DNA of 64,000 nt, taken from assembly GCA_023381615.1 (NCBI GenBank), contig JAMCQL010000035.1:5979-69978 (forward strand). Reading direction: 5' to 3'. Of this stretch, positions 1-64,000 are shown piece by piece. The notes under the pieces were generated by a model. That model worked only from the letters and a program-made list of their open reading frames with translations, was not told the origin of the DNA and did no database searches. The translations under genes and the position numbers were made by a program. This stretch comes from Bacteroidota bacterium (GTDB lineage Bacteria; Bacteroidota; Ignavibacteria; Kryptoniales; JAKASW01). Every line of letters begins with the position of its first letter. Within the stretch, counting starts at the first letter, position 1.

Positions 1-38
1 AAGGCGGAATCGTCTACAACCAATACCCTGACAGCCAT
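1..38 (-). CDS. 5' end of a receiver-domain gene, probably CheB methylesterase (runs off the window edge)
   Basis: Reverse complement of 1-38 reads MAVRVLVVDDSA, a canonical receiver-domain start. It begins 1 nt after the cheA stop. Only 12 codons are visible. Confidence 0.4.
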   Translation of the reverse strand, partial: MAVRVLVVDDSA

Positions 39-39
39 T

Positions 40-1884
40 TTAAGCTCTTACCTCGTTCGCAACTGCCATCTTCGAGCCGTTTTTTTTCTGCACCAGCCGC
101 AGAAGCTCTCCCGCGTCGAGGATCATTATGACTCTTCCGTCGCCTAAAATCGTTGAGCCCGCAATGCCGGGAATGTTTTTCAGATAAGCTCCGAGCGGCT
201 TGATCACGATTTCTTTTTGTCCAACGAGCCTGTCCACGACAATTCCAAACTTGTGATTTGCAACTCCGACAACGACGGTGTAAAAACTCCGGCTCGCTTC
301 ATCGCGTCCCGGAACATCGAGGATTTCCGAGATGTCAACCAGCGGCAGAACTGTCTCCCGCAGTCTTATCACTTCGCGTCCATGCACGGTCGAAACTTCG
401 TTCTTTGGTGTGTGTACCACTTCGAGGACAGAACTTAATGGAACTGCAAATGTCTCGCTTCCGACTCCGACGAGCAGACCCTGAATGATCGCGAGAGTCA
501 GCGGGAGTTTCAGCGTAAACTTAGTTCCTTTTCCAACGGCGGACTCAACCGCGATTATCCCATTTAGTTTCGTGATATTTGTTTTAACGACGTCCATCCC
601 GACGCCTCTGCCGGAAACGCTGCTGACCCTCTGCGCGGTGCTGAATCCGGGAATAAAAATGAGGCTGTAAGCGTCTTCTGTCTTCATCTCATGCGCTTCT
701 TCCTGCGTAATCAAGCCTTTCTCAAGCGCTTTCACCTTGAGTCTCTCTGGATCGATGCCCGCGCCGTCGTCCTGTATTTCGATAATTATGTGGTTTCCTT
801 CGTGTCCAGCGGAGAGGTAAACCGTGCCGCGCCGGGGCTTTCCGAGTTTTTCTCTTTCGTCCGGACTTTCGACTCCGTGGTCCGCGGCGTTTCTGATCAG
901 GTGTACCAGTGGGTCGCTGATCTCTTCGATGATGGATTTGTCGAGTTCGGTTTCTTCTCCCTCGATTACGAGATCGATTTCCTTGGAAAATTCTCTGGCG
1001 ATATCGCGAACAAGACGGGGAAATCTGTTGAACACTTTTCCGATCTGCACCATTCGTGTTTTCATAACAGCCGTCTGTAATTCGGTGGTAATGAAATCGA
1101 TCTGTGTGCTGGTCTCGTTTAATTGGCGGGCAAAATCTTCGCGCTCTTCTTCATCTCCGGCTGAGATTACGATTTGAGATAATCTGTTTCTGCCGAGAAC
1201 GAGTTCGCCGACGAGGTTCATCAGATGATCGAGCCGGCTGACGTCGACGCGGATCGTAGTATCGGTTGTCTTATCGGCTTTTTGAGTTTGAGAAGGCTGC
1301 TGAGATCCGGAGGCAGTATCCTGGTGTGCTGCATCTTTTGGCTCAACGCCGGGAGTTTCCGTCTTGTCCTCAGTTTGGGGATTCGCTTGGGGTTTTCCTT
1401 CATGAGCAGTCGTTGTCTCGGCTGGAGCAGTGGATTCTGCTTTTTGCGCTTTTACTTCCGCACCGGCTTTCTCCGGTATGACGCCGCTGGAGAGCGATTC
1501 GAGCTTCTTGATTGTCGGAGCAAGGTCGATTTCCTGAATGTCATGGTCGACTACCTGTTTCAACAGAACTTTCATCAGGTCGAATGCCTCGAACATGACG
1601 TCCATCATGGCAGACTGAAATTTAAGTTCGTCGCGTCTCAGTTTATTCAATACATCTTCAAATCTGTGAGCGAGGATGCTCATCTGCTCGAAGCTTAGAA
1701 ATCCTGATGTGCCTTTTACGGTGTGGACCGCCCGGAAGATCGAGTTGACAAGCTCCTTGTCTTCGGGCCTTTTCTCAAGTTCAAGAATTTCATTGTCAAG
1801 TTTCTCGAATATTTCGTTTGTCTCGACTATAAAGCTGTCGACGATTTCCACCATGTCGCCCGAAAACATCGGATGCTGCGCCAT
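40..1884 (-). CDS. cheA: Chemotaxis histidine kinase CheA
   Basis: HPt motif AVHTVKGTSGFL, kinase G1 box DDGAGID, G2 box GRGVGMD and a C-terminal CheW-like domain. A low-complexity linker occupies the place of a P2 domain. Confidence 0.95.
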   Translation of the reverse strand: MAQHPMFSGDMVEIVDSFIVETNEIFEKLDNEILELEKRPEDKELVNSIFRAVHTVKGTSGFLSFEQMSILAHRFEDVLNKLRRDELKFQSAMMDVMFEAFDLMKVLLKQVVDHDIQEIDLAPTIKKLESLSSGVIPEKAGAEVKAQKAESTAPAETTTAHEGKPQANPQTEDKTETPGVEPKDAAHQDTASGSQQPSQTQKADKTTDTTIRVDVSRLDHLMNLVGELVLGRNRLSQIVISAGDEEEREDFARQLNETSTQIDFITTELQTAVMKTRMVQIGKVFNRFPRLVRDIAREFSKEIDLVIEGEETELDKSIIEEISDPLVHLIRNAADHGVESPDEREKLGKPRRGTVYLSAGHEGNHIIIEIQDDGAGIDPERLKVKALEKGLITQEEAHEMKTEDAYSLIFIPGFSTAQRVSSVSGRGVGMDVVKTNITKLNGIIAVESAVGKGTKFTLKLPLTLAIIQGLLVGVGSETFAVPLSSVLEVVHTPKNEVSTVHGREVIRLRETVLPLVDISEILDVPGRDEASRSFYTVVVGVANHKFGIVVDRLVGQKEIVIKPLGAYLKNIPGIAGSTILGDGRVIMILDAGELLRLVQKKNGSKMAVANEVRA

Positions 1885-1890
1885 TGTCTT

Positions 1891-2721
1891 TCACGCTCCT
1901 TTTCCGAAAAGCTTATCGATTTCGTCTTGCGATGCGGGGTCCGCTGTCTTGTCTCCCATCTGGTTGATCCTGCCCTTTATCGAGTCTGCGTCTTGCATAA
2001 TTTTGTCAGCGGTTTTCTGTCCCTTTCCGGACCTGTCGTAAGAAGCGTGGGGATCGAACGAATGATGTTCAGCTTTTTCTATCTCGCTCATTAATTCCGT
2101 ATCACTGATTTTGAATCTGTTGATGAGAGTTGAGAGCCTTTCCTGGACCGATTCGATAAGATGGTTTACCGATGCGATTTGCTGCGACGTAATATCTTGA
2201 ACCTGCAATGAGATCATGATGTCGTTTGACTTTGCCCGGATCTCTTTCAGGCTTTGCTCGAGTCCCGTTGCATTGGACATCAGCGCTTTAATGTGTTCGT
2301 GTTTTTGCTCCTGAAGATTTGCAATGTCCCGGAGTAATTTGTCGTTGCTGCCGTTGAGCGAAGCAGAGATGGTCTCGTAAACTTTTTCGTCCAGCTTGTC
2401 CAGCGCGGTTAAATCCGCAGCAGCGGTTTGAAAATGCAGATCGATTGCATTCAGTTTGGAAAGAACTGTGTCTAAGTTGTCAAGAATTTCTGTCGTTGCA
2501 AGCTCAGTCGCCTGAGTTACTTTGTTCAGTTGAGAAGATGCGCGCGGCATTTTGTTGGCGCTTTCGTAAATAGAGACATTAATCTCTTCCAGCACTGGAA
2601 TGATGTCGTGTACGAAGTAGAAAAGTTCTTCGAGAAAAGGAATCACCCGCTGCCCGAAAATGAACAGTGCGCGTAGTTCGTTGATCTTGTCCAAGATCTC
2701 TCCGAGATTCTTCGAGTTCAT
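1891..2721 (-). CDS. CheZ-like CheY-P phosphatase
   Basis: Sits between cheY and cheA. The helix LNKVTQATELATTEILDNLD resembles the CheZ TEQAA helix. A D-x-x-x-Q catalytic-type motif occurs in VQDITSQQI. Confidence 0.55.
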   Translation of the reverse strand: MNSKNLGEILDKINELRALFIFGQRVIPFLEELFYFVHDIIPVLEEINVSIYESANKMPRASSQLNKVTQATELATTEILDNLDTVLSKLNAIDLHFQTAAADLTALDKLDEKVYETISASLNGSNDKLLRDIANLQEQKHEHIKALMSNATGLEQSLKEIRAKSNDIMISLQVQDITSQQIASVNHLIESVQERLSTLINRFKISDTELMSEIEKAEHHSFDPHASYDRSGKGQKTADKIMQDADSIKGRINQMGDKTADPASQDEIDKLFGKGA

Positions 2722-2732
2722 TTTGCCCTCTC

Positions 2733-3101
2733 TTACAATGTTTTCAGAATTTGGTCAATTTTTTCTTTTAGCACTTGCGGCGTAAAAGGTTTTACAACGT
2801 AATTGTTCACTCTCGCTTGCAGAGCTTCCATGACGTCTTCTTTCATTCCGCGCGTGGTAACCATAAGAATCGGCAGATTGCTGAATTGCTCGTCGCCGCG
2901 TATTGCTTTGGTAAGTTCAAGGCCGCTCATATTGGGCATGTTCCAGTCAGTGATTATGAAATCGATCTTCTCGACATAAAGCTTTGCTATCGCGTCTTTG
3001 CCGTCTTCAGCTTCAATAATATCGTCATAACCAATGCCCTTGAGGGCGTTGTTGACAATTCTGCGCATCGTTTGTGAATCGTCAACGACAAGAAATTTCA
3101 T
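2733..3101 (-). CDS. cheY: Chemotaxis response regulator CheY
   Basis: 122 aa single receiver: MKFLVVDDS, DFIITDWNMPNMSG, VVKPF. Confidence 0.9.
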   Translation of the reverse strand: MKFLVVDDSQTMRRIVNNALKGIGYDDIIEAEDGKDAIAKLYVEKIDFIITDWNMPNMSGLELTKAIRGDEQFSNLPILMVTTRGMKEDVMEALQARVNNYVVKPFTPQVLKEKIDQILKTL

Positions 3102-3112
3102 TTGCTGTCTCC

Positions 3113-3481
3113 TCAGTTAATGTATTTTGCTACTTCGTATTGAATGCGTTTTTGATCAAAAGGTTTTACGAGATATGAATTCGCTCCGAGTCTCAGTCCT
3201 AACTGGATATCCTGGTCGCTGCTGAGCGACGAGAGAATAATTACCGGCACTTCGAAGTACTCTCTGTCTTCACGCAGCGCCCTCAAAAACTCGAATCCGT
3301 CTATGTTCGGCATGTTGAGATCGGTAATGACCAGATCAACTCTGGTCTGTGAGAGTTTTTCGAGTGCGTCCATTCCGTCTCTCGCCGGGATCACGGAGAA
3401 ACCCTGCGCGCGCAAGGCGAAAACGAGAAATTTTCTTATAGGCTCGGAGTCGTCAACAACCATCACTGCTTTAGTTGCCAT
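3113..3481 (-). CDS. Second CheY-like single-domain response regulator
   Basis: 122 aa receiver: VMVVDDSE, DLVITDLNMPNIDG, LVKPF. Confidence 0.85.
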   Translation of the reverse strand: MATKAVMVVDDSEPIRKFLVFALRAQGFSVIPARDGMDALEKLSQTRVDLVITDLNMPNIDGFEFLRALREDREYFEVPVIILSSLSSDQDIQLGLRLGANSYLVKPFDQKRIQYEVAKYIN

Positions 3482-3484
3482 TCC

Positions 3485-4357
3485 TCACTCCTTTCGGTAT
3501 GCAATTGCTTTATCGAAATGAACCGGCTTGAATACCTGCGTCAGACCGTAAAGTGTTTCTGAATAACCGACGAAGAAGTATCCTTCCTTGTTCAAGCTGT
3601 CGTAGATCGACGACACGACGGTCTGTTTCGAATTGAAGTCAAAATATATTAAGACATTCGCGGCGAACACGACATCGAAGCCTCTCATTGCACGCATCGC
3701 GTTTCTGTCGAATAAATTCATCTGCCTGAAGTCAGTCATTTTTCTAATTTCTTCGCTGAGAACAAACTTGTCGCCGTCCTGCCGGAAATATTTGTCTAAA
3801 TAGGCTTTCGGAATATTTCTGACCGCGTAATCTTTGTAAACGCCTCTTCTTGCGGTATCGAGAACTTGCGTGTTTATGTCCGTTCCAACGATTTCAAATT
3901 TTGTGAATGGGAAGCGGGGTTGAAACTTCTCCCTGATTATGAGAGCTATCGTATGCGGCTCTTCTCCGGTCGAAGAAGCGGCGCTCCAAATCCTGACCTT
4001 GTTGGTCCCGTCTTCCTTGCGCTTTCTGATCAGTTCGGGGAGTATCCATTCTTCGAGGACGTTGAACTGCGGTTCGTTCCTAAAGAAGAATGTTTCGTTT
4101 ATCGTGATCGAGTTTATGAGATGCGAAAGTTCGGTCACCCCTTGTCCGTTCATCAAAACGCCGAAGTATCCCTGGAAGGTGTTCAATCCGAGCGCCGATA
4201 GCCGCCTGCTCACTCGGCTTTCGAGAAGATACTTCTTGTTGTCCGCGAAGAATATTCCCGTTCTTTCGTAGATGAATTTCCTCATCTGAAGAAAAGTGTC
4301 GTCCGAAAGTTTGGTGCTTTGTGACAGTAATATATTTGGTGGTGTCGTGTAACTCAT
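3485..4357 (-). CDS. cheR: Chemotaxis protein methyltransferase CheR
   Basis: N-terminal CheR helical domain (FLQMRKFIYERTGIFF), ETFFFRN, SAM-binding SAASSTGEEPHTIA. Confidence 0.9.
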   Translation of the reverse strand: MSYTTPPNILLSQSTKLSDDTFLQMRKFIYERTGIFFADNKKYLLESRVSRRLSALGLNTFQGYFGVLMNGQGVTELSHLINSITINETFFFRNEPQFNVLEEWILPELIRKRKEDGTNKVRIWSAASSTGEEPHTIALIIREKFQPRFPFTKFEIVGTDINTQVLDTARRGVYKDYAVRNIPKAYLDKYFRQDGDKFVLSEEIRKMTDFRQMNLFDRNAMRAMRGFDVVFAANVLIYFDFNSKQTVVSSIYDSLNKEGYFFVGYSETLYGLTQVFKPVHFDKAIAYRKE

Positions 4358-4361
4358 CTAA

Positions 4362-5738
4362 TTATACCTGATTCCGGTAGCCCGGCTTCAACTGGCTGAC
4401 TATGGCTGTGGCTGTGCAGCGAACATCTTCATCGTAATCTTCTGAGAGTTTTTCGAGCTGCTGAATAAAAAGTTGGGGTCCGATTCTCGCCGCTAAGTCG
4501 AGCGCGAAAATCTTGACCGGAGATTCGGGATCGTCAAGCGCTGTCTTGACTAACGCTGCGGCGCAATGCGATCCAATATTACTGCAGGCGTTAAGTACGG
4601 TGACTCTTGCGTCTACATCTAATTGGAGAAAATTCTTCGAAATGAATACCGCTGCTTCTTCCATTACCTTTGAATCGGCAAACCCAGGGCTGTTCTCGGT
4701 GCAATTCTGGATCATCGAAAGAGTCATCTTAACCAGAGCCGCCGCATTTGCTCTTTCGTTATCGAATTTGAGAATGAGTGGAAGCACTTCCTCGGCTCGG
4801 TCTTTCAAGATTGAGAATATTGCATTATCAACCGACTCCGTTTTGCCTACATGTGCGATGAGCGCTTCGAGCACATTTTCGTTGATGAAATATCTCAGAC
4901 CCCTGACAGCGGCGCGGACATATGATGTGTCTGCGTCGTCGAGCATCTCAAGTAAATGTATTTTTAGATCGCTCGGGAGACTGCCGGGGTAATCGGTGGA
5001 TTCTAAAAGTTTTACAACGGAGTGAAGCAAAACCGGTTTTGCAAGATCGGAAATCGAGTTGAGTTTTTGCAGTATAATATTCAGCAGCCCGCTGTCTTTC
5101 CGTGATGCGAGCGCCTCGGCGGCGGCAAGCTGTACGACGGGGTCATCGTCGGCGAGAGCTTTCTCCAAAAATTGCAGCTCGACCTTCTGCGGAAACTTCG
5201 CGACCGCGTTGACCACGTTCGGTTTGGCATATTCAACCTTATCGTAGAGCGCCAGGATATGGTCAGTATATTTTTCAGCGTGGAGAGCCCCGAGCGCGTC
5301 AATCGCCGCGCAGACGACATTTGGATCGGAATCGGAAAGATGCGCCGCTATTCTTTTCAGAGCCGCAGGAGTCGCGGTGAGTTGGGCTAAAATATCGATT
5401 GCAAATTTTCGCACGTCTTTGTCAGCCGAATCGACGTAGGGAAGAAGGGCGTTAACAGCAGCGCCGCCCATCCGCACGAGCGCGTCTCCCGCAAGGTTCC
5501 GCACCGTGATGTTCCTGCTTAAAATGTGAACGGCGGTGAGAGAGGCGGCTTTGTCATTCGAACAAAATACGAGCAAACGGGAAGCCGCATCGCGCACCCC
5601 CCCGTCCATGTCTGTCAGCAAGTAAGCCGCTGCTTCCAACACGCGGTCGTCGCAGGAAAAATCAAAAAGAATTTCCAGAGCGTTTCTTCGCTCGGATGCG
5701 TCGGTGGTATGAAGCTGTTCTAAAAGTTGTTCGATCAT
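4362..5738 (-). CDS. HEAT/armadillo-repeat protein
   Basis: Repeated ~30-aa units of the type D..VR..A...L (DGGVRDAASRLL, DKDVRKFAIDIL, DPNVVCAAIDAL, DDPVVQLAAAEAL, DEDVRCTATAIV). Confidence 0.7.
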   Translation of the reverse strand: MIEQLLEQLHTTDASERRNALEILFDFSCDDRVLEAAAYLLTDMDGGVRDAASRLLVFCSNDKAASLTAVHILSRNITVRNLAGDALVRMGGAAVNALLPYVDSADKDVRKFAIDILAQLTATPAALKRIAAHLSDSDPNVVCAAIDALGALHAEKYTDHILALYDKVEYAKPNVVNAVAKFPQKVELQFLEKALADDDPVVQLAAAEALASRKDSGLLNIILQKLNSISDLAKPVLLHSVVKLLESTDYPGSLPSDLKIHLLEMLDDADTSYVRAAVRGLRYFINENVLEALIAHVGKTESVDNAIFSILKDRAEEVLPLILKFDNERANAAALVKMTLSMIQNCTENSPGFADSKVMEEAAVFISKNFLQLDVDARVTVLNACSNIGSHCAAALVKTALDDPESPVKIFALDLAARIGPQLFIQQLEKLSEDYDEDVRCTATAIVSQLKPGYRNQV

Positions 5739-5748
5739 AAAATAGCTA

Positions 5749-7089
5749 TTAGAGATTTTTTGTGCGGATTATTTCGTTCTTCACTTCTTCAAATGTCGCG
5801 TTGTTATAGCTCTGTTTGAACGCAAAGCGAACGCTGTTGATTTCCGCGACCACGCTTTGGTGAACCGTGCCTAAGACGGTCAGCTTCGGACTTCTTTTGC
5901 GGCTCATCTCGACTGAGGTTTCCTGCTTCTTTGCGATCAAATTCTTGATGACTTCGTTTTGCTCCTGCAATTTGCTCTGCAGGAGTTTCAGCTGGCTCGC
6001 CTTTTCCGCCGTAAAATTATTCCCGTCGATTCTGTCCCGGACAAGAATGTAGATTACGTTCTTTAATTCTTCTGTCGCTTTCGTCTGAATTTCTATTTCC
6101 TTGTCAATTGCTCTAATCCCTTCGGTCAGCAGTTCTCTCAATCCTAATTTCACCCTTGTCGTGGAATAGAGTTCGCCGCCCAGTGTCCGCACTTCTATTT
6201 TCTCTCCGGCGGTAACAATTCCGCCCATGATTATTGCGCTGTGTCCAAGCACGGAATCTGTTGCGATGAGATGAGCGTTGACGCTTTCTTTAGTTATTGT
6301 TATTGAACCGCCCGCTTCGATCATTTGATTGAGCACAACGTGAACTTCGACATTCCCACCGGCGCGTATAAGTCCGTCGCCTCGTCCAACGAAACTTCCT
6401 TTTACGGTAACGTCTCCGTTCGCGATTATCTTCGCGTCTTCAACGGATCCTTGTATGAAAACGTTGTGCTTGACCTTCAGGCTTCCGCTTCCTTTGACGT
6501 CTCCGGTTATGCGCAGCGAGCCGGCAAATTCTATTTCTCCGTTGGAATAATCGATGTCCTGATGAATCACGTGCTCGGGATTTATCCCAACGCTTGCGTT
6601 GCTGATTTTGAGATTTCCGTCTGCGAGGGCATAGAGGTCTATCTTCTCTTCGGTCTCCGTGCGTTTGATGTTGTGATCGGTGAAGATATTTATTTGCTTC
6701 CCATGTTTGGGTTCAACCTTTTTGCCGTAGACATCTACACCAACGCTGCCGGGCGTCGGCTTATGAATAATTCCGAAAACTTCGCCTGCGTAGACGTTCG
6801 TGATTCCAAATTTCTTTTCCGCTTCTGTTGCTTCGCGGCTGCTGATTCGCTCGAACCATCCGTCTTTGCCGTCGTTATGGCGGGTGCCGGATGCCGCAAG
6901 GATCTTTTTGCCTAAGTTATTCAGTGCTTCAAAAGGCGCATTGCTCTCCAAGCCGTAAACCATCCCATTCGCTTCGAGTGCAGCCTGCACGTCCGAAGGC
7001 TGAAGTTCGGGGTCATCGACAATGATGTATGCATCGTAACCGTCTTGCGATATCTCGATCCTTATCTTCTTTGAAATAACTTCCATCAT
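5749..7089 (-). CDS. DUF342/FapA-like (flagellar assembly protein A family) protein
   Basis: Central beta-helix-like G-x-V/I repeats (GDVTVKGSFVGRGDGLIRAGGNVEVH..) followed by a C-terminal coiled coil. This architecture is typical of DUF342. Recognised by eye only. Confidence 0.6.
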   Translation of the reverse strand: MMEVISKKIRIEISQDGYDAYIIVDDPELQPSDVQAALEANGMVYGLESNAPFEALNNLGKKILAASGTRHNDGKDGWFERISSREATEAEKKFGITNVYAGEVFGIIHKPTPGSVGVDVYGKKVEPKHGKQINIFTDHNIKRTETEEKIDLYALADGNLKISNASVGINPEHVIHQDIDYSNGEIEFAGSLRITGDVKGSGSLKVKHNVFIQGSVEDAKIIANGDVTVKGSFVGRGDGLIRAGGNVEVHVVLNQMIEAGGSITITKESVNAHLIATDSVLGHSAIIMGGIVTAGEKIEVRTLGGELYSTTRVKLGLRELLTEGIRAIDKEIEIQTKATEELKNVIYILVRDRIDGNNFTAEKASQLKLLQSKLQEQNEVIKNLIAKKQETSVEMSRKRSPKLTVLGTVHQSVVAEINSVRFAFKQSYNNATFEEVKNEIIRTKNL

Positions 7090-7132
7090 ATCTCAATATT
7101 CCTGTCTTCGTGGTTTTTTTTATTTGTCTGTG

Positions 7133-8908
7133 TCAGTTTGCTTTACTGGATAATTCGCTGAGACCTGCGTTGCGTTTCGGTTGACGCGCAAAGCTTAAGG
7201 AAGCTCCTATTGTCGCTTGTTTCTCGTTTTCTTTTTTTTCGATTTTGAAATTCAAGATCAGGTTTTGAAGATTTTCGGTAAGTCTGTTGAGATCGTCTGC
7301 CGCGCGCGCTATTTGTGAAATTCCGTTTGCCGACTCGGTCGAGACGGTAGAAATGGACTCTACATTTTTTGAAATCTGCTCGCTCGTTGATGATTGCTCC
7401 TCGCTTGCGGCGGCGATTTGCATCATCATGTCAATTGCCGCCTGTGTGTTCTGGACGATATTTTTCAGCGACTCGCCGGCTTTATCTGCCAATCTGATTC
7501 CTTCCGCGACTTCATCGTTCCCGCGTTTCATAGAACTGACTGCTGCGGTGGCTTCTGCCTGCACATTTTTTATCATGGACGCGATTTGCTTTGTTGCCTG
7601 TGTGGTTCTCTCGGCAAGTTTTCTCACTTCGTCGGCGACAACGGCGAAACCTCTTCCTTCTTCGCCGGCGCGCGCTGCCTCGATTGCGGCGTTCAGCGCA
7701 AGAAGATTCGTCTGGTCGGCAATGTCATCTATTACGGAGATTATTTCCCCGATTTCTTGCGTGGAAGATCCGAGGCGCTCGACGGTCGAAGCTGATTTTT
7801 GAACGACTTCGGCAATCTCACGTATTTTCTTAACGGTCTTTTCGACAACTATGCCGCCTTCTTTCGCAACCTGACCGTTCTTCTTGGCGACATCCGCGGT
7901 ATTTGTAGCGTTCTTTGAATTCTCGATGACAGTTCTCGTCATTTCCTCGACTGCCGCCGCGACTTCGCCGGCTTGTGCCGACTGCTCCTGCGCACCCGCC
8001 GCCAATTCTTCCGTCGAACTGCTTATCTGCGCGGAAGCGCTCGCCACTGAACTCGAAGTTTCGGAAACCCGCTGAAGTGTCAATCTCAGGTCGTCGATCA
8101 TTTTTTGGACTTCCTTGCCAAGGTCATAAAGCTGGCTGTCCTCGCCGATTTCGACGGATGTCGTGAGGTCTCCGGATGCAACGGCAAGAACGGCTTTCGC
8201 GATCGGCGCAACTTGCTGCTCCAAGTATTCTCTTTGCTTCTTTATGTTTCTTCGCAGGTCTATGAAAGTAAGGAATGCCCCGACAATTTCTCCATTTGCA
8301 TTTCTAATCGGTCCGGAACTGGCGATAACAGGGATTGTTTCGTCCTTATGATTCTTGATGTTTACTTCATAAGCATCCATCGGTTTACCGGCAAGGGCGC
8401 TTCGGGTAGCGGTCTCTGACCCAAACAATTCCTTGACCGTCATCTTCCCGACAACTTCGTCAGATGAAACAGCCATCAACTCGCAAGCGGATTTGTTAAC
8501 GAATGTGAGGATAGTGTTCTTGTCAGCCATGAAGAACGGGCTCTCGATGCTGAGCTGAATACTTTTCAGCATTGCCATCTCGTCTTGAATTCGACGTACC
8601 ATACTATTTAATGATTTAGCAAGGATGCCGATCTCATTTTTGGAAGAATCATCAATTTGAAGTCCTAAACTGCTTGCAGTAATCGAGTCTGCTTTATTCG
8701 CAAGGTTAATAATTGGCTTGCTTATGCTTTTCGCAACTATGACTCCAAGTCCGACGAAAATGATGACTGAGATGGCCATTAACGTATAGTTCTGGCTGAA
8801 ACCTGCCGCCAGCGAGACTGCCGCGGAAAGCACGGAGAGTAAGACAAGTTTGAGGAGTATCCCCGTGTTTGATATGGTGCGCATTGAATTATCCTTTTGT
8901 TTGGTCAT
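7133..8908 (-). CDS. Methyl-accepting chemotaxis protein (TM-HAMP-PAS-like-signalling domain)
   Basis: Hairpin-tip motif [41 protein letters not shown]. The start overlaps the upstream MCP stop. Confidence 0.9.
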
Positions 8909-11100
8909 TACTGTATCACTTCGTGTTGATGTGCTTTTCCTTGCGCAAGGTTAATCCTGCTGTTGCCGTTTTGATCGACTTTGAATTTATCGGCCAGCTT
9001 TTGCAGGCTTTCGGTGAGCCTGTTTAGGTCATCGGCGGCTCTCGCAATCTGTGATATTCCGTTTGCCGACTCGGACGATACGGTGGAAATAGCTTCGACG
9101 TTTTTCGAAATTTGTTCGCTTGTCGAAGATTGTTCTTCGCTCGCGGCGGCAATCTGGTTTATCATATCTACGATGCCTTGCGCGTTGCTTACAATATTTT
9201 TTAAAGAGTCGCCGGCTTGATCGGCAAGGCTGATTCCTTCGGTGACTTCCTGGTTCCCGCGCCGCATCGCTTCGACAGCTTCTCCTGTGCTGTTCTGAAT
9301 ATTTCTTATCATCGCGGAAATTTGTTTTGTTGCCTGCGACGTACGTTCAGCTAATTTTCTGACTTCATCGGCAACCACTGCGAAGCCTCTTCCTTCTTCG
9401 CCCGCCCGCGCCGCCTCGATAGCTGCGTTCAACGCGAGCAGGTTTGTCTGGTCGGCGATGTCATCGATAACGGAAACGATTTCTCCAATTTGTCCGCTGA
9501 GTTCGCCGAGTTGGTTGACGGTGTCCGATGATTTTCTTACCACACTTGCGATCTCTTTTATCTTTTGCACTGTGTTTTGAACCACTTCGCCGCCGTGATG
9601 CGCGACTTTGCCGTTGTCCTTTGCGGCATCCACCGCTTTGCTTGCGCTTCTGGCATTTTCAATGACTGTTCTCGTCATCTGTTCAACGGCTGTGGCAACT
9701 TCTCCAGCTTGAGCAGATTGTTCCTGGGCGCCGGCGGCGAGTTCCTCGGTTGAACTGCTGATCTGTGACGAAGCGCTCGCGGTGGACTGAACTGCGCGAA
9801 TTACTTGCCCGATTATCTCGCGGATATTCAATACAACCTTGTTGAATCCCTGATAAAGTTTGCCAATCTCGTCGTTCTTCTTCGCTTCCAAACTGACGGT
9901 GAGGTCGCCCTCAGCAAACTTGTTCATCTCTTTAAGAAGCGCATCGACGCTCTCGGATAGATATTTCCGGTCTTTCTCGATCCTGTCGGAGAAGGCTTTC
10001 ATTTCCGTAACATCGGTCAACACCTCGACTCCGCGAATTATATTTCCGTTGACGTCGGAAACGGAGCCTGCCTGATAAATAACGGGAATCTCGTTGCCTT
10101 TTGGCTTTGCGGTCGATTCGCCGCTTATCATTTTCCGTTCGTTCCACGCCTTGGAAACAGGGCATTCTGCGGTTTGACAGAGCGGAAGGTTGAAAACCTC
10201 ATAACATTTTTTCTTTTCGACAATGTTTTCGTACTTCTCGCCGGCAAGCTTAACAGCGGCTGTGTTGGCAAATTGAATCGTGAACTGCCGGTCCACTGCA
10301 TAGACGGGACTCCCGACCTCGTTCAAGTAAGCCGCAAGCTTTGCGATATCCGCAGACATGGCATTGAAAGACTCCGCAAGTATTCCGAACTCATTCTTTG
10401 ATTTGATTTCTGCGCGAGCGCCCCATTTGCCGGCTGATATTTTGCGAGTCGCCTCCGTTAAGACTTTAAGCGGAACCGTCAACGAACGATACCAGATGAA
10501 TCCCGTGATGATTATGGCAATTATCAAAAGGCTTGAGACAAGCCATAATTCCTGTTCGATCTGGTTTGCATCGTCGACTTCTTGCGATTTCTCCTGAAAA
10601 ATTTTCTGACGCTCCGAATCGATGAGCAACGCAATTTTTGTCTGGAGGTTTGAGTAGTGAGTTTTCAGATTTTCTAACGAAGATAGCTCCTGTTTTGCTT
10701 TTCTCGTTCCGATTGAAGATTGAGCCTGCGCTTGACTTTGTTGAATGCTGCTCCAGATATCCGAAATTTCCTGGAGCGAATTTGTATTATCAGCGCTATT
10801 TTGTCCGGTGACAGACTGAAGCTTTTGAGTGAATTCGCTTGATGCGCTTTGAAAGTCTGAATTGCCGGCAGAACCATATAGAGCATCTTTTGATGCCGAC
10901 TCAACTTTCAATGAAAGCGCGTAGAGGTCGTTGTAAGTTTGGAGTGTGCTTACAACCTTGCCCAAGTGTCTGCTCGATTTAGCAGAGTACTCGTGGAGTT
11001 TACCGCTGACGAAGAAAGTTGCGAGCGCCATAACTAGTGCCGCTGCGCCGAAGGAGAGAATGATTCTTGTTGACATCCGAAAGTTATTGATCCATCGCAT
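8908..11100 (-). CDS. Methyl-accepting chemotaxis protein (periplasmic helical sensor-HAMP-PAS-like-signalling domain)
   Basis: Same MCP tip motif. The signalling domain is near-identical to that of 7133-8908. Confidence 0.9.
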
Positions 11101-11161
11101 GGTTTGCCCGCCTCATTATTGTGATTCTCAGGTTTGAGTGTGAATTGTGAGAGTCAATTGA

Positions 11162-11653
11162 TCAAGCCTTTGATTCCGCCTCGATTTCAGAAAGGTGTTC
11201 TTGTTCATCCGAAGAAAGAACTTTGTCGAGATCAAGCAGGATCAACAGCCTGTCCTGAAGTTTCGCAACGCCGGTGATGTAATTTGCGTTAACGCTTGTC
11301 GTGAGATCGGGCGGCGGCTCAATGATACTCTTCTCGACGCGGATGACCTCTTTCACTTTGTCCACGAGGAAGCCGACAACTTTATCTGTCAACTCGACAA
11401 CGATTATTCTAGTTTCATTGTCGCGTTCTTTCTTGCTGATGCCGAATCGCTTTCTCAGATCGATTACCGGAACGATTCTTCCCCGCAAGTTGATTACACC
11501 TTCAACGAACTCCGGCGACTTGGGAACGCGGGTGATTTCGACGGTGCGAATAATTTCCTGAACTTTTAAAATGTCGACTCCAAATTCCTCGTTCTCGACC
11601 ACGAAACTGACGAGTTGGTAGATCGTCTCGTTTGATTGGCTGCTGGTATTCAT
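11162..11653 (-). CDS. cheW: Chemotaxis coupling protein CheW
   Basis: 163 aa; FGVDILKVQEII, GVINLRGRIVPVIDLRKRFG. Confidence 0.9.
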   Translation of the reverse strand: MNTSSQSNETIYQLVSFVVENEEFGVDILKVQEIIRTVEITRVPKSPEFVEGVINLRGRIVPVIDLRKRFGISKKERDNETRIIVVELTDKVVGFLVDKVKEVIRVEKSIIEPPPDLTTSVNANYITGVAKLQDRLLILLDLDKVLSSDEQEHLSEIEAESKA

Positions 11654-11656
11654 TTT

Positions 11657-13558
11657 TTATCTCCCGTTAGTTCCATTTCTATGCGAGTTATGAAGGGGAA
11701 CAATTTTTCCGTTTTCACGGACGCCGTACGAGCCTTTTTGATCCACGCTCGAATTTAGCTGGAAGCGTTCGATCAACACCCGCAGGTGTTCTGTCAACTT
11801 ATTAAGATTCTCGGCAGTGTGCGCAAGGTCGGTAGTTGCTCCGGAAACCTGGCCGGCGACGGAAGAAATACTTTCCACGTTGTGCGATATCTGTTCGCTG
11901 GCGGAAGACTGTTCCTGACTTGCCGCCGCGATTTGATTTATCATTCCGACAACGCCGTTGACAGAAGAAATAATTTCTGAAAGAGCGTCGGCGGCTTTGT
12001 CTGCTAATTTCATTCCGTTCTCGGCTTCGGTGTTTCCTTCGGTCATCGCGAGCACGACCTGTGTTGTCTCTTGCTGAATGCGTTTGATCATTCCGGCAAT
12101 TTCTTTTGTCGCGGAAGTTGTACGCTCTGCGAGTTTGCGGACTTCGTCGGCAACAACCGCGAATCCTCGTCCTTGTTCGCCGGCTCTCGCCGCTTCGATT
12201 GCCGCATTGAGCGCGAGAAGGTTTGTCTGGTCCGCAATGTCGTCTATGACTTGGATGATCTCTCCGATTTGCGCGCTTGACTTCCCGAGAGTATCGACAA
12301 TTTCCGCTGATTTCTTCACAAGCTGCGCGATTTTCGTCATTCCACCGAGAGTGTCCTGGAATACCTTTTCGCCGACATTTGCAAGATCGGAGGCTTTTTT
12401 CGCCATCTCGGCGGCTTCGTTTGCATTCTTGGACGACTCGATTATTGTCGTCGACATCTGCTCGACTGCTGTCGCTACCTCGCGAGTCTGGTTTGCCTGT
12501 TCTCCTGCGCCCGAAGACATTTCTTCGGCTACGGACGAAATTTGTGTTGAAGCTTCCGCAAGTGAGTTGCCCGCAGTGTGCACTTCGCCGATGAGCGAAT
12601 TCAAGTCGCGGATCATCTGGTTAATTTTGTGCATCAGCGCCGCGACCTCGTCTTCCTTTTCAACTGTCAACTCTTTTGTGAGGTCGCCTGCGGTTACAGC
12701 TTCGACTACCGCGGATATTTTTCCGAATTGCGTTTGAAGATATTCCTGCTGTTCCTCAGACTCATGCTGCATTTTTTCGGCGAGTTTTCTTGCTTGCTCT
12801 GCTTGCTGGGTTTTCAAGTTTATTTCATCGAGCGACTTCTTGTTGTTCTCGACCATTATGTTGAATGCGGCGGCGAGTTCGCCTATCTCGTCGCTTTGGT
12901 TCAGCTCGACTCTTGTTTCGAAGTCGCCGGTTGCTACTTTCTGAGCCGATTTCTTCAGAAGCTCGACCGGCTTTACGATAGCTTTTCCTATGAGAAGCAG
13001 TGCGAGCCATCCGAACACACCAAAGATTGCGAGAACGACGATCGAAAAAATCAGGCTGTTCGACCTTTCCGCTTTAAGCGGCTGGGATGAGATCGCGACA
13101 GAAACGTAACCGAGCGGCTGGTGAGTGGTTTGATTTGCAATTCTTAATGCGGCAACGATAACCGGCGCTCCATCTTTTGTGTCGGCTGATTGCACCGATT
13201 TAGTGAGTGATGAAAAATTAGGTTGTGTCCAGTTTATGGAATTAAAATTCACCTGCGCGAGCAATTTTCCGTTCTGGTCATAGAATGCACCGGCGACAGC
13301 ATCTCCGGCTCCAACTACGTTTTTGAGTCCGTCGGTAAGTCCGCCCGTATCGCCCATCATCAATCCGTATTGCGATTGTGCCCCCATTGTCTGAGCGAGC
13401 AATGTTGCTCTATCGTTGAATTCGCGTTCTGTAATGCTCAACGAGTACCTTGAATAAATAAAAACGAGAGCCCACGCGAAAAGCATTATTGCAGTTAAGA
13501 GGACTGAAAACTTTTTGCGAAGTTTCATATTTGCGATTCGTTGATTTGTGTTCATCAC
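11657..13558 (-). CDS. Methyl-accepting chemotaxis protein
   Basis: N-terminal TM, periplasmic domain, second TM, HAMP, and MCP tip [41 protein letters not shown]. Confidence 0.9.
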
Positions 13559-13564
13559 TCTGCC

Positions 13565-14131
13565 TCAGTTTGTTGCAAGAAATTGTGTATTCGGGATATA
13601 TTTTTCGGGCACTTTTATTCCAAGCGCGTTAAGTGTCTTTTGGTTGACGATCAATTTTACATCGCTTCCTTCGTTGAGAAGAGTTGCGCATGCTCCAGCG
13701 GATACCCAATCTGTGTTCGGCGCAAAGACCGCGATGCCGTTTACTGTCGCGTTCTTAATGAGATAATCCCTTCCGAGTGAACTCCCGACCATGTTGTCGT
13801 TCTGCAATATCCAGAGAATTTGGATATGATAATTGTCGGTAAGGTCCCTGAACTTTTGCGCTATGTCCTTTAATTCTTCGACATCAGCAATTACAACTTT
13901 GACACCGACTGCTGCGGCAGCGCGTTGGATCTTCGGCATGAGATCCGCGGTGTTGACCGTTGATTGGTTCCACATTATTCCGACAATCTGTGTTTTCGGA
14001 AAAAGTTGCTTCATCATATAAAGTTGTTGAAGCGGTGTTGCATTAGATTCTAATGCCTCCGGTGTGCCAAATAGGGCAAGCACCAGAACGGGAATTGCGA
14101 TCATTAGACCGAATCTTTTAGACGAAAGCAT
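13565..14131 (-). CDS. Signal-anchored periplasmic protein resembling half of an ABC-type substrate-binding (ABC_sub_bind-like) fold
   Basis: N-terminal hydrophobic segment, then alternating beta/alpha pattern (IVGIMWN, VKVVIADV, IQILWIL, GIAVFAP). Family assignment is from memory and unverified. Confidence 0.4.
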   Translation of the reverse strand: MLSSKRFGLMIAIPVLVLALFGTPEALESNATPLQQLYMMKQLFPKTQIVGIMWNQSTVNTADLMPKIQRAAAAVGVKVVIADVEELKDIAQKFRDLTDNYHIQILWILQNDNMVGSSLGRDYLIKNATVNGIAVFAPNTDWVSAGACATLLNEGSDVKLIVNQKTLNALGIKVPEKYIPNTQFLATN

Positions 14132-14504
14132 TTTGTCTCACCTCTGTTTTTGTGTTCGGATTACTTATTAATCTTTTTAACGTGCCGAAAGTGAACGGTT
14201 TGTCCAGCGCCGTGAAAGCCTCTGTTTCCAAAAGCATCTGCAAAGTCAAAGGCTCTATTTTCGTTACAGCCACAATGCTGGTAAGTCTTTTCTTTGACTT
14301 TAGAACTTTGCCAAGGAGCAGAAATGTTGCCGGATTGTTGGAAGAGATTATCAGTGAATCTACATTCATCATCGAGATTATCTCTGCTGCCTCAAGTGAA
14401 TCTGTTGAAGTAAGTACTGCGCAACAATCTTGCGATAAATAGTTTGCCCAAGCTGCGGAGAGCTCGGTGTCTGTTTCGTGGATAAGTATAGTTTTCATGT
14501 CCAT
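14118..14504 (-). CDS. Receiver-like protein lacking the phospho-acceptor Asp (pseudo-receiver)
   Basis: Has a receiver fold pattern and keeps the T (IVAVT) and K (LDKPF). Beta1 reads ILIHETD, and the beta3 acceptor position reads DSLIISS (Ser instead of Asp). Confidence 0.5.
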   Translation of the reverse strand: MDMKTILIHETDTELSAAWANYLSQDCCAVLTSTDSLEAAEIISMMNVDSLIISSNNPATFLLLGKVLKSKKRLTSIVAVTKIEPLTLQMLLETEAFTALDKPFTFGTLKRLISNPNTKTEVRQNAFV

Positions 14505-14886
14505 TCACATTTATAAATGACAACTGGTGTGCCGCAGCAATTCTTGTGAATTCGAGGTATTTTACGGCATTTCACCGAGACAAGGGAGGTTCAATGACGA
14601 ATATTAGCCACGAGTTTGAACAATAGTCGCCATGGACTTCAACGGAAATTATTCCCTGCGGTGGCTGAGTCTCACGTGACTGGGTCGGTTCACCTCGAGA
14701 GTCGATTGTGTTTGTCGTGCCCGGTTGTCTTCGTTCGATGACAACGAAAGAAATTTTGGCGAATAGTAATCAACGCTGGAGAATATTGAGCAGCACATAA
14801 GACGTGAACGCTTAATTCAGTTTGAATTTCCGTCTTGCCGTCGGCACAAACGTTGAACAGAATAAAGAGGACAAAGGAGCGTTGGA

Positions 14887-15024
14887 ATGAAAAAGTTTTT
14901 GATACTGCTTGCACTAATTGCTGCCACGTCTGCTGTGGTGGCTTTAATAGACGGTGAACAAGATGCCGATAGTACTATTGAAGAGGCAAATGAGGATTTA
15001 GTCATCGATTATCTGGGAGTTTAG
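14887..15024 (+). CDS. Unannotated 45-aa microprotein (signal/TM helix + acidic tail) immediately upstream of flgB
   Basis: ATG at 14887 lies 7 nt after AAGGAG (14874-14879). Product is MKKFLILLALIAATSAVVALIDGEQDADSTIEEANEDLVIDYLGV. Stop TAG 15022-15024 lies 2 nt before the flgB ATG. It is below the ORF-track length cutoff. Confidence 0.4.
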   Translation: MKKFLILLALIAATSAVVALIDGEQDADSTIEEANEDLVIDYLGV

Positions 15025-15026
15025 TC

Positions 15027-15416
15027 ATGAAGATAGACTTATTCGACAGGAGCAGGATTCCGCTTCTTGAAAAGGAGCTTGATGCATTCGCAGTTCGGAA
15101 CAAGGCAATCGCAAATAACATTGCCAACATCGGCACGCCGAATTACAAGCGCCTCGATGTCGGTTTTCAAAAACAGCTTTCCGATGCGATCGAGACTGCG
15201 AAGAACAGCGTTGATCTAAGCGAGAAAGTGGACCAGATCGAGCCCGAAATCGAAATCGACCGCAGCAGTCTTCTGGCGAGCGGTGCAAATAATGTTGACA
15301 TAGACCAAGAAATGGCTGAGCTTGCGAAAAATCAGCTTCGATTCAAGTTGGCTGCTCGGCTGATGACCGATACTTTAAATCAAATTGACAAAAGCATAAC
15401 GAGTGGTGGACAATGA
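15027..15416 (+). CDS. flgB: Flagellar basal-body rod protein FlgB
   Basis: NNIANIGTPNYKR motif; first gene of the fla operon. Confidence 0.9.
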   Translation: MKIDLFDRSRIPLLEKELDAFAVRNKAIANNIANIGTPNYKRLDVGFQKQLSDAIETAKNSVDLSEKVDQIEPEIEIDRSSLLASGANNVDIDQEMAELAKNQLRFKLAARLMTDTLNQIDKSITSGGQ

Positions 15417-15907
15417 GAATAGGAAAAATGTTTTCGGCAATTGATGTCAGCGCTTCCGGTCTTGCGCTGCAGCGCAAGAAAATGGACGCAATTGCAAGCA
15501 ATCTTGCAAACATCGACACGGTCGGTCCGGATGGAAAGCCGTATCAGAGACAGGATGTCCAAGCGGTTCCCGGCAAACCACTTTCTTTCAGCGAAGAGAT
15601 GAAAGGTCAATTCATACCTTTGAAAACTTCCGACCCGAATCACATGGAACCTTCCGCTGAAAATTTTACTTCCCCGGATTTTACGGTGAGAGAAGTTACC
15701 GGCAAGACTGTTCAAGACCGGACGGCGACAAAGATGGTTTACGATCCGTCAAACCCTAACGCCGATGCTAACGGCTACGTTGCCGAACCGAAGATCAATG
15801 TCGTAACCGAGATGGTAGATATGATCGCGACGACTCGCTCGTACGAGGCGAACGTTACCGCCATCGACGCTTCCAAAAACATAATCAAAGATTCAATTGA
15901 TATTTGA
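15413..15907 (+). CDS. flgC: Flagellar basal-body rod protein FlgC
   Basis: SASGLALQRKKMDAIASNLANIDT; C-terminal VTEMVDMIATTRSYEANV. Confidence 0.9.
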   Translation: MRIGKMFSAIDVSASGLALQRKKMDAIASNLANIDTVGPDGKPYQRQDVQAVPGKPLSFSEEMKGQFIPLKTSDPNHMEPSAENFTSPDFTVREVTGKTVQDRTATKMVYDPSNPNADANGYVAEPKINVVTEMVDMIATTRSYEANVTAIDASKNIIKDSIDI

Positions 15908-15915
15908 GGCTGGAT

Positions 15916-16206
15916 ATGAAGATTGATTCAATTTCCAATTTAAATTACTCTCCGAATATTGCGCACAGGGAACCGATTGGCGGCGCTAAGAACGCAGCTC
16001 CTGAACAGAAATCTCAGGAAGCCGCGAGCGCGGTTTCTCACCACAACGGTTTGACAAGCGCGGAGCGCGCATTCTTCGCGAAACTTTTTCCCGATTCGTC
16101 TTCGCAGATTAGTTCGCATTTGCCGGTTAATATCGACAAGACGTATTCTCCGAATGGAATTCATTCTTCGGTGGAATTGGGACAAATAATAAACCGGAAG
16201 GTGTAA
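15916..16206 (+). CDS. Hypothetical 96-aa protein between flgC and fliE
   Basis: ATG at 15916 follows GAGG. The product is low-complexity and S/P/A-rich (MKIDSISNLNYSPNIAHREP...LTSAERAFFAKLFP...). I recognise no family. Confidence 0.5.
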   Translation: MKIDSISNLNYSPNIAHREPIGGAKNAAPEQKSQEAASAVSHHNGLTSAERAFFAKLFPDSSSQISSHLPVNIDKTYSPNGIHSSVELGQIINRKV

Positions 16207-16207
16207 A

Positions 16208-16507
16208 ATGCGGGTCGGTGATATTCAATCGGCTTTGAATCAGATGTCTCCTGACATCTCGACAAATAAGAGTGCAGATGACGTTACGAAAAGTTTCGAG
16301 TCGACACTGAACGATTTTGTCCACAACGTGAACGATTTGCAGAGCAGCGCAAACACGGCAATCGACAAAATGGCTTCGGGACAGGCAGCGGACGTGCACG
16401 AAGTGATGGTCGCTGTCGAGAAAGCAAAAGTGAGCTTCGATCTTCTTCTGGAGATCAGGAATAAAATGCTCGACGCTTACCGGCAGATAATGCAAATGCA
16501 GATGTGA
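16208..16507 (+). CDS. fliE: Flagellar hook-basal body protein FliE
   Basis: 99 aa; HEVMVAVEKAKVSFDLLLEIRNKMLDAYRQIMQMQM is the typical FliE C-terminus. Confidence 0.85.
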   Translation: MRVGDIQSALNQMSPDISTNKSADDVTKSFESTLNDFVHNVNDLQSSANTAIDKMASGQAADVHEVMVAVEKAKVSFDLLLEIRNKMLDAYRQIMQMQM

Positions 16508-16518
16508 GCAATTAGAAA

Positions 16519-18078
16519 ATGGCAAATTCGTTTTCCGGGTATTCTTCACAGCTGACGTCTGTTGTCAAGAAACTGACGCTGAAACAAAAAGTTGGGATCG
16601 GACTCTCCATTATCGTTTCAATAGTCGCGCTGATAATGCTTGTAACATGGGCAAATAAGCCGACTTTCGGGGTTCTTTTCACGAACTTGGAGGCGCAGGA
16701 CGCTTCAAAGATAATGGACAAGTTGAAACAGGAGTCTGTCCCCTACGAAATCGGCGATGCCGGGAAAGCGATACTCGTACCGAAGAACAAAGTTTACGAA
16801 CTGCGTTTGCAAATGGCCGGACAAGGCCTTCCGCAGTCAAGCGTGGTCGGTTACGAAATTTTTGACAAGCCTTCCTTTGGAATGACGGACTTCACTCAAA
16901 AAGTGAATTTCAAAAGGGCGCTCGAAGGCGAACTTGAAAAGACAATCCTTCAGCTCGACGAAGTGGACGGCGCGAGCGTACACATAGTCATTCCGGAAAA
17001 AGCCCTTTTCGAAAGCGAGCAGAAAAAAACCACGGCGTCTGTTTTTCTGAAGTTGAAAGATGGGGCTAATCTCAGTCCCGGAGAAATCAGAGGCGTGCAG
17101 CGTTTAGTTGCGGCAAGCGTCGAAGGGCTCGAGCCGAACGGCGTTACGATAGTTGATTCGAGAGGAAACCTGCTCTCGAGAAGAAGCGATGGCATTGACG
17201 CGCTGACCTCTGCTCAGTATGATATGCAAAGCAAAGTCGAGTCTTATCTTGCAAGCAAAGCCCAGACAATGCTCGATGCGGTCCTCGGCCCCGGCAACGC
17301 GATAGTGCGCGTGAATGCCCAGCTTGATTTCAGTCAGAACGAAAAAACAACGGAGCAATACGATCCAAATAGTGTTGTACTCAGCGAGCAAACCATGCAA
17401 GAGCGTTCGTCGGTTCCGGGGGACACAACCACAAACAACTCTTTACGAACAAATTCCGTAACCAATTACGATATTGGGAAAACCGTAGAAAAGATCGTCG
17501 GTAACATGGGCGGCGTGAAAAAACTTTCCGTCGCTGTTTTAGTGAACGGAAAGTACACCGCTATCGATAAGGGCGGCGAGCGAACCGTCGAATATACTCC
17601 GAGGAGCGGGCAAGAAATTTCGCAATTGACGGATATAGTGAAAAGAGCCGTGGGGTTTGATACAAATCGCGGCGACGAAGTTTCTCTTGTAAATATTCCG
17701 TTTGAGAACAACGATCAGGAGTTTTTGCTTAAACAAAAACCCGGCTTCCAGATCAAAGATTATGCGGACAAGCTTGTTATCCTCGCGGCGATGATTGGAG
17801 CTGTAATCGTATTCCTTTCGATCTTTGGCAAGGTACGCAAGAAAGAAGTTGGAGCGAAAGAACCGGTAGCTGTATTGTCGCATGGAAGAGCGGCGATGCC
17901 TTCCGCCGTCCCCGCGGGGCACGTCGGTGAGCAAATGGAAAGCATCCAGGCGGCAGATTACACCGAAGAAATTTTAAGAGCGAATAAAACAAAAGATGAA
18001 GTGAGCACTTATATCCAGAGCAAGCCATTGGATGCGGCTAACCTTCTTAAAGTTTGGTTAACAGATGGCGCTGAATAA
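16519..18078 (+). CDS. fliF: Flagellar MS-ring protein FliF
   Basis: 519 aa with an N-terminal TM, a YscJ/FliF ring domain and a C-terminal TM; sits at the canonical position. Confidence 0.95.
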   Translation: MANSFSGYSSQLTSVVKKLTLKQKVGIGLSIIVSIVALIMLVTWANKPTFGVLFTNLEAQDASKIMDKLKQESVPYEIGDAGKAILVPKNKVYELRLQMAGQGLPQSSVVGYEIFDKPSFGMTDFTQKVNFKRALEGELEKTILQLDEVDGASVHIVIPEKALFESEQKKTTASVFLKLKDGANLSPGEIRGVQRLVAASVEGLEPNGVTIVDSRGNLLSRRSDGIDALTSAQYDMQSKVESYLASKAQTMLDAVLGPGNAIVRVNAQLDFSQNEKTTEQYDPNSVVLSEQTMQERSSVPGDTTTNNSLRTNSVTNYDIGKTVEKIVGNMGGVKKLSVAVLVNGKYTAIDKGGERTVEYTPRSGQEISQLTDIVKRAVGFDTNRGDEVSLVNIPFENNDQEFLLKQKPGFQIKDYADKLVILAAMIGAVIVFLSIFGKVRKKEVGAKEPVAVLSHGRAAMPSAVPAGHVGEQMESIQAADYTEEILRANKTKDEVSTYIQSKPLDAANLLKVWLTDGAE

Positions 18079-19112
18079 TGTCTAAGGCAGTTGCACGAGC
18101 AATCACTTTTGAGCAGTTGAATGGCAGGCAAAAAGCTGCCGTCTTGATGATAGCGCTTGACGTAGAAAGCGCCGCGCATATTTTCAAGCATTTCGACCAG
18201 AGCGAAATAGAAAAGCTGACCGTGGAAATCACTAATATGCAGGGAGTTCATTCCGGCGTCATCAATAAAGTCATAGAAGAATTCCAGCAATTGACTGTGG
18301 CGCAGGAATACATAGTCAAAGGTGGAATCGAGTACGCTCACTCAGTGCTTGAGAAAGCTCTCGGCTCGATGAAAGCCGGCGAAATAATTGAAAAAGTGAA
18401 AGAACTGACTACCGTAAAAGGTTTTTCCATTCTGAAGAAATCCGATCCGCGCCAGCTTGCCAACTTCCTGCAAAAGGAACACCCACAGACGATTGCGCTG
18501 ATTTTGAGCCACTTAGCTTCTGATCTCGCCGCAGAAGTGCTTGATGAATTTTCAGAGGAGCTGCGCGCAGACGTTGCTTTCAGAATTACAACGCTTGGCA
18601 GAGTCGCGCCGAGTCTTGTCGGAGAAATTGAGACCGTCGTGGATCAAGTCGCGGAAGAAGTGATAAACGAAAGCAGCACCTCGACAGGCGGCGCAAGATC
18701 GATGGCTGCAATTTTGAACAAGGTCGGCGTTGCTCAGGCGAAGTTCTTAATGAACGCAATCGAACAGCGTGACCCGCAGGTTGCCGCGGAAGTGAAGAGA
18801 TTGATGTTCATGTTCGAAGATATCATGTACATTGACGACCGCAGCGTGCAGAGAATCCTCCGTGAAGTCGATAAGAAAGACCTTACGCTTGCGCTCAAGA
18901 TCGCTGATGAGAAACTGAAGATGAAGATATTCGCCAACATGTCCGAACGAGCGACGGATATGATAAAGGAAGAATTACAGTTCATGGGACCTGTCAGGCT
19001 CCGTGATGTGGAAGCTGCACAAACAAGAATTGTCGAAGTAATACGTCAACTCGAAGAAAACGAAGAAATAGTTATTGGCGGAAGGGGAAGTCCGGAGGAT
19101 GTCTTTGTCTAA
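18078..19112 (+). CDS. fliG: Flagellar motor switch protein FliG
   Basis: EHPQTIALILSHL, MFMFEDI and a C-terminal torque-helix region. Confidence 0.95.
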   Translation: MSKAVARAITFEQLNGRQKAAVLMIALDVESAAHIFKHFDQSEIEKLTVEITNMQGVHSGVINKVIEEFQQLTVAQEYIVKGGIEYAHSVLEKALGSMKAGEIIEKVKELTTVKGFSILKKSDPRQLANFLQKEHPQTIALILSHLASDLAAEVLDEFSEELRADVAFRITTLGRVAPSLVGEIETVVDQVAEEVINESSTSTGGARSMAAILNKVGVAQAKFLMNAIEQRDPQVAAEVKRLMFMFEDIMYIDDRSVQRILREVDKKDLTLALKIADEKLKMKIFANMSERATDMIKEELQFMGPVRLRDVEAAQTRIVEVIRQLEENEEIVIGGRGSPEDVFV

Positions 19113-19845
19113 GCAAATTAACACGGGCGGTCAGACGAACGTAATCAAACTGAACTCGTCACCTTATAAAGTCAAGATTACGGATTACAGAAGTATTCTT
19201 GAGGAGATTGAAGCGGATAAGAGGTACAAGGTTAATGTCAATGTAAATGACATGGAAGAAAGATTGCCTGAAGGCAAAGAGGCAGCGGAAGTTGAATCCG
19301 GACAGGAACAGGACAACAAACAAGAGATAAGGAATGCGTTGACTGCATCCTTTGAAGAAGGCTTCGAGATAGGAAAGACCGAATCCGCCAAAGCGCTCCA
19401 GAAGGAATACGAGAAGAAAGCCGAGGAAATCGTAAAAAGTTTTGCTTTGGTCGTTCAGGAATTTGCGAAGGAAACTGAAAGGTATGAACAGGAGTTCGAG
19501 AAAGCGGTTGTAACGCTGGCGCTTGCAATCGCAAGAAGGGTTGTCGCGCGTGAAATTGAAATAGACGAGACTGCAGTTCTCGCCCGCTCCCGCGAGGCGA
19601 TTAGGAAAATTATCGGAGTGGACAAAATAAAGATTCATGTCAATCCTGCCGATGAAGAGTATATAAGAGAACATCGAAACGATTTGAGCAATTATGCCGA
19701 CTCTGTGAAGGAAATTGTGATAGAAGCAGACAATAAAGTTGAGCGAGGAGGATGTATTATCGAAAGTGATCTTGGTAATATCGACGCGCGGGTCTCGACG
19801 CAGTTTGAACTTGTAGAAGAGGCTTTGCTGGACTTGGTCAAGTAA
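19075..19845 (+). CDS. fliH: Flagellar export/assembly protein FliH
   Basis: Coiled-coil N-terminal half; C-terminal RGGCIIESDLGNIDARVSTQFE is typical of FliH. The true start may be the ATG at 19099. Confidence 0.8.
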   Translation: MAEGEVRRMSLSKQINTGGQTNVIKLNSSPYKVKITDYRSILEEIEADKRYKVNVNVNDMEERLPEGKEAAEVESGQEQDNKQEIRNALTASFEEGFEIGKTESAKALQKEYEKKAEEIVKSFALVVQEFAKETERYEQEFEKAVVTLALAIARRVVAREIEIDETAVLARSREAIRKIIGVDKIKIHVNPADEEYIREHRNDLSNYADSVKEIVIEADNKVERGGCIIESDLGNIDARVSTQFELVEEALLDLVK

Positions 19846-21167
19846 TGAGCGCTGTCTTGGAGCACATCGAAAAATACATCGACCATCTGAACAAGCTTGA
19901 GCTGGTTAAGGTGAACGGCAGAGTGTCGGAAGTGATCGGACTCGTGATAGAATCCGTCGGTCCGACTTCTTCGCTTGGAGATGTTTGCAGTATCAAGTCG
20001 CGCGGCGGAGAAGAAATTTGTCTCTCCGAAGTGGTCGGATTCCGGAGAAATAGGGTTCTCTCGATGGTGCTCGGCAGCGCTTCGAGCATAAGTCCAGGAA
20101 GTGAAATTGTCGCGAGCGGGAAAACTTTTTCTGTCGGTGTGGGAATGAATTTGCTCGGAAGAGTTTTGGACGGTTTGGGAAGGCCGATGGACAGACTCGG
20201 TCCGGTTGAACACGAAGAAGTCCGTTCCATCTACAGCGCTCCTCCAAATCCGTTGGAACGGAAAAGGATATCTCAGCCGATTTCCAGTGGAATTCGCTCA
20301 ATTGATGCACTTTTGACGATTGGAAAGGGACAAAGAATTGGAATTTTTGCCGGCAGCGGAGTTGGTAAAAGCGTAACGCTTGGGATGATAGCGAGAAATT
20401 CTAGCGCTGACGTGAATGTCATTGCACTCGTCGGCGAGCGTGGAAGAGAAGTCAGAGATTTCATAGAGAAAGAACTTGGCGAAGAAGGATTGAAGAAAAG
20501 TGTGTTGGTCGTGGCGACAAGCGATCAGGCTTCTTTGATCCGCGTGAAAGCTTCGTTGATAGCGACGACGATCGCGGAATATTTCCGCGACAAAGGTTTG
20601 GATGTTCTCTTGATGATGGATTCCGTCACTCGCGTGGCGATGGCGCAAAGGGAAGTCGGACTCACTATCGGTGAACCGCCGACGACGAAAGGATATACGC
20701 CGAGCGTTTTCGCGCTTCTTCCGCGTTTGCTCGAACGAGCAGGGAATGCGAAACGGGGAAGCATAACCGGAATGTATACGGTGCTTGTCGAGGGCGATGA
20801 CATGAACGAGCCGATTGCAGATGCGGCGCGGTCGATCCTTGACGGACACATCGTCCTTTCGCGTAAGCTCGCTTCGGCAGGGCATTACCCGGCTGTCGAC
20901 GCTCTCGAAAGTGTTTCCCGCGTGATGCCGGATGTTACAACACCAGAGCATCGAAAAGCTGCAAGTTACGTAACGGATCTGCTTGCGACTCACCGCGAAG
21001 CAGAAGACTTGATAAACATCGGTGCCTACGTCAAAGGAAGCAGCCAGAAAATCGACAAAGCTGTCGCGATGATTGACCAGATAAGGATATTTCTTAAACA
21101 GGGAATAGAAGAAGTTTCAGTTTTAGATGACGCTATAAGAAAGTTAATGGAACTAACTAAAGTATAA
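19845..21167 (+). CDS. fliI: Flagellum-specific ATPase FliI
   Basis: Walker A GSGVGKS, Walker B VLLMMDSVTR. Confidence 0.95.
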   Translation: MSAVLEHIEKYIDHLNKLELVKVNGRVSEVIGLVIESVGPTSSLGDVCSIKSRGGEEICLSEVVGFRRNRVLSMVLGSASSISPGSEIVASGKTFSVGVGMNLLGRVLDGLGRPMDRLGPVEHEEVRSIYSAPPNPLERKRISQPISSGIRSIDALLTIGKGQRIGIFAGSGVGKSVTLGMIARNSSADVNVIALVGERGREVRDFIEKELGEEGLKKSVLVVATSDQASLIRVKASLIATTIAEYFRDKGLDVLLMMDSVTRVAMAQREVGLTIGEPPTTKGYTPSVFALLPRLLERAGNAKRGSITGMYTVLVEGDDMNEPIADAARSILDGHIVLSRKLASAGHYPAVDALESVSRVMPDVTTPEHRKAASYVTDLLATHREAEDLINIGAYVKGSSQKIDKAVAMIDQIRIFLKQGIEEVSVLDDAIRKLMELTKV

Positions 21168-21179
21168 CGACACAACACC

Positions 21180-21608
21180 ATGGCAAAATTTAACTTCAGG
21201 CTTCAGGCGGTTATAAAGGTCAAGGAAATACAGGAAAAGAAAATCCAGCGGGAGCTTGCCCAGATAAAAAAGCGAATTCTTCAGGAGCAAGCTCATCTTG
21301 AAGATCTCGAGGGCGAACGCGAAAGAATGGTTTCTTCATCGCCGCTGAACGGCAAAGTTAGAGCCGCGGATGCCGCCATGCATCAGGATTACATTCGCAA
21401 GATCTCCGACGAAATACATTTTGAGAACGCCAGACTCGAAAATTTGGCGGAGTTTGAAACGAAGAAAATTGACGAGGTGCTTGACGTCAAGAAAGACAAA
21501 GAAGCTATTGAGCATTTAAAAGAAAAAAGACTTGAGGAATATAGGCGCGAACTCGATCACAAGGAACAAATCCTACTTGATGCGGTCGCGCAAAGATTAG
21601 GTAGTTAG
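21180..21608 (+). CDS. fliJ: Flagellar export chaperone FliJ
   Basis: 142-aa coiled-coil protein directly after fliI. Confidence 0.7.
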   Translation: MAKFNFRLQAVIKVKEIQEKKIQRELAQIKKRILQEQAHLEDLEGERERMVSSSPLNGKVRAADAAMHQDYIRKISDEIHFENARLENLAEFETKKIDEVLDVKKDKEAIEHLKEKRLEEYRRELDHKEQILLDAVAQRLGS

Positions 21609-21610
21609 AA

Positions 21611-22195
21611 ATGAAAACGATGCTTGCATATGTTTTGGGTTTCTCGATGACGTTCACCGTCATCGCAGGCGGCATGTACGTGCTTTCTGAAAAATATCCA
21701 TGGATGTTCGGGAATTCTCAGGCGCAAGACAACAGCGGAAAACTAAAGTCAACCGTCTCTGTTCCTGCTGTCCTCGGCGGGACGAACGGAAGCGAGACGG
21801 CAGGAGATTCTTCTCAGAGCGGCAACGAGACAATCAACACCTTGAAGGCAATGCTGGCGGCAAAGAACGATTCCATTGCCACGAAGAATGATTCAATTCA
21901 GGCTTTGAATTCAACTCTTGCTCAACTTCAGAAGAAAAGTTCCGATGCTAATAACGTGATCTCACAATTACAGAATCAAGTGGACTCATGGAAAAGCCAG
22001 CGGAGGAAGGACCTCGCCGCGGCTTACAACGATATGGATCCTGGCGCCGCTGCAAACATAATGAAAAATCTTGACGACAGGGACATAGTCTTTATTTTAT
22101 CCACCGTTCAGAAAAAGCAAGCCGCAAAAATTCTCGGCGCCCTTGATCCGGTACGCGCGGCTAAACTCATGGCAAGCTTGGGACAGTCCAAATGA
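21611..22195 (+). CDS. Flagellar-operon protein with an MgtE-N/MotE-like C-terminal domain (YlxF-like position)
   Basis: N-terminal TM. C-terminal PGAAANIMKNLDDRDIVFILSTVQKKQAAKILGALDPVRAAKLM. Same position as B. subtilis ylxF. Confidence 0.5.
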   Translation: MKTMLAYVLGFSMTFTVIAGGMYVLSEKYPWMFGNSQAQDNSGKLKSTVSVPAVLGGTNGSETAGDSSQSGNETINTLKAMLAAKNDSIATKNDSIQALNSTLAQLQKKSSDANNVISQLQNQVDSWKSQRRKDLAAAYNDMDPGAAANIMKNLDDRDIVFILSTVQKKQAAKILGALDPVRAAKLMASLGQSK

Positions 22196-23880
22196 ACATC
22201 GCAGCGCAGGTCCTCGGGATGGTTTCTTCGCAAAATCCGACGGTAGGTGCGCCTTCATTGAATCAATCACAGATGCTTAATCCTAATCCACAGAATCCCG
22301 TAGACAATCTTTTGTCAGGTCCGCAGGATACTTCGGACAACCAGCCGTTTGCGGCGCTTCTGGATATGCTCGCTTCGGCGTTGGGGACACAAGCTCAAAA
22401 CACAGAACTCACAACCGAAAACCCGCCGACAGCTGTGTTGTCAAATTTCAATGTCAAGCAAGAAACGACTGCGGTTCAACAGCAGATCAACGGGCAAAAG
22501 TCTCAGAGCCCGGAGGAAAAATTAGCCGCTGCATCCGGATTGAATTATTTGAATTTAGTTTCGTTGATTTTTACCCCGGTTCAAACAAATAATATTTTAG
22601 ACACCCTTCCAACCACTGAACCGGGCAAATCTCCGTCGGGAGATAGCAAACCTTCGGGTCTGATCCCGAAAGTTGAGTCGGATGGATCCGGCCTCCAGGA
22701 AATTTTGGCTGTCCTCAGCGGCGGCAATCTTCCGGCGGCGGGAGACAATTCGGCGCCGTTTCAGATTTCTGCCAATTTGTACAATGCTCTTAAGGCTTAT
22801 AAAGAGCAGGGTGCAGGTCAATCAACTGCACCAATAGTGAGCAATCCCGTACTCACGGCTGATCTGGAAAAACTTGCGAATCTGCCGGTGAACGGTACGA
22901 CAGACAGTAATTTTGCAGATGCCTTGAAGAATCTTTTGCCTCAGACACAAAATGTAAAGTCTGAAGACGCCAATAGTATTCTGCAAAATCAGAACATCAA
23001 GACGCCGACAGTTCCCAACGCTGTCCCTGCGGGAAAAAGTCCAGCCGGACAGGTTTTGTCAAATTTGCAAAGTGCTATCCCGGTTGACGCAAAGATATTA
23101 ACGCAGCCGCTTACAGACAAAGCAGTTCAAGCGCAAATCGTATCTGTCGAGTCAACGAACAAAGATCCAAACGGTGCGGTCGTCGCAGCATCTGCTCCGA
23201 TTTCAACATCCGCGACAGTAAAATCCGCAGACGGTTCCACAAATCAATCCGTAGATCGTCTCAACGGCATCAATGCAAATCAGAATTCTCCCGGTATCAA
23301 GTCTTCCTCTGCTCCCGGAAAACAAAATTCCACAAAATCAGACAGCGATCTCTCTGATTTGTTGAAGCGATCTATTGCAGGAACAGCTTCAAACGTATCC
23401 GACGGAATAAAAACGGACTCCTCATTCAAGCAAGTCTTGTCGAATGTTTCTCAAAATCCGCCGGGAGCCGATGTGAAACCCAACGCTCTCCAGATTGCCC
23501 AGAGCATAGTACGTGAAGTCAACATGATGGCGCAGGATGGAAAGACTGTTATGCGATTGAAACTTGAGCCGGAGTTGCTTGGAACTGTCGTGCTCAAGGC
23601 TGTCAGCGAAGATGGAAAGGTCAGCGCGGAATTCAATGTCCGGACTCCGGATGCGAGGGCGTATTTGGAAGCATCGATCCCGCAGATGAAGCAGATGCTT
23701 CAGAGCAACGGTGTTTCTTTGACGCACCTTACCGTTAATCTTTCAGGCGGCGAGTCACAAACAAAGCATTCTCAATATCAGCTGAGAAAGCAATCGCAAA
23801 AATTTTACGGCAGTCTGCCATCCGATTCCAACGAGGCCGCAAGGAGCTTCGGCTACAACACAATGGAAGTTAAAGTTTAG
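22192..23880 (+). CDS. fliK: Flagellar hook-length control protein FliK
   Basis: Long P/S/Q/N-rich region followed by a C-terminal Flg_hook-type domain (MRLKLEPELLGTVVLKAV...LTHLTV). Confidence 0.8.
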   Translation: MNIAAQVLGMVSSQNPTVGAPSLNQSQMLNPNPQNPVDNLLSGPQDTSDNQPFAALLDMLASALGTQAQNTELTTENPPTAVLSNFNVKQETTAVQQQINGQKSQSPEEKLAAASGLNYLNLVSLIFTPVQTNNILDTLPTTEPGKSPSGDSKPSGLIPKVESDGSGLQEILAVLSGGNLPAAGDNSAPFQISANLYNALKAYKEQGAGQSTAPIVSNPVLTADLEKLANLPVNGTTDSNFADALKNLLPQTQNVKSEDANSILQNQNIKTPTVPNAVPAGKSPAGQVLSNLQSAIPVDAKILTQPLTDKAVQAQIVSVESTNKDPNGAVVAASAPISTSATVKSADGSTNQSVDRLNGINANQNSPGIKSSSAPGKQNSTKSDSDLSDLLKRSIAGTASNVSDGIKTDSSFKQVLSNVSQNPPGADVKPNALQIAQSIVREVNMMAQDGKTVMRLKLEPELLGTVVLKAVSEDGKVSAEFNVRTPDARAYLEASIPQMKQMLQSNGVSLTHLTVNLSGGESQTKHSQYQLRKQSQKFYGSLPSDSNEAARSFGYNTMEVKV

Positions 23881-23888
23881 GAGAAAAT

Positions 23889-24569
23889 ATGCAGCTTAAT
23901 CAAGTTTCAACTGCGGGACCAACGTTAGGAACTCAGGCATCGAGCCAGTCGTCAACTCCAGTTCTCGGTCAGGACGATTTTTTGAAGCTCCTTGTCTCTC
24001 AGCTTCAAAATCAGGACCCGATGAATCCGCTGGACAGCACTCAGCTTGCGTCGCAATTAGCTCAGTTCAGTTCAGTCCAAGAACTCGCAAACTTGAACAC
24101 GGCTGTTCAAAATCAAACCAACGCAAATCTTGTTTTGACGCAGTCGATAAGCAACACCATGGCTGCCACTCTCATCGGGAAGAAAGTGAAAGCTAACACA
24201 TCCAACATCGGTTACGACGGCAGCACAGCGCAGACTCTCGGTTTCAATCTTCCGAACAGCGCAGCTGATGTTCAGATAAAAATTTCTGATTCGAATGGGA
24301 CTGTGATTCGCACAATTGACGCCGGTCCAAAGCCTAACGGCGACAGCACGATTCAGTGGGATGGCAAGGACGATGCGGGTAACGCAGTCTCCGCGGGCAA
24401 TTACACATTCTCGGTAACCGCGACTGACTCGCAAGGAAAGGCCATTGCCTCAACGCTTTTCGTGCTCGGCATTGTTCAAGGAGTCAGATATAATTCCACC
24501 GGCGCAACTCTATTGGTAAACGGCGCTGAAATTAACTTCTCAGACGTTCAAGAAATTTTAGGAAACTAA
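23889..24569 (+). CDS. flgD: Flagellar hook capping/assembly protein FlgD
   Basis: DDFLKLLVSQLQNQDPMNPLD motif. Confidence 0.9.
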   Translation: MQLNQVSTAGPTLGTQASSQSSTPVLGQDDFLKLLVSQLQNQDPMNPLDSTQLASQLAQFSSVQELANLNTAVQNQTNANLVLTQSISNTMAATLIGKKVKANTSNIGYDGSTAQTLGFNLPNSAADVQIKISDSNGTVIRTIDAGPKPNGDSTIQWDGKDDAGNAVSAGNYTFSVTATDSQGKAIASTLFVLGIVQGVRYNSTGATLLVNGAEINFSDVQEILGN

Positions 24570-24571
24570 AA

Positions 24572-24964
24572 ATGCAGGAAGTTAACGGCGTAAAAGTACC
24601 ATTTGTTCCGATTGGTGGAGTCAATGGACTTAAGACTACGCCGCAGGTCAACACGCCCGACGGAAAATCTTTCGATGAGGTTCTCAGAAGAGAGCTCGAT
24701 CGTCTGAAATTTTCCCATCATGCACAGACGCGTCTCGAATCCCGCAACATCCATCTTTCGGACGATGACGTCAAACAGCTTGCGGACGCGGTCGATCGCG
24801 CGAGTCAGAAAGGTTCGCAAGATTCGCTGGTAATTATGAAGAATGTTGCATACATCGTCAACGTGAAAAATCGCACTGTCGTTACTGCAGTTGACGGTGA
24901 AAATTTAAATGAGAATGTTTTCACAAACATTGACAGTGCGGTTTTAATTAACAAGAAACCATGA
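24572..24964 (+). CDS. Small flagellar operon protein (TIGR02530-like family)
   Basis: KFSHHAQTRLESRNI ... SLVIMKNVAYIVNVKNRTVVTAV ... VFTNIDSAVLI. Sits between flgD and flgE. Family name is recalled from memory. Confidence 0.55.
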   Translation: MQEVNGVKVPFVPIGGVNGLKTTPQVNTPDGKSFDEVLRRELDRLKFSHHAQTRLESRNIHLSDDDVKQLADAVDRASQKGSQDSLVIMKNVAYIVNVKNRTVVTAVDGENLNENVFTNIDSAVLINKKP

Positions 24965-25073
24965 ATTAATTCATGGACTTTAAGGGCTGGCCCTCGTTCA
25001 CTGGCGGGGAAGCCCCTCTAAAAGCGCTGAATGACTGAGGCGCTTAAACAAAAAACAAATAGGAGGGTTAACG

Positions 25074-27182
25074 ATGCCTTTCAGTGGTTCGCTCGTATCG
25101 GGTGTTTCCGGTCTGGTCAACCATCAGATCATGATGGATACGATTGGAAACAACATTGCCAACATTAATACAATCGGCTTCAAAGCAGGCCGTGTTACTT
25201 TCAGCGAAGCGTTCGATCAGGTCCTTCGCGACGCTTCCGGACCAACCGCGCTCAGCGGCGGAACTAATCCCATTCAAGTCGGACTTGGAATGACGGTTCA
25301 GTCCATTGATACGCTCATGAACCAGGGAAATCTTGAGACTACCGGTCAAACTACCGACCTTGCTTTACAAGGAGACGGATTCTTTGTCGTAAACTTAGAT
25401 GGAAATCAATATTACACACGCGCTGGCGCGTTTCAGTTCGACGCCCAGGGACGTCTTGTTGATCCCGGCACCGGCGCGATCGTGCAAGGAAAGATGGCAG
25501 ATCCGCAAGGCAATTTGCCGATCGGTTCTTCTGTTCAGAATATCGTAATTCCATTCGGACAAAAATCGCCTGCAAAAGCTTCGTCATACATCCAGCTGAC
25601 AGGCAATCTTGATGCATCTCAGACGCCGCTTGGAACAATACTGAAATCCAATTCCGTCTACGCTACTGACGACGGCAACGCAGACGTGGAAGGGCTCTTA
25701 GCTGCCGACTCGGGTGGAGGAAACAATCACGTCATCACGGGCATGATTCCAGATTCAACAACATTAACCGTGTCGTATGCCGGCACCACAAAGACTTATA
25801 CATACGTTGCAAATGATGCAGGAGTCGGCAAAGGGGATTTTCACACACTGAACGATCTGATTGCTGAAGTGAATTATGATTTCAAAACGTTGAATGGCGG
25901 CACTGTGCTTGCGTCAAATGCGGCCGGTGGGGCATTAACATTCACAAATGGCACGGCAGGATCTGAAACACTTCAGATAACCAGCACGAACCCGGTTTTA
26001 CAGACTGCAATGGGAGCTTCAAATATAGTGACGCTTGCCGCTGCTGGGTCAACTACAACTCAGCAGTTCTCACACGTGGCCACTGCTGCGGATCTCTTGA
26101 CAAACCTCCGAAATGCTCAAGGGGTGAACCTCAACGTAGCGAGCGGAGATAGTATCGACATAAATGGAAAGGTCAACGGCGCTTCTGTGCCGATGCTGCC
26201 TCTTGCAGTCACTGCCACTTCGACTTACGGCGATTTGGCAAAGACTGTAAACAATGCATTTGGAATTTCAAACTCCACGGGAACGACAATAGATACTCAA
26301 ACTGGATCTCTGACTATCAGCGGAGATGGTGGACTATCCCACGCAATTACAAACGTAGACATTACTGACGCGACTTCAGGTACCGCTCCGTTCAACAGCG
26401 TATTCAGCGCCAGCCCGGGAAATTGGAGCCAGATACAAGCAGCAAGTGATGTTCAGCAAAGCATCTCCACCACTGTTTATGATTCCCTTGGAAATCAATA
26501 CAACGTCAATCTGACGTTCACCCGCGACGTGACGCGCCCAAACACTTGGACTTGGAAAGCTTCCGTCAACGACCCGGCTCAAATCACCGGCGGCGGATCG
26601 GGAACGGCGGTATTTAACAACGATGGTTCATTGAGCACCTTTACCTTTGCCGATGGTTCGACCACTCTTCAAATCAATCCGCGCAAAGTCGGCAACGCGG
26701 CAAACTTGAGCGCCAATCTCATCAGCCTTAATCTTAACGTCGGTGCGCCTAGCGACTTCTCCGGTCTTACGCAAATGTCTGGTGTCTCGACAACCGTTTC
26801 CGGCCAGCAGGACGGTTACGGACTCGGCACGCTTACGCGTTTGGCGATCGACCAGAACGGAAAAATAAATGGCGTGTTCTCGAACGGCACGACGCGCACG
26901 CTCGGTGAAGTGATGGTTGCGACTTTCGACAATCCCGGCGGCCTTGTAAAAACAGGAGGTAACTTGTTCAGCACCTCGGCGAGCACAGGGAATCCAATCA
27001 TCGGTGAAGCAGGCACCGCCATACCGACGAAAGTTGTCAGCGGCGCACTTGAGCAGTCTAACGTTGATCTGGCGAGCGAGTTTGCAAACATGATAGTCGC
27101 CGAACGCGGCTTCCAGGCAAATGCGCGGACCATCACGGTAAGCGACAACCTTCTCAACGAATTGGTCAATCTAGTCCATTAA
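25074..27182 (+). CDS. flgE: Flagellar hook protein FlgE (long form with large central insertion)
   Basis: NNIANINTIGFK N-terminus and C-terminal SNVDLASEFANMIVAERGFQANAR. Confidence 0.9.
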   Translation: MPFSGSLVSGVSGLVNHQIMMDTIGNNIANINTIGFKAGRVTFSEAFDQVLRDASGPTALSGGTNPIQVGLGMTVQSIDTLMNQGNLETTGQTTDLALQGDGFFVVNLDGNQYYTRAGAFQFDAQGRLVDPGTGAIVQGKMADPQGNLPIGSSVQNIVIPFGQKSPAKASSYIQLTGNLDASQTPLGTILKSNSVYATDDGNADVEGLLAADSGGGNNHVITGMIPDSTTLTVSYAGTTKTYTYVANDAGVGKGDFHTLNDLIAEVNYDFKTLNGGTVLASNAAGGALTFTNGTAGSETLQITSTNPVLQTAMGASNIVTLAAAGSTTTQQFSHVATAADLLTNLRNAQGVNLNVASGDSIDINGKVNGASVPMLPLAVTATSTYGDLAKTVNNAFGISNSTGTTIDTQTGSLTISGDGGLSHAITNVDITDATSGTAPFNSVFSASPGNWSQIQAASDVQQSISTTVYDSLGNQYNVNLTFTRDVTRPNTWTWKASVNDPAQITGGGSGTAVFNNDGSLSTFTFADGSTTLQINPRKVGNAANLSANLISLNLNVGAPSDFSGLTQMSGVSTTVSGQQDGYGLGTLTRLAIDQNGKINGVFSNGTTRTLGEVMVATFDNPGGLVKTGGNLFSTSASTGNPIIGEAGTAIPTKVVSGALEQSNVDLASEFANMIVAERGFQANARTITVSDNLLNELVNLVH

Positions 27183-27245
27183 TAATTTAAATTGGCAGTA
27201 AGGGGCGCGGCAGGAACTGCGCCCCTGAAGTTTAAGGAGGTTTGT

Positions 27246-27455
27246 ATGATTCGACTCACGCAGATAAATGGAGAAGAAATCGTGGTGAACGCCGAGCTCA
27301 TCGAGACGATTGAAAAAGCCCACGACACGATTATCGTTCTTACCACAACACGAAGAGTGCGAGTCCGCGAAGGAATCGAGGAGATAATCGATAAGGTTGT
27401 CGAGTACCGCAGGCGGATTAACAGGCCGGATTTCGAAAACAAATCTGAAAGCTGA
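27246..27455 (+). CDS. flbD: Flagellar protein FlbD (SwrD-like)
   Basis: MIRLTQINGEEIVVNAELIETIE; ATG at 27246 is preceded by AAGGAGG. Confidence 0.8.
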   Translation: MIRLTQINGEEIVVNAELIETIEKAHDTIIVLTTTRRVRVREGIEEIIDKVVEYRRRINRPDFENKSES

Positions 27456-27715
27456 CTAACCGGTTCAGCTGAATTGTATTGAGAGTTCCGCGGTCGGGAT
27501 CGCGGCGGCGCTTTCATGGGTTTTGCGGTAAAAAATTCTACTGAATTCCACGTGGTCTGCCACTTCTGATAATATTAACCACTTGCCTAATATTGAGCAG
27601 ACAGGACGGTTGAACCTTCCCAAAACCCTGCAATCCACCCAAATTTCGAATACAATGACGGCATAACGCTTGAGTTTAGTATTGTCGTGAGAATTAATAA
27701 ATATGAAAAAGAGGC

Positions 27716-28246
27716 TTGAGTAAGATGGCAGAAGCAATCCAACAAACAGCGGTTGAAAAGCCAGCAGGCAAGTCTAAGAAACTAGTAATAATAGCTGCGG
27801 TGGTTTTGGTTCAGCTCGTGGCTGCATATTTCTTAATTGGTTTCTTTCTTAAGCACAACGGTTCAGATTCGCAGGCAGAAGCTTCAAATCTACCGGGCAA
27901 GCAAGCCGCTGAATACCAGAGGGTCCCGAGCACGGATCCGAATTTCGACCACGTGTACGTGGTAAAAGATTTAGTTGTAAACCCTGCCGGCACAAATGGT
28001 CTGCGGTTTTTATTAACCACTATCGGACTGGAAGTAACTTCTGAAGAGACAGTAAAAGAATTAGAGAAGCGCGATGTACAAATTCACGATTCGATCATTG
28101 GTATCCTTACGAGCAAAACTTTGCCCGAGCTCGACGATATGAACGCAAGAGACAGTTTGAAAGTTGAGATCAAGCGTAAAATCAACAGCGATCTTGTTTC
28201 GGGGAAAGTTCTCAATGTTTATTTTAGCAAGTTCATAATTCAGTGA
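27716..28246 (+). CDS. fliL: Flagellar basal body-associated protein FliL
   Basis: N-terminal TM, then VKDLVVNPAG ... the FliL core. The likely start is the ATG at 27725. Confidence 0.8.
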   Translation: MSKMAEAIQQTAVEKPAGKSKKLVIIAAVVLVQLVAAYFLIGFFLKHNGSDSQAEASNLPGKQAAEYQRVPSTDPNFDHVYVVKDLVVNPAGTNGLRFLLTTIGLEVTSEETVKELEKRDVQIHDSIIGILTSKTLPELDDMNARDSLKVEIKRKINSDLVSGKVLNVYFSKFIIQ

Positions 28247-28253
28247 GCTAAAA

Positions 28254-29261
28254 ATGCCCGAAGTACTTTCACAGTCGGAAATAGATAATCTACTCGCAGG
28301 GATTGGAAAAGAGCCTGCGGGTGGGACACGGGCTGCGCAAGCTGGAGTTCAGGAAGAGCGCGACATTCAGGGCTTTGATTTTCGCAGGCCCAATCGCGTC
28401 TCGAAGAATCAGCTCAGAATTTTTCAGGCGGTCCACGAAACCTTCGCGGAATTGTTCGGCTTTTATTTGGCCTCAAAACTTCAGGCGCAAGTTTCGATCA
28501 GCGTCAGTTCCGTTGACCAGCTCTTCTATTCCGAATACCAGCTTTCAATCGGAAGTCCGACTTGCCTTCACGTTTTCAATATGGAGAATTCGGAAGGCAA
28601 AGGAGTTCTCGAGCTTTCACCGACGCTTGTGTTTGCTATTGTCGAGCGATTGTTGGGCGGCGGCGGAGCGGAGCCTGCAAGAAAACTCCGCGCAGTCACT
28701 GAAATTGAAAAAAGCCTGACCAAAGGAACTATTGACAAAGCTCTTCAAGACTTGCAGAATGCCTGGAAATCGATCAGCAATTTGAAATTTAAGCTCGAGC
28801 GTTTCGAAAGCGAGGCAGACTTCCTCCAGATTGCTCCTGCAAGTGAAATAGTCCTCGTAGTCTCGTTTGATGTGCAAATTTCGAACGCGAGTTACCTGAT
28901 GAATTTATGCTTCCCAACTTTTTCGCTGGAGGATATTATCCAGCGCTTGAATGTGCAGCACGTCGCACCAATGGCAGGCGGGTCGGGCACCCAAAGGTCA
29001 AAATCCGAAGCGGTCGTGAAGAATATTTCTACTACCGAACTTCCAGTGAGTGTTACGCTCGGCGCAACGGCGATTTCACTCCGCGATCTCATTGAACTTC
29101 AAAAAGGCGACGTGATAATACTTGACAGCAAGAAAGACAGTCTGCTGCCGGTTAAGGTGGCGTCGCATACAAAATTTTTCGCGAAAGTCGGCGTCCGCGA
29201 CGGACATAAAGCAGTGAAAATAATTAGAAATGCTTCCGAAGAGGAACAAAACGGAGATTAA
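28254..29261 (+). CDS. fliM: Flagellar motor switch protein FliM
   Basis: N-terminal [10 protein letters not shown] CheY-P binding peptide; 335 aa. Confidence 0.9.
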
Positions 29262-29263
29262 AA

Positions 29264-29638
29264 ATGGCAGAAGATACCACGCAGAATGCAGAAGTCGAAA
29301 AAGCGGTTCAAAAAGAAGTGCAGGAACCGGCTTTTGAAGATTTGACTGAGACCGACTCCAAGCCGATTGGAAAAGATAATAAACTCGACATTCTCCTCGA
29401 TCTCAATTTGTCGGTGAGCGTCGAACTCGGCAAGACGACGATGATGATAAAAGACATCCTGGAGCTTGGCAGAGGTTCGATAATTGAATTTGATAAGCTT
29501 GTCAGCGAGCCGGTGGACATTCTTGTCAACGGACGGAAGATGGCTGAAGGAGAAGTCGTTGTTGTGGATAAGCATTTCGGAATCCGGATCACGAGCATGG
29601 TCGATCCTTCCGAGCGCTTGAAAGGATTGAAGAAGTAA
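29264..29638 (+). CDS. fliN: Flagellar motor switch protein FliN
   Basis: SpoA domain: [38 protein letters not shown]. Confidence 0.9.
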
Positions 29639-29974
29639 ATGGATTGGCTTATTGTCAAGACTTTCCTGACGATGATTCTCATCGTTGGACTCATGTTCGC
29701 TCTGCTTATCGTCGCACGCAAGTATTTTTATGGGAAGCCGCATTTCGTGAACGAGAACATGAAGGTCCTGGCGGCAATGAATCTTCAACCCAAGAAGGCA
29801 ATCTACCTCGTGAAAGTTTTTAACAAAGCTTTGCTGGTTGGCGTCAGCGATAATGCAATCGCTTCGTTGGGTGAGATAACGGATTCTGAGGTGCTTCAGA
29901 AGCTTGATGCAGCCGGCGAAAAACGACGTGGAAAGGGCTTCGCGGAGATTTTGAAAGGCTTTTCGCAGAGATGA
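29639..29974 (+). CDS. fliO: Flagellar biosynthesis protein FliO/FliZ
   Basis: Single TM followed by LQPKKAIYLVKVFNKALLVGVSDN; sits directly upstream of fliP. Confidence 0.65.
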   Translation: MDWLIVKTFLTMILIVGLMFALLIVARKYFYGKPHFVNENMKVLAAMNLQPKKAIYLVKVFNKALLVGVSDNAIASLGEITDSEVLQKLDAAGEKRRGKGFAEILKGFSQR

Positions 29975-30726
29975 AGAAGGTTTTGATCTTAGGTTTGATC
30001 TCGGTTTGTTTGCTGTCGGCAGCGCCAGTCTTGCACGCTCAAACCTCTATCCCGATTCCGAAAGTTACACTCGGAGTCGACAAAGCGACGAAGCCGCAGG
30101 ATGTCGCGGTAACGCTTCAGATACTTTTCTTCATGACGATACTTTCCCTCGCACCGGCGATACTCATAATGACGACAGCATTCCCGCGAATCATCGTCGT
30201 GTTTTATTTCCTCAAGCAGGCGCTGGGCACTCAAAGCATGCCGCCCTCCCAGTTGTTCATCGGGCTTGCTCTCTTCCTTACGTTCTTTGTAATGGCGCCG
30301 ACGTGGAGTAAGGTGAACGAGACGGCATTTCAACCCTATTTGAAAAATCAAATCACGCTCGACTCGGCATATACTATCGGCGTGAAGCCGATACGCGATT
30401 TCATGCTCCGCCAGACTCGTGAGAAAGATCTCGCCATGATGGTACATCTTGCTAACTTGCGGCGTCCGCAAACTCCGAATGACATTCCGACTTACGTGAT
30501 CATCCCGGCGTTTGCCATCAACGAGCTGCGCATCGGTTTTGAAATTGGCTTTCTGATTTTTATCCCTTTCATGATGATCGACATGATAGTCGCGAGTGTG
30601 CTCATGTCCATGGGAATGATGATGCTTCCGCCGATGATGATCTCGCTGCCGATGAAAATTTTACTTTTTGTTTTGGTCGACGGCTGGTACCTGCTTGTCG
30701 GTTCACTGGTACAGAGTTTCAGATGA
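29971..30726 (+). CDS. fliP: Flagellar export apparatus protein FliP
   Basis: Signal peptide plus conserved polytopic FliP core (FPRIIVVFYFLKQALGTQ, INELRIGFEIGF). Confidence 0.95.
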   Translation: MKKVLILGLISVCLLSAAPVLHAQTSIPIPKVTLGVDKATKPQDVAVTLQILFFMTILSLAPAILIMTTAFPRIIVVFYFLKQALGTQSMPPSQLFIGLALFLTFFVMAPTWSKVNETAFQPYLKNQITLDSAYTIGVKPIRDFMLRQTREKDLAMMVHLANLRRPQTPNDIPTYVIIPAFAINELRIGFEIGFLIFIPFMMIDMIVASVLMSMGMMMLPPMMISLPMKILLFVLVDGWYLLVGSLVQSFR

Positions 30727-30733
30727 GGAGAAA

Positions 30734-31000
30734 ATGACCGAAGAATTTGTAATTGGAATCGCGAGAGATGCTTTCTACACAGTTATTATCGTTGCTGCCC
30801 CCGCACTTATCGTTTCGGTAGTGATCGGATTGCTGATTTCAGTTTTTCAGGCGGCGACTTCCATTAATGAGATGACGCTCACGTTCGTTCCGAAGATCAT
30901 CGCTATCGGCATCGTCACTATTTTACTGCTCCCTTTCATGATGCAGAAGATGCTGGAATTCACAAAACATATTTTTGACGTAATACCGAATCTGAGATAA
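30734..31000 (+). CDS. fliQ: Flagellar export apparatus protein FliQ
   Basis: 88-aa two-TM protein; ATG at 30734 follows GAGGAG. Confidence 0.9.
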   Translation: MTEEFVIGIARDAFYTVIIVAAPALIVSVVIGLLISVFQAATSINEMTLTFVPKIIAIGIVTILLLPFMMQKMLEFTKHIFDVIPNLR

Positions 31001-31001
31001 G

Positions 31002-31769
31002 ATGGACTTCTACGCGGAGAAATTCGTGATATTTTTGCTGGTCTTCATCAGGACGCTTTCGATGTTTGCGACGGCGCCTCTGTTCGGAAATCAGGCTATT
31101 CCGGCTCAATTGAAAATTTGGGCGGGTGCATTTTTCGCGTATGCGATTTTCCCGCTCATCGCTGCCGGCACGCCTTCCGTTCCGCTCGATCTCGGATCGC
31201 TGGTTCTGCTGGCGCTTCAAGAAGTTGTCGTCGGCTCGGCGATCGGATTTTCTTTAGGAATAATTTTCTACGGAATAACCTATGCGGGTGATTTGCTCGG
31301 AATCGATATGGGTTTTTCCATCTCAAGTGTGATCGATCCGCAGAACGGTCTGAATGTGCCGGTGATAGGACAGTTCCAGTACATGGTCGCAATTTTCATC
31401 TTCCTCATTTTGAACGGCCATCTGTTTCTGCTTCAGGCATTGAAGATGAGTTACAGCGCCGTGCCGGTCTCCGGATTGAAGATAAGCGGCAGGGCAGTAG
31501 ATACATTCGTTCATTTAACCGGAATGGTTTTCGTAACCGCGATAAAAGTCGGCGCGCCGATTCTGATCTCACTTTTCCTTTCGGACGTTTTGATGGGGAT
31601 AATTTCCCGGATGGTTCCTCAGATAAACGTGTTTTTTGTCGGGATGCCTGTAAAAATAGGAATCGGACTTTTCACGCTAATGGCATCGCTTCCGTTTTTC
31701 GTTTACGTGTTCGGAAAACTGCTCGATGTGTTTGAGGGCGATGTGGTCGAATTGATAAGGTTGATGTAA
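31002..31769 (+). CDS. fliR: Flagellar export apparatus protein FliR
   Basis: 255-aa polytopic protein at the canonical position. Confidence 0.9.
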   Translation: MDFYAEKFVIFLLVFIRTLSMFATAPLFGNQAIPAQLKIWAGAFFAYAIFPLIAAGTPSVPLDLGSLVLLALQEVVVGSAIGFSLGIIFYGITYAGDLLGIDMGFSISSVIDPQNGLNVPVIGQFQYMVAIFIFLILNGHLFLLQALKMSYSAVPVSGLKISGRAVDTFVHLTGMVFVTAIKVGAPILISLFLSDVLMGIISRMVPQINVFFVGMPVKIGIGLFTLMASLPFFVYVFGKLLDVFEGDVVELIRLM

Positions 31770-31770
31770 A

Positions 31771-32877
31771 GTGGCAGAAGCGAGTTTTCAGGAAAGAACA
31801 GAACCGGCAACACCTAAGCGCCGCCAAGAACTTAGGAGCAAAGGGCAGGTTGTCAAGAGCATGGAGCTCACTTCGGCGGCAGTCCTGCTGACAGGGACTC
31901 TGATCATCTACATGCTTGGGCATGAGTTCATTCAACAACTCGCCGGAACAATGAAAGACTTCCTATCGCTTTCTTACGGCAGCGATCTGAGTCAGAGCAG
32001 CTTGCTTTCGCTTGTAAGTACTATCGCGTTTCGTTTCATCGTTATCGCTGCGCCGATAATTCTCACGATCATGTTTGTTGGAATTGCTTCGAACTTGCTG
32101 CAGGTCGGATTCCTGTTCACTCTTCAGCCGATGCTGCCGAAGGAAGGCAAATTGAATCCGCTCAAAGGGCTGAAGAAACTCGGATTTTCGCAGCATTCGA
32201 TGATGGAGCTTGCAAAAAGCTTTTTGAAAATTGCGCTCGTCGGTTTCGTGGGCTATCTGACAGTCAAAGGATTGATAGCCAATTCCGTGCAGCTTGTGGA
32301 TGGCTCGCCTTCCGAGATTTTTTCTTACATGGGAACGAGCGCTTTCGCAGTGGCGATAAAAATCTCCTCGGCGTTCGTCGTGCTTGCCGGCATCGACTAC
32401 TTTTTTCAACGCCGCAAGTTTCAACGCGATACGAGAATGTCGAAGCAGGAAGTTAAAGAAGAACAGAAACAGCAGGAAGGCGACCCGACGGTCAAAGGAA
32501 GAATCCGCCGCGAGATGTTCAAGCGTTCCCGGATGAGAATGATACAAGCCGTCCCGAAAGCTGACGTGGTTGTCACAAATCCGACGCATTACGCCATCGC
32601 GATCAAGTATGATTCACAGGAGATGGCAGCTCCGAAAGTCATCGCGAAGGGAAAAGATCTGCTGGCGCAAAAAATCAAGGAGATCGCCGCCGAGCACAAC
32701 ATACCGATTGTCGAAGATAAACCGCTCGCTCAGCTCCTGTACAAGACCGTTGACATAGACGAGCAGATTCCGCCGGATCTTTTCAAAGCTGTGGCGCAGC
32801 TGCTTGCATACATTTATCAGATGAAAAAAATAAAATCCGCCACAGGCGGACAGAAATTAGAATGGCAACGACAGTAG
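31771..32877 (+). CDS. flhB: Flagellar export switch protein FlhB
   Basis: NPTH autocleavage site (VVTNPTHYAIAI); GTG start. Confidence 0.9.
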   Translation: MAEASFQERTEPATPKRRQELRSKGQVVKSMELTSAAVLLTGTLIIYMLGHEFIQQLAGTMKDFLSLSYGSDLSQSSLLSLVSTIAFRFIVIAAPIILTIMFVGIASNLLQVGFLFTLQPMLPKEGKLNPLKGLKKLGFSQHSMMELAKSFLKIALVGFVGYLTVKGLIANSVQLVDGSPSEIFSYMGTSAFAVAIKISSAFVVLAGIDYFFQRRKFQRDTRMSKQEVKEEQKQQEGDPTVKGRIRREMFKRSRMRMIQAVPKADVVVTNPTHYAIAIKYDSQEMAAPKVIAKGKDLLAQKIKEIAAEHNIPIVEDKPLAQLLYKTVDIDEQIPPDLFKAVAQLLAYIYQMKKIKSATGGQKLEWQRQ

Positions 32878-34940
32878 AGAGAATTTCAAACAGCAGGACA
32901 TACAAGTTCCTCGGAAGCAATACCGACCTCGCGCTTGCCGGTCTGGTAATTTTGATCCTCGCTTTGATGATCGTTCCGCTGCCTCCGTTCATGCTCGACG
33001 TTCTGATTTCCGCGAATATTACTTTCTCGATTGTCCTGCTGATGGTGGCGATGTACGTGACAAGCCCGCTGGAACTGTCGTCTTTCCCCGGATTGTTGCT
33101 GATACTTACGCTCTTCAGGCTTTCTTTGAATGTCGCCTCCGCCCGTTTGATCCTCAGCCAAGGATATGCCGGCGAAGTCATTCATGCGTTCGGTTCATTC
33201 GTTGTCCAAGGCAATTACGTCGTTGGCGTCATCATCTTTATTATTCTCGCGACGATCCAGTTTGTGGTGATCATAAAAGGCTCCGGCAGAATTGCGGAAG
33301 TAACTGCACGATTCACTTTGGATGCCATGCCGGGAAAGCAGATGAGTATCGACGCCGATTTGAACGCGGGTTCCATAAACGAACAGGAAGCGAAACAGCG
33401 CCGCGAAAGGATTCAGAGAGAAGCCGATTTCTTTGGAGCGATGGACGGCGCGAGCAAATTTGTCAGAGGCGACGCGATCGCGGGAATCATTATAATTCTT
33501 GTCAACGTCGTCGGTGGTTTTATAATTGGAATGGTGCAGCTCGATTTAAGTTTTCAGGAAGCTCTCGCGCGGTACACCCTGCTGACAATCGGTGATGGAC
33601 TCGTTACGCAGATTCCTGCGCTTGTGATCTCGACAGCCGCCGGCATGGTTGTAACGAGAAGCGCGTCCGGAAATCAGCTCGATGTTGAATTGAAGACTCA
33701 GCTCTTTTCCCGCCCGAAAGCGCTTTACATCGCCGGCGGGACGCTCGGTTTCTTCGCGATCATTCCCGGACTTCCCACTGTCCCATTCCTCGCGCTCGGT
33801 TCAATCATGGCTGCTGCGGGTTACATGCGCTCGCAAGTTTCGACAAAAGAGCCGGATAACGCCGCTGTTGAAGCCGCTGCTGCTCAGAAGAAAGAAGAGA
33901 AGATCGAATCGTATCTGCAGGTAGATCCAATCGAAGTGGAAATAGGCTACGGTTTGATCTCGATGGTGGATGAGGAAGCCGGCGGCGATTTGTTCCAGCG
34001 AATAACGAATCTCCGCAAGCAAATTGCTCTGGAATTAGGTCTGATCGTTCCTCCGATCCGTGTGCGCGACAATCTGCAATTACAGCCGAGCAAATATGTC
34101 GTCAAGATTCGAGGAGTGCAGGTGGCGAACGGCGAACTTTATATGGATCGCTACCTTGCAATGAGTCCAAGCATGAAAGAGGGCGACCTTCCCGGAATTT
34201 TTGTTACTGACCCGACATTTGGATTGCCGGCGGTGTGGATCGAGAAATCACAGCGGGATAATGCGGAAGTGCTTGGCTTCACCGTCGTGGAAGCGCCGGC
34301 TGTGCTGTCAACACATTTGAACGAGACCCTGAAGAAGAACGCGGACAAAATTATCAGCAGGCAGGAAGTCAAAACGCTGATCGACAATTTGAAGAAAGAA
34401 TATCAAGCGCTTGTCGACGAAATAAACCCGGATATTCTGCCGCTGGGGACAATTCAGAAAGTCCTCCAGAATCTTTTGAAGGAACGTCTGCCGATTCGCG
34501 ATCTGGTTACGATCATCGAATCACTTCTCGACTATTCAAAGGTTACAAAGAATACGGAAGTCCTGACGGAATACGTCCGCCACGCGCTTTCGGAAACTAT
34601 CGCCGCCTTGTATGCCGATCCGTCCGGAGTGATTCACGCTATCGCGCTCGACCCAAGCGTGGAACAGATTTTAACAAATTCTCTGCAATCACAGAAAGAG
34701 GTTACAAGCACGCTTGGACTTTCGCCTGAAGTTACAAGGGCGATCAACGAAAGTGTCTCAAAGAACGTGGAACATGTTCAAACCTTTGGATATGATCCGG
34801 TCGTTATTTGTTCGGCGACAGTCAGGCTGTACTTCTATAGACTTATTCATGTAAACTTCCCGCAAGTGGCAGTTACATCCTATACGGAATTACCTGCGCG
34901 AACTGATATCGATATCATCGGAAGGATCGTGGCACAATGA
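32862..34940 (+). CDS. flhA: Flagellar export gate protein FlhA
   Basis: 692-aa FHIPEP family protein (FPGLLLILTLFRLSLNVASARLIL...). Confidence 0.95.
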   Translation: MATTVERISNSRTYKFLGSNTDLALAGLVILILALMIVPLPPFMLDVLISANITFSIVLLMVAMYVTSPLELSSFPGLLLILTLFRLSLNVASARLILSQGYAGEVIHAFGSFVVQGNYVVGVIIFIILATIQFVVIIKGSGRIAEVTARFTLDAMPGKQMSIDADLNAGSINEQEAKQRRERIQREADFFGAMDGASKFVRGDAIAGIIIILVNVVGGFIIGMVQLDLSFQEALARYTLLTIGDGLVTQIPALVISTAAGMVVTRSASGNQLDVELKTQLFSRPKALYIAGGTLGFFAIIPGLPTVPFLALGSIMAAAGYMRSQVSTKEPDNAAVEAAAAQKKEEKIESYLQVDPIEVEIGYGLISMVDEEAGGDLFQRITNLRKQIALELGLIVPPIRVRDNLQLQPSKYVVKIRGVQVANGELYMDRYLAMSPSMKEGDLPGIFVTDPTFGLPAVWIEKSQRDNAEVLGFTVVEAPAVLSTHLNETLKKNADKIISRQEVKTLIDNLKKEYQALVDEINPDILPLGTIQKVLQNLLKERLPIRDLVTIIESLLDYSKVTKNTEVLTEYVRHALSETIAALYADPSGVIHAIALDPSVEQILTNSLQSQKEVTSTLGLSPEVTRAINESVSKNVEHVQTFGYDPVVICSATVRLYFYRLIHVNFPQVAVTSYTELPARTDIDIIGRIVAQ

Positions 34941-36193
34941 GAATAAAGAAATTCATCGGGCTTACCGCGAAAGAAGCCGCGGACAAAATGCGAGAGGAAT
35001 TTGGAGAGGACGCCGTCATTCTGAACACGCGTCGGGTTTCGAAGGGCGGATTACTTGGGATCGGCGGCGGAGATTATTTTGAGGTAACCGCGGCGTTCGA
35101 CGAGGCGCCGATGAAAGTTCCGTCCCAGACGGCAGTTAGATCGCGGCAAGAGAACGCCGCTGCCAATGAAGATGTGTTGGGCAGTCTTCGTCAGCTCGCT
35201 TCGAAGTTTGAAGAGAAAAGAAAAACCGATCTGGACCAAAGGCAGATTGCGCCACAAGTCCTGCAAGCTCCGCCAAACATCGGAACGGAAATACTCCAGC
35301 AGGAACTTTCGGAAGTCAAGAGTGCGCTCGGTGAAATCGCACAGCACATCAAGCACTCGCGGATGCCGGTCCTTTCCGAAAGTTTAAAAAATGTCTATGT
35401 GTCTCTTCTTGAGAACGAAGTTGAAGAAGATATCGCGCTCGAGATCGTTCAAGCCTGCAACCATAAACTCAGCGGCAGCGAGATCGATAACCAGTCGGCG
35501 GTAGACAGTTACATTTTCAATTCCATTGCGAGAAAGTTTGTCGAAGCTCCCGTACGCAGAGTCGGTAGGAAAGGCTACGTTGTCGCGCTCGTCGGTCCGA
35601 CAGGAGTCGGAAAGACCACGACCGCTGCTAAACTCGCGTCAATCGGGAAATTAGTCAGAGGCGAGAATGTCGCCTTGATTACCGCCGACACTTACCGCAT
35701 TGGTGCGATCGACCAGCTAAAGGCTTTCGCGGACATAGCTTCGATTCCTCTTTCTGTCGTGTACACGCCGGATGAAATGATTTCGGCGATAAGGAAGTTT
35801 TCCGGGTTCGATACCATTTATATAGACACGGTCGGCAGAAGCCAGCGAAGCGCGGATAAAATTATGGAACTCGGCAGGTTCATAGATGCCGCCGATCCGA
35901 ACGAAGTCCATCTTGTACTCAGCGCAAATTTTTCGCTGAACACCGTTCGAGATATTTATAAGAAGTTCAAGAGCTTGAAACCGAACAGACTGCTCATCAC
36001 CAAAACAGACGAAGCCGTTTCGCTCGGAACGTTTCTCAGTCTCGCGAAGGACTCAAGACTGCCGTTCTCGTTCATTACAACTGGGCAGAGTGTCCCGGAC
36101 GACATAGAACCCGCTTCTGGAGAAAAACTCGCAAAAATGATCTACAAAATCGGAGTCTCCGAATGGATTACTTCGGGAGAGACCAATGCTTGA
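34937..36193 (+). CDS. flhF: Flagellar SRP-type GTPase FlhF
   Basis: GPTGVGKTTTAAKLA, DTVGRS, TKTDE. Confidence 0.85.
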   Translation: MRIKKFIGLTAKEAADKMREEFGEDAVILNTRRVSKGGLLGIGGGDYFEVTAAFDEAPMKVPSQTAVRSRQENAAANEDVLGSLRQLASKFEEKRKTDLDQRQIAPQVLQAPPNIGTEILQQELSEVKSALGEIAQHIKHSRMPVLSESLKNVYVSLLENEVEEDIALEIVQACNHKLSGSEIDNQSAVDSYIFNSIARKFVEAPVRRVGRKGYVVALVGPTGVGKTTTAAKLASIGKLVRGENVALITADTYRIGAIDQLKAFADIASIPLSVVYTPDEMISAIRKFSGFDTIYIDTVGRSQRSADKIMELGRFIDAADPNEVHLVLSANFSLNTVRDIYKKFKSLKPNRLLITKTDEAVSLGTFLSLAKDSRLPFSFITTGQSVPDDIEPASGEKLAKMIYKIGVSEWITSGETNA

Positions 36194-36992
36194 TCAGGCG
36201 GTGAGATTGAGAGAAGCGGTAAGCGCACAGACGAAAGTTGTTCCGCTCAGCAAGATGCCTTTTAAAATTTCTGTAGTCAGCGGCAAGGGCGGTGTCGGCA
36301 AAAGCAATATCGCGCTCAATCTTGGAATTGCCCTCGCCCGCGAAGGAACGCGTGTCCTTTTGATTGACGGAAACGTGAACCTTTCAAATCTTGATATACT
36401 TTCCGGAGTTTCGCCTGCGCATCGCTTGTTTGATGTTATCGACGGAACGGTCCAGCTCAAAGAAGCCGTTGCAGAAATTTCACCGAACGTCTTTCTTCTC
36501 GCCGGTTCGTCCGACGGCAGGCTGAAAAAGGTCAGTTCAAATGACACAGCTGTGCTTCTCAGAGAAGTGAGCATAATGGAACCGGTGTTCCAATATGCGG
36601 TCATTGATACCGCCGGCGGAATAGTCCAGGAGTCCATCTCGCTTGCGCTGCTTTCCGATGAAGTGCTTGTCGTTTCAACTCCGGAGCCGACTGCCGTTAT
36701 GGATGCATACGTTCTCGTGAAGGCGATGAAACGAATAAATTCGAACGCTAACCTCAGACTTTTGATAAACAACGCGAAGAACGAAGATGAAGCCGAAGAT
36801 GTCAAAACAAAATTCGATCTCGTCAGCGAGCAGTTCCTTAACTTGAAGATCGAGTATGCGGGTTTCATTCCCTTCGATGCATCCGTGGAAAAAGCTGTTA
36901 GCGTGCAGTCGCCTTTGATGCAAGAATATCCGGATTCTCCGTCGTCGCAAGCAATCAAAACTATCGCTGATAAAATCTTGAAGAAGAAATAA
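36186..36992 (+). CDS. flhG: MinD/ParA-type ATPase FlhG (YlxH)
   Basis: Deviant Walker A SGKGGVGKS; follows flhF. Confidence 0.85.
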   Translation: MLDQAVRLREAVSAQTKVVPLSKMPFKISVVSGKGGVGKSNIALNLGIALAREGTRVLLIDGNVNLSNLDILSGVSPAHRLFDVIDGTVQLKEAVAEISPNVFLLAGSSDGRLKKVSSNDTAVLLREVSIMEPVFQYAVIDTAGGIVQESISLALLSDEVLVVSTPEPTAVMDAYVLVKAMKRINSNANLRLLINNAKNEDEAEDVKTKFDLVSEQFLNLKIEYAGFIPFDASVEKAVSVQSPLMQEYPDSPSSQAIKTIADKILKKK

Positions 36993-37240
36993 TGGAAAAG
37001 CTGGCAATTAAAATACCGTTGCTCGTCTTCTTTTTGGGGGTCGTCTATTTCGCTTCCAAGGGATTCGACATCATGGACACGGTAATGAGAGCGTTTATGC
37101 TCGCGTTTGGAGTTGCTCTTATCGTTTTAGTTCTCACGATGGTACTCATGTTCTTTTTGACTCTGCAGAAAAGTCGAGCGGAAGATTCGAAAAATCCCGG
37201 CGGCAAGGAAAGCGGGAAGAAAGTTGAGATGCAAGTATGA
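36992..37240 (+). CDS. Hypothetical 82-aa two-TM membrane protein, translationally coupled between flhG and fliA
   Basis: TAATG overlap with the flhG stop and ATGA overlap with the fliA start. Two hydrophobic helices and a basic C-terminal tail. Confidence 0.5.
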   Translation: MEKLAIKIPLLVFFLGVVYFASKGFDIMDTVMRAFMLAFGVALIVLVLTMVLMFFLTLQKSRAEDSKNPGGKESGKKVEMQV

Positions 37241-37965
37241 CCACTCAAGAGCTCTGGGCGAAATATTCAAAGCGGAAGTCCGCTGCGATCAAGAAGGAAC
37301 TCGTGCTTGCGTATCTGAACCTTGTGAAATTTGCGGCAAGGGCGATAAACCTTCCATCGCGAAGCGTTTTCACGAGCGACGATTTGATGAGCATAGGAAT
37401 TATCGGACTTAATGAAGCAATCGAAAGATTCGATCCGTACCGCGGGGTAAAATTCGAGACGTTCGCTTCTCAGAGAATTCGCGGAGTGATGCTTGACGAG
37501 ATAAGAAAAGTCGACTGGCTGCCGAGATCTGTGCGCGATAAATATAAAAAAGCTTCGAAGTCTCTGAGCGAGCTTGACATGGATAAAGTCAACGGCGAAA
37601 AGTACGCGCGGGCGATCAACATGACTGTCAGCGAATTCGAGCAGATAAAGGGTTATCTCGCGAACGCCGAGGCGGTCTCATTGACAAAAAGCATCGGCGA
37701 CGACATGACGCTCGAAGACGTCATAAGCAGCGACAGCGAGGTGATCGAGCAGTACGAAGATATAGAACTCAAAGAGCAGCTCGTTGAAACTTTGAAGCAG
37801 CTTCCCGAAAGGGAGAGAATGGTGATCACGCTTTATTACTATGAAGAAATCACTTTCAAAGAGATCGGGAAATCGCTCGGCATCAGCGAGTCGAGGGTTT
37901 CGCAAATACATTCAGAGGTTATTATAAAACTGAAGCAGCTTTTCAGGAAGGCAGTTGAACAATGA
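37237..37965 (+). CDS. fliA: Flagellar sigma factor FliA (sigma-28)
   Basis: Regions 2, 3 and 4 are present. Region 4.2 reads ERERMVITLYYYEEITFKEIGKSLGISESRVSQIHSE. Confidence 0.9.
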   Translation: MTTQELWAKYSKRKSAAIKKELVLAYLNLVKFAARAINLPSRSVFTSDDLMSIGIIGLNEAIERFDPYRGVKFETFASQRIRGVMLDEIRKVDWLPRSVRDKYKKASKSLSELDMDKVNGEKYARAINMTVSEFEQIKGYLANAEAVSLTKSIGDDMTLEDVISSDSEVIEQYEDIELKEQLVETLKQLPERERMVITLYYYEEITFKEIGKSLGISESRVSQIHSEVIIKLKQLFRKAVEQ

Positions 37966-39128
37966 TAGAGGTTGGACAATTGACAGACAGGTTGTCATCA
38001 ATACGAGAACTGCCGACTTTTCCGACGACTGCCCTTGAGGTAATGCGCCTCGCGAGCGATTCGGGCAGTAGTGCGGCGGAATTGTCGCGGATAATTTCAA
38101 AAGATCCTTCACTGGCGGCAAGAATACTGCGCGTCGCCAACTCGCCCTTCTACGGATTCGCGAGAAAAGTTTCCACCATAGAATGGGCAGTAGTGGCGCT
38201 CGGTTTTGAGACACTTCGCGAGACAGTCTTGTCGCTCACTCTGATAGACTTTTTCAAAGGCTCCGCGCTGAAACATTTTGATCCAAAGAAATTCTGGAAA
38301 CATGCGATAGACACCGCAACGGCAGGGCGTTCTCTTGCTAAAGAAATGAAATACAGGCTGCCCGGCGAGGCGTACGCCGTCGGACTTCTACACGATGTCG
38401 GAACACTCGTGCTTTACAGATATTTCCGCGATGATTTCGAAGAGATACAGAGGTTGATCTTCGAAGAAAATCTTCAACCGCTTCAGGCAGAAGCCGTCGC
38501 TATAGGAACAACTCATGCTGATGTCGGCGCATGGATCACGGACAAGTGGAGTTTCCCGTCATATTTTGTCGAGGCGATCAGATTTCACCACACACCGGGT
38601 TATGCAGAGACCAATCCTGAACTTACGGCGATTGTTCATGTCGCGAACCAGATCGCATCGGTGAATGGATATTCCTGCTCTGATCAGCCGATAAAGTTCG
38701 ATTTTGCCGCCGTCCAGATAATCGGGATTGAGAAGCTCGGGATTTCAGTCAAAGCTCTCGCCGACAAGTATTTGGATGATGACTCCTCCGCAACGGTTAG
38801 AGTGAAAGTTCCCATCATGGATTATGCGCTGCAGGGGAACAACACGGAGTTCGAAGGAGCAGTACAGGGAGCGGTAGCGAACGAAGTCGATGACGAAACT
38901 CTCAGGAGATTTTTCAAAGACGCGATCAAGCTTCTGCCGTCAACAGAAAGACTTGTCGTCACTTTGAAGCTTTATGAAGGACTTGAGTTAAGGCAGGTCG
39001 CGACCGTTCTCGGTTACGAGGAAGCGAGAGTTGCCGAGCATTACCGAAACGCCGTTTCCGTTTTACAGCAGATGGCGGAGCGTGCAATCTTAACAAATAG
39101 GTTGGGTCAGTGGAAAACGAGATTCTAA
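37962..39128 (+). CDS. HDOD domain protein fused to a C-terminal sigma-70 region 4-like HTH
   Basis: The N-terminal ~270 aa are HDOD (LPTFPTTALEVMRL...ILRVANSPFYGF...GLLHDVG...HH). The C-terminus LPSTERLVVTLKLYEGLELRQVATVLGYEEARVAEHYRNAVSVLQQ aligns position-by-position with FliA region 4.2. Confidence 0.75.
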   Translation: MIEVGQLTDRLSSIRELPTFPTTALEVMRLASDSGSSAAELSRIISKDPSLAARILRVANSPFYGFARKVSTIEWAVVALGFETLRETVLSLTLIDFFKGSALKHFDPKKFWKHAIDTATAGRSLAKEMKYRLPGEAYAVGLLHDVGTLVLYRYFRDDFEEIQRLIFEENLQPLQAEAVAIGTTHADVGAWITDKWSFPSYFVEAIRFHHTPGYAETNPELTAIVHVANQIASVNGYSCSDQPIKFDFAAVQIIGIEKLGISVKALADKYLDDDSSATVRVKVPIMDYALQGNNTEFEGAVQGAVANEVDDETLRRFFKDAIKLLPSTERLVVTLKLYEGLELRQVATVLGYEEARVAEHYRNAVSVLQQMAERAILTNRLGQWKTRF

Positions 39129-39970
39129 AAGAGAAAGTACAAAATATAATTCAGCTGCCTGCGTTGCCCACGATTGCGGTCGAGGTTGCCTCGCTAATCG
39201 ACAATCCGAATACCAGCGTTTCTAAGTTGACAAAAGTCATTTCATCTGATCAGGTTCTGACGGCGAAAGTGCTCAAAATCGCAAACTCGCCTTTCTACGG
39301 ATTCCAGAGAAAAATATCGACGCTTGACTTTGCTATCATGGTTCTCGGTTTTGATTCACTCAAGGAAATCCTGATCAGCATTTCGCTCATAAGCTCGTTC
39401 AGAAAGAAGCAGGACAAGTATTTTAATTCAAAAGAATTCTGGGAGCATTCCCTCGCTTCGGGAATAGCCGCGCGCACGCTTGCGAGGCAGTTGGGATATC
39501 GAATCAGCGGCGAGTCTTTTGTCGCGGGACTTCTGCACGACATCGGAATTTTGGTGACGCATCAATATTTCCATGACGATTACAAGAGAATCGTCGATGC
39601 GGTAACCGATGGAAAATCCACATTTCAGGACATGGAACAAGCGGTTCTGTTTGCGACTCACGGTGAAATCGGCGGATGGCTTGCGGAGAGGTGGAATCTT
39701 CCCGATCAGCTTATCGAAGCGATCAAGTTCCATCACAAGCCGGAATTGGCGGAGAGAAATCCGCAGTTGACCGCGCTAATTCACTTCGTCGACTACCTCT
39801 GCCACAAACTGGGAATCGGCGCTCTGTCATACGAAAAAGTTGAAACCTACAATCCGGAGGCATTGAAAATTTTAAATATCTCGGAAGAAGAAATGACGCA
39901 GGCTTTTTATGATTCTTTCGGATCGAAATTGCGCGAAGATCTCGATCGAACCTTCGTGAACATTATTTAA
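39110..39970 (+). CDS. HDOD domain protein
   Basis: LPALPTIAVEVASL...VLKIANSPFYGF...GLLHDIG...FHHKP; GTG start. Confidence 0.8.
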   Translation: MENEILKEKVQNIIQLPALPTIAVEVASLIDNPNTSVSKLTKVISSDQVLTAKVLKIANSPFYGFQRKISTLDFAIMVLGFDSLKEILISISLISSFRKKQDKYFNSKEFWEHSLASGIAARTLARQLGYRISGESFVAGLLHDIGILVTHQYFHDDYKRIVDAVTDGKSTFQDMEQAVLFATHGEIGGWLAERWNLPDQLIEAIKFHHKPELAERNPQLTALIHFVDYLCHKLGIGALSYEKVETYNPEALKILNISEEEMTQAFYDSFGSKLREDLDRTFVNII

Positions 39971-39991
39971 TCGGCTTATTTGGAGAGTTAA

Positions 39992-41398
39992 ATGAAAAAA
40001 CGCGGGACCGTAGAGCAAGACACACAGAAGGTCGGCGAGCAAACAAGTAACCAAAGCGCTGCCGCTGCTATTGAGCGCTTCATGGAAACTCGCGAGAGCT
40101 ACATACGCGCCCTTGAGACTGCCCTTCAGGCATTCAAAGATAAAGTAGATTTTCATGAGAAAACTGAAACCAGCATAAAGCAATCGCTTGACGAATTGAT
40201 TGCTATGCAGCGGCTCGGCAATACCATCAGTACCGCAACGGATTCCGTTTCTGTGTTTGATTCGCTTCTCGACCTAACACGGCAGGTGATACCTGTTGAA
40301 GAGAGCATGATCTTCGAGGTGGGCAATTCGAAGTCGGAGGCAAAGCCATTCCTTCCGGTTTGCACCGACTACATGCTGAAGGGGTCCCAGCATTTGCTGG
40401 AGGAAGGAATACTCGATTGGGTGATCGAGCAGAAAAAGACCACGGTCGTTCCCGATTTGAACGCATCCGTGGGCGAAGCTGGAGAAAGAAATTTCGTGGT
40501 CGTTCCGCTTGTATTGCGGAATGAGGCGATCGGGGTCTATATAATTCGTACTGAGAAAGTTCGCAGAACATTTTCTGACCACGAGCTGATGCTGCTCGGA
40601 ATACTTGCAAATCAGGCTGCGGTTGCGATCGAGAATTTGCGCAACTTAGAAAAGCTGCGAAGGATCGCCGACGAGCTGAAACAATCGCAGGCGCAAATGC
40701 TGCAGGCGGCAAAGCTCGCGTCGCTCGGCGAACTTGCCGGAGGCATTGCTCATGAGATAAATAATCCACTTCAGATCCTTCTTGGCCATGTCGCTTTGCT
40801 CGCGCAAGGGAAGGACATTGAGCACAGAATAGAGATCATCCGCAGCCAGGTCCAGCGAATCGCCCAGATCACTCACCAGCTCGTCTCTTTTTCGCGCAGC
40901 GTTCCCGATGAATTTGAGCATGAATTGATAAATGTGAACTGGGCGGTCAACGAAATAATTGCACTTGTCGATTACCAGTTCAAGAATCGCGGCATCCAAT
41001 TCGATACCAAGTTTTCGGACGAGATTCCTCCGCTCGATTCCAACAAAAATTATCTTCAGCAAGTTTTTCTGAATCTTCTTTTGAATGCAAAGGATGCTAT
41101 GCCCAATGGCGGAAGAATGTCTATCTTGACCGAGTATCGCGATGAAAAAATGTATATCCGGTTTTCAGACACAGGAACTGGAATCAAGAAAGAAAATCTC
41201 GCGAAAATCTTCGAGCCATTTTTCACAACCAAAGAAGCAGGCAAAGGAACCGGTCTGGGTCTCCCGATAACGAGAGGAATTGTAAGAAAATTTGGCGGCG
41301 ACATAAAAGTCGACAGCGTTGAGGGACACGGTACGACTTTTACGGTTGTCCTTCCGGTAAAAAGAAACGTTGGTTCAATCAATGGAGGCGGCAAATGA
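39992..41398 (+). CDS. GAF-domain sensor histidine kinase
   Basis: GAF-like region (aa ~70-215), H-box [12 protein letters not shown]-box [10 protein letters not shown]-boxes DTGTGI and GTGLGL. Confidence 0.85.
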
Positions 41399-42105
41399 TG
41401 TTTGCAATGTTAATGATTTTGTTTTCAGACTCGACGGCGGTCGATATACGAGCGTTGGTATCACGGGACATCGACCGGGCAACATTTCAACCCCCGGCAA
41501 ACGTAAATCAAAGTTTTGCTGAACGGTTTTTCGGAGTATCCGAATTTGTACTTATCCTCGAACTTGCACTTCTCCTCGTGATGTCGGGATTGTTTGTCGC
41601 GCTTATCATGCGTTACCGGAGAATGGCGAAGGACCAAAAGAGAAAGCTTGCATCCGAACAGCGCATGAGCGTGAAGCGTCCGCCGGTAATTTCGCGGATT
41701 GAAATCGAAAGAATCTTAAATCAGATCGCGACCGAAAAAGTGATGAAGGCAGAAGCGGCTGCGGAGAATTATTACGTCGATTACAACGGCAGACTCGACT
41801 CCGGCGCGGCAATTCATGAAATGGCAAGAACGCATAGACTCGAATCAGAGCGGCTCAACTTTGCGATCTCTTACGCATCGCAGGCAGCGAAACAAACCGG
41901 CGCGAAGTTCAAAGAGGCGTTCACTTTGGTGAGCGAAGACTCCGATCTGAATGTGCTTGCACGTCAGCTTAACATGGGAAAAGGAGAACTCGAGCTCATA
42001 CTTGCGCTGAAGAAGAGCAAAATTGCGAATTCCAAGGCTTCTTCAGGCAATAATGGTCCCTTCATCGGTCGGGATCCCGCTTCGCGGGAAAGGAGAACAC
42101 GATGA
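41395..42105 (+). CDS. Hypothetical single-pass membrane protein with a C-terminal HTH-like tail
   Basis: TM segment [22 protein letters not shown]-terminal [20 protein letters not shown]. Overlaps the HK stop and the flgF start. Confidence 0.5.
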
Positions 42106-42851
42106 TAAAGGGTATCTATACCAGCGCGCTCGGTCTGATACCGCTTCAGAAGAAATTAGAAGTCATTGCGAACAATCTCGCGAATGTCAACACGACAGGT
42201 TTCAAGCGAGACGATGCTTTCACGAACGAGCTTATCTCGGCGAGCACTTTGTTCCGCGACGGAACGATTGCTCCAACAGAGGGAGACCTGAAGGAGAAAA
42301 CGTACACGGATTTTTCGCAGGGAACGCTCCAGCAGACGAGCAACCCGCTCGATGTGGCGATTGACGGCCAGGGATTTTTTGCGGTGCAAACTCAGGACGG
42401 ACTGAAATTGACTCGCGACGGCTCGTTTACGTTATCAACAGACGGTACACTCGTGACGCGGAATGGCGACCCGGTGATGGGCATCGGCGGACCGATCAGA
42501 ATAGGCGATATACAACAGACGCAGGCGAGCCAGCTTGTTATCGACCGGGACGGCGTTGTCAAGGCAGGAAATAAGGTTTACGGCCAGATTCGCGTCGTGA
42601 TGCCGGAAGCTCTCAATCAAATTTCAAAAGCCGGCGAAAATTTCTACACACTGAAAGAAGGCGGAACACTTCGAGCAGTCGATCCTTCCGCTGTAAGCAT
42701 CAGGCAGGGCTTCCTTGAAGGTTCTAACGTGAACCCGATCGATGAGATGGTTGCAATGATCCAGCTCCAGTCTAATTTTGAGGCGGGACAAAAAGCGATT
42801 CAGAGCCAGGACGATTCGCTTGGCATGGCAAACCAGGTCGGAAAAGTATGA
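42102..42851 (+). CDS. flgF: Flagellar basal-body rod protein FlgF
   Basis: NNLANVNTTGFKRD N-terminus, C-terminal LEGSNVNPIDEMVAMIQLQSNFEA; upstream of flgG. Confidence 0.75.
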   Translation: MIKGIYTSALGLIPLQKKLEVIANNLANVNTTGFKRDDAFTNELISASTLFRDGTIAPTEGDLKEKTYTDFSQGTLQQTSNPLDVAIDGQGFFAVQTQDGLKLTRDGSFTLSTDGTLVTRNGDPVMGIGGPIRIGDIQQTQASQLVIDRDGVVKAGNKVYGQIRVVMPEALNQISKAGENFYTLKEGGTLRAVDPSAVSIRQGFLEGSNVNPIDEMVAMIQLQSNFEAGQKAIQSQDDSLGMANQVGKV

Positions 42852-43017
42852 CTATAGTTTCCATTTACAGTTTCGGAGAAAAGCTTCGCTGCGAGATGAA
42901 TAAAGGCGCTTCAGTAGCAGAAGGAGATGCCAAAACAGTTCTCGGAGCTTTGATGAAAACTTATTTCAAGCTGATGGTAAGCAGAACAATGCAAAGAATT
43001 TATACGTGGAGGAAAAT

Positions 43018-43806
43018 ATGGACAGAGCATTGAAAACAGCCGCGAGCGGAATGTATGCGCAGCAGCTAAACGTGGATGCGATTGCAAATAATCTTGCGAA
43101 CGTCAATACGACCGCGTTCAAGCAGACGAGAGTTGAATTTCAGGATTTGATGTACGAGACACTTCGTGGAACGGGAATCCCGGACCAGCAGGGCGGAACA
43201 CCTCCGGCGGAGCTTCAAGTCGGCGATGGGACAGTGCCATCTTCGACGACGAGAAACTTCGGACAGGGCGATTTGCAGCCGACACAAAACCAACTCGATT
43301 TTGCGATACAAGGCGACGGCTTCTTCAGGATAAGAAAACCTGACGGAACGGAAGCCTACACGCGCGACGGTTCATTCAAAGTTTCCGGAGATGGGAATCT
43401 CGTGACTTCAAACGGCTACCTCGTTGACCCTGGCTTCACCATTCCGCAGGATACAACCGGTCTTCAGGTGAAAACTGACGGGACGATTGAAGCGACAGTC
43501 TCCGGTCAGACAACGCCGGTGACTCTCGGACAATTTGAGCTTGCGAAGTTTGTCAACCCAGCCGGTTTGCATGCGGTCGGAAGCAACTTGTACGAAGAGA
43601 CGGTCGCCTCCGGCACGCCGATTCTTGGCAACCCGAGCTCGACAGGATTTGGCGATGTCCTGCAGGGATATCTCGAATCTTCCAATGTTTCTATAGTCAA
43701 GGAAATGGTGAAAATGATCGAAGCGGAAAGAGCATACGAGCTGAACTCGAAGGCAATCCAAACCGCGGACAACATGATGCAGCTTGCAAACAACATCAAG
43801 CGCTGA
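43018..43806 (+). CDS. flgG: Flagellar distal rod protein FlgG
   Basis: MDRALKTAASGMYAQQLNVDAIANNLANVNTTAFK ... LESSNVSIVKEMVKMIEAERAYE. An alternative GTG start lies at 43006. Confidence 0.9.
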   Translation: MDRALKTAASGMYAQQLNVDAIANNLANVNTTAFKQTRVEFQDLMYETLRGTGIPDQQGGTPPAELQVGDGTVPSSTTRNFGQGDLQPTQNQLDFAIQGDGFFRIRKPDGTEAYTRDGSFKVSGDGNLVTSNGYLVDPGFTIPQDTTGLQVKTDGTIEATVSGQTTPVTLGQFELAKFVNPAGLHAVGSNLYEETVASGTPILGNPSSTGFGDVLQGYLESSNVSIVKEMVKMIEAERAYELNSKAIQTADNMMQLANNIKR

Positions 43807-43824
43807 TAATAGAGGTAACACAAA

Positions 43825-44532
43825 ATGAGAAGCGTTGGGTTTTTAATAATAGCAATTGTTTTTGCGTTCATCTTAACTGCAGGAAAAACTTCCGCTCAAT
43901 CGGTAAGCGGAACGGCAGTGAAGAGCGCAATTGAAAATTACGTGAAGCAGTCACTTCCGGTTTCAGAGGAGACTGTTCTTGAATTCAAAGACCTGAAAGA
44001 AAGCTATCCTGTCAGCTTCGGCGGCTATCATCTCAGCGTTTCTTCCGCAAACTCGGTGACGTTGAAAGGACTGGTAACATTTCTTGTCAAAGCCCGACCT
44101 GCAAGCGGCAAAAATCTCAGCCAGATAATTCCTGTTACAGTAAAGATCAGAACTTTTGAGAGCGCGCTTGTTACCACCAAGATGATCCAACCCCATGGTG
44201 CAATCACTTCCGATGAAGTCGCGAGCGTAAGGACCGAAACCACCGATCTGCCGAATCCTGTTACAAGCCTGAGCCAATTAAACGGTAAATGGACTTCACG
44301 CTGGGTGCAAGAAGGGAAAGCGCTGACATTCGACATGTTCGACGATATGCCGATAGTGAAGCGCGGCGACGATGTAACGATCATCTATAAAACAAAAAAT
44401 ATTATTGTGCGCGACCAAGGGAGCGCATTGCAGGATGGGCGCTTGAACGATGTTATTAGAGTAACCAATGAGTACAAAGACAACCTTCGCGCGAAAGTCA
44501 TCGGTAAAGACGAAGTCGTCCTGATGAACTGA
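43825..44532 (+). CDS. flgA: Flagellar P-ring assembly chaperone FlgA
   Basis: Signal peptide; C-terminal VKRGDDVTIIYKTKNIIVRDQGSALQDGRLNDVIRV. Confidence 0.8.
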   Translation: MRSVGFLIIAIVFAFILTAGKTSAQSVSGTAVKSAIENYVKQSLPVSEETVLEFKDLKESYPVSFGGYHLSVSSANSVTLKGLVTFLVKARPASGKNLSQIIPVTVKIRTFESALVTTKMIQPHGAITSDEVASVRTETTDLPNPVTSLSQLNGKWTSRWVQEGKALTFDMFDDMPIVKRGDDVTIIYKTKNIIVRDQGSALQDGRLNDVIRVTNEYKDNLRAKVIGKDEVVLMN

Positions 44533-44534
44533 AG

Positions 44535-44584
44535 TCAGCCAGAGGCTAATGTCCTCCAGAGGCGGATGAGCCTCCGGCTCAAGC
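44535..44584. repeat. Copy A of a dispersed ~50-60 bp imperfect-hairpin repeat (copy B at 58426-58483)
   Basis: TCAGCCAGAG-GCTAATGTCCTCC-AGA-GGCGGATGAGCCTC compares with copy B TCAGCCAGAG..GCTGATGTCCGCC-TAT-GCGGATGAGCCTC. The arms GGCTnATGTCC / GGATGAGCC are complementary with a bulge. Confidence 0.6.
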
Positions 44585-44644
44585 CTAAAGCTCAAACGAA
44601 TTGGAGATATAAAGTTGAAATTGATTTTTGAAAACGGAGCTGAG

Positions 44645-45211
44645 ATGATGAAAACATTTCTAACTATGATTTTATTTGCCGGAACAACATACGCGCAGGT
44701 CATGCAGAGTCCGACCTCCTCGCTTTTCTCCGACTACAAAGCATCAAAAGTCGGGGACGCGGTCACGGTGATCGTAATGGAGGACAATTCCGCTTCGAAA
44801 GATGCCTCGACTAACACGAGCAGGCAGAGCACGATCAGCGGAAGCGGTTCGGCGAGTTACGGGACCAAAAGTCTCCCGTCAGGCGGATTGCAGCTCGGAA
44901 CCGACAATGAATTCAAAGGCAGTGGCTCGACAAGCGAAACAGGCAGCGTGAGGGCTGTTATCAGCGCGCGAGTCGTAAAGGTGGACGAGTATGGGAATCT
45001 TGAAGTTCAAGGAAGCAGACTGATTTCGATTAACGGCCAGGATCAGGTTATTAAGCTGAGCGGAATTATTCGTCCGTCAGACATTCAGGCGGACAATACT
45101 GTTTATTCGACAAACATTTCCGATGCAAAAATAATTTTTGAAGGTTCCGGCTCAATTGATCGCTCGCAAAGTCCCGGTTGGCTGACAAAAATTTTCCATT
45201 GGCTGTTCTGA
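44645..45211 (+). CDS. flgH: Flagellar L-ring protein FlgH
   Basis: Signal peptide, then SLFSDYKASKVGDAVTVIV and SGIIRPSDI. Confidence 0.85.
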   Translation: MMKTFLTMILFAGTTYAQVMQSPTSSLFSDYKASKVGDAVTVIVMEDNSASKDASTNTSRQSTISGSGSASYGTKSLPSGGLQLGTDNEFKGSGSTSETGSVRAVISARVVKVDEYGNLEVQGSRLISINGQDQVIKLSGIIRPSDIQADNTVYSTNISDAKIIFEGSGSIDRSQSPGWLTKIFHWLF

Positions 45212-45219
45212 GGCATACC

Positions 45220-46308
45220 ATGAAAAAGATTCTTATTGCGCTTCTACTCATTGTGTCTGTTGCAAATGCAACCCGGATCAAAGATGTCGCTTATGTAAAA
45301 GGCGTCAACGATTATCAAGTGATCGGTTACGGCCTAGTTGTCGGACTGAGCGGCACGGGCGACACGCGGATGACAATCTTCACTCAGCAGTCTGTAACGA
45401 GTATGCTGAAAAGGTTCGGCATAACAGTGCCGCAAAATCAAGTCTGGTTGAGGAATGTCGCCGCTGTTATGGTGGTTGCAACAATTCCTCCGTTCTCAAG
45501 CAACGGAGCGAGCGTCGACGTTGTCGTTTCTTCAATGGGCGATGCGACAAGTCTGCAGGGCGGCGCTCTTTTGCTCACCGATCTGATTGGGCAGGACGGG
45601 AAAATTTATGCGACAGCTCAGGGTCCGATCTCGGTCGGCGGTTTTGATATACGCGCCGCGGGAACGGAAGTGAGAAGAAATTTCACGACGACAGGAAGAA
45701 TTCCGAACGGCGCGCTTGTTCAGCAGTCGCCTCCGGTCGATTTTGTAAGCAATTGGGTTTTGACTCTCGTCCTTTCCCAGGAAGATTTCACAACGGCAAG
45801 CCGCGTCGCCGATGCGATCAACCAGAGTATCGGCTCAAGGATTGCCGACGCGATCGACGGCGCGAATATAACTGTACAGGTGCCGCAGCAATTTCAATCG
45901 AAGGACAAACTTGTGCAATTCATTGCGCAAGTCGAATCGCTTCAAGTGGTTCCGGACGTTGTCGCGCGTGTAGTTATAAACGAAAGAACTGGAACTGTTG
46001 TTGTTGGTCAGAACGTGACGATTCTTCCTGTCGCAATTTCTCATGGCAATTTGAATATCGAGATACAGGCTTATCCTGTCATTTCTCAGCCTGCTCCTTT
46101 CTCACAGGGACAGACTGTAGTAACTCAGGCAGCCACGGCTCAAGTGACACAAGGAGAGAATTCGATGGTTGCGATAAATGGCGCCGCGACGGTGCAGGAC
46201 ATTGCAACGGCTTTGAACTCGCTGAAAGTTAGGCCGCGGGACATCATAGCAATATTTCAGGCGTTGAAAGCAGCGGGAGCATTGAAAGCCGAACTAATCA
46301 TTATGTAA
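45220..46308 (+). CDS. flgI: Flagellar P-ring protein FlgI
   Basis: Signal peptide, then RIKDVAYVKGVNDYQVIGYGLVVGLSGTGD. Confidence 0.9.
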   Translation: MKKILIALLLIVSVANATRIKDVAYVKGVNDYQVIGYGLVVGLSGTGDTRMTIFTQQSVTSMLKRFGITVPQNQVWLRNVAAVMVVATIPPFSSNGASVDVVVSSMGDATSLQGGALLLTDLIGQDGKIYATAQGPISVGGFDIRAAGTEVRRNFTTTGRIPNGALVQQSPPVDFVSNWVLTLVLSQEDFTTASRVADAINQSIGSRIADAIDGANITVQVPQQFQSKDKLVQFIAQVESLQVVPDVVARVVINERTGTVVVGQNVTILPVAISHGNLNIEIQAYPVISQPAPFSQGQTVVTQAATAQVTQGENSMVAINGAATVQDIATALNSLKVRPRDIIAIFQALKAAGALKAELIIM

Positions 46309-46309
46309 G

Positions 46310-47128
46310 ATGGAAAAAGTACAGTCAAACGTTTCGCCCGTTCATCCGCAGTTAACTGAGCAGCAAAAAGCAAAACTCAAAGCTGCGGTCAAAGATTTCG
46401 AAGCCGTTTTCATGGAATATATGCTGAAGTCTATGGAAAAGACCGAAAAAATTGACGGACAAAAAGATGATCAAGGTTTCGGCAAAGATATAATGACGGG
46501 ACTTTTCAACGACGAACTTGCGAAATACATGACGGAAAACTCCAATCTCGGAATCGGAAATATGCTTTACAAGCAATTCACCGGCGAAGATATGGATTCT
46601 CAAATTCCGACGCAGCCTGCTTCGAGCATTTCCGGGCAGATTTTATCTGACGACCAGGCGCACCTTCGGGCATTGGAAAAAATCAAGGCCTATAGTTCAG
46701 GTTCGCTGTTGGAGAACGTCGGCAAATACTCCGATATAATAAATAGTGCGGCAGGTACTTTTGATTTGAAGCCAAATTTGATAAAAGCCGTGATTGCCGC
46801 TGAATCTGCCGGGAAGGCGGATTCTCTTTCTACAAAAAACGCAAAAGGCCTGATGCAGCTTGTTGATTCGACAGCAAAGGAAATGGGCGTTACAAATGCA
46901 TTCGATCCGAAGGAAAACATCATGGGCGGCGCAAAGTATTTGAAAACTCTGCTCGAAAAATTTTCAGGGAATCTCAGTCTGGCGCTTGCTTCCTACAACG
47001 CAGGGCCGGGAAAGGTGGAGCAATACGGCGGCGTTCCGCCTTTCAGCGAAACGCAAAATTATGTCAAGAGAGTTTTAGGTTATTTGAAAATGTTTGACGG
47101 CAGTGAGGTGAGCGAAAATGGACAATAG
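46310..47128 (+). CDS. flgJ: FlgJ-like rod-binding domain fused to a lytic transglycosylase (SLT) domain
   Basis: N-terminal FEAVFMEYMLKSMEK (rod-binding). C-terminal AESAGK...GLMQL...AYNAGPG (SLT family motifs). Confidence 0.75.
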   Translation: MEKVQSNVSPVHPQLTEQQKAKLKAAVKDFEAVFMEYMLKSMEKTEKIDGQKDDQGFGKDIMTGLFNDELAKYMTENSNLGIGNMLYKQFTGEDMDSQIPTQPASSISGQILSDDQAHLRALEKIKAYSSGSLLENVGKYSDIINSAAGTFDLKPNLIKAVIAAESAGKADSLSTKNAKGLMQLVDSTAKEMGVTNAFDPKENIMGGAKYLKTLLEKFSGNLSLALASYNAGPGKVEQYGGVPPFSETQNYVKRVLGYLKMFDGSEVSENGQ

Positions 47129-47558
47129 ACTCAAACGCTTAATGGAAACAACGGCGCTCGAGACCGCTGAATTTCAGAAGATGACCGTGATTCTGGATAA
47201 AAAACATCAGGCAATTGCCCGGCTCGACAACGCGGCGATTCAGAGCTTAGTCAGCGAAGAGCTTGAGGAGCTGAATACAATTCACAATATCGAGAAAGAA
47301 CGCGCGGTTGTTTTGAATAATCTCGGATTGTCCGGCGCCGACCTAAATGATGCCGGTGTCCTCGAGAAGAAATTGGGCAAAGAAGATTCCGAAAGTTACA
47401 GAAAACTTCATTTGGCATTTTACAATATTTTCGCAAAGACACAGGCGTTGAACGGCATCAGCCGGATCTTGCTCAGCCGGTCGCTTGCTTTCATAAGAAA
47501 CAACATCCGCATTTTGACTGACGACGGAAACAGAAAACTTGTCGACAAAAAAGCATAA
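47118..47558 (+). CDS. flgN: FlgN-like flagellar chaperone
   Basis: 146-aa helical protein directly upstream of flgK/flgL. The N-terminus (LETAEFQKMTVILDKKHQAIARLD) is FlgN-like. Confidence 0.55.
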   Translation: MDNRLKRLMETTALETAEFQKMTVILDKKHQAIARLDNAAIQSLVSEELEELNTIHNIEKERAVVLNNLGLSGADLNDAGVLEKKLGKEDSESYRKLHLAFYNIFAKTQALNGISRILLSRSLAFIRNNIRILTDDGNRKLVDKKA

Positions 47559-47567
47559 GGATAAAAA

Positions 47568-48944
47568 GTGAGCGGCATTTCGGGTTTGCTCGACATAGGA
47601 AGCGGCGCGTTGATGGCGGCTCAAGCAGAGATCGACACAACGAGCCATAACATAGCGAATGCAAACACCGACGGTTATACGAAACAGCGAGTCGTTACCG
47701 AAGCCGCAGTTCCGTTTCAGACAACTTACGGCTTTCTCGGTTCCGGTGTTGAAATAAATCGCATCGAACGAGTGCGAAATGCTTTTGTAGATGAACAGGC
47801 GATGGGTGTTAATTCCGATTTGAACAAGGCGACAATTCAACAGCAAACCATGTCCGATGTCGAGAATATTTTCAACGAGACCTCAGGCGGCGGGTTAAGC
47901 GATCAGATTCGCTCCCTGTTCGCAGCGTTTCAAACGCTTTCTCAGAATCCAGAAGACATCGGAATTCGCCAGACAGTTATGCAATCGGGACAGCAAGTAG
48001 CGACCACTTTCAATATCCTGAACAGCAAACTGCAGAACGAACGTTATCAGGTCGGTCAGGAAATAAATGCCGACGTCGGGAAGATTAACGAACTTGCGTC
48101 GACAATCGCAGGCATAAACAGTCAGGTTGTCGGCAACGCCGCAGCTTACACGGACGCTCCGGATCTGAAGGACCAGATGGACAACGCGATTTCGCAGTTG
48201 AGCAATCTGATCAACGTAAAAGTGACTGTTGACCCGACCGGTGTAACCAACGTTACCGCCGGCGGCGCGGTTCTCGTCGCTGCAGGAACAGCTTACAATT
48301 TCAAGATGAATCAAACGGCGGACAACATCACTATCAGCCGCGCAGATTCTACGCAACCGGCGACGGTCGTGTCAGGAGAGATTTCAGGACTTCTCGATAC
48401 TTACAACAGTCAAATTTCTTCCTTCTCAAGCAAGTTAGATGATATTGCCAACACGCTCGTCCAGACCGTAAATTCATTCAACTCCACCGGTTACACCCTG
48501 GCGACAAACGGCAATCCTGCACAGACAGGGAAGACTTTCTTTCAGGGAAATTCAGCGGGAAGCATTCAAATTTCTCCGGACATTTCATCGAATCTAAACA
48601 ACATTGCCGCTTCATCGTCCGGCGATCCCGGAAACGGTGACAACGCCGCCGCGATTGCCAATGTTCTCAATGCGCCGGTCATGAGCAACGGCCAGTCTAT
48701 CGTGTCGGCGTATGAAGGATTCGTCGGAAATGTCGGATTGGCTGCGCAGCGGGCGAACAACAGTGTTCAGACATTGCAGATAGCTCAGAACCAGATGAAA
48801 TCATTCCAGACTTCTATTTCCGGAGTCTCACTTGATGAAGAGTTGGCAAACATGATTCAATACCAACATTCATTCGAAGCGGCAGCAAAAGTTGTAACGA
48901 CTGCTGATTCAATGTATCAGACAATAATCGGTATGGTGGCATAA
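47568..48944 (+). CDS. flgK: Hook-filament junction protein FlgK
   Basis: HNIANANTDGYTKQ N-terminus; C-terminal VSLDEELANMIQYQHSFEAAAKV. Confidence 0.85.
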   Translation: MSGISGLLDIGSGALMAAQAEIDTTSHNIANANTDGYTKQRVVTEAAVPFQTTYGFLGSGVEINRIERVRNAFVDEQAMGVNSDLNKATIQQQTMSDVENIFNETSGGGLSDQIRSLFAAFQTLSQNPEDIGIRQTVMQSGQQVATTFNILNSKLQNERYQVGQEINADVGKINELASTIAGINSQVVGNAAAYTDAPDLKDQMDNAISQLSNLINVKVTVDPTGVTNVTAGGAVLVAAGTAYNFKMNQTADNITISRADSTQPATVVSGEISGLLDTYNSQISSFSSKLDDIANTLVQTVNSFNSTGYTLATNGNPAQTGKTFFQGNSAGSIQISPDISSNLNNIAASSSGDPGNGDNAAAIANVLNAPVMSNGQSIVSAYEGFVGNVGLAAQRANNSVQTLQIAQNQMKSFQTSISGVSLDEELANMIQYQHSFEAAAKVVTTADSMYQTIIGMVA

Positions 48945-48945
48945 A

Positions 48946-49833
48946 ATGAGAATTAACGAGAATCAAGTGATCAGCGATTTGCTTTTTTCGATCGGCCAGA
49001 GCCGCCAGTCAATTGATAAGCTGCAGGAGCAGCTTTCGACCGGCAAAGTCGTGAACCGTCCTTCCGATGATCCCGTTCTTATGCAGAGGCTGATGCAGCT
49101 TCAGGATCAAGTTAACCAGAACAGTGCATACACTCAGAACACGCAGTACGCAGTCAGTTTTCTCACGCAACAGAGCAGTGCACTCGGCGGCGCTGTAAAT
49201 ATTTTAACAAACATAAAAACGACGATGCTTTCCGCTGCGAACGACCAAAATCCTCAGGACCAGCAGAATTTTGGCACTCAGATTGACCAGTACATCAACC
49301 AGCTTCTCGATCTTGCGAACATGAAATTCGGCGACAAGTATGTCTTTGGCGGCACACAGACTACAACTCAACCCTTCTTGATGAATTCGTCCGGCACGGC
49401 GGTAACCGTAAATCCTGCGGGCATAAATGGCGCTTTAAAATTAGATGTCGGTTACCAAATTCACGATCAGTACAACATAACGGGCAGCGAAGCATTCAGC
49501 GGAGGACAGTTCTTCACAGACTTAATAGCGATCCGTGATAAGTTGAACAGCGGCACGGCGCCGACGCAGGCGGACGTTGCGACGGTAGACAATTATTTGA
49601 ACTCGATGGTCAGCGAGAATGCAAAAGCAGGCGCGATGATCAACCGTTTCCAGTTAATTCAGCAGCAGATCAGCTCCGAAAATCAGTCTCTTCAGACGAC
49701 GATGTCGAACTTAGGAGACACCGACGCTGCCGCGGCGATAATCAAATTACAGCAGCAGCAAACGTCGCTAAGCGCAGCATTGCAGACTGGCGCCGGAGTT
49801 ATTCAACTTTCGCTGGCAAATTTCTTAAAGTAA
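48946..49833 (+). CDS. flgL: Hook-filament junction protein FlgL
   Basis: Flagellin-like N-terminus (LSTGKVVNRPSDDP) and C-terminus (LGDTDAAAAIIKLQQQQ); 295 aa; follows flgK. Confidence 0.8.
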   Translation: MRINENQVISDLLFSIGQSRQSIDKLQEQLSTGKVVNRPSDDPVLMQRLMQLQDQVNQNSAYTQNTQYAVSFLTQQSSALGGAVNILTNIKTTMLSAANDQNPQDQQNFGTQIDQYINQLLDLANMKFGDKYVFGGTQTTTQPFLMNSSGTAVTVNPAGINGALKLDVGYQIHDQYNITGSEAFSGGQFFTDLIAIRDKLNSGTAPTQADVATVDNYLNSMVSENAKAGAMINRFQLIQQQISSENQSLQTTMSNLGDTDAAAAIIKLQQQQTSLSAALQTGAGVIQLSLANFLK

Positions 49834-49836
49834 GAA

Positions 49837-50613
49837 ATGAAAAAGACGTTAGAAATTGGTACAGTCGCCGGTCTGGCTTTTGGTATAATCTCGATCTTCG
49901 GTTCGTTCTTAATGGAAGGCGGGAAAATCGGCGCGCTCATTATGATACCCGCGATGACGATCGTCTTTGGCGGCACGTTCGCGACCGCCATGATCGGCAC
50001 TTCATTCAAGCAGTTCGGCAAGATGTGGAAGTTTGCAATAATAGCATTTATGCCGCCCAAGCATGACGTCGAGAAATTGATTGAGTCTATCGTTAAATAT
50101 GCAACGGTGGCTCGCAAAGACGGTCTGCTTGCGCTTGAGAAAGAACTTGGAGGCATCCAGCATTCTTTTCTAAAGAAGATGCTCCGGTTTGCAATTGATG
50201 GAACCGATCCTCAGACGATGCGCGCTGTGGCGGACGCCGAGATGGGCTTTTTGAATGAGAGGCACACTTCAAACGCGCAAATTTTCCAAAAGATGGGCGG
50301 CTATTCCCCAACGATGGGAATCATCGGAACCGTGATGGGCCTGATCGTGACGCTTGCAAATGCGGGCGGGGACCCGAACGATTTGATCCACCATATTGCA
50401 ACTGCGTTCATCGCGACTCTCTGGGGAATTTTCATGGCAAATATTGTCTGGCTTCCGATTGCGGACAAGTTGAAGACAATTCACAGCCAAGAAAATCTTG
50501 TAATGGAAATAACGCTCGAAGGCGTTCTCGCGCTCCAAGCCGGGGAGATACCGGCGATCGTCAGAGCGAAGTTGAGGGCGATGCTGCCGAGCAGTGAGCA
50601 GGGTGAGATCTGA
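49837..50613 (+). CDS. motA: Flagellar stator protein MotA
   Basis: Four-TM MotA/TolQ/ExbB-type protein (IIGTVMGLI, ATLWGIFMANIVWLPIADKL). Confidence 0.9.
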   Translation: MKKTLEIGTVAGLAFGIISIFGSFLMEGGKIGALIMIPAMTIVFGGTFATAMIGTSFKQFGKMWKFAIIAFMPPKHDVEKLIESIVKYATVARKDGLLALEKELGGIQHSFLKKMLRFAIDGTDPQTMRAVADAEMGFLNERHTSNAQIFQKMGGYSPTMGIIGTVMGLIVTLANAGGDPNDLIHHIATAFIATLWGIFMANIVWLPIADKLKTIHSQENLVMEITLEGVLALQAGEIPAIVRAKLRAMLPSSEQGEI

Positions 50614-51317
50614 TGCACAAGAAGGGAGAGGGCGAGCATGATAATCTTGAAAGATGGCTTTTGACTTATGCGGACCTGATCACATTGCTGTTGGGTTTGT
50701 TTGTGATTCTCTATGCAAGTTCGCAAGTTGACATGTCAAAATACAAGCAAGTGGTTTCCGCTTTCGAAAATGTTTTCGGCGGCGGCGGTTCCGCTGCCGG
50801 CGCCTTGCCGGGTGACAAGGGAATAATGACCAGTGCGGTTCCTCAATCGCCAAACAGCGGTTCGAGGCAGTTGGAGAGAAAAGTAGAGGCGGCGGTCGGC
50901 AAAGCTCTCAAGGCGGGCGGAGCGATGATCACGCATGACGAACGCGGCGTTACCGTTCACTTCCTTGAAAAATTCATGTTCGACCAAGGCAAAGCAGAAA
51001 TAAAACCGAGAGCTTACAGTGTTCTGGATACTCTTGGATTTCTGCTGCAGTCAATACCGAATCAAATTCGCGTCGAGGGACATACGGACGACACACCGAT
51101 CCACACTGCGCAGTTTCCATCCAACTGGCATTTGTCGATTGCGCGTGCATTGAATGTAGGTTATTATCTATTACAGCATTATCAAATCCGGCCGGAGAAA
51201 GTTGCCATAGTCGGCTACGGCGAATATCATCCGCTGGTTCCGAACGACACCCCGGTACACAAAGCAGAAAATAGGAGAGTGGACATTGTCATACTCAACA
51301 GCATCACGAAGAACTGA
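50613..51317 (+). CDS. motB: Flagellar stator protein MotB
   Basis: WLLTYADLITLLL plug/TM with the conserved Asp; OmpA-like C-terminus (RVEGHTDDTPI...NRRVDIVI). Confidence 0.9.
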   Translation: MHKKGEGEHDNLERWLLTYADLITLLLGLFVILYASSQVDMSKYKQVVSAFENVFGGGGSAAGALPGDKGIMTSAVPQSPNSGSRQLERKVEAAVGKALKAGGAMITHDERGVTVHFLEKFMFDQGKAEIKPRAYSVLDTLGFLLQSIPNQIRVEGHTDDTPIHTAQFPSNWHLSIARALNVGYYLLQHYQIRPEKVAIVGYGEYHPLVPNDTPVHKAENRRVDIVILNSITKN

Positions 51318-51330
51318 GGAGAAAATAGAG

Positions 51331-51732
51331 GTGAAATCAAAGTTGACGACGCGGCAGTTCGGCGAATTGGAGTTCGATGAAAGCATTGTCTATCATTTCC
51401 CAAACGGGTTGCCCGGTTTTGAAGAGCTTCACGACTTTATTATAATAGATGACAAAGATACAGAACCGTTAAGATGGCTATTGTCTAAAGATGAGCCGAA
51501 TGTCGGATTTGCGCTGCTCGAAGCCGCACTTGTTGCGCCGCAATTATACAACGAACTTTCTCCTGAAGAAAGGACGTCGTCCGTAATGTTCACAGTCGTA
51601 GTCCTGCGCCGCGATCCGGAACCGATAACGGTCAACCTTAAAGCCCCGATCGTGATCAACCACTCGGCTAAATCAGGAAAGCAAGTAGTCTTGAATTCAG
51701 ATAAATATTCAACGGAACATAAAATCAACTGA
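51331..51732 (+). CDS. fliW: Flagellar assembly factor FliW
   Basis: GTG at 51331 follows GAGGAG. TRQFGELEFDESIVYHFPNGLPGFEE is the FliW signature. Confidence 0.85.
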   Translation: MKSKLTTRQFGELEFDESIVYHFPNGLPGFEELHDFIIIDDKDTEPLRWLLSKDEPNVGFALLEAALVAPQLYNELSPEERTSSVMFTVVVLRRDPEPITVNLKAPIVINHSAKSGKQVVLNSDKYSTEHKIN

Positions 51733-51747
51733 CCATGGAAGGAAATC

Positions 51748-52002
51748 ATGTTAGTCTTAACAAGGAAGTTAGGCGAAGTAATCAAGATTGGCGACAAAAT
51801 TAAAGTTGTCGTCGTATCTGTCGAAGGCGGAAGCGTAAAGTTAGGCGTTGAAGCGCCCGAAGAAATTCCGGTACACCGCGAAGAGATCTACCAGAAGATA
51901 GCCGCTGAAAACAAAGCCGCCTCAGCTCAGTTGGATAGAGAAAAAGCCAAATCGGTAAAAAATATCCTGTCCACGGGATCCTTCGGAAAAAAAAATGGCT
52001 GA
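51748..52002 (+). CDS. csrA: Carbon storage/translational regulator CsrA
   Basis: [48 protein letters not shown]. Confidence 0.95.
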
Positions 52003-52711
52003 GCAGCAGCCCAGAACAGTCCTCGTCATTGACGATGCCAAAATTGTTCAGCGATTTGCCGAGGAGTTCTTCAAGAGATTGAAGTTTGATGTATATGTCG
52101 CATCGGACGGCTATGAAGGCGTGAAACTTGCGCTCGCCTCTAAACCAGATTTAATTCTGCTCGATATAATGATGCCGCGTCTCGACGGTTTCAAGACTTT
52201 GCAGGTAATTAAATCCAACGATTTGACGAAAAACATTCCGGTCGTTGTAATGACGGCATATTCGGACAGAATAAATATCGTATCTGCGGCGAAGCTCGGC
52301 GCAATAGCGGTGATAACAAAGCCGCTGACCGAGGAGATCCTTTTCGGAAAACTGAGGCAGATATTCGGAGAAAAATTCGTGCAGTCGGTAATTCCGCAGG
52401 ATCCGAAATCAAAGGAAAATCCCTTCGGTGTGAATGAACAGGAATACGGCGACGCTGTCCGCGGAATGGTCGAAGAATTTGTAAAGTATTACCGCGAACA
52501 AGTTGACGATCTCGAAAGGGCAATTTACGGTAAAGACATAGATACGATCAGAAGAATTACGCACAACATTCGCGGCACGGGCGGATCTTTCGGGTACGAT
52601 GATGCAACAACACTTGCGACACGACTGAACGAAGTGGTACACTCTTCCTCCGTCAATTGGCAGGAAGCGGAAGAACTTTTGGTGCAATTAAAAAATAGGA
52701 TGAAGAGATGA
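51995..52711 (+). CDS. Response regulator receiver fused to an HPt-like domain
   Basis: REC ([25 protein letters not shown]). The C-terminal four-helix region carries [15 protein letters not shown] (H-x-x-R-G in place of H-x-x-K-G). Confidence 0.7.
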
Positions 52712-53085
52712 AAGCACTTGTCGCAGACGACGTTCCGATGATCAGGAAACTTGTTGAGTATCATTTGAAGCAGATTGGGTTCGACATATCCAGCGCCGCT
52801 GATGGAGCCGAAGCTTTGCTGCTCGCGAGCAACAAGAAATTCGATTTGATTTTGCTTGATATAATGATGCCGGAAATAGACGGGCTGGAAGTCTTAAGAA
52901 GAGTCAGAGTGGATTCAGTGAACAAGGAGACGCCGGTAATAATCATGACTGCTTATGGTGATTCTGCTAATGTGAGAAAGGCTGTCGAATATGGAGCAAA
53001 CGACTTCATCGTGAAGCCTGTCGAGCAAGTGTCTTTCCGTAAAAAAATTATCGATGCTGTCAGTGCGAAGCCGTCGGGGAGTTAG
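52708..53085 (+). CDS. Single-domain response regulator
   Basis: [26 protein letters not shown]. Confidence 0.85.
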   Translation: MKALVADDVPMIRKLVEYHLKQIGFDISSAADGAEALLLASNKKFDLILLDIMMPEIDGLEVLRRVRVDSVNKETPVIIMTAYGDSANVRKAVEYGANDFIVKPVEQVSFRKKIIDAVSAKPSGS

Positions 53086-53087
53086 AA

Positions 53088-54611
53088 ATGAACCTTTCCC
53101 TTTCAATGATTGTGAAGAACGAAGAACGGTTCTTGCCCGAATGTCTCGAGAGCGTCAAAGGCCTGGTAGATGAAATAGTGATCGTGGATACCGGTTCAAC
53201 CGACAGCACGAAACAGATTGCCGCGAGCTTTGGCGCGCGGGTTTTCGACTTCGCATGGTGCGACGATTTCTCCGCGGCAAGAAATGAATCGCTGAAAAAT
53301 ACGACTGGAGATTGGGTGCTGTACCTCGATGCGGACGAGAGGGTAGACAAAACTTACCATGGAAAAATCCGCAGGATGATTTCCGGCGGGAAAGCCGACG
53401 CATTTCTTCTCAACCTGAAAAGCAAAATTGGAACGAAAGAAGATTCGCAATATCATCTCGTATCTTATCCTCGGCTTTTCAAAAAGATGAAGGGCGTTGC
53501 CTTCGTAGGTGAAGTCCACGAACAGATAACGACTTCGCTGAATGCCGTCCGCGCGCGGATCGTTCAATCTGACGTCATAATCGAGCATCTCGGTTACGCG
53601 CAAGACGACGACGTCATTCTGGAAAAAGCGAGACGCAACTATCGCTTGCTCCTTTCGCAGATCGAACGGAGGGAAAACTACGGCTACGCTTTGTACCAAC
53701 TTGGGCAGACAGAAATTGTTTTGAGCGAAGTAGAAAAAGGTCTGGCGCATTTGCACGAGGCATTGGCCGTCGGCGGTTTTGGGAAATCCGTTGAAGCTTC
53801 GATTTACGGAATCATTGCCGAGAACACATTTAAACGCGGGGACTATAACGCTGCTCTAAGCGCGTGCGAAAAATCTCTCCATGCGGCTCCGCAGCAAACT
53901 TTTGCCCACATGATGAAGGGCGAGATTTATCTTAAACTGTGCGAGTATCAGGAATCCGAGAATTCGTTCTCGAAGTCGCTCGACCAATACCGCTCGAGCA
54001 TTCTGTTGGGGAAAGTTGCAACCGCGGTGGAGCCGGTGTTCGATATAGACGTTCTTTATTCGAAGCTTGGGAAAGCTGCGTCGCTTGCCGGAGACACGGA
54101 GACTGCGAAACTTTATCTCGGAAAAGCCGTTGAAGAAAAACCGAGCGAGCTGAAAGTCGCGAACTATATGGAGTTCTTTCTCAAGCATAAGATGTATCGG
54201 GAAGCCCTCGATGCGGCAGAACAATATCGGCAATTCGAAAACGAAGACTGGTATCTGCGGCTTGTGTCTTCAGCTCTAATAGACCTTGAACATTTTCAGG
54301 ATGCTTCGCGGCTGCTCGAGAACATTTCCGAACACGATCGGGTATCACTTTCGAGTTTGGCAAATTGCAGATTGAAGATAGGAGATTTTGAAGGAGCTGA
54401 GTCGGCGTTTCAGAGCGCGGTCGAATCCGGATATAACGATCCGCAAGGGATGGAACTATACGGGCTTGTGCAATTCAAGCTTGGGAAGTTTTCCGATGCG
54501 GTCAAGACTCTTACAAGGGTTGTAGAAATCGATCCGATGAATTCACGCGTGGCAAAATTTATCCAAGCCGGAAGAGCCCAAATCGGAGCGGCGACAGTGG
54601 CGATTAAGTAA
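53088..54611 (+). CDS. Family-2 glycosyltransferase fused to TPR repeats
   Basis: LSMIVKNEERFLPECLES, VDTGSTD, LDADE, then ~300 aa of TPR-like repeats. Confidence 0.8.
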   Translation: MNLSLSMIVKNEERFLPECLESVKGLVDEIVIVDTGSTDSTKQIAASFGARVFDFAWCDDFSAARNESLKNTTGDWVLYLDADERVDKTYHGKIRRMISGGKADAFLLNLKSKIGTKEDSQYHLVSYPRLFKKMKGVAFVGEVHEQITTSLNAVRARIVQSDVIIEHLGYAQDDDVILEKARRNYRLLLSQIERRENYGYALYQLGQTEIVLSEVEKGLAHLHEALAVGGFGKSVEASIYGIIAENTFKRGDYNAALSACEKSLHAAPQQTFAHMMKGEIYLKLCEYQESENSFSKSLDQYRSSILLGKVATAVEPVFDIDVLYSKLGKAASLAGDTETAKLYLGKAVEEKPSELKVANYMEFFLKHKMYREALDAAEQYRQFENEDWYLRLVSSALIDLEHFQDASRLLENISEHDRVSLSSLANCRLKIGDFEGAESAFQSAVESGYNDPQGMELYGLVQFKLGKFSDAVKTLTRVVEIDPMNSRVAKFIQAGRAQIGAATVAIK

Positions 54612-54753
54612 CAAAGGTTTCCAAAACCGGGAACATCGCTGTAAAAAGCGACTGCAAATCCAGGAGATGATTAGTACAGAAAGACTTTAGTTCAAAGGCG
54701 TGGTGCTTGTCTTCGCTTTCCATTAGCCATCCCAACTAAGATTTTTCATTTTC

Positions 54754-54782
54754 TTGATTCACAGGGTTTCCTTCTCTAATTT
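54754..54782 (+). promoter_or_regulatory. Possible sigma-70-type promoter TTGATT-17 nt-TAATTT upstream of hbd
   Basis: Hexamers at 54754-54759 and 54777-54782. The ATG lies only ~12 nt downstream of the -10 element, which implies a near-leaderless mRNA. Confidence 0.25.
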
Positions 54783-54793
54783 ACTATCGTATT

Positions 54794-55729
54794 ATGGCAC
54801 AAGAAGAATCATTCGCTGAAGTATTTAACATCTCTCCTTCTGAGTCGGAACGGGCCGGATACATCGCAATCGTCGGCGGCGGGCTCATGGGCAGAGGAAT
54901 CGCGCAGACCGCAGCAAGCGCCGGCATAAATGTTCTCATCATCGAGCGCGACGATGATACATCCGAGAAATGCAAAGAGAGATTGTCGGAAATGCTCGAC
55001 GCTGAAATTGAACGCTGGGCATTGACCAAGGGCGAAAAGAGAGCAATACTCGCGCGCACCAAACTTTCAACCGAATTGACGGAAGTATCGGAATGCGATG
55101 TCGTTATCGAAGCAATCGACGAGGACTTCACATCTAAGAAAGCGATTTTCAAACAGCTCGATAAAATTTGCGATCCGAATACAATATTTGTTTCCAACAC
55201 TGCAACGTTAAGTTTGACGAAACTTGCCGAAGCGACGTCGCGCCCGGATAAGATCATCGGGATGCATTTCCTGAATCCCGTTCCGCGAATTCCGCTCGTC
55301 GAGGTTATTCGTGCGCTCAAAACGAGCGACGAGACCTTTCGCAGGATCAAGCAGTTTGCAGAAGACCTTGGGAAAACCGTCGTGGAGGTTTACGAATACC
55401 CGGGCTTTGTCACGACGCGTGTTATTCTTCCCATGTTGAACGAAGCGATGCAGGTTTTTCTCGAGGGGATTGCAACCGCCGAGGGAATCGACACCGCAAT
55501 CAAACTCGGTTACGGGTTGAACGTTGGTCCGCTCGAAATGGCGGACTCGATGGGTTTGGATGAAGTGTTGACCTGGCTCGACACGCTTTATCACGAGCTT
55601 GGAGCTCCTCAATATCGTGCCAGCCCGATACTCCGGCGAAAAGTGCGTGAGGGGAAATTGGGAAAGAAAACCGGCGAAGGATTTTTCAGGTACGACGAGT
55701 CGGGCAAGAAAATGGAAAATTATCAGTAA
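54794..55729 (+). CDS. hbd: 3-hydroxybutyryl/3-hydroxyacyl-CoA dehydrogenase
   Basis: Rossmann IAIVGGGLMGRGIA, HFLNPVP, GFVTTR. Confidence 0.85.
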   Translation: MAQEESFAEVFNISPSESERAGYIAIVGGGLMGRGIAQTAASAGINVLIIERDDDTSEKCKERLSEMLDAEIERWALTKGEKRAILARTKLSTELTEVSECDVVIEAIDEDFTSKKAIFKQLDKICDPNTIFVSNTATLSLTKLAEATSRPDKIIGMHFLNPVPRIPLVEVIRALKTSDETFRRIKQFAEDLGKTVVEVYEYPGFVTTRVILPMLNEAMQVFLEGIATAEGIDTAIKLGYGLNVGPLEMADSMGLDEVLTWLDTLYHELGAPQYRASPILRRKVREGKLGKKTGEGFFRYDESGKKMENYQ

Positions 55730-55756
55730 GAAAATTTTCTGAGAAAAGAAATAGAA

Positions 55757-57022
55757 ATGAAAATTCTTGTTTTAAATTCCGGAAGCTCATCCGTTAAATA
55801 TCAATTTGTCGACGCCAAGGATAGTGTCGTCCTGGCGAAAGGAATTGTAGACCGTGTTGGAATGAACGACTCGGTTGTAACTCACGAGCGATACGATGGC
55901 GATAAGGTGAAAATCAGCGCAGAGGTTCTTGACCACCAAACTGCGATCGAATATGTCCTCGCGGTGCTTCTGAGCAAGAACCATGGAGTCATTCAGGACA
56001 AATCGCAGATCGAGGCGGTCGGTCATAGGGTGGTACACGGCGGTGAGAGCTTTTCAGAGAGCGTTCTCATCGACGAGAAAGTCATGGATGAAATTCGTGA
56101 GGACATCGAGTTGGCGCCTTTGCACAATCCTCACAACCTTCGCGGCATTCAGGCTGTTCTGAAACATTTGCCGGGCACTCCGCAAGTCGCAGTCTTCGAT
56201 ACCGCATTTCATCAGAAGATGCCGCCTCGTGCCTTCCTTTACGGAATTCCGTATCTCCTTTACAGGCGATACAAAATTCGCCGCTACGGCTTTCACGGGG
56301 CTTCGCATTATTACGTTTCGCAGAGAGCGGCCGAATTGCTCGGGAAGCCGATTGAGAAACTGAAAATCATCACCGCACATCTTGGCAACGGCTGCAGCAT
56401 GACCGCCGTTGATGGAGGAGTTTCGATAGACACGTCGATGGGATTTACGCCGCTTGAAGGTTTGCTTATGGGAACACGCAGCGGCGATCTCGATCCGTCG
56501 ATCATATTACACATCGTGGGCCGCGAAGGACTGTCTCTTGCCGAAGCGAACACGCTTCTCAACAAACACAGCGGGTTGCTGGGAATATCAGGACTCACAA
56601 GCGACATGCGCGAGATTATTTCCGAGAAAAAATCCGGCAACAAACAGGCTGATCTTGCCTTTCAGGTTTTTACATACCGCATAAAGAAATACATCGGCTC
56701 GTATGCGGCGGCGATGGGCGGTTTGGACGCCCTCGTCTTCACAGGCGGGATCGGGGAGAATAGTCCTGATGTCCGCGCCGAAAGCTGCAAGGGACTTGAC
56801 TTCCTTGGAATTAAAATTGACGACGATAAAAACAATTTGACCGTGAGTGAAAAAGTCATAAGCGCAGAGTCTTCAAAAGTGAAAGTTCTCGCTTTGCCAA
56901 CAAATGAAGAGTTGGTGATAGCGCTTGACACGATGAGAATAGTGGAATCTGCTCAACGAGTCGAGTCATCGACCAAACGTTCTTCGGAGGTGGAGCATGA
57001 AAAAGCTAATTTTAATAGCTAG
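55757..57022 (+). CDS. ackA: Acetate kinase
   Basis: MKILVLNSGSSSVKYQ, GHRVVHGG, RYGFHGASH, FTGGIGEN. Confidence 0.95.
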   Translation: MKILVLNSGSSSVKYQFVDAKDSVVLAKGIVDRVGMNDSVVTHERYDGDKVKISAEVLDHQTAIEYVLAVLLSKNHGVIQDKSQIEAVGHRVVHGGESFSESVLIDEKVMDEIREDIELAPLHNPHNLRGIQAVLKHLPGTPQVAVFDTAFHQKMPPRAFLYGIPYLLYRRYKIRRYGFHGASHYYVSQRAAELLGKPIEKLKIITAHLGNGCSMTAVDGGVSIDTSMGFTPLEGLLMGTRSGDLDPSIILHIVGREGLSLAEANTLLNKHSGLLGISGLTSDMREIISEKKSGNKQADLAFQVFTYRIKKYIGSYAAAMGGLDALVFTGGIGENSPDVRAESCKGLDFLGIKIDDDKNNLTVSEKVISAESSKVKVLALPTNEELVIALDTMRIVESAQRVESSTKRSSEVEHEKANFNS

Positions 57023-57149
57023 CGCTGCGGCGATAGCTGTCGGTATTGCGTATCTGGTCGTGAAAACTGTGGAAGAGCTGCAATTCGTGGGTGAAGAAGA
57101 AGAATTGACGCCGGAAGACGTCGAGTCCCAATTACTCCAGCACGAATAG
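56997..57149 (+). CDS. Unannotated 50-aa microprotein (TM helix + acidic tail) bridging ackA and the BtpA-family gene
   Basis: ATG at 56997 follows GGAGGTGGAG. Product is MKKLILIASAAAIAVGIAYLVVKTVEELQFVGEEEELTPEDVESQLLQHE. Its TAG overlaps the GTG start of the next gene (TAGTG). Confidence 0.4.
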   Translation: MKKLILIASAAAIAVGIAYLVVKTVEELQFVGEEEELTPEDVESQLLQHE

Positions 57150-57931
57150 TGAACGCTGTGATTCCGAAAGTAATTGGCGTAGTACATTTACTTTCTCTCC
57201 CGGGCGCACCAAACTTCGGCGGCTCAATGGACGTGATAGTCGAACGTGCGTTGAAAGACTGTAAGGCCTACCACGATAATGGCTTGGATAGCGTGATCGT
57301 CGAAAATTTCGGTGACGCGCCGTTTGCTGCCGATAGAGTTTCGGCGGTTACGGTCGCCTCGATGACATTTATAGCCGCAGAATTGAGAAAGCAATTCCCC
57401 GGAATCCATTTCGGCATTAATGTTTTGCGCAACGACGCGGAATCGGCGTTGAGCATTGCTTCCGTTGTCGGGGCGGAATTTATCCGCGTAAATGTTCATG
57501 TCGGTGCCGTCGTTGCCGACCAAGGTATTATCCAGGGCAAGGCTTACGAGACCTTACGCCTCAGGAAGAACTTAAATTCTGGAGTGAAAATTTTTGCCGA
57601 TGTTGACGTGAAACATTCCGCGAAAATCGGGGACTACGGAATAAAATTACAAGCCGCCGACGCGCTTGAAAGGGGACTTGCCGATGCGATCATAGTTAGC
57701 GGAACCAGAACCGGCGAGCCCGTGGACATGAAACAGTTGCGCGAACTTCGCGGGAAGTTTCCGACCGCGAAAATAATCATCGGCAGCGGTGCCGGCTCCC
57801 GGAACGTTTTGAAGCTCCTGAAATACGCGGACAGCGTCATCGTTGGGACTTCGATAAAAGTGGATCAAGTCACTTCAAATCCCGTCGACAGCAAGCGGCT
57901 GAAAGAGTTTCTGAAGACCGCAAAAGCGTGA
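57149..57931 (+). CDS. BtpA/SgcQ-family (TIM-barrel) protein
   Basis: VIGVVHLLSLPGAPNFGG...DSVIVENFGDAPF is the family signature as I recall it. Confidence 0.75.
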   Translation: MNAVIPKVIGVVHLLSLPGAPNFGGSMDVIVERALKDCKAYHDNGLDSVIVENFGDAPFAADRVSAVTVASMTFIAAELRKQFPGIHFGINVLRNDAESALSIASVVGAEFIRVNVHVGAVVADQGIIQGKAYETLRLRKNLNSGVKIFADVDVKHSAKIGDYGIKLQAADALERGLADAIIVSGTRTGEPVDMKQLRELRGKFPTAKIIIGSGAGSRNVLKLLKYADSVIVGTSIKVDQVTSNPVDSKRLKEFLKTAKA

Positions 57932-58425
57932 ACACTCAGCCGACTTGTAATTCGAGTCAGGCATTGTGCGGACGGTTTCAGATTTTGAATCTTACTCCCA
58001 ATATCCTAACTCGGACAAGCCGAAACGAAATAGGGAAGTCATTATTCTCTCTTTAAAGATTGTGGAAGTGGCTCTGTGCCAGCAAAATCACAAATCCGGA
58101 ATTCTAAATCCTAAACAAGTACTAATGACCAAATCTCTAATGTTCAAAAACCACCAACAGAGCATTTTAGAACCTTTGGAAATTAAGATTTGTCCGAAGG
58201 ACTCTTTCGGAAGAATTTGTCCCGCTATCCGGATTCCGCGAACTACGAGATAAAAATACAGTGGGGGATTCTGATGAGCGCTTTGCGCCATGCCGCTTGC
58301 CGCGGTACGCAGTATAGATAATTGAGTGGCAGAAGCGGAATTTGGGATTTCGGATTTGGTGCTTAGAATTTCTTTGTCCTCTGACGCAAAAAATCTTTGC
58401 CCAAAAAGTAAACATTTCATTCAGC

Positions 58426-58483
58426 TCAGCCAGAGTCGGCCGAAGGCTGATGTCCGCCTATGCGGATGAGCCTCAGACTCAGC
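58426..58483. repeat. Copy B of the dispersed imperfect-hairpin repeat (copy A at 44535-44584)
   Basis: TCAGCCAGAGTCGGCCGAAGGCTGATGTCCGCCTATGCGGATGAGCCTCAGACTCAGC. It has an outer stem GAGTC/GACTC and an inner stem GGCTGATGTCCGC/GCGGATGAGCC. Confidence 0.6.
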
Positions 58484-58744
58484 TGACAGGCTGCGGACTG
58501 ATATTACGAAAAAGGGCGTAAAGTCGTTCCCGAGTGCTTTTATCGGGAATCTCACCCCATGGAAAACGTGGATTCCCGCTTGGAGAATGACAGAGAGTAG
58601 TGGTTTTTCTTTTTCTCTTTGGACGGTGAGCCCGATTATTTCTTAAAGAGATTTATGACGCACTACACTATCTCGGTATCACGCCAACGGTCTGGAAAAT
58701 AGCGACCCTCAAACAACACCCCAATTGACTTCCCAAATATTTTG

Positions 58745-58773
58745 TTGACATTGACTTATAGAGACTCTAAATC
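58745..58773 (+). promoter_or_regulatory. Possible sigma-70-type promoter TTGACA-17 nt-TAAATC upstream of the TetR gene
   Basis: Hexamers at 58745-58750 and 58768-58773. GAGGA lies 5 nt before the ATG at 58802. Confidence 0.3.
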
Positions 58774-58801
58774 CGGGTCACTATAAACGTGAGGATTTCG
58801 A

Positions 58802-59485
58802 ATGAGAATGAATCAATCAGACGACCACAGCCTTCAAAGACCAGATGATCTTAAGGTGAGTGAATGGCGCAAGACGGCCGCCTTGAAAAGACGCGCATCT
58901 TCACGCAGGGCGATATTGAAAGCCGCACGCGAAATATTCACCGAGGCGGACTACGAGTCGGTTACCGTGGACGAGATCGCCCGTAAAGCTAAGGTAGGCC
59001 CTGCTACCATCTACAATCATTTTGGAACAAAGGCCGCTTTGATAGCCCACCTGTTTGAAGAACCTATGAGAGAATTGGAGAAGCATGTTCTAAGCGATAT
59101 AGACGCAGACCTTACTTTGGATGAGGCTGTTCATCGACACTTCCTCCGATTATCCGGGACGATGTCACCGAACAGGAAGTTGGTAATTGGATTGTGGAAG
59201 GCGATAAATGAGACTGGTCTCTCAACGAAACAATCTAACACCGCGGAAGACCCACGAAATATAGTTCCACTTCCTCGCCCTTTGACGACACTCCTGCAGT
59301 CGTTCACGATGAAGCATGACTTGAAGCTAAACCTTGACCTTGCTGGTGCAGCGGCAATGGTGACGAACGCTTTCCTCATCCGCATTTTGCGCAACGACGA
59401 CCCACAGGCAGCGGCTAAAGAAACGGCAGATCTCCTCCTGTACGGAGTTTGCGGCAGGGCTACAAAAGTTGTACATGTCCCGTGA
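58802..59485 (+). CDS. TetR-family transcriptional regulator
   Basis: N-terminal HTH RRAILKAAREIFTEADYESVTVDEIARKAKVGPATIYNHFGTKAALI. Confidence 0.85.
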   Translation: MRMNQSDDHSLQRPDDLKVSEWRKTAALKRRASSRRAILKAAREIFTEADYESVTVDEIARKAKVGPATIYNHFGTKAALIAHLFEEPMRELEKHVLSDIDADLTLDEAVHRHFLRLSGTMSPNRKLVIGLWKAINETGLSTKQSNTAEDPRNIVPLPRPLTTLLQSFTMKHDLKLNLDLAGAAAMVTNAFLIRILRNDDPQAAAKETADLLLYGVCGRATKVVHVP

Positions 59486-59520
59486 CGGGACACCACGACA
59501 GATGAAAATGTGGCGTGAGG

Positions 59521-59588
59521 CAGGTGACCGTCACTTCTATGTCAGATTGTCAGTGGATTGCAATGTTTACGCAAGTGACGGTCACCTG
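59521..59588. repeat. Perfect 16-bp inverted repeat (CAGGTGACCGTCACTT / AAGTGACGGTCACCTG) with a 36-nt spacer; each arm contains the palindrome GTGACnGTCAC
   Basis: Read directly: 59521-59536 is the exact reverse complement of 59573-59588. A third GTGACGG copy overlaps the TetR stop codon (59481-59487). Confidence 0.8.
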
Positions 59589-59624
59589 AACGTTTAGGTA
59601 TCTCCGGGAGGCGTGTATCGTCTC

Positions 59625-59876
59625 TCGGAGGTACAAAAAGGAATGTCGGAGTGTCCTTCTTGACCCGCCGAGATTCAAGCGGGTACCTCGGAGAGTCCTC
59701 TTTGATTCCCGGAGGTTCAGAAAGGTATCAAAAAGAGTCTTCTTTGATACTCAGAGATTCAAAGAGGTATGTCGGAGAGTCTCCTTTGACTCTTGGATAC
59801 TCAAAGAGGTATCTCAGAGTGTCCTCTTTGACTCTCGAAGAGTCAACGAGGGGGGTCGAGGGGCTTAGATTCGCTC
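59625..59876. repeat. Six tandem 42-bp units, each an imperfect hairpin (TCAAAGAGG...CCTCTTTGA), with TC(G/A)GAG recurring every 21 bp
   Basis: Units start at 59625, 59667, 59709, 59751, 59793 and 59835. Consensus is TCGGAG-aTTCAAAGAGGTATg-TCGGAG-aGTCCTCTTTGActc. The last unit is degenerate. Confidence 0.85.
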
Positions 59877-60284
59877 AAAAAGGGCATATAGTGATTTTGG
59901 TGAGATTTACACGGTTTTTCGGTCCTCGCGCTCGGCTTGCTAAGCCGCAGGTTGTCCTGGCAAGGTCGGGATCCTTCGAAGCGTCAAACATATCCCAGCT
60001 TGTGGCGAGGTTGAACAAGATGGGTTGGGTTTTTCCCGGGGGCAGGATGCGACGCGGTTGCACTTGAGAAGTGAAGAAATAACTTTCGGAGAAAAATGGG
60101 CGGCGTCCGGAAAGGAGAAAATGAAGTTATGTCGTATGATATTTCATTTCGGGAGGATGAACACCGTGATGCATGAAGCAGACCGCGAAACTGTTGACAT
60201 TATCCTGAGACAAGTTTAAATTCCTGCAAGATGACAAAGGGCGGAATGAGATCATCCGTAGGATCCTATGGATCGGAGGGAGAC

Positions 60285-60872
60285 ATGAGTGAGAGGTCAG
60301 GAAAGCTGCTCGATGTTCTACAACAGGAATTGAGATTGAGAAATTACAGTCCGAAGACTATCAAGGCATACAAGAGTTGCGTGCGGACTTTTATCCGATG
60401 GATAGCGCCCCGGCATCCTCGTGATCTTGGGGATTACGAAATAAGGGACGTGTTTACGGAAATGCTCGACTCCTATCAACGGTCTCCTGCCGGACTCAAC
60501 CAATTGATCAATGCACTTCGTTTTCTGTATGTTGAACTATATCAAAGGCCAATGAGATTAGGGACATTTCAACGACCGAGGGCTGAGAAGAAACTCCCTG
60601 TGATACTAAGTGAAGAAGAAGTGATCCGTTTACTGGAAGTAATAAAAAACGTCAAACATAAAACAATCCTTATGCTGATCTACTCGGGCGGTTTGCGAGT
60701 GGGTGAGGCTGTTCGCATCAAGATCGCAGATATTGACAGCGACAGAATGCTCATTCACATTCATGAAGGGAAAGGAAAGAAGGATCGATATACCCTTATA
60801 ACTGGCTTGAAGGAACTCCGTAAAGGAGGTAGTGAAAGGGAAGTGTTTAAAAGAAGTGGAGGTGGAGGATGA
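60285..60872 (+). pseudogene. C-terminally truncated IntI-like (integron-integrase-type) tyrosine recombinase
   Basis: N-terminal SAM-like domain LRLRNYSPKTIKAYKSCVRTFIRW, first catalytic Arg in YSGGLRVGEA and beta-hairpin Lys in GKGKKDRYTL. After that the frame degenerates and stops. The H-x-x-R, His/Trp and Tyr catalytic residues are absent from all frames downstream. Confidence 0.6.
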
Positions 60873-60915
60873 GAGAGGTTCTTGAAAGCTTAGCGGAGAT
60901 CCACTCGACCACGCC

Positions 60916-61055
60916 ACATAACAGATGGAACAAAGACGCTCAATTATTGAATATGTGGAATTCGCTTCATGGCGTTTGGCAATATAGAAGGAGAAGACTT
61001 AGAGGTAAGTTCCATGATGCCAAACGCCTCGACTTTGTTCCATCATACGTTATGC
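60916..61055 (+). other. attC-like recombination site 1
   Basis: R'' ACATAAC (60916-60922) and R' GTTATGC (61049-61055). Inner arms AGATGGAACAAAG / CTTTGTTCCATCAT. Internal stem GGCGTTTGGC / GCCAAACGCC. Conserved core TCGCTTCATGGCG. Confidence 0.65.
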
Positions 61056-61129
61056 GAAAGCTGGGCGTGAGGTCTGACTGTTTATTGTTCACCTTACGTT
61101 GCTGTCGATAAGGAGAAAGGGCAATTGAA

Positions 61130-61717
61130 ATGAGCACAAATCCAACATCCGCAGAGTCAATTTCAAGGAGGCAAGGGACAAAGTCTCTCAACATAGCAAG
61201 TCCCCACCCAATACCTTCAAAGCTGTTTTCAAACTGTTATAGTCTAGTCCAAGTGACTCACGCGAAGTTCGGCCTTCTGGCACTTGACTCAAGGCTCGCA
61301 ACCAAAGAGAGTTTGGTGGCAATTGCCCTAATGGAAAGAACTAGAGAGGCCATGGTTAACGCTGGCGCTGAGTATAAGCTCAGGATTATACTTGTATTTG
61401 CTGATATTGCTGTTATCGTCACTGCTTTTGTTTTCAGTTGGTGGATAGTGTTGCTGCTCCCCATCTTGCTCGTGACACAAAGAGGGACTAAGGTCAATGA
61501 ACTCAATCATAGATTCTACGCTTCTGCGTCGCTCCTATCTCTAGAAGTGCTCGCCAATGATTTTGCTGGTTGGGGTACTGCCTATCCTGAAGAACGAGCT
61601 CGAGCAGTTGCAATTCTCGGTGGTGAGCCTATCCCCCCAACGACTTGGCTAGACCTGTATTTAGCACGTCGGGACCAAGTGCCACCCTCCGAACAGAAGA
61701 AGAGCTTTGGTCCATAG
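61130..61717 (+). CDS. Cassette A ORF1: hypothetical protein with a central hydrophobic hairpin
   Basis: An AAGGAG is upstream. The TM stretch is LRIILVFADIAVIVTAFVFSWWIVLLLPILLV. I recognise no family. Its 3' end overlaps the next reading frame at a C6 tract. Confidence 0.5.
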   Translation: MSTNPTSAESISRRQGTKSLNIASPHPIPSKLFSNCYSLVQVTHAKFGLLALDSRLATKESLVAIALMERTREAMVNAGAEYKLRIILVFADIAVIVTAFVFSWWIVLLLPILLVTQRGTKVNELNHRFYASASLLSLEVLANDFAGWGTAYPEERARAVAILGGEPIPPTTWLDLYLARRDQVPPSEQKKSFGP

Positions 61718-61752
61718 ACGATTCTCAACCCTACAATGCCTGGTGTGACGAC

Positions 61753-62352
61753 ATGGACATTCACGACTATATTTTGGCTACCATTCCAGCTGAAATCGAC
61801 GATCAAGATAATTTCATTACCATAGCAAATTATGAAGGAATGCTGGCGGCTAAAGACAAGATTGCGATTGCCCAGATGATTTACCATCGCTTTCATGGAC
61901 GTTACGTAAAGCCATTTTTGTTTGAGAATGAAGAGTACAGGAAACGTTATAAGAGCGGTTTTGCGATGATGGCATCCGCTTGTTTCCTCATAGAGTCGTT
62001 AGAATCCTTCTATCACGGTTGGGAACACACACGAAATCGCGGGGAAGAAGCTTTTGAGAAGTTCTTCAATAGAGAATTCGCTTTCAAAGGCGTTCCCCCC
62101 AAGGACTTCTATAAAAATATTCGTTGTGGTATTTTACATCAGGCGGAGACAACAGGCGGGTTCAGAATCCTAAGGAAGGGTGTTCTCTTCGACCCAGAGA
62201 ACAGGATAGTCAATGCTGAAAAATTCCTGGAAGCACTTGAGGAGTCGCTGAGGGCATATAGGCAGAAGTTGTTGGAGTCTGAATGGGACGATAAGATTTG
62301 GGACAATCTGAGGGTAAAGATGCGATATATAATAGAGCATTGTCGTGGATAG
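61753..62352 (+). CDS. Cassette A ORF2: hypothetical soluble protein with an R-x4-H motif (possible HEPN-like)
   Basis: The open frame runs from 61627 (TTG at 61645, first ATG at 61753). The predicted helical protein carries NIRCGILHQAE at aa 122-132 counted from the ATG. Confidence 0.5.
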   Translation: MDIHDYILATIPAEIDDQDNFITIANYEGMLAAKDKIAIAQMIYHRFHGRYVKPFLFENEEYRKRYKSGFAMMASACFLIESLESFYHGWEHTRNRGEEAFEKFFNREFAFKGVPPKDFYKNIRCGILHQAETTGGFRILRKGVLFDPENRIVNAEKFLEALEESLRAYRQKLLESEWDDKIWDNLRVKMRYIIEHCRG

Positions 62353-62369
62353 TGTTACGCCCAGCCAGC

Positions 62370-62489
62370 GCATAACACGCCGGACAAAGACGCTCGTCAT
62401 TTGTATATATCGAAATCGCTTCATGGCGCGCTCAAACAGTACCCCAGCAAAGGATGCGCGCCACGACTTTGTCCGGCGGGACGTTATGC
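62370..62489 (+). other. attC-like recombination site 2
   Basis: R'' GCATAAC (62370-62376) and R' GTTATGC (62483-62489). Inner arms CGCCGGACAAAG / CTTTGTCCGGCG with extra unpaired bases on the right arm. Internal stem TGGCGCGC / GCGCGCCA. Core TCGCTTCATGGCG. Confidence 0.7.
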
Positions 62490-62516
62490 GAAATGTGCTA
62501 CTAAGGAGATTAGCGA

Positions 62517-63077
62517 ATGGCCAACTACGGTGAAGAATTAGGATATTGGTACCTGAGGCTTAATGGATTCTTTCCGATCACAAACTTCGTTTTTCATTCA
62601 CTAAGCAGTGAAACCCGCAAAGCTCGTTATAACGCAGACGCTGACTTATTAGCGATTCGACCGCCTAATGTTTCTGAGGTATTAATGGAGGAAACACTGA
62701 AATGGGACGACAAAATAATATCCGACCATGACCAGTCTAAGTTTGTGTTTGTTTACTGCGAAGTAAAAACTGGAGAATACGATGCATCTAAGTTGTTTGC
62801 AGAAGAAAGGATCCAGTACGCCAAGAAAAGATTCGGGCTATCTGCAGATTATAGTAGCGTCGAGCGCGTTTTCAAGACGATCCTGATCGCAAATGAAGAG
62901 AAGCCCAACAACTTGAATCGATTTAAGTTTATATCTGTGGACCATATCATTGAATTTATTCGAAGTAGATTCCAAGATTATGACGAAGTAAAGTATCCAT
63001 CAAGAATGTTTTTCGATTCGTCATTAATACAGTTCTTAATTCATGAAGCAAGGAAAAAGCGTCGGAGCCGTGATTGA
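62517..63077 (+). CDS. Cassette B ORF1: PD-(D/E)xK nuclease-fold protein (YraN/restriction-endonuclease-like core)
   Basis: AAGGAG lies 8 nt upstream. The ordered motifs are GEELGYWYLRLNGF, DADLLAI and VFVYCEVKTG (E ... D ... E-x-K). Confidence 0.55.
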   Translation: MANYGEELGYWYLRLNGFFPITNFVFHSLSSETRKARYNADADLLAIRPPNVSEVLMEETLKWDDKIISDHDQSKFVFVYCEVKTGEYDASKLFAEERIQYAKKRFGLSADYSSVERVFKTILIANEEKPNNLNRFKFISVDHIIEFIRSRFQDYDEVKYPSRMFFDSSLIQFLIHEARKKRRSRD

Positions 63078-63125
63078 TGATGGACACATAATGCAATGAC
63101 TAACTCTGATTAAGGATGTTATAGC

Positions 63126-63713
63126 ATGTTTAGCTTGTTCAAAAGGAGAATCAAAATCGATGAGTTGGCGTCATATCTAATTGAACTTAATGTTTTCTCC
63201 AAAAAGCACGAAGAATTACTTCGTGCTTCACTTGGGGACGACACTCAACTTGATCGAAAACGTGTCTTAGAGGAAATGCAGTGGCTTAGTGCTTTCTCTG
63301 TTGATTTTTTTACGTGGTGGATACTCGGCGAGACGGATCGGACGAGGGCTGTACTCGACTCGTTTTACTCCAAACTGAAACCAGTAGTTTACGGAAGAGG
63401 CTGTAGTCCCACTCCAGACCGAACTTGGGTATTGGGGCACACGTGGTTGCCAACAAATGAGAAATTTGAAGCTCGGGCAGGGGTGGGAACAGACCCGTAC
63501 GAAAACCTAAAAGAGAGATTCGCCCTTTATACTGAAGCACTAAGAACAGGCAAACCTCATTCTCAAGAGATAAATCACTTTCAGGTAGGATTCACATTTG
63601 CAAAGCTGTGTGGGACGATTGATATACTGGCTGTCCAACTGGGTCAAAATCTTCTATTGACAAATCTCAAACAGCTTAAGTGGCTATTCAACACCTTCAA
63701 GATAGTACGTTAG
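63126..63713 (+). CDS. Cassette B ORF2: hypothetical 195-aa protein
   Basis: AAGGA lies 9 nt upstream. It starts 48 nt after ORF1 with no attC between them. I recognise no family. Confidence 0.5.
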   Translation: MFSLFKRRIKIDELASYLIELNVFSKKHEELLRASLGDDTQLDRKRVLEEMQWLSAFSVDFFTWWILGETDRTRAVLDSFYSKLKPVVYGRGCSPTPDRTWVLGHTWLPTNEKFEARAGVGTDPYENLKERFALYTEALRTGKPHSQEINHFQVGFTFAKLCGTIDILAVQLGQNLLLTNLKQLKWLFNTFKIVR

Positions 63714-63746
63714 GAAAGACTACTAGATCAATGTGTAGCACACTTC

Positions 63747-63862
63747 GCATAACAACGAGAACCATGACGCTCGATTATTCTATACTATCGATCTCGCTTC
63801 ATGCCGCGCACATAGGAGGCTGCAAGGAGCGCGCCACGACTTTGTTCCATCATACGTTAGCC
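63747..63862 (+). other. attC-like recombination site 3 (arms poorly complementary)
   Basis: R'' GCATAAC (63747-63753) and R' GTTAGCC (63856-63862). Core TCGCTTCATGCCG. The right arm GACTTTGTTCCATCATACGTTA is identical to that of site 1, but the left arm AACGAGAACCATG does not pair with it. Confidence 0.5.
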
Positions 63863-63907
63863 GCAAGCACGCAACCACGATATTCTAAACGTTGAAGGAG
63901 TAAAATT

Positions 63908-64000
63908 ATGCAGACCATTTCTATTATCAATTACAAGGGTGGAGTAGGCAAGACAACGATAAGCGCGAACCTTGCTGCCGAACTTGCCTTTCGTGGTAAG
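63908..64000 (+). CDS. Cassette C: ParA/MinD-type ATPase, N-terminal fragment (runs off the window)
   Basis: AAGGAG lies 7 nt upstream. MQTISIINYKGGVGKTTISANLAAELAFRGK contains the deviant Walker A KGGVGKT. Confidence 0.7.
   Translation, partial: MQTISIINYKGGVGKTTISANLAAELAFRGK

Follow-up and report, generated by a model that had tools for sequence, protein, structure and literature searches.

What kind of element lies at the end of this 64,000-nucleotide stretch of DNA (the window), where a truncated recombinase gene precedes a series of related palindromes? A preliminary description called it a degenerate chromosomal integron, an IntI-like remnant followed by attC-punctuated cassettes. We put a probability of about 0.7 on its being what is left, in decayed and probably immobile form, of a sedentary chromosomal cassette array, integron-like in its working, that belongs to a lineage in uncultured Bacteroidota/Kryptoniota. 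The locus is of a degenerate sedentary integron-like type and not a canonical integron, and the recombinase of its intact relatives lacks the protein segment that is thought to define integron integrases.

The recombinase remnant, its sites and its cassettes

Three related 110-134 bp imperfect palindromes (TAAC...GTTA) lie after plus-strand ORFs, downstream of the truncated recombinase gene. The features of the segment are as follows:

59465-59587, no strand: ~123-bp direct repeat, left copy (blastn, 91% identity to L120 8441-8553)
59622-59846, no strand: tandem array upstream of the integrase remnant, 42-nt units, 5.4 copies, 69% matches (TRF)
60194-60222, plus: sigma-70-like promoter match before the integrase remnant, TTGACA, 17 nt, TAAATT (consensus scan, 10/12 positions)
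60285-60872, plus: truncated, decayed tyrosine-recombinase gene, 195 aa (PF13495, PF00589 and TIGR02249 matches)
60909-61062, plus: attC-like site 1, TAAC 60919-60922, GTTA 61049-61052, 10-nt outer extension on each side (R1 91.9 bits, E = 1e-23)
61050-62483, plus: cassette A, 1434 bp, TTA of site 1 to G of site 2 (ORF list, public gene calls on L120)
62363-62496, plus: attC-like site 2, TAAC 62373-62376, GTTA 62483-62486 (R1 106.4 bits, E = 7e-28)
62484-63856, plus: cassette B, 1373 bp (ORF list, public gene calls)
63740-63869, plus: attC-like site 3, TAAC 63750-63753, GTTA 63856-63859 (R1 86.8 bits)
63857-64000, plus: start of cassette C, a ParA/MinD-type ATPase ORF from 63908 that runs off the window (PF13614, 6.5e-10 on 31 aa)

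The recombinase fragment is real and lies on the same strand as the cassettes, as had been claimed. It keeps the N-terminal SAM-like domain (PF13495, 3.9e-16 in a profile search) and the first part of the catalytic domain with its Arg and Lys (PF00589, 1.5e-11, profile positions 3-72 of 172), and its best NCBIfam model is TIGR02249 (128.6 bits, model positions 1-166 of 315). It has neither Box II (H-x-x-R, H) nor the catalytic Tyr and stops short of the IntI-diagnostic region; its homology to the full-length relative P0004 ends at about 60824, and the C-terminal half was not found beyond that point. The ~123-bp direct repeats enclose the entire integrase-plus-array segment. Their right copy lies outside the window (window-equivalent 68085-68197), and the left copy holds a 15-bp inverted repeat, AGGTGACCGTCACTT...AAGTGACGGTCACCT, and the last TetR codons. 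Promoter-like matches in the region are no more numerous than in shuffled sequences, and the one at 60194-60222 is a consensus match only. Similar TTGACA...TAAATT motifs are present upstream of the integrase in loci L086 and L119, and short tandem arrays of other sequence lie upstream of it in L131, L086, L119 and L126.

The three elements are where the preliminary description placed them and align at 72% column identity. They share the central block TCGCTTCATGSCG, which occurs exactly at 60962, 62416 and 63794 only in the 64 kb, and the claim of site homogeneity as in sedentary integrons was borne out. A covariance model (R1) built from 42 copies of the site family likewise finds only these three array sites in the 64-kb window (E = 7e-28 to 3e-22; next best E = 1.2), in agreement with the view that they are not a genome-wide REP; an Rfam search of the sites gave no match. 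Some details needed revision: the sites reach ~10 nt further out than first marked, and the outer 7-mers of site 1, given as exact reverse complements, agree at 6 of 7 positions (ACATAAC versus GTTATGC). Complementarity of arms and stems, claimed for all three sites, holds for sites 1 and 2 (fold z -4.1 to -7.6 versus shuffles) and fails for site 3. For site 1 the DNA fold z values are -6.3 (plus strand) and -7.6 (minus strand), the bottom (minus) strand folding better; site 2, the best-preserved copy in the window, gives -35.6 kcal/mol for the bottom strand versus -32.8 for the top when reconstituted with its own cassette start. Site 3 folds no better than shuffles (z +0.5 and -1.0): its left arm, AACGAGAACCATG, is not complementary to its own right arm, CTTTGTTCCATC, so a long stem is impossible. 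Because the left arm fails to pair and the right arm is identical to that of site 1, we regard site 3 as a hybrid, probably made by homologous recombination between two sites; its retention of the conserved blocks still gives it 86.8 bits on R1.

The ends of the ORFs, the Shine-Dalgarno sequences and the distances of 27-75 nt to the next ATG agree with the original description, except that each cassette holds two ORFs rather than one. Those of cassette A (61130-61717, 195 aa, membrane-like; 61753-62352, 199 aa) match no Pfam, NCBIfam or PADLOC family at curated cut-offs and give only a weak, sub-cut-off VirB3 match, and profile searches with those of cassette B (62517-63077, 186 aa; 63126-63713, 195 aa) found no family match. 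The array does continue past 64000, since sites 4 and 5 are present on L120, along with the complete ATPase gene (307 aa) and another gene of 138 aa. The single terminator-like site in the region is located inside an ORF.

About 90 further copies of the site form same-strand arrays at 20 loci in Bacteroidota/Kryptoniota MAGs. Their cassettes have a median length of 847 bp (n = 41), with ORFs mostly on the top strand of the site in 34 of the 41. In the intact form a recombinase of ~290 aa is followed on the same strand, 44-68 nt past its stop codon, by a junction and then by cassettes, in each of which one or two closely packed ORFs precede a terminal site of 107-151 nt. All eight full-length recombinase relatives (~52-85% identical) have the attI-like junction, AGTTA|NNNGYCATG, after the stop codon, and arrays follow it in all seven with enough downstream DNA (L086+L102, L038, L119, L126 with at least 12 sites, L129 with 7, L130 with 5 and L127 with 2 weak hits). 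The co-orientation of integrase and array recurs in 8 of the 8 intact relatives examined. The original picture of a degenerate chromosomal array, a recombinase remnant and then same-strand cassettes each ending in a TAAC...GTTA site, stands. Hybrid sites are frequent (~5-6 of 46), so ordinary homologous recombination also reshapes the arrays. The attI-like junction is absent from the window's copy. Because its recombinase has no Box II or catalytic Tyr, its attI is gone and its site 3 is a hybrid unable to fold, the window's five-site array is a fossil unless a paralogue acts in trans.

Pairing within and between sites

Compensatory changes are found at 9 of the 12 pairs of a 12-bp stem and at 10 of the 11 pairs of an 11-bp stem among the 42 copies, and 85% of stem cells are paired compared with 38-47% when partners are slid, a value reached by none of 500 shuffles; this covariation rests on perhaps 5-8 stem variants common to related MAGs, not on 42 independent events. 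The stems are accompanied by a 4x1 bubble and a ~34-nt side bulge; a hairpin within the bulge has only three supporting pairs, the next three positions being unpaired in 34, 27 and 42 of the 42 copies. The two strands are not equivalent. There are 101 G·T wobbles in the bottom strand versus 23 in the top, and two are near-invariant, at R-extension position 7 (23 of 25 cassettes) and at alignment columns 24-85 (41 of 42 copies). Of 30 reconstituted sites, 24 fold more stably as the bottom strand, the mean difference being 3.0 kcal/mol (Wilcoxon p = 7e-5). The extra right-arm bases that were first thought to set strand choice are not in the canonical place: the three bases on the top-strand right arm lie on the bottom-strand 5' arm, and canonical extrahelical bases lie on the other arm. 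Nor do the sites show the canonical attC set of R box, 5-6 nt unpaired spacer, L box and single extrahelical bases.

The above comparisons show that the stems of the sites covary, but where do neighboring cassettes join? The 10 nt after the GTTA of one site pair with the 10 nt before the TAAC of the next (mean 7.06/10, n = 32), compared with 3.66/10 for a tail and its own left extension and 3.74/10 (sd 1.63) for random pairs, which points to the GTTA core as the place of crossover, the same as for integron cassettes. A crossover in the conserved GTT/AAC core assigns whatever follows GTTA to the next cassette. The pairing is 7/10 from site 1 to site 2 and 9/10 from the site 2 tail, TGCGAAATGT, to site 3, where tail position +7 is the exception, with A·C in the top strand and G·T in the bottom strand. 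On L120, the steps from site 3 to site 4 and from site 4 to site 5 each give 8/10. Between the junction tail and the left extension of the first site, 9/10 positions pair in L038, 8/10 in L119 and 5-6/10 in L086, L126, L129 and L130. In addition, L062 and L086 carry the same cassette (87% identity, 572 nt) behind two different upstream sites; in their pairwise alignment close identity starts around a shared ACGTTA, and upstream of it there is family-level similarity only. The L119 and window integrases are 85% identical over the aligned stretch, yet the two loci have no cassette DNA in common.

We propose that the intact system would work as follows: The bottom strand of each site would fold into a long imperfect hairpin consisting of an R box (TAAC/GTTA plus ~10 bp from the cassette's own two ends), a 4x1-nt bubble, the 12-bp stem and the 11-bp stem, with the conserved ~34 nt bulge (complement of TCGCTTCATG...GACGCTC) projecting from the 3' arm. 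The recombinase would cleave and exchange strands at the conserved core (top strand G|TTA), so that cassettes would be excised as circles and inserted at attI in an IntI-like reaction that would need neither an I2 helix nor single extrahelical bases, and strand choice would come from the conserved bottom-strand G·T wobbles and the side bulge. From the comparative sequence evidence we infer that the recombinase would move these cassettes, that it probably acts on a single-stranded substrate, that the bond given is the likely point of cleavage and that the bulge may have the role assigned to it.

Recombinase relatives without the I2 insertion

The remnant had been described as IntI-like, but its full-length relatives are not canonical IntI enzymes. 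Each of them has 19 residues where VchIntIA has 61 (the stretch with the I2 insertion), and they score 222-246 bits against TIGR02249 (cut-off 265) in two stretches that skip approximately model positions 180-233. The closest full-length relatives of the remnant, P0002 (77%) and P0004 (85%), both lack the insertion, and the nearest 150 representatives among 1.84 billion proteins align in a single stretch that spans about the query length, which leaves no room for an insertion as large as I2. Among solved structures P0002 matches VchIntIA best (2A3V, 143.6 bits in two pieces), and archaeal XerA (4A8E) aligns end to end in one piece at 131.7 bits; the relatives also pass the cut-off of the XerA model NF040815 (221-246 bits versus 220). 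Membership of the Treponema/Chlorobium 'inverted integrase' IntI group appears unlikely because identity to IntI1 is ~31-34% (tblastn with an approximate IntI1 query sequence). I2 is held to be necessary for processing single-stranded attC and for blocking lethal second strand exchange (PMC7790495), so an I2-less enzyme in such a role is unexpected. The family is very large (3666 representative clusters at E <= 1e-30), and arrays were checked in a small Bacteroidota subset of it.

Alternative readings and known systems

Could the window nevertheless hold what remains of a canonical integron, with a true IntI that had I2 before truncation and ordinary attC sites of the 'inverted integrase' group? 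The remnant's best NCBIfam model is named 'integron integrase', VchIntIA is the best structure for P0002, the TAAC/GTTA cores correspond to the AAC/GTT triplets conserved in attC (PMC5027507), site length, ORF-then-site layout and co-orientation fit, and Ignavibacteriae and Chlorobi are known to harbour complete integrons (PMC9024848). The window copy itself ends ahead of the diagnostic region. We consider this reading very unlikely, given that P0002, P0004 and all other relatives lack the insertion and fall below the cut-off, that VchIntIA in two pieces barely outscores XerA in one, and that the sites lack single extrahelical G and T as well as the 5-6 nt spacer left unpaired on both arms. 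If the enzyme is instead Xer-like and carries out classical two-strand exchange on duplex DNA (dif/pdif-like), the palindromy would reflect paired binding sites or cruciforms. Its end-to-end alignment with XerA, its passing of the NF040815 cut-off, its lack of the helix said to block second-strand exchange (PMC7790495) and attI candidates that resemble duplex sites with nearby palindromes would all agree with this. Such a duplex reaction is still unlikely, as the inner stems, at a distance from the crossover, show compensatory changes over 23 bp, a 10-bp complementarity joins the two ends of each cassette, and the 4:1 G·T wobble excess and one-strand energy bias are not expected of duplex sites. 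The sites also all have one orientation, whereas pdif sites alternate.

Two further readings detach the recombinase from the sites. As the integrase of a ~8.6-kb integrative island, it would treat the array as cargo and not as substrate; the 91%-identity direct repeats that bracket the segment mean that it could have had an island-integration role, and the left repeat overlaps the TetR 3' end with the recombinase near that end, as in many islands. The same enzyme family, however, stands directly before an attI-like junction and array in eight other loci, which makes the cargo reading highly improbable, and island and cassette roles are compatible rather than mutually exclusive. Hardly any weight can be given to generic intergenic repeats (REP/MITE-like) or structured antisense-RNA/terminator elements unlinked to the recombinase. 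Intergenic imperfect palindromes with a conserved central block have this appearance, and one-strand wobbles of G·U type would also fit a bottom-strand RNA, but none occurs outside the array in 64 kb, none matches Rfam, the orientation is constant, the elements start directly after the recombinase gene and junction site in eight loci, and the lone terminator-like site sits inside an ORF. Cassette-end complementarity and the cassette swap at GTTA would be left unexplained.

The preferred reading, a decayed integron-like array, places the locus near several known systems. Like integrons it combines one tyrosine recombinase and an adjacent insertion site with an array of small, apparently mostly promoterless cassettes, each ending in a ~110-150 nt imperfect palindrome, with the crossover in a conserved GTT/AAC core, a favoured bottom strand and sites that are homogeneous within a lineage; the co-orientation is that of sedentary chromosomal integrons of the 'inverted integrase' arrangement. 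It differs from them in its integrase, which is without the I2/IntI-specific insertion and falls below the TIGR02249 cut-off, and in its sites. These have a 14-bp R box, a 4x1 bubble where both arms of attC carry a 5-6 nt spacer, and two conserved G·T wobbles; single extrahelical G/T are missing, and the arm that would carry them instead bears a conserved bulge of ~34 nt. XerCD on CTX-phage attP and archaeal XerA resemble the enzyme in being short, 'simple' tyrosine recombinases that lack I2, and here too, as with XerCD on CTX-phage attP, a hairpin imitating a duplex core site is a plausible substrate; no other tyrosine recombinases than XerC/XerD are known to work on single- as well as double-stranded substrates (PMC5027507). 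Unlike the present system, Xer uses one chromosomal dif site, integrates whole phages or islands and has no same-orientation gene-cassette arrays with their own sites beside the recombinase gene. The pdif modules of Acinetobacter plasmids are also discrete gene modules bounded by Xer-type recombinase sites in varied contexts. Sites of that kind are 28-bp duplexes in alternating orientation, served by host XerC/D encoded elsewhere, whereas the present ones, structured and 107-151 nt long, all face one way and lie next to a recombinase of their own. The window's array, which has no working integrase, resembles a CALIN (a cluster of attC sites without an integron integrase, as defined by IntegronFinder), but the intact relatives have a recombinase, of a type not accepted by the software, and an attI-like junction. 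If its attC model recognises these sites, current software would file the locus, and even the intact relatives, as CALIN. A further likeness to integrons is that the relatives' cassettes include toxin-antitoxin ones, which run in reverse in L130, and restriction-modification ones, which do so in L129.

The attC-like array of the window and its decay

The three elements that the preliminary description had placed downstream of a recombinase fragment are present at those places (sites 1-3 in the list below), and their alignment has a column identity of 72%. The block TCGCTTCATGSCG that they share has exact matches only at 60962, 62416 and 63794 in the whole 64 kb, and a covariance model built from 42 members of the site family finds sites 1-3 in a scan of the window at E = 7e-28 to 3e-22; it gives no further sites there, the next best hit having only E = 1.2. 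Rfam has no match in the window at its gathering thresholds. A generic REP element with scattered copies would look different: 64 kb holds only the three array copies, and the site copies in other loci are clustered and co-oriented, unlike dispersed repeats of the REP or MITE type. Extension of the array past 64000, which the preliminary description had proposed, was possible with a public contig from the same organism (L120) that is 99.95% identical across the overlap and adds 8.3 kb past the window; it carries two more sites (4 and 5). A search of L120 past site 5 gave no sixth site, and the array thus appears to stop short of the right-hand direct repeat (below).

Features of the array (+ strand for those within the window; positions above 64000 are window-equivalents on L120)
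60285-60872, truncated tyrosine-recombinase gene
60909-61062, site 1
61130-61717 and 61753-62352, ORF pair between sites 1 and 2
62363-62496, site 2
62517-63077 and 63126-63713, ORF pair between sites 2 and 3
63740-63869, site 3
63908-65237 (L120 4264-5593), ParA-like ATPase and 138-aa partner between sites 3 and 4, matching a PADLOC candidate system only weakly
65252-65384, site 4, core GTTG
65438-67065 (L120 5794-7421), type II restriction-modification pair between sites 4 and 5, N6/N4 methyltransferase and REase_II match (E = 1.8e-58)
67163-67293, site 5

The ORF ends, the Shine-Dalgarno sequences and the gaps of 27-75 nt before the next start codon are as had been described. The single ORF per cassette of that account is incorrect: two ORFs lie in each inter-site segment, and all four complete cassettes of the window/L120 array have two genes each. 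Downstream of site 5, L120 carries an ORF of 196 aa, a short one and then core genes. PADLOC, Pfam and NCBIfam gave nothing above curated cut-off for the four cassette ORFs wholly inside the window, and their only family match is a weak one to VirB3, below cut-off. An 80-aa ORF in the public gene calls (60869-61111) spans site 1, has no family match and is probably a spurious call.

Upstream of the sites, the ORF at 60285-60872 has an N-terminal SAM-like domain (PF13495) followed by the first 70 of the 172 positions of the catalytic-domain profile PF00589, and its best curated model is TIGR02249 "integron integrase" (128.6 bits, model positions 1-166 of 315). The closest longer relative, P0004 (85% identity), can be aligned with it up to about 60824, and low-stringency tblastn across ~60700-61300 recovered neither Box II nor the catalytic tyrosine past that point; the gene is a pseudogene. 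The fragment stops upstream of the region that would hold I2, the diagnostic insertion of integron integrases. No attI-like junction was found in the window, even with up to 3 mismatches allowed.

Sites 1 and 2 fold into long imperfect hairpins, much better than shuffled controls do (z of -4.1 to -7.6). Site 3 does not fold (z of +0.5 and -1.0 relative to shuffles); its left arm is AACGAGAACCATG and its right arm CTTTGTTCCATC, which are not complementary, and the latter is identical to the right arm of site 1. Because the left arm cannot pair with this right arm, which is that of site 1, site 3 is a hybrid. The protein encoded at 63126-63713 is present on 22 contigs (NCBI assemblies and ENA metagenome samples), and the gene order is the same in all six that were examined, which fits a fixed, sedentary remnant. 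The array thus comprises five sites, among them at least one unfoldable hybrid; its integrase is dead and attI is missing. The window locus is an inactive fossil of the integron-like system.

Related arrays, cassette ends and the folded strand

Species-representative genomes were scanned with the pattern GACGCTC-N18-24-TCGCTTCATG, for which we estimate that ~500 matches are expected by chance. The matches were mostly singletons in unrelated phyla and were set aside as such; only loci confirmed by a profile made from the three window sites were kept. That profile finds true copies in 15 of the pattern-scan loci, and all 15 are metagenome-assembled genomes labelled Bacteroidetes or Candidatus Kryptoniota; NCBI likewise assigns the window's proteins to a Bacteroidota metagenome-assembled genome. 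Extra copies were taken from contigs that encode relatives of the recombinase. Same-strand arrays were found with 7 sites in L036, 6 in L010, 8 in L086 plus L102 (adjacent blocks), 6 in L119, at least 12 in L126, 7 in L129 and 5 in L130. ORFs lie mainly on the top strand of the site in 34 of 41 inter-site segments, and the cassettes have a median size of 847 bp (range 545-2986 bp, n = 41). In the majority of single-ORF cassettes, the ORF begins ~20-40 nt past one site and stops shortly before the following one.

Eight full-length relatives of the recombinase, ~52-85% identical to the window fragment (or, for L086 and L038, to the relative P0002), were compared at their loci: L086, L038, L119 (P0004), L126 (P0062), L127 (P0039), L129 (P0048), L130 (P0074) and L131 (P0084). 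In all eight a junction ...AGTTA|NNNGYCATG lies past the recombinase stop codon on the same strand, at a distance of 44-68 nt in the seven loci where the distance is reliable, and wherever the contig continues an array stands behind it, of up to 12 or more sites. The tail of the junction pairs with the left flank of the first site at 9/10 positions in L038, 8/10 in L119 and 5-6/10 in L086, L126, L129 and L130. This junction is a strong candidate for an attI. The following features also belong to these loci.

Further features of the related loci
L130 9480-11727, opposite to the array, three toxin-antitoxin-type pairs (Fic/MazE, BrnA-type, HigA/Gp49)
L129 10951-12464, opposite to the array, BglII-type restriction-modification pair
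L127 11470-15285, two IS110-family transposases directly past the attI-like junction

Genes for acetate kinase, phosphotransacetylase, an AIRS-domain protein and a CoA-binding protein occur near the platform in the window, L130 and L129 (acetate kinase/phosphotransacetylase-type neighbourhood at window 55757-57022 with L120 11945-12436, L130 4030-7578 and L129 6722-7717), and this recurrence hints that the array sits at a conserved chromosomal location in the lineage.

Where do the cassettes begin and end? The 10 nt that follow GTTA in one site (its tail) are on average complementary at 7.06 of 10 positions to the 10 nt that precede TAAC in the next site (its left extension; n = 32), and many pairs reach 9/10. 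The control values are 3.66/10 for a tail and the left flank of its own site and 3.74/10 (sd 1.63) for random partners. In the window and L120 the values are 7/10 for sites 1 to 2, 9/10 for 2 to 3, 8/10 for 3 to 4 and 8/10 for 4 to 5. Each cassette is thus complementary at its two ends, as a crossover within the conserved ACG|TTA / TAAC core would predict. One cassette (87% identity over 572 nt) sits behind two different upstream sites in L062 and L086; close identity runs from about the shared ACGTTA onward and upstream of it there is merely family-level similarity, so the ORF does not travel with the upstream site. Only the left cassette boundary is defined by this comparison, since the L062 site breaks off after TAAC+13. 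As in integrons, the bases 3' of G|TT would stay with the next cassette, and a cassette would consist of an ORF and the site that follows it. L119 and the window have integrases with 85% identity in the aligned part, yet their loci have no cassette DNA in common. A subset of sites (in L126, L129, L130, L086 and L102, first and other sites) has the left extension CACGAAC-NNN-TAAC, which pairs with the usual cassette start NNN-GTCATG only via one bulged base, so that the R-box extension has two forms.

The 42 site copies were aligned structurally in the bottom-strand orientation. The TAAC...GTTA core is present in 41-42 of them, and thus the conserved AAC/GTT triplets of attC; the wider attC consensus RYYYAAC is only loosely matched. 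Compensatory changes occur at 9 of the 12 pairs of a 12-bp stem and at 10 of the 11 pairs of an 11-bp inner stem, 85% of the cells are paired (38-47% when partners are slid by 1-3 columns), and the observed covariation was reached by none of 500 shuffles; independent covariation events are few, because the variation consists of a handful of stem types common to related genomes. A first structural model, with CG/CG pairs flanking an A·A mismatch, was superseded when RNAalifold extended the inner stem. On the bottom strand, 4 unpaired nt (GTNN) on the 5' arm lie opposite a single T between the core and the 12-bp stem, and ~34 nt are looped out of the 3' arm between the two stems, starting at about position 21 of that arm. 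Within this loop lies the part of the element that is conserved best, the complement of TCGCTTCATG and GACGCTC; a longer hairpin inside it has no support beyond 3 pairs.

The preliminary description had proposed a check for an unpaired central spacer and for two extrahelical bases. Canonical attC sites leave such a spacer, 5-6 nt long, on both arms where the R and L boxes meet it, and they carry 2-3 single extrahelical bases on the bottom-strand L'' arm, a G at 16 and, six base pairs away, a T at 23/24 (PMC5027507). The family departs from both: its unpaired nucleotides are 4 against 1, the next 12 positions are paired and covarying, and the 12-bp stem is without single-base bulges, so neither the 5-6 nt spacer on both arms nor the single extrahelical G16 and T23/24 is present. 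The AAC/GTT core, the length range, the cassette logic and the bottom-strand polarity are kept. The ~34-nt bulge shares its arm with the distal extrahelical base and lies about as far from the end; its polarity is the same and its form different.

The earlier deduction of the folded strand from 1-3 extra bases on the right arm had relied on the wrong arm. The bottom strand has 101 G·T wobbles against 23 for the top, and two near-invariant ones occur at position 7 of the R-box extension (23 of 25 cassettes) and at alignment columns 24-85 (41 of 42 copies). Folding of reconstituted sites under DNA energy parameters favours the bottom strand in 24 of 30, with a mean advantage of 3.0 kcal/mol (p = 7e-5). 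Taken as a computational proxy, the wobble and energy biases thus point to the complement of the coding strand as the folded, functional strand, and in integrons the bottom strand is likewise the one that folds and functions (PMC5027507).

About 1 site in 8 is a hybrid whose left and right arms are of different stem types and cannot pair: window 63740-63869, L073 5894-6045 and 5014-5163, L010 6771-6901, L083 2182-2314 and L102 4057-4210. These look as if neighbouring sites had undergone homologous recombination inside the conserved central block, an event that would delete the intervening cassettes and kill the site.

The recombinase and its relation to integron integrases

To which class do the enzymes linked to these arrays belong? 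Against the integron integrase structure VchIntIA (2A3V), P0002 has 19 residues where VchIntIA has 61 in the stretch that contains the I2 insertion, and it aligns end to end with the archaeal XerA 4A8E. Ten relatives, nine of them full-length, score 188-246 bits with TIGR02249, all under its cut-off of 265; the nine full-length ones score 222-246 bits, as two stretches that skip approximately model positions 180-233. With NF040815 (XerA type, cut-off 220) the same nine score 221-246 bits and all pass. These scores and alignments thus place the clade about equally far from IntI and XerA, and it is no recent derivative of a known IntI. Among 1.84 billion representative proteins, none of the best 150 relatives of P0062 (E <= 2e-66) has an I2-sized insertion; each gives one continuous alignment over about the query's own span.

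The nine full-length relatives have the simple two-domain architecture without insertions of Xer/XerA, a likeness of sequence class only, and the array context argues against a dif-type function for them. The preliminary assignment to a degenerate chromosomal integron is thus borne out for logic and architecture and fails for the family, the recombinase being non-IntI and I2-less and the site architecture distinct. We infer that this recombinase would be the enzyme that moves the cassettes, that its substrate would be single-stranded and that the bulge would have a part in the process. The boldest reading, tentative at a probability of roughly 0.4, is that the array-linked recombinases are a natural I2-less lineage of integron type that recombines folded bottom-strand sites via an extended R box, G·T wobbles and a bulged side element. 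In such a lineage I2 would never have been present or would have been lost long ago, and the single extrahelical bases would have been replaced.

In the standard account the gain of I2 is what enabled attC processing, since the insertion docks the extrahelical bases and blocks the second strand exchange, and intermediates are lacking (PMC7790495). If the I2-less reading is right, these enzymes would either be the "missing intermediate" that links Xer-type enzymes to IntI or have arrived independently at a second way of recombining single-stranded cassette sites, and an I2-less clade would challenge the definition of integron integrases by that insertion. The IntegronFinder survey found only 21 tyrosine recombinases without intI_Cterm near attC sites, of which four were placed between IntI and Xer in the tree, with fewer than 3 sites each; its authors judged such proteins not to be IntI (PMC4889954). 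The attI-like junction in 8 of 8 loci, with arrays that show crossover and strand-bias signatures where DNA is available, would challenge the conclusion that recombinases without that region near attC are not IntI. One classification of tyrosine recombinases calls the insertion "not fully conserved" for its "integron-like" subgroup and does not take up arrays (PMC8138268), complete canonical integrons have been reported from Chlorobi, Ignavibacteriae and Salinibacter (PMC9024848), and no description of an integron platform with an I2-less integrase was found in the part of the literature covered. Integron software that demands an IntI-specific profile would, if the reading holds, overlook the platform, and a hidden pool of soil and sediment Bacteroidota cassettes, including restriction-modification and toxin-antitoxin genes, would be missed or filed as orphan attC clusters. 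Active enzymes would give an experimental handle on the evolution of cassette recombination and on the real need for I2.

Repeats around the platform

A direct repeat of ~123 bp (91% identity) flanks the whole segment of integrase remnant and array (~8.6 kb). Within it lie a perfect inverted repeat of 15 bp (AGGTGACCGTCACTT / AAGTGACGGTCACCT) and the final codons of the TetR gene (58802-59485). The two copies may mark the ends of an island (attL/attR) or be an operator-like palindrome that was duplicated. In five loci short tandem arrays precede the recombinase start at a distance of ~150-650 nt, with a unit sequence that differs by locus.

Direct-repeat copies and tandem arrays
Window 59465-59587, left copy of the direct repeat
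L120 8441-8553 (window-equivalent 68085-68197), right copy of the direct repeat
Window 59622-59846, tandem array, 42-nt unit x5.4
L131 ~7628-7760, tandem array, 21-nt unit x6.3
L086 ~4408-4439, tandem array, 11-nt units
L119 388-440, tandem array, 11-nt units
L126 ~9784-9830, tandem array, 7-nt units

Public annotations treat the tandem array of the window as a gene of 138 aa (59651-60067), which has no Pfam match. The interval between the recombinase stop codon and AGTTA holds two copies of a 12-14 bp palindrome whose sequence varies by locus (L126 10868-10945, ACGACATATGTCGT / GACGACATAGTGTCGT; L129 8930-8995, CGCCATATGGCG twice; L130 8880-8950); these palindromes may be binding sites for the recombinase or a regulator, or a terminator.

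What the first reader, a model, noticed from the sequence alone, without database searches (positions are those of the whole stretch)
61050..62483. Cassette A: unusually large (~1.4 kb) cassette encoding a membrane-hairpin protein plus an R-x4-H (HEPN-like?) protein, a candidate toxin/abortive-infection module
There is no attC between 61130-61717 and 61753-62352, so both ORFs belong to one cassette. ORF1 has soluble N- and C-terminal segments around a 32-residue hydrophobic hairpin. ORF2 is predicted all-helical and carries NIRCGILHQAE, which fits the minimal HEPN RNase motif R-x4-6-H placed late in the domain. Membrane-anchor plus HEPN-type effector pairs are recurrent in abortive-infection and toxin-antitoxin systems. 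Recent experimental work showed that integron cassettes carry anti-phage defence systems. I recognise neither protein as a named family.
Basis: inference. Interest (0 to 1): 0.65.

Follow-up and report, generated by a model that had tools for sequence, protein, structure and literature searches.

The report
Two-gene integron cassette, unnamed protein family
This is a real 1.4-kb integron cassette with two genes of unknown function, but they are not a conserved pair: the second gene belongs to a large unnamed family with an RNase-like (HEPN-style) motif, found alone elsewhere or beside enzymes that cut gamma-glutamyl bonds, never beside the membrane protein.

Summary
A 1,434-bp cassette (61050-62483), bounded by two attC hairpins, carries ORF1 (195 aa, 33-residue hydrophobic hairpin) and ORF2 (199 aa, R124-x4-H129) 35 nt apart.

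The two-gene module reading is not supported.
- ORF1 is rare: two full-length homologues and a few proteins sharing only its C-terminal domain. None lies near an ORF2 relative.
- ORF2 belongs to a large family of about 190-aa proteins (about 2,000 clusters at 50% identity, bacteria and archaea). No Pfam, NCBIfam, PHROGs or PADLOC model matches it.
- None of 80 genome loci with an ORF2 relative encodes an ORF1 relative. In the Vibrio cholerae superintegron the relative is a single-gene cassette.

The HEPN idea stays open.
- For: R, H and a helix-2 Glu are about 99% conserved. In a confident AlphaFold model (pLDDT 93) the motif sits at the end of a helix, as published for HEPN.
- Against: the residue after R is Cys, not N/D/H. 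No profile or Foldseek match to any HEPN, or to anything else, was found.

New lead: the family's only recurrent partners cut gamma-glutamyl bonds. A GGCT/AIG2-like gene lies directly downstream in 17 of 80 loci and is fused in at least 7 proteins. A poly-gamma-glutamate hydrolase occurs once.

Interest is moderate.

The parts
60231..60872 (+). Truncated integron integrase gene: the N-terminal half only, on the same strand as the cassettes
   Evidence: It matches TIGR02249 'integron integrase' at E 3e-37, covering model positions 1-166 of 315. It also matches Pfam Phage_int_SAM_4 and the first part of Phage_integrase. The first attC starts 44 nt after its stop.
60916..61055 (+). Upstream attC (140 nt). 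Its R' box GTTATGC at 61049-61055 gives the 5' boundary of the cassette
   Evidence: Found by pattern search and inverted-repeat scan. The bottom-strand hairpin folds at -31.2 kcal/mol, z -7.6.
61050..62483 (+). Cassette A, 1,434 bp, bicistronic
   Evidence: The boundaries are the G^TT crossover points of the two R' boxes. The same cassette, 100% identical, occurs on 9 metagenomic or MAG contigs.
61130..61717 (+). ORF1, 195 aa: a rare membrane-hairpin protein with a conserved C-terminal block LLSLEVLANDFAGWGTA
   Evidence: AAGGAG lies at 61110-61115. Only two full-length homologues exist among 5.8 billion clusters, at E 3e-22 and 4e-18; they are aligned. No family model matches.
61379..61477 (+). 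Coding region for the ORF1 hydrophobic hairpin, L84-T116, with FSWW at its centre
   Evidence: The Kyte-Doolittle profile is hydrophobic throughout. The low-confidence model shows two helices, 81-102 and 104-119. FSWWI is invariant in the three homologues.
61753..62352 (+). ORF2, 199 aa: a member of a large unannotated family of about 190-aa proteins
   Evidence: 163 or more relatives by word-indexed search and 2,012 50%-identity clusters at E<=1e-3. The start at 61753 agrees with the N-termini of homologues. No Shine-Dalgarno sequence precedes it. The AlphaFold model has pLDDT 92.9.
62122..62139 (+). Codons for R124-C-G-I-L-H129, the R-x4-H motif
   Evidence: R is 99.6% and H 98.8% conserved in 257 relatives. 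The motif lies at the C-terminal end of helix 116-128.
62370..62489 (+). Downstream attC (120 nt) belonging to cassette A, with R' GTTATGC at 62483-62489
   Evidence: Found. The bottom-strand hairpin folds at -31.8 kcal/mol, z -5.7.

Best explanation
Shown:
- Cassette A is a genuine attC-bounded cassette. It is the first in a short chromosomal array of four cassettes whose integrase gene has decayed to its N-terminal half.
- It carries two co-oriented genes with no evolutionary linkage to each other.
- ORF2 belongs to a widespread, sporadically distributed, horizontally moving family of soluble proteins of about 190 aa. Its most constrained residues are R46, R50, E81, R124, H129 and E132.
- Family members occur alone, including as a single-gene cassette in the V. 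cholerae superintegron. About a fifth are followed by, or fused to, a gamma-glutamyl cyclotransferase-like enzyme.

Inferred:
- ORF2 is a self-sufficient, conditionally active effector or enzyme that needs no cognate antitoxin or membrane partner.
- Its active site is built around the R-x4-H dyad at a helix end plus the helix-2 glutamate. That geometry matches HEPN-type metal-independent RNases.
- ORF2 is therefore most likely a divergent HEPN-like nuclease of a stress or conflict system that stays inactive until triggered. The single-protein HEPN defence protein ApeA is the working analogy.
- ORF1 is a lineage-specific addition. It is a small inner-membrane hairpin protein whose translation may drive that of the SD-less ORF2, 35 nt downstream. 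It is not a defining component of the system.
For: Cassette and array.

Family size and spread: 163+ relatives; 2,012 clusters; 234 hits in 185,579 species genomes across many phyla including archaea.

Sporadic, mobile distribution:
- V. cholerae single-gene cassette flanked by VCRs, next to parDE.
- The closest long-contig relative heads another attC-like array containing a PemK TA.
- 15 plasmid records, near Fic, zeta toxin and recombinases.
- A few loci lie beside DISARM, type IIG R-M, AbiEi, GmrSD or Fic genes.

Active-site-like conservation.

The topology fits the published HEPN description. [quoted passage not shown] A beta-hairpin after the motif is also seen in Csx1. Model, description from PMC3710099.

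Asn, the canonical HEPN residue, replaces Cys125 in 5 of 257 relatives.

No antitoxin requirement: most loci have no conserved neighbour.

ORF2 has no Shine-Dalgarno sequence, whereas ORF1 and the next cassette's first gene have AGGAG.
Against: No sequence or structure link to any HEPN:
- Pfam, including its many HEPN models, finds nothing for ORF2 or for 39 relatives.
- A family profile against all PDB sequences finds nothing. That includes the 'integron cassette HEPN' 3jrt, which did not appear among matches at E<=10.
- Foldseek with a pLDDT-93 model has no hit at E<=1e-3 in PDB or BFVD, and the best TM-score is about 0.2.

Other points:
- The residue after R is Cys, not N/D/H.
- The acidic residue is not in the Ex3[KR] context.
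- The only recurrent partners act on gamma-glutamyl bonds. That has no known link to RNA cleavage and points to peptide or small-molecule chemistry.
- Enrichment near defence genes was not shown statistically.
- All four cassettes of this array are bicistronic, which leaves room for ORF1 being a true partner here.
Confidence: 0.4

Rival explanations
1. One reading: ORF1 and ORF2 form one toxin/abortive-infection module. The membrane-hairpin protein anchors, senses for or neutralises a HEPN-type effector.
For: - Same cassette and strand, a 35-nt gap, and no Shine-Dalgarno sequence before ORF2.
- Every cassette in the array is a two-gene unit, one of them methyltransferase plus partner.
- Two-gene defence cassettes are documented in mobile integrons (10.1101/2024.07.02.601719).
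- Membrane-associated HEPN proteins exist (PMC3710099).
Against: - 0 of 80 genome loci with an ORF2 relative carry an ORF1 relative.
- Neither full-length ORF1 homologue, and none of the C-terminal-domain-only relatives, lies near an ORF2 relative.
- The closest ORF2 relatives (53-57% identity) lack ORF1.
- The V. cholerae relative is a single-gene cassette.
- No TM fusion occurs among 264 family proteins.
- Upstream membrane proteins are no more frequent than expected.
- PADLOC finds nothing.
Confidence: 0.2
2. ORF2 is not a nuclease. It is an enzyme or binding protein of gamma-glutamyl chemistry, acting on glutathione-like compounds, gamma-glutamyl amines or isopeptides, or poly-gamma-glutamate. 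It would act in the same pathway as the GGCT-like or PGA-hydrolase partner, with the invariant Arg/His/Glu/Cys residues binding carboxylates or a metal.
For: - A GGCT/AIG2-like gene lies immediately downstream in 17 of 80 loci, often overlapping by 4 nt, and nowhere else in those loci.
- At least 7 proteins are ORF2-GGCT fusions.
- An unrelated gamma-glutamyl hydrolase fold (PF05908, E 2e-45) sits in the same position in L031. Displacement by an analogous enzyme points to a shared substrate class.
- Two i/i+4 pairs, C77/E81 and C125/H129, lie on two helices and would suit a metal site.
Against: - About 79% of loci, and this window, have no such partner.
- C77 and C125 are replaceable by Ser or Asn.
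- No similarity to any known metabolic enzyme fold.
- The patchy, HGT-type distribution in cassettes and plasmids is unusual for a metabolic enzyme.
Confidence: 0.25
3. The cassette carries two unrelated passenger genes that were co-captured or merged. They have no joint function and no defence role. The array is a decaying remnant that is largely unexpressed.
For: - The integrase is truncated.
- No promoter or terminator signal exceeds chance.
- The two families have no linkage.
- ORF1's and ORF2's GC contents differ (0.48 against 0.43).
Against: - Both ORFs are intact and identical on 9 independent contigs.
- ORF2's catalytic-looking residues are all retained.
- The tight 35-nt spacing leaves no attC remnant between the genes.
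Confidence: 0.15

Closest known systems
HEPN superfamily RNases, especially stand-alone forms: ApeA, AbiV-type proteins, and the 'integron cassette HEPN' of PDB 3jrt (Anantharaman et al. 2013, PMC3710099)
   Same: - A near-invariant R-x4-H lies at the end of a helix, running into a loop.
- A conserved acidic residue sits on the helix two before it, with an extra helical insert between.
- The core is mostly alpha-helical, and a beta-hairpin follows the motif as in Csx1.
- The protein is small, soluble and patchily distributed.
- It occurs in integron cassettes and near TA/defence genes.
   Different: - Cys, not N/D/H, follows the Arg.
- There is no Ex3[KR] motif.
- Further invariant residues (R46, R50, E132) are not part of the HEPN signature.
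- No Pfam HEPN model, PDB sequence profile or Foldseek hit connects them.
- The partners are gamma-glutamyl-cleaving enzymes, not MNT, CARF or R-M components. Two weak NTase-like neighbours were seen.
Two-gene defence cassettes of integrons (BRiCs such as brc128A/B and brc135A/B; 10.1101/2024.07.02.601719)
   Same: An attC-bounded cassette of more than 1 kb carrying two co-oriented ORFs of unknown or defence-like function, within an array that also holds an R-M-like cassette.
   Different: No homology to any PADLOC model was found. The two genes are not a conserved pair. The host array is chromosomal with a truncated integrase. No phenotype has been tested.
Toxin-antitoxin systems in which the antitoxin enzymatically reverses a modification (DarT/DarG; HEPN/MNT)
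   Same: A subset of the ORF2 family is tightly coupled, by 4-nt overlap or fusion, to a hydrolytic or cyclising enzyme that removes a specific chemical group.
   Different: The partner is absent in most loci and in this window. Fusion of toxin and antitoxin in one chain would be unusual. No modifying activity is known or predicted for ORF2.

Membership tests
Integron gene cassette | A 3' attC site with inverse R''/R' core boxes (RYYYAAC ... GTTRRRY) that folds as an imperfect hairpin | tested here: met
   GCATAAC...GTTATGC at 62370-62489. The bottom strand forms a hairpin with a 3-nt unpaired spacer, z -5.7. The upstream attC at 60916-61055 has z -7.6.
Integron gene cassette | Membership of an array of attC-separated units next to an integron integrase gene | tested here: inconclusive
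   Five related attC sites and four cassettes are present. The adjacent gene matches TIGR02249 integron integrase, but only model positions 1-166 of 315. It is truncated and lies on the same strand as the cassettes. No attI was identified.
HEPN superfamily | A conserved R-x4-6-H motif | tested here: met
   R124-x4-H129. R is 99.6% and H 98.8% conserved in 257 relatives.
HEPN superfamily | The motif lies at the end of core helix 3 and the start of the following loop, with an acidic residue on helix 2 and frequent inserts between helices 2 and 3 (PMC3710099) | tested here: met
   In the AF2 secondary structure, E81 is in H69-88, H97-107 is an insert, and R124 is in H116-128 with H129 at the first loop residue. 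A hairpin follows, then H155-175 (compared).
HEPN superfamily | A polar N/D/H residue immediately after the Arg | tested here: not met
   Cys in 96.5%, Asn in 5 of 257 and Ser in 2 of 257 relatives.
HEPN superfamily | Detectable profile or fold similarity to an established HEPN family | tested here: not met
   - Pfam hmmscan of ORF2 and 39 relatives gives no HEPN family.
- The PDB profile search finds nothing relevant at E<=10.
- Foldseek against PDB and BFVD gives no hit at E<=1e-3.
HEPN superfamily | Metal-independent RNase activity that depends on the R and H residues | not testable with these tools
   This needs biochemistry.
Two-component toxin-antitoxin / abortive-infection module | The two genes co-occur as a conserved pair across genomes | tested here: not met
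   0 of 80 ORF2-relative loci have an ORF1 relative. No ORF1-relative locus has an ORF2 relative.
Two-component toxin-antitoxin / abortive-infection module | One product is toxic, the other neutralises it, and a phage-dependent phenotype follows | not testable with these tools
   This needs expression experiments.
Known anti-phage defence systems (PADLOC-DB v2) | A match to a model of a known or candidate defence protein | tested here: not met
   0 families for ORF1 and ORF2 at E<=1.
GGCT-coupled subgroup of the ORF2 family (defined here) | A GGACT/AIG2-like gene immediately downstream or fused | tested here: not met
   A GGCT HMM finds 17 of 80 loci but nothing in the window. The downstream sequence is an attC.

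The most novel reading that the evidence does not exclude
The ORF2 family is a new enzyme class, HEPN-derived or a new fold. Its activity either creates, or is switched by, a gamma-glutamyl linkage on a protein, nucleic acid or metabolite. The GGCT-like or poly-gamma-glutamate-hydrolase partner reverses that linkage. This would make it a previously unrecognised 'write/erase' conflict system analogous to DarTG. Solitary copies, such as this cassette and the V. cholerae one, would rely on host erasers or on a trigger.
Probability: 0.12. Interest if true: 0.7.

Novelty: new variant of a known kind. Interest (0 to 1): 0.4.

Why it matters
- Most integron cassettes are functional dark matter, and recent work shows that many encode phage defence.
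- This cassette exposes a large protein family: about 2,000 clusters, spanning bacteria and archaea and including a V. cholerae superintegron gene. It has no model in Pfam, NCBIfam, PHROGs or PADLOC and no structural neighbour in PDB.
- The family has a sharply defined catalytic-looking site and an unexpected, specific link to gamma-glutamyl-cleaving enzymes.
- If it is a HEPN-type RNase, it adds a new, widely spread branch to a major toxin superfamily. If it is not, the gamma-glutamyl link points to chemistry not yet seen in mobile-element conflict systems.
- The result also guards against reading every bicistronic cassette as a co-evolved module.

Tried and rejected
1. Family libraries. Pfam, NCBIfam, PHROGs and PADLOC gave nothing for ORF1 or ORF2. 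The weak VirB3 hit for ORF1 (E 0.005, below cut-off) is just TM-hairpin composition.

2. PDB sequence profile. Only two chance matches appeared, one a CxxCH-like cytochrome alignment.

3. Foldseek against PDB and BFVD with the pLDDT-93 model gave no significant hit.

4. ORF1 structure. With only three sequences the model reached pLDDT 39.8, so it was not used for fold search.

5. Bridge to HEPN through a neighbour. The gene upstream of the ORF2 relative in L024 carries VRCNLFHG. Its family (332 relatives, no Pfam) showed no hhalign similarity to the ORF2 profile, probability <1%.

6. HEPN paper supplement. The held file is only 5 kb and contains no ORF2-like sequence.

7. Generic attC detection across the 80 loci. 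My regex and arm-complementarity finder missed the V. cholerae VCRs. The folding-based version produced more than one hit per kb in non-integron DNA. A mixed attC/VCR alignment was too poor for a covariance model. All were dropped, so the fraction of relatives inside cassettes is unknown.

8. Literature. Nothing was found on Q9KMI8/VCA0361 function or on any GGCT-HEPN link. The locus tag VCA0361 for the V. cholerae relative is my inference from accession order, not verified. The Science paper on sedentary-integron defence cassettes is not in the library.

9. Fused ORF1-ORF2 reading. The frames differ, the nine copies are identical, and homologue N-termini align with M1 of ORF2, so there is no evidence for a fusion.

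10. Promoter and terminator scan gave nothing above chance.
Full report
**1. The observation**

The region lies at the 3' end of the window, where a short integron cassette array begins. Two attC-like sites end in GTTATGC, at 60916-61055 and 62370-62489. A third ends at 63862.

The bottom strands of the first two fold into long imperfect hairpins. Each has a 7-8 bp terminal stem (the R boxes), a 3-nt unpaired spacer and a long second stem. The energies are -31.2 and -31.8 kcal/mol, with z-scores of -7.6 and -5.7 against dinucleotide shuffles.

It holds ORF1 (61130-61717, 195 aa) and ORF2 (61753-62352, 199 aa). They are 35 nt apart, which is too short for an attC.

**2. The array**

The same DNA, 100% identical, occurs on nine metagenome or MAG contigs. 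The longest is L003 (GCA_027400995.1), which extends the array.

- There are five related attC sites and four cassettes of 1,434, 1,373, 1,531 and 1,893 bp. Every one is bicistronic.
- Cassette B carries a PD-(D/E)xK-like protein plus an unknown protein.
- Cassette C carries a ParA-like ATPase plus a 138-aa protein.
- Cassette D carries an N6/N4 DNA methyltransferase plus a 206-aa protein.
- So 1.4 kb is normal for this array.

Immediately upstream, on the same strand, is the N-terminal half of an integron integrase. It matches TIGR02249 at E 3e-37, covering model positions 1-166 of 315. The platform is therefore decayed.

Promoter and terminator scans show nothing above chance.

**3. ORF1**

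ORF1 has one continuous hydrophobic run, L84-T116, flanked by basic residues on both sides. The low-confidence model splits it into two helices at S103/W104. This fits a helical hairpin with both ends in the cytoplasm.

ORF1 is very rare. There are two full-length homologues among 5.8 billion clusters. A metagenome scan adds a few soil proteins that share only the C-terminal block LSLEVLANDFAGWG.

None of these loci contains an ORF2 relative or looks like a cassette. One lies beside the 3' end of a ketoacyl-ACP-synthase-like gene. No library model matches ORF1.

**4. The ORF2 family**

ORF2 has 163 or more relatives by word-indexed search and 2,012 clusters at 50% identity by exhaustive HMM search. 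A scan of 185,579 species genomes gave 234 hits. They span Bacteroidota, Acidobacteriota, Chloroflexota, Proteobacteria, Cyanobacteria, CPR and archaea. That is a patchy, horizontal-transfer-type distribution.

- Phages: one hit in IMG/VR and none in 50,697 phage genomes.
- Plasmids: 15 of 72,556 records, always annotated 'hypothetical' and lying near Fic, zeta toxin and recombinases.
- Models: no Pfam, NCBIfam, PHROGs or PADLOC model matches ORF2, 39 relatives or the V. cholerae member.

**5. Is ORF1-ORF2 a conserved pair? No.**

- tblastn with ORF1 finds nothing in the 80 genome loci that carry ORF2 relatives.
- The closest relatives with usable context lack ORF1. P0003 (53% identity) heads another attC-like array that includes a PemK TA. 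P0006 lies between a TPR protein and an HtrA-like protease.
- In V. cholerae the relative (UniProt Q9KMI8) is a single-gene cassette of about 740 bp between two VCRs, next to parDE.
- None of 264 family proteins carries a TM-bearing extension.
- Upstream neighbours are heterogeneous, and membrane proteins among them are not over-represented.

**6. What does accompany ORF2 relatives?**

Clustering the neighbours gave one recurrent partner. It is a protein of about 150 aa directly downstream on the same strand, often overlapping by 4 nt. It carries the YFAYGSNM signature.

- An HMM built from it finds this gene in 17 of 80 loci, always immediately downstream and nowhere else. It is absent from the window.
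- Pfam identifies it as GGACT/AIG2-like gamma-glutamyl cyclotransferase.
- At least seven proteins of about 335-360 aa are natural fusions of the ORF2 domain with GGACT.
- In L031 the same position, with a 4-nt overlap, is held by an unrelated fold with related chemistry: a poly-gamma-glutamate hydrolase (PF05908, E 2e-45).

Other neighbours are diverse. A minority are defence or TA genes: DISARM DrmA/DrmD, type IIG R-M, AbiEi, GmrSD and Fic. Two are weak NTase-like proteins. I did not establish statistical enrichment.

**7. Is ORF2 a HEPN protein?**

A single R-x4-H is not significant on its own. In 257 relatives, however, the most conserved positions are:

| Residue | Conservation |
|---|---|
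| R124 | 99.6% |
| H129 | 98.8% |
| E81 | 99.2% |
| R46 | 99.6% |
| R50 | 98.8% |
| E132 | 99.2% |
| C125 | 96.5% (Asn in 5, Ser in 2) |
| C77 | 97% (Ser in 7) |

The AlphaFold model is confident (pLDDT 92.9, pTM 0.89). Its elements, in order, are:
- a small N-terminal hairpin;
- helices 24-32, 36-55, 60-66, 69-88, 97-107 and 116-128;
- a beta-hairpin (138-140 and 152-154);
- helices 155-175 and 181-198.

I had misremembered where the HEPN motif sits, so I checked the defining paper (PMC3710099). It states the following:
- A conserved acidic residue lies in helix 2.
- Inserts between helices 2 and 3 are frequent.
- Csx1 has a beta-hairpin right after the motif.

ORF2 fits each of these points: E81 lies in H69-88, H97-107 is the insert, and R124/H129 sit at the end of H116-128, followed by a hairpin.

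It does not fit the preference for N/D/H after the Arg. No profile or fold search connects it to any HEPN, including the integron-cassette HEPN 3jrt named in that paper. An attempted bridge through a neighbouring 'VRCNLFHG' family failed.

I therefore rate HEPN membership as open. It works like one on paper, but membership is not demonstrated.

**8. Interpretation**

Most family members have no conserved partner, so the protein cannot be a constitutively active toxin that needs an antitoxin. It is either a conditionally activated effector or not a toxin at all.

The sharply conserved Arg/His/Glu site and the mobile, sporadic distribution favour an enzyme of a conflict or stress system. The gamma-glutamyl-cleaving partners are the one specific functional clue. 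They are not explained by the RNase model.

I give about 0.4 to a self-sufficient HEPN-like effector with ORF1 as a lineage-specific add-on.

**9. Novelty and score**

The cassette itself is ordinary. The ORF2 family is a sizeable unannotated family with no structural neighbour, a candidate new HEPN branch and a new association with gamma-glutamyl enzymes. I classify it as a new variant of a known kind, with interest 0.4.

The most novel reading not excluded is a gamma-glutamyl 'write/erase' conflict system. I give it about 0.12 probability, and it would deserve an interest of about 0.7 if true.

Noticed in passing
window 60231-60872 (+), with the first attC starting at 60916: The integron integrase gene is cut to its N-terminal half (TIGR02249 positions 1-166 of 315). 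It lies on the same strand as the cassettes, with its 3' end facing the array. This is the opposite of the classical divergent intI/attI layout. No attI was identified. The 80-aa ORF at 60869-61111 overlaps the attC and is probably spurious.
   Followed up: partly
window 62484-63856 (cassette B: ORFs 62517-63077 and 63126-63713); L003 4212-7642 (cassettes C and D): All four cassettes of the array are bicistronic. Cassette B starts with a protein carrying a PD-(D/E)xK-like D...EVK motif. Cassette C is a ParA-like ATPase plus a 138-aa protein. Cassette D is an N6/N4 DNA methyltransferase plus a 206-aa protein, possibly a compact R-M system.
   Followed up: partly
L016 5944-6549 and 6659-7357, compared with window 61753-62352 and 62517-63077: In an unrelated MAG, an ORF2 relative (45% identity) is followed about 110 nt downstream by a homologue of the window's cassette-B first protein (23% identity, pairwise E 4e-6, shared WYLR.NG / D..A.R.P / EVK.G motifs). 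That is the same gene order as across the attC in the window. GC content jumps from 30% to 52% and back to 30% along these genes. The case is n=2, so its significance is unknown.
   Followed up: partly
L022, L032-L036, L038-L040, L042, L057, L066, L072, L078, L081, L089, L091 (gene directly after the ORF2 relative); proteins P0143, P0147, P0149, P0154, P0161, P0200, P0224: A GGACT/AIG2-like gamma-glutamyl cyclotransferase is the only recurrent partner of the ORF2 family. It is operonic in 17 of 80 loci and fused at the C-terminus in at least 7 proteins. I found no literature on this pairing.
   Followed up: yes
L031 6537-7124: A poly-gamma-glutamate hydrolase family protein (PF05908, E 2e-45) overlaps the stop of an ORF2 relative by 4 nt. 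This is a second, unrelated fold acting on gamma-glutamyl bonds in the partner position.
   Followed up: partly
L024 246-755 (protein family P0283-P0402, alignment A4): The gene upstream of one ORF2 relative belongs to another unannotated family of about 160 aa (332 relatives, no Pfam). Its members carry an invariant F..LWIAFNGW block and a VRCNLFHGRK motif, which is R-C-x3-H again. It shows no profile similarity to the ORF2 family.
   Followed up: partly
L102 4001-8606: The closest ORF2 relative with long context (P0003, 53% identity) sits at the head of a run of small co-oriented ORFs. They are separated by repeats beginning ...GATAACA, an attC-like array, and include a PemK toxin pair. No integrase lies within 4 kb, which suggests a CALIN-type (integrase-less) array.
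   Followed up: partly
L098-L101 (soil metagenome contigs): The ORF1 C-terminal block (LSLEVLANDFAGWG...WL.D.YL) also occurs in proteins of about 175-190 aa from high-GC soil metagenome contigs. These appear to lack the hydrophobic hairpin, so ORF1 seems to be a TM hairpin joined to a separately evolving small domain.
   Followed up: no
L012 6594-7241; L032 1002-1655: Two genes adjacent to ORF2 relatives share a VGG.A....G..R.T.D.D nucleotidyltransferase-like motif (pairwise E 7e-6). They match AbiEii/MenT-type NTase structures only weakly (8an4 at E 0.07, 5uvd at E 0.4). This recalls HEPN-NTase pairing, but the evidence is too weak to count.
   Followed up: partly
window 1-64000: Rfam at gathering thresholds finds no RNA family at all in the 64 kb on either strand, not even a tRNA.
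   Followed up: no

Follow-up and report, generated by a model that had tools for sequence, protein, structure and literature searches.

The 64,000-nucleotide stretch of DNA analysed here, referred to as the window, carries close to its end a short integron array. Our attention is on one of its cassettes, designated cassette B, which holds two open reading frames, ORF1 and ORF2. The features of this region, all on the forward (+) strand, are as follows:

60231-60872, +, truncated integron integrase gene (TIGR02249, E 3e-37; Phage_int_SAM_4; start of Phage_integrase)
60914-61058, +, attC0, an attC-like site before cassette A, found as a direct-repeat match (R' GTTATGC at 61049-61055)
61050-62483, +, cassette A, bounded by attC0 and attC1
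61130-61717 and 61753-62352, +, the ORFs of cassette A, function unknown
62366-62491, +, attC1, the attC of cassette A (R' GTTATGC at 62483-62489, holding the start crossover of cassette B at 62484)
62484-63856, +, cassette B, 1373 bp, two ORFs, delimited by crossover points
62483-62501, +, 5' terminus of cassette B, inverted-repeat counterpart of the R'' flank (63735-63753)
62517-63077, +, ORF1, 186 aa, ATG start, predicted PD-(D/E)xK-fold nuclease
63078-63125, +, spacer between ORF1 and ORF2, 48 nt; AAGGA precedes the ORF2 start
63126-63713, +, ORF2, 195 aa, ATG start, predicted to be all-helical
63741-63864, +, attC2, the attC of cassette B (R'' GCATAAC at 63747-63753; R' GTTAGCC at 63856-63862)

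Cassette B is a genuine integron gene cassette located downstream of a truncated integron integrase. Integron cassettes were recognised by an R'' box of the form RYYYAAC, an R' box of the form GTTRRRY and a crossover between G and TT. The ends of cassette B coincide with such crossover points, G/TTATGC and G/TTAGCC (the slash marking the crossover), and each of the two heptamers, GTTATGC at 62483 and GTTAGCC at 63856, closes an attC-like repeat on its 3' side. The R'' boxes, GCATAAC in both instances, lie at 62368-62374 and 63747-63753, and the boxes agree with the expected forms, GTTATGC being one position off GTTRRRY. In addition, 62483-62501 and 63735-63753, the latter ending in GCATAAC, constitute an inverted repeat of 19 nt with 95% complementarity, which is the R'/R'' relation expected of an integron cassette. 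The ends of cassette A are likewise complementary (61049-61068 with 62357-62376, 85% over 20 nt). Crossover points and attC-like repeats thus agree on the boundaries 62484-63856 proposed in the initial annotation, and the ORF coordinates given there, the 48-nt gap and the Shine-Dalgarno sequence (AAGGA) were all recovered in the sequence.

The array consists of five cassettes, at least the initial four being two-gene cassettes, and it extends past the window; it includes a Type II restriction-modification (R-M) cassette with a match to REase_II at an E-value of 1.8e-58. The integrase gene, oriented like the cassettes, retains only the N-terminal half of the enzyme (TIGR02249 positions 1-166 of 315; score 128.6 bits, cut-off 265). 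Searches of the ORFs of cassette A against Pfam, NCBIfam, PADLOC and PHROGs gave no significant family match. The sequence of cassette B is found identical in four further contigs from the same organism. A scan for promoters and terminators returned sites no more numerous than in shuffled sequence.

Folding of the bottom strands separates the upstream attC sites from the one that closes cassette B. For attC0, a hairpin composed of R-stem, 3-nt bulge and L-stem was obtained with a dG of -32.2 kcal/mol (z -7.61), and attC1 also forms an attC hairpin (dG -34.7 kcal/mol, z -5.45), none of 200 shuffled sequences folding as well. That ORF1 resides on a mobile integron cassette, as had been suggested, is therefore borne out by the attC repeats, the crossover points and the folding of the upstream attC. 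The bottom strand of attC2 gave no attC hairpin (dG -17.6 kcal/mol, z -0.53). Its L'' box (ACGAGAACCATG) and L' box (CTTTGTTCCATC) are non-complementary and its 3' half matches that of attC0 at 89% identity, attC2 apparently being chimeric. Considering the missing hairpin, the mismatched boxes and the attC0-like 3' half together, cassette B is genuine in origin, but has probably lost its ability to be excised.

ORF1 belongs to a family of considerable size, with 408 homologues at E<=0.01 and a typical length of about 190 aa. The family shows a patchy, non-vertical distribution spanning bacteria and archaea. No match to ORF1 was found in PADLOC-DB v2, Pfam or NCBIfam at E<=1, or in PHROGs; 56 relatives scanned one by one against Pfam and NCBIfam gave zero matches, and the family profile, when searched against PDB sequences, gave chance matches only. 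Membership of ORF1 in the YraN or Holliday-resolvase families, to which it had been likened, is not borne out by these Pfam and NCBIfam scans of ORF1 and its 56 relatives. Weak library matches to CARD (E 0.033) and DUF5662 (E 0.29), seen in the scans of ORF1 and ORF2, were discarded as noise.

The three motifs on which the nuclease assignment was originally based, GEELGYWYL, DADLLAI and VFVYCEVKTG, can all be read in ORF1, with D41, D43, E82 and K84 numbered correctly. Among 86 distinct relatives, reaching down to about 25% identity, H27 is conserved in all 86, E6, D43 and E54 in 85 each and K84 in 84, while E82 is kept in 78, with D in 3 and Q in 5 others; the near-invariant positions of the family comprise E6, H27, D41, D43, R48, E54, E82 and K84. 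The AlphaFold model of ORF1 (mean pLDDT 89.3) shows the order helix/strand/strand/strand/helix/strand, in which the motifs are carried by helix 4-15 (E6), strand 38-48 (D43) and strand 76-84 (E82 and K84). When compared with PDB structures using Foldseek, PD-(D/E)xK nucleases made up most of the top 25 matches, all of them weak, and included AF1548, R2 endonuclease, MspJI, BspD6I, SPARDA, Hjc, Cap4, Card1, Cas4 and McrC, with TM-scores of 0.3-0.5 among the matches. The best match, 3fov (E 5.9e-3, probability 0.99, TM 0.31/0.50), is a protein of unknown function. Conserved residues, predicted structure and fold matches thus agree with the earlier call of a restriction-endonuclease fold and support ORF1 as a protein of the PD-(D/E)xK fold in which the E...D...ExK set is conserved, making it a predicted nuclease. 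An insertion, put at about 35 aa in the initial annotation, is indeed present between strand 2 and strand 3, at 27 residues (49-75, with the invariant E54 and a conserved D64), whereas the extra C-terminal part is about 50 aa long (137-186) and not about 90 aa, the core running on past K84 with a helix at 96-105 and a strand at 117-125.

The family of ORF2 is sparse. A word-indexed search detected ORF2 itself only, an exhaustive phmmer search yielded 30 distant relatives (E-values from 1e-12 to 8e-4) and a profile re-search just 10 proteins. The AlphaFold model is all-helical with a mean pLDDT of 88.3, and Foldseek gave no credible match (best E 0.16 in PDB and 0.45 in BFVD). No family was assigned from Pfam, NCBIfam, PADLOC (E<=1) or PHROGs, and no antitoxin-like DNA-binding domain was found in Pfam. 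Members of the ORF2 family adjoin housekeeping or unrelated genes, such as those for RNase HII and pseudouridine synthase, and have no nuclease as partner there. Two possible relationships of ORF2 were considered and rejected, namely kinship with the first ORF of cassette A, which is of equal length and shares a 29-nt DNA repeat (BLASTP E 0.077), and kinship with ORF1 (hhalign profile-profile probability 0.1). Both ORF1 and ORF2 are true genes and not chance ORFs, as seen from their homologues, the conserved residues of ORF1 and the mean pLDDT of 88-89 in both.

The initial annotation regarded ORF1 and ORF2 as a two-gene defence or toxin-immunity unit and named a failure of the two families to co-occur as an outcome against it. 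On examination of the fetched flanks, an ORF2 relative was found in none of 91 foreign ORF1-family loci, and an ORF1 relative near none of 8 ORF2-family loci, which represent four distinct contexts. As the two families are neighbours in none of these loci, the evidence is against ORF1 and ORF2 being an obligate pair for defence or of the toxin-antitoxin kind, and such a system is not supported. Position alone favours a functional link between the two genes: two-gene content is seen in at least four of the five cassettes, and for the R-M cassette, at least, the pair is a functional one. A comparison of GC content, made in order to separate the origins of the two genes, was uninformative, as GC3 is equal in ORF1 (0.42) and ORF2 (0.43); both values are unlike that of the host (0.54), which fits joint acquisition.

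The closest relatives of ORF1 are solo genes. The nearest one in a long contig (locus L096, 59% identity) is the lone gene of a 683-bp integron cassette, and its cassette can be aligned with cassette B in both the 5' leader and the R'' flank. With this homologue alone in its cassette, the assumption of a partner being required for a nuclease on a cassette is not supported. Three more probable single-gene cassettes with ORF1 relatives were found (L070, L076 and L081), and one other two-gene cassette, L019, combines an ORF1 homologue with a 155-aa protein. Translational coupling to a downstream gene, variable in identity, is frequent among ORF1 relatives. A search for a fixed downstream partner of the ORF1 relatives found none; the partners seen in different organisms are unrelated among themselves, and none is related to ORF2.

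The ORF1 family keeps the company of defence genes, as the initial annotation would lead one to expect, with R-M, BREX, AAA_13, McrB, Mrr and GmrSD genes among the neighbours. HsdM occurs near ORF1-family genes in 8 loci, an AAA_13 ATPase in 4 and BREX components (PglX, PglZ or BrxC) in 3, while MmeI-like enzymes, McrB, HEPN and HsdS are also found nearby. Among the 150 immediate neighbours are AAA_21, AAA_13, AAA_15, ResIII, Mrr_cat, Methylase_S, Eco57I, PIN, AbiJ, PglX and ZorD. Genes for Mrr and for MTase/HD-CE/ORC-Cdc6-like proteins adjoin the closest relatives, and in other loci GmrSD and a helicase lie immediately 3' of the ORF1 relative. Several relatives are lodged between hsdM and hsdS or hsdR, or amid BREX genes, and in four genomes the relative lies 14 nt downstream of an AAA_13 ATPase of 860-880 aa or a fragment of it. 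In many loci the neighbours are ordinary metabolic genes, among them those for ABC transporters, ETF and acyl-CoA dehydrogenase. Judged by counts, an association of the ORF1 family with defence genes is observed, and this context makes a defence role for ORF1 plausible. No ORF1 match was obtained in 72,556 plasmid or 50,697 phage records, and 2 of 2.9 million viral contigs gave one; ORF2 had no plasmid or phage match. In contig L007, ORF1 is interrupted by a foreign sequence, the origin of which was sought and could not be traced.

Taking these results together, we consider it most probable, at roughly 60%, that ORF1 is an independently moving defence-type nuclease of the PD-(D/E)xK fold and that ORF2 is an unrelated passenger. 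In such a protein, E6 of helix 1, D41 and D43 of strand 2 and E82-x-K84 of strand 3 would form a metal-dependent site for phosphodiester cleavage. The basic, helical C-terminal part (R151, K159 and R163), specific to the family, probably contacts nucleic acid, and the insertion with its invariant E54 is a second family-specific feature. The family moves as a unit of its own, in single-gene integron cassettes and as inserts in defence islands. Because of this independence, we infer that ORF1 would most likely act as a defence-type nuclease that is self-sufficient or has promiscuous associations; a toxin in need of a dedicated antidote is less likely. ORF2 would then most likely be a passenger, placed between ORF1 and the attC either by gain of a gene or by fusion of cassettes.

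An alternative is that ORF1 and ORF2 form a lineage-specific pair, in which ORF2 restrains, targets or senses as an interchangeable partner of a modular nuclease. The layout is suggestive, the genes being in one cassette and on one strand, 48 nt apart, with a ribosome-binding site belonging to ORF2; however, the closest ORF1 relatives occur solo, including one in a single-gene cassette with homologous ends. Equal GC3 values foreign to the host and the two-gene content of the neighbouring cassettes, one of them a true R-M pair, also speak for a pair, and against them stand the lack of co-occurrence in 91 + 8 loci and the housekeeping or unrelated surroundings of the ORF2 family. Neither protein matches a PADLOC model. 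The frequent coupling of ORF1 relatives to a variable downstream gene, the second two-gene cassette (L019) and the subset with an AAA_13 ATPase as reproducible partner 14 nt upstream would be in keeping with ORF2 as one of many interchangeable partners. The ORF2 contexts inspected number only four distinct ones. On balance such a pair appears rather unlikely. A broader form of the idea, according to which the ORF1 family is an unrecognised, widespread stand-alone defence nuclease, travelling as a minimal integron cassette and joining R-M, BREX and ATPase loci as a modular effector, with ORF2 recruited in this lineage as its new regulator or immunity partner, is improbable.

ORF1 may also serve outside defence, as a repair or recombination nuclease, such as a housekeeping enzyme of the resolvase or YraN type, as a selfish hitch-hiker in variable parts of the genome or in the maintenance of mobile elements. 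Fold matches to Hjc, Cas4 and XisH-type proteins, the many loci with ordinary metabolic neighbours and the lack of matches to known defence models point in this direction, but resolvase and YraN models of Pfam and NCBIfam match none of 56 members, the spread over bacteria and archaea is patchy and non-vertical, the relatives recur in R-M and BREX operons as well as in integron cassettes, and the GC3 of ORF1 is foreign to the host; we therefore hold a role of this kind to be improbable as well. It is also conceivable, with a very low probability, that cassette B arose by fusion of an ORF1 cassette and an ORF2 cassette with deletion of the intervening attC, the genes being functionally independent. 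This would be a sub-case of the preferred explanation of nuclease plus passenger that names the route. ORF1 relatives do exist as single-gene cassettes, and the array shows rearrangement of attC sites, attC2 being chimeric with an attC0-like 3' half. A simple fusion, however, would keep the attC of the ORF2 cassette, whereas the R'' flank at 63735-63753 complements the 5' end on the ORF1 side and has a homologue in the corresponding flank of the L096 cassette, which counts against fusion. The 48-nt spacer (63078-63125) is too short for an attC and contains no attC remnant; no convincing alignment of it to the attC sites was obtained.

Integron cassettes and defence islands are now being mined for compact immune genes. 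With more than 400 members, the ORF1 family is sizeable and is missed by current annotation libraries, and its conserved nuclease-type active site, along with its habit of residing in defence islands, makes functional screening of its members reasonable. Single- and two-gene cassettes with homologous ends provide a natural comparison that could show how cassettes gain genes. To label ORF1 and ORF2 a two-gene system for defence or a toxin-antitoxin pair is tempting but unsupported, and that annotation is removed.

Comparison with known systems helps in placing ORF1. Type II toxin-antitoxin cassettes likewise carry two short co-oriented genes per cassette; ORF1 and ORF2 differ from them in having no conserved pairing, in the partnerless state of the closest ORF1 relatives and in the lack of an antitoxin-like domain match in ORF2. 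PrrC/RloC-type AAA_13 ATPases reside in Type I R-M or BREX operons, and several ORF1 relatives are similarly lodged; unlike such loci, ORF1 of the window has no AAA_13 gene and no Type I R-M or BREX operon as neighbour. PrrC and RloC are nucleases themselves, whereas the predicted nuclease of ORF1 is a separate small protein. With YraN/UPF0102 and Hjc, ORF1 shares a minimal size and the arrangement of E in helix 1, D in strand 2 and ExK in strand 3, and Hjc (2wiw) is among its Foldseek matches. It differs from these proteins by the 27-residue insertion with E54, by the C-terminal extra part of about 50 aa and by a patchy distribution linked to mobile elements, in place of vertical descent. Shedu (SduA, DUF4263) is a single-gene PD-(D/E)xK defence nuclease with no dedicated partner, and ORF1 resembles it in having the fold on a stand-alone protein. 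Shedu is, however, much larger than the 186-aa ORF1, which matches no Shedu model in PADLOC or Pfam and has its own family-specific insertion and helical C-terminal part.

Integron cassettes are reported to be rich in small defence systems, which besides two-gene toxin-antitoxin pairs are mostly single-gene; toxin-antitoxin pairs outnumber the other recognisable systems of chromosomal integrons, and Shedu is frequent in cassettes (bioRxiv 10.1101/2024.07.02.601686). Among the recognisable defence systems reported from cassettes are the nuclease Shedu as well as Mrr_cat or PD-(D/E)xK proteins (bioRxiv 10.1101/2024.07.02.601686; 10.1101/2024.07.02.601719). In the present case the host is uncultured and the integrase decayed, a situation different from that of Vibrio-type chromosomal integrons and mobile class 1 integrons, and ORF1, its function being predicted, matches no PADLOC model. 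Nevertheless, like the integron-cassette defence systems described by Darracq et al. and Kieffer et al., the ORF1 cassette is compact, bounded by attC sites and endowed with a nuclease-type domain, and it shares its array with an R-M cassette.

The final 4 kb of the window hold, on the + strand, an integron-type cassette array. Its features are listed here; positions are those of the window unless L001, a fetched contig of the same organism, is named.

60231-60872, + strand: truncated integron integrase (TIGR02249, positions 1-166 of 315, first half only)
60914-61058, + strand: attC-like repeat attC0
62366-62491, + strand: attC-like repeat attC1, of cassette A (61050-62483)
62517-63077, + strand: ORF1, 186 aa, in cassette B
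63126-63713, + strand: ORF2, 195 aa, in cassette B
63741-63864, + strand: attC-like repeat attC2, of cassette B
L001 4264-5593, first gene starting at window 63908: next cassette after B, with two genes (ParA/MinD-like ATPase and a 138-aa ORF)
L001 5794-7421: Type II R-M cassette, a complete pair (N6_N4 methylase and REase_II match, E 1.8e-58)
Beyond the window: last cassette of the array (main ORF 196 aa), with chromosomal genes afterwards

The three attC-like repeats are mutually related, about 125-145 nt long, belong to repeat families D2, D3 and D7 and carry a terminal GTTA(T/G)(G/C)C box. The bottom strands of attC0 and attC1 adopt the R-stem / 3-nt bulge / L-stem structure that is classic for attC sites (folding z -7.6 and -5.45, with 0/200 shuffles folding equally well). 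With the crossover placed between G and TT, cassette B spans 62484-63856, exactly the boundaries proposed in the initial annotation. Over its first 19 nt it is 95% complementary to 63735-63753 (GCATAAC at its end; inverted repeat I19). A cassette should have this R'/R'' relation, and it is present in cassette A too (inverted repeat I22). In attC2 the L boxes are unpaired and no fold was found (z -0.5); its 5' half is unique and its 3' half (CGACTTTGTTCCATCATACGTTA) shares 89% identity with that of attC0. Such chimerism suggests recombination between attC sites and a cassette B that would no longer be excisable. The two ORFs of cassette A have no significant family match, and the first (61130-61717, 195 aa), with a hydrophobic stretch at residues ~85-115, may encode a membrane protein.

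The integron platform itself looks decayed or rearranged, since the integrase is cut after ~residue 190, its gene is directed at the cassettes and not away from them, and attC0 starts ~40 nt past the premature stop (region 60869-61111). Just upstream of the truncated integrase gene, at 59624-59845, a 42-nt unit recurs several times in imperfect tandem array, with inverted repeats nested in it. In contigs L001-L006, from the window's own organism, cassette B recurs with zero differences and the array extends past the window end. A ~120-nt direct repeat holding an internal inverted repeat (GGTGACCGTCAC...GTGACGGTCACC) is found at window 59465-59587 and at L001 8441-8553 (about 68085-68197, past the window); the two copies bracket the whole island (tandem repeats, truncated integrase, five cassettes) and may mark the limits of a segment that was inserted or rearranged. 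On a metagenome contig (L007 2874-3420, window equivalent ~62928), ORF1 is identical over its first 411 nt, after which unrelated sequence takes over to the end of the contig and the predicted product is 161 aa long. This foreign sequence has no counterpart in the window or any other locus; either ORF1 is disrupted by an insertion in a fraction of the population, or the contig is chimeric through assembly.

ORF1 and ORF2 stand as initially described, with 48 nt between them and AAGGA before the ORF2 start, and both are real genes. For ORF1, 408 homologues were found at E<=0.01, each of them 'hypothetical' and ~190 aa long; among the matches listed none has a Pfam domain except one longer protein. 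No model of Pfam, NCBIfam, PADLOC or PHROGs matches ORF1, nor did 56 relatives scanned singly against family models give any match. In the alignment of 56 sequences E6, D43, E82 and K84 are invariant. Across 86 distinct relatives from genome and metagenome loci, with identity down to ~25%, H27 is kept in all 86, E6, D43 and E54 in 85 each, R48 and K84 in 84 each, D41 in 82, R151 in 80, E82 in 78 (a further 3 have D and 5 have Q) and K159 in 77.

The AlphaFold2 model of ORF1, computed from the 56-sequence alignment (pLDDT 89.3, pTM 0.87), runs from helix 4-15 through strands 19-29, 38-48 and 76-84 to helix 96-105 and strand 117-125, followed by one more strand and three helices; this order places the conserved residues at the positions usual for the PD-(D/E)xK superfamily. 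The matches found by Foldseek in the PDB are all weak (best E 5.9e-3, TM 0.3-0.5), the best being 3fov, a protein of unknown function; the top 25 are mostly restriction-endonuclease-fold proteins (AF1548, R2 endonuclease, MspJI, BspD6I, SPARDA, Hjc, Cap4, Card1, Cas4, McrC). On the predicted structure, ORF1 belongs to an unannotated family with the PD-(D/E)xK fold. The '35-aa insertion' noted earlier is borne out (residues 49-75, with the invariant E54), and the 'extra 90-aa domain' shrinks to nearer 50 aa once helix 96-105 and strand 117-125 are counted with the canonical core.

With one genome per species, 80 loci with ORF1 relatives were obtained, from Methanoperedens, Archaeoglobus, Bathyarchaeia, Paenibacillus, Bacillus, Longimicrobium, Pirellulales, Flavobacterium, Cupriavidus, Deinococcus and many more, and the spread of the family is patchy and non-vertical. 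Three of the closest genome-encoded relatives (51-59% identity; L008-L010) lie in the archaeal Candidatus Methanoperedens; the window is bacterial, and these relatives point to a probable cross-domain transfer. None of 72,556 plasmid records and none of 50,697 phage records contained the family, and among 2.9 million viral contigs just 2 did.

Clustering of neighbour genes gave no universal partner. Recurrent neighbours by Pfam were HsdM (8 loci), an 860-880-aa AAA_13 ATPase (three full-length copies and one fragment), BREX PglZ, PglX and BrxC-like proteins, MmeI-like enzymes, McrB, LA2681-type HEPN and HsdS. Among 150 immediate neighbours the commonest domains were AAA_21/SMC_N/AAA_13/AAA_15 ATPases, DEAD/ResIII helicases, Mrr_cat, Methylase_S, Eco57I and PIN, with single occurrences of AbiJ and McrB; PADLOC matches comprised PglX, Type IIG enzymes, ZorD, specificity subunits and the candidate system PDC-S06. 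The last was matched by three immediate neighbours, probably the AAA_13 ATPases. The closest relatives (54-59% identity) lie beside Mrr, beside a methylase/HD-CE/ORC-Cdc6-like set, or are solitary, and the tightly coupled downstream genes all differ (helicase, DUF6994, GmrSD-HNH, ETF, DUF5655, unknowns). In four unrelated genomes (L037, L038, L039, L041) the ORF1 relative follows the end of the AAA_13 gene after 14 nt. The pair is conserved, with an ATPase of 860-880 aa (only a fragment in L038), and at least one of the four lies beside hsdM; it could be a genuine ATPase-nuclease system. A non-defence role for ORF1, in repair or as a selfish gene, is a less likely alternative and appears doubtful.

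A word-indexed search with ORF2 returned only itself, and exhaustive phmmer (1.84 billion representatives) found 30 distant relatives (E 1.5e-12 to 8e-4), which align over the whole length, share an MFxxFKKR-type N-terminus and keep F57, D60 and Y135 nearly invariant. The AlphaFold2 model (pLDDT 88.3) shows a bundle of helices that is closed off by short strands at the N and C termini; structure searches gave no credible match (best E 0.16 in PDB, 0.45 in BFVD), and the predicted fold is thus one without a detectable relative in either. One relative, in a Verrucomicrobiota MAG, lies 14 nt past RNase HII with a pseudouridine synthase downstream; others are near response regulators or an integrase/DUF3987 element, and in the unrelated settings inspected an ORF1-type gene was never beside them.

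The initial annotation had proposed ORF1 and ORF2 as a two-gene defence or toxin-immunity system and had named missing co-occurrence elsewhere as refuting evidence. Using profile searches of the six-frame translations of every fetched locus (flanks 3-6 kb), an ORF2 relative was found in 0/91 foreign loci with an ORF1 relative, and an ORF1 relative in 0/8 loci with an ORF2 relative (only 4 distinct contexts); co-occurrence is thus absent, and the more exciting two-gene claim lacks support. The only sequences with both families were contigs from the organism of the window, and a lineage-specific functional pair, possibly with ORF2 as one of many interchangeable partners, is a tentative reading of minor weight. 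GC3 is 0.42 for ORF1 and 0.43 for ORF2, both below the host (0.54 ± 0.02); being equal, the values are uninformative on separate origins. A two-gene cassette on a Portibacter contig (L019 1729-2981) joins an ORF1 relative to a different second gene. The latter, translationally coupled, encodes 155 aa with ILYIGTT...R, GIY-YIG-like by eye, and has no match in Pfam.

The ORF1 homologue P0002 (59% identical; L096-L099) forms a single-gene cassette of 683 bp, between GTTAGGC (4966) and an attC at 5563-5656 that begins a few bases past the stop codon (folding z -3.55) and whose R'' flank (GCACTTCGCCTAAC) is complementary to the 5' end of the cassette. Both the 33-nt leader and the R'' flank of this cassette can be aligned to their counterparts in cassette B, and the two cassettes therefore have homologous ends; cassette B has an additional 636-bp segment with ORF2, between ORF1 and the attC. 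The retained R'' flank is that of the ORF1 side, which makes an origin by simple fusion of two cassettes improbable. Three more loci (L070, L076, L081) hold probable single-gene cassettes with ORF1 relatives, their short attC sites having no significant folding z. We regard ORF1 as most likely an autonomous defence-type nuclease module and ORF2 as a passenger, at a probability of roughly 0.6.

The general frame of this reading is supported by the literature. The defence systems that can be recognised in integron cassettes are small, nucleases included, and mostly single-gene, two-gene toxin-antitoxin pairs excepted, and a cassette with two genes counts as one system if these lie together wherever they occur (bioRxiv 10.1101/2024.07.02.601686; see also bioRxiv 10.1101/2024.07.02.601719). 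The ORF1 family is a good screening candidate and would be no surprise to specialists. Small nuclease genes in integron cassettes or defence islands are a known kind; this family is unannotated, and for the predicted fold of ORF2 no relative is detectable in PDB or BFVD.
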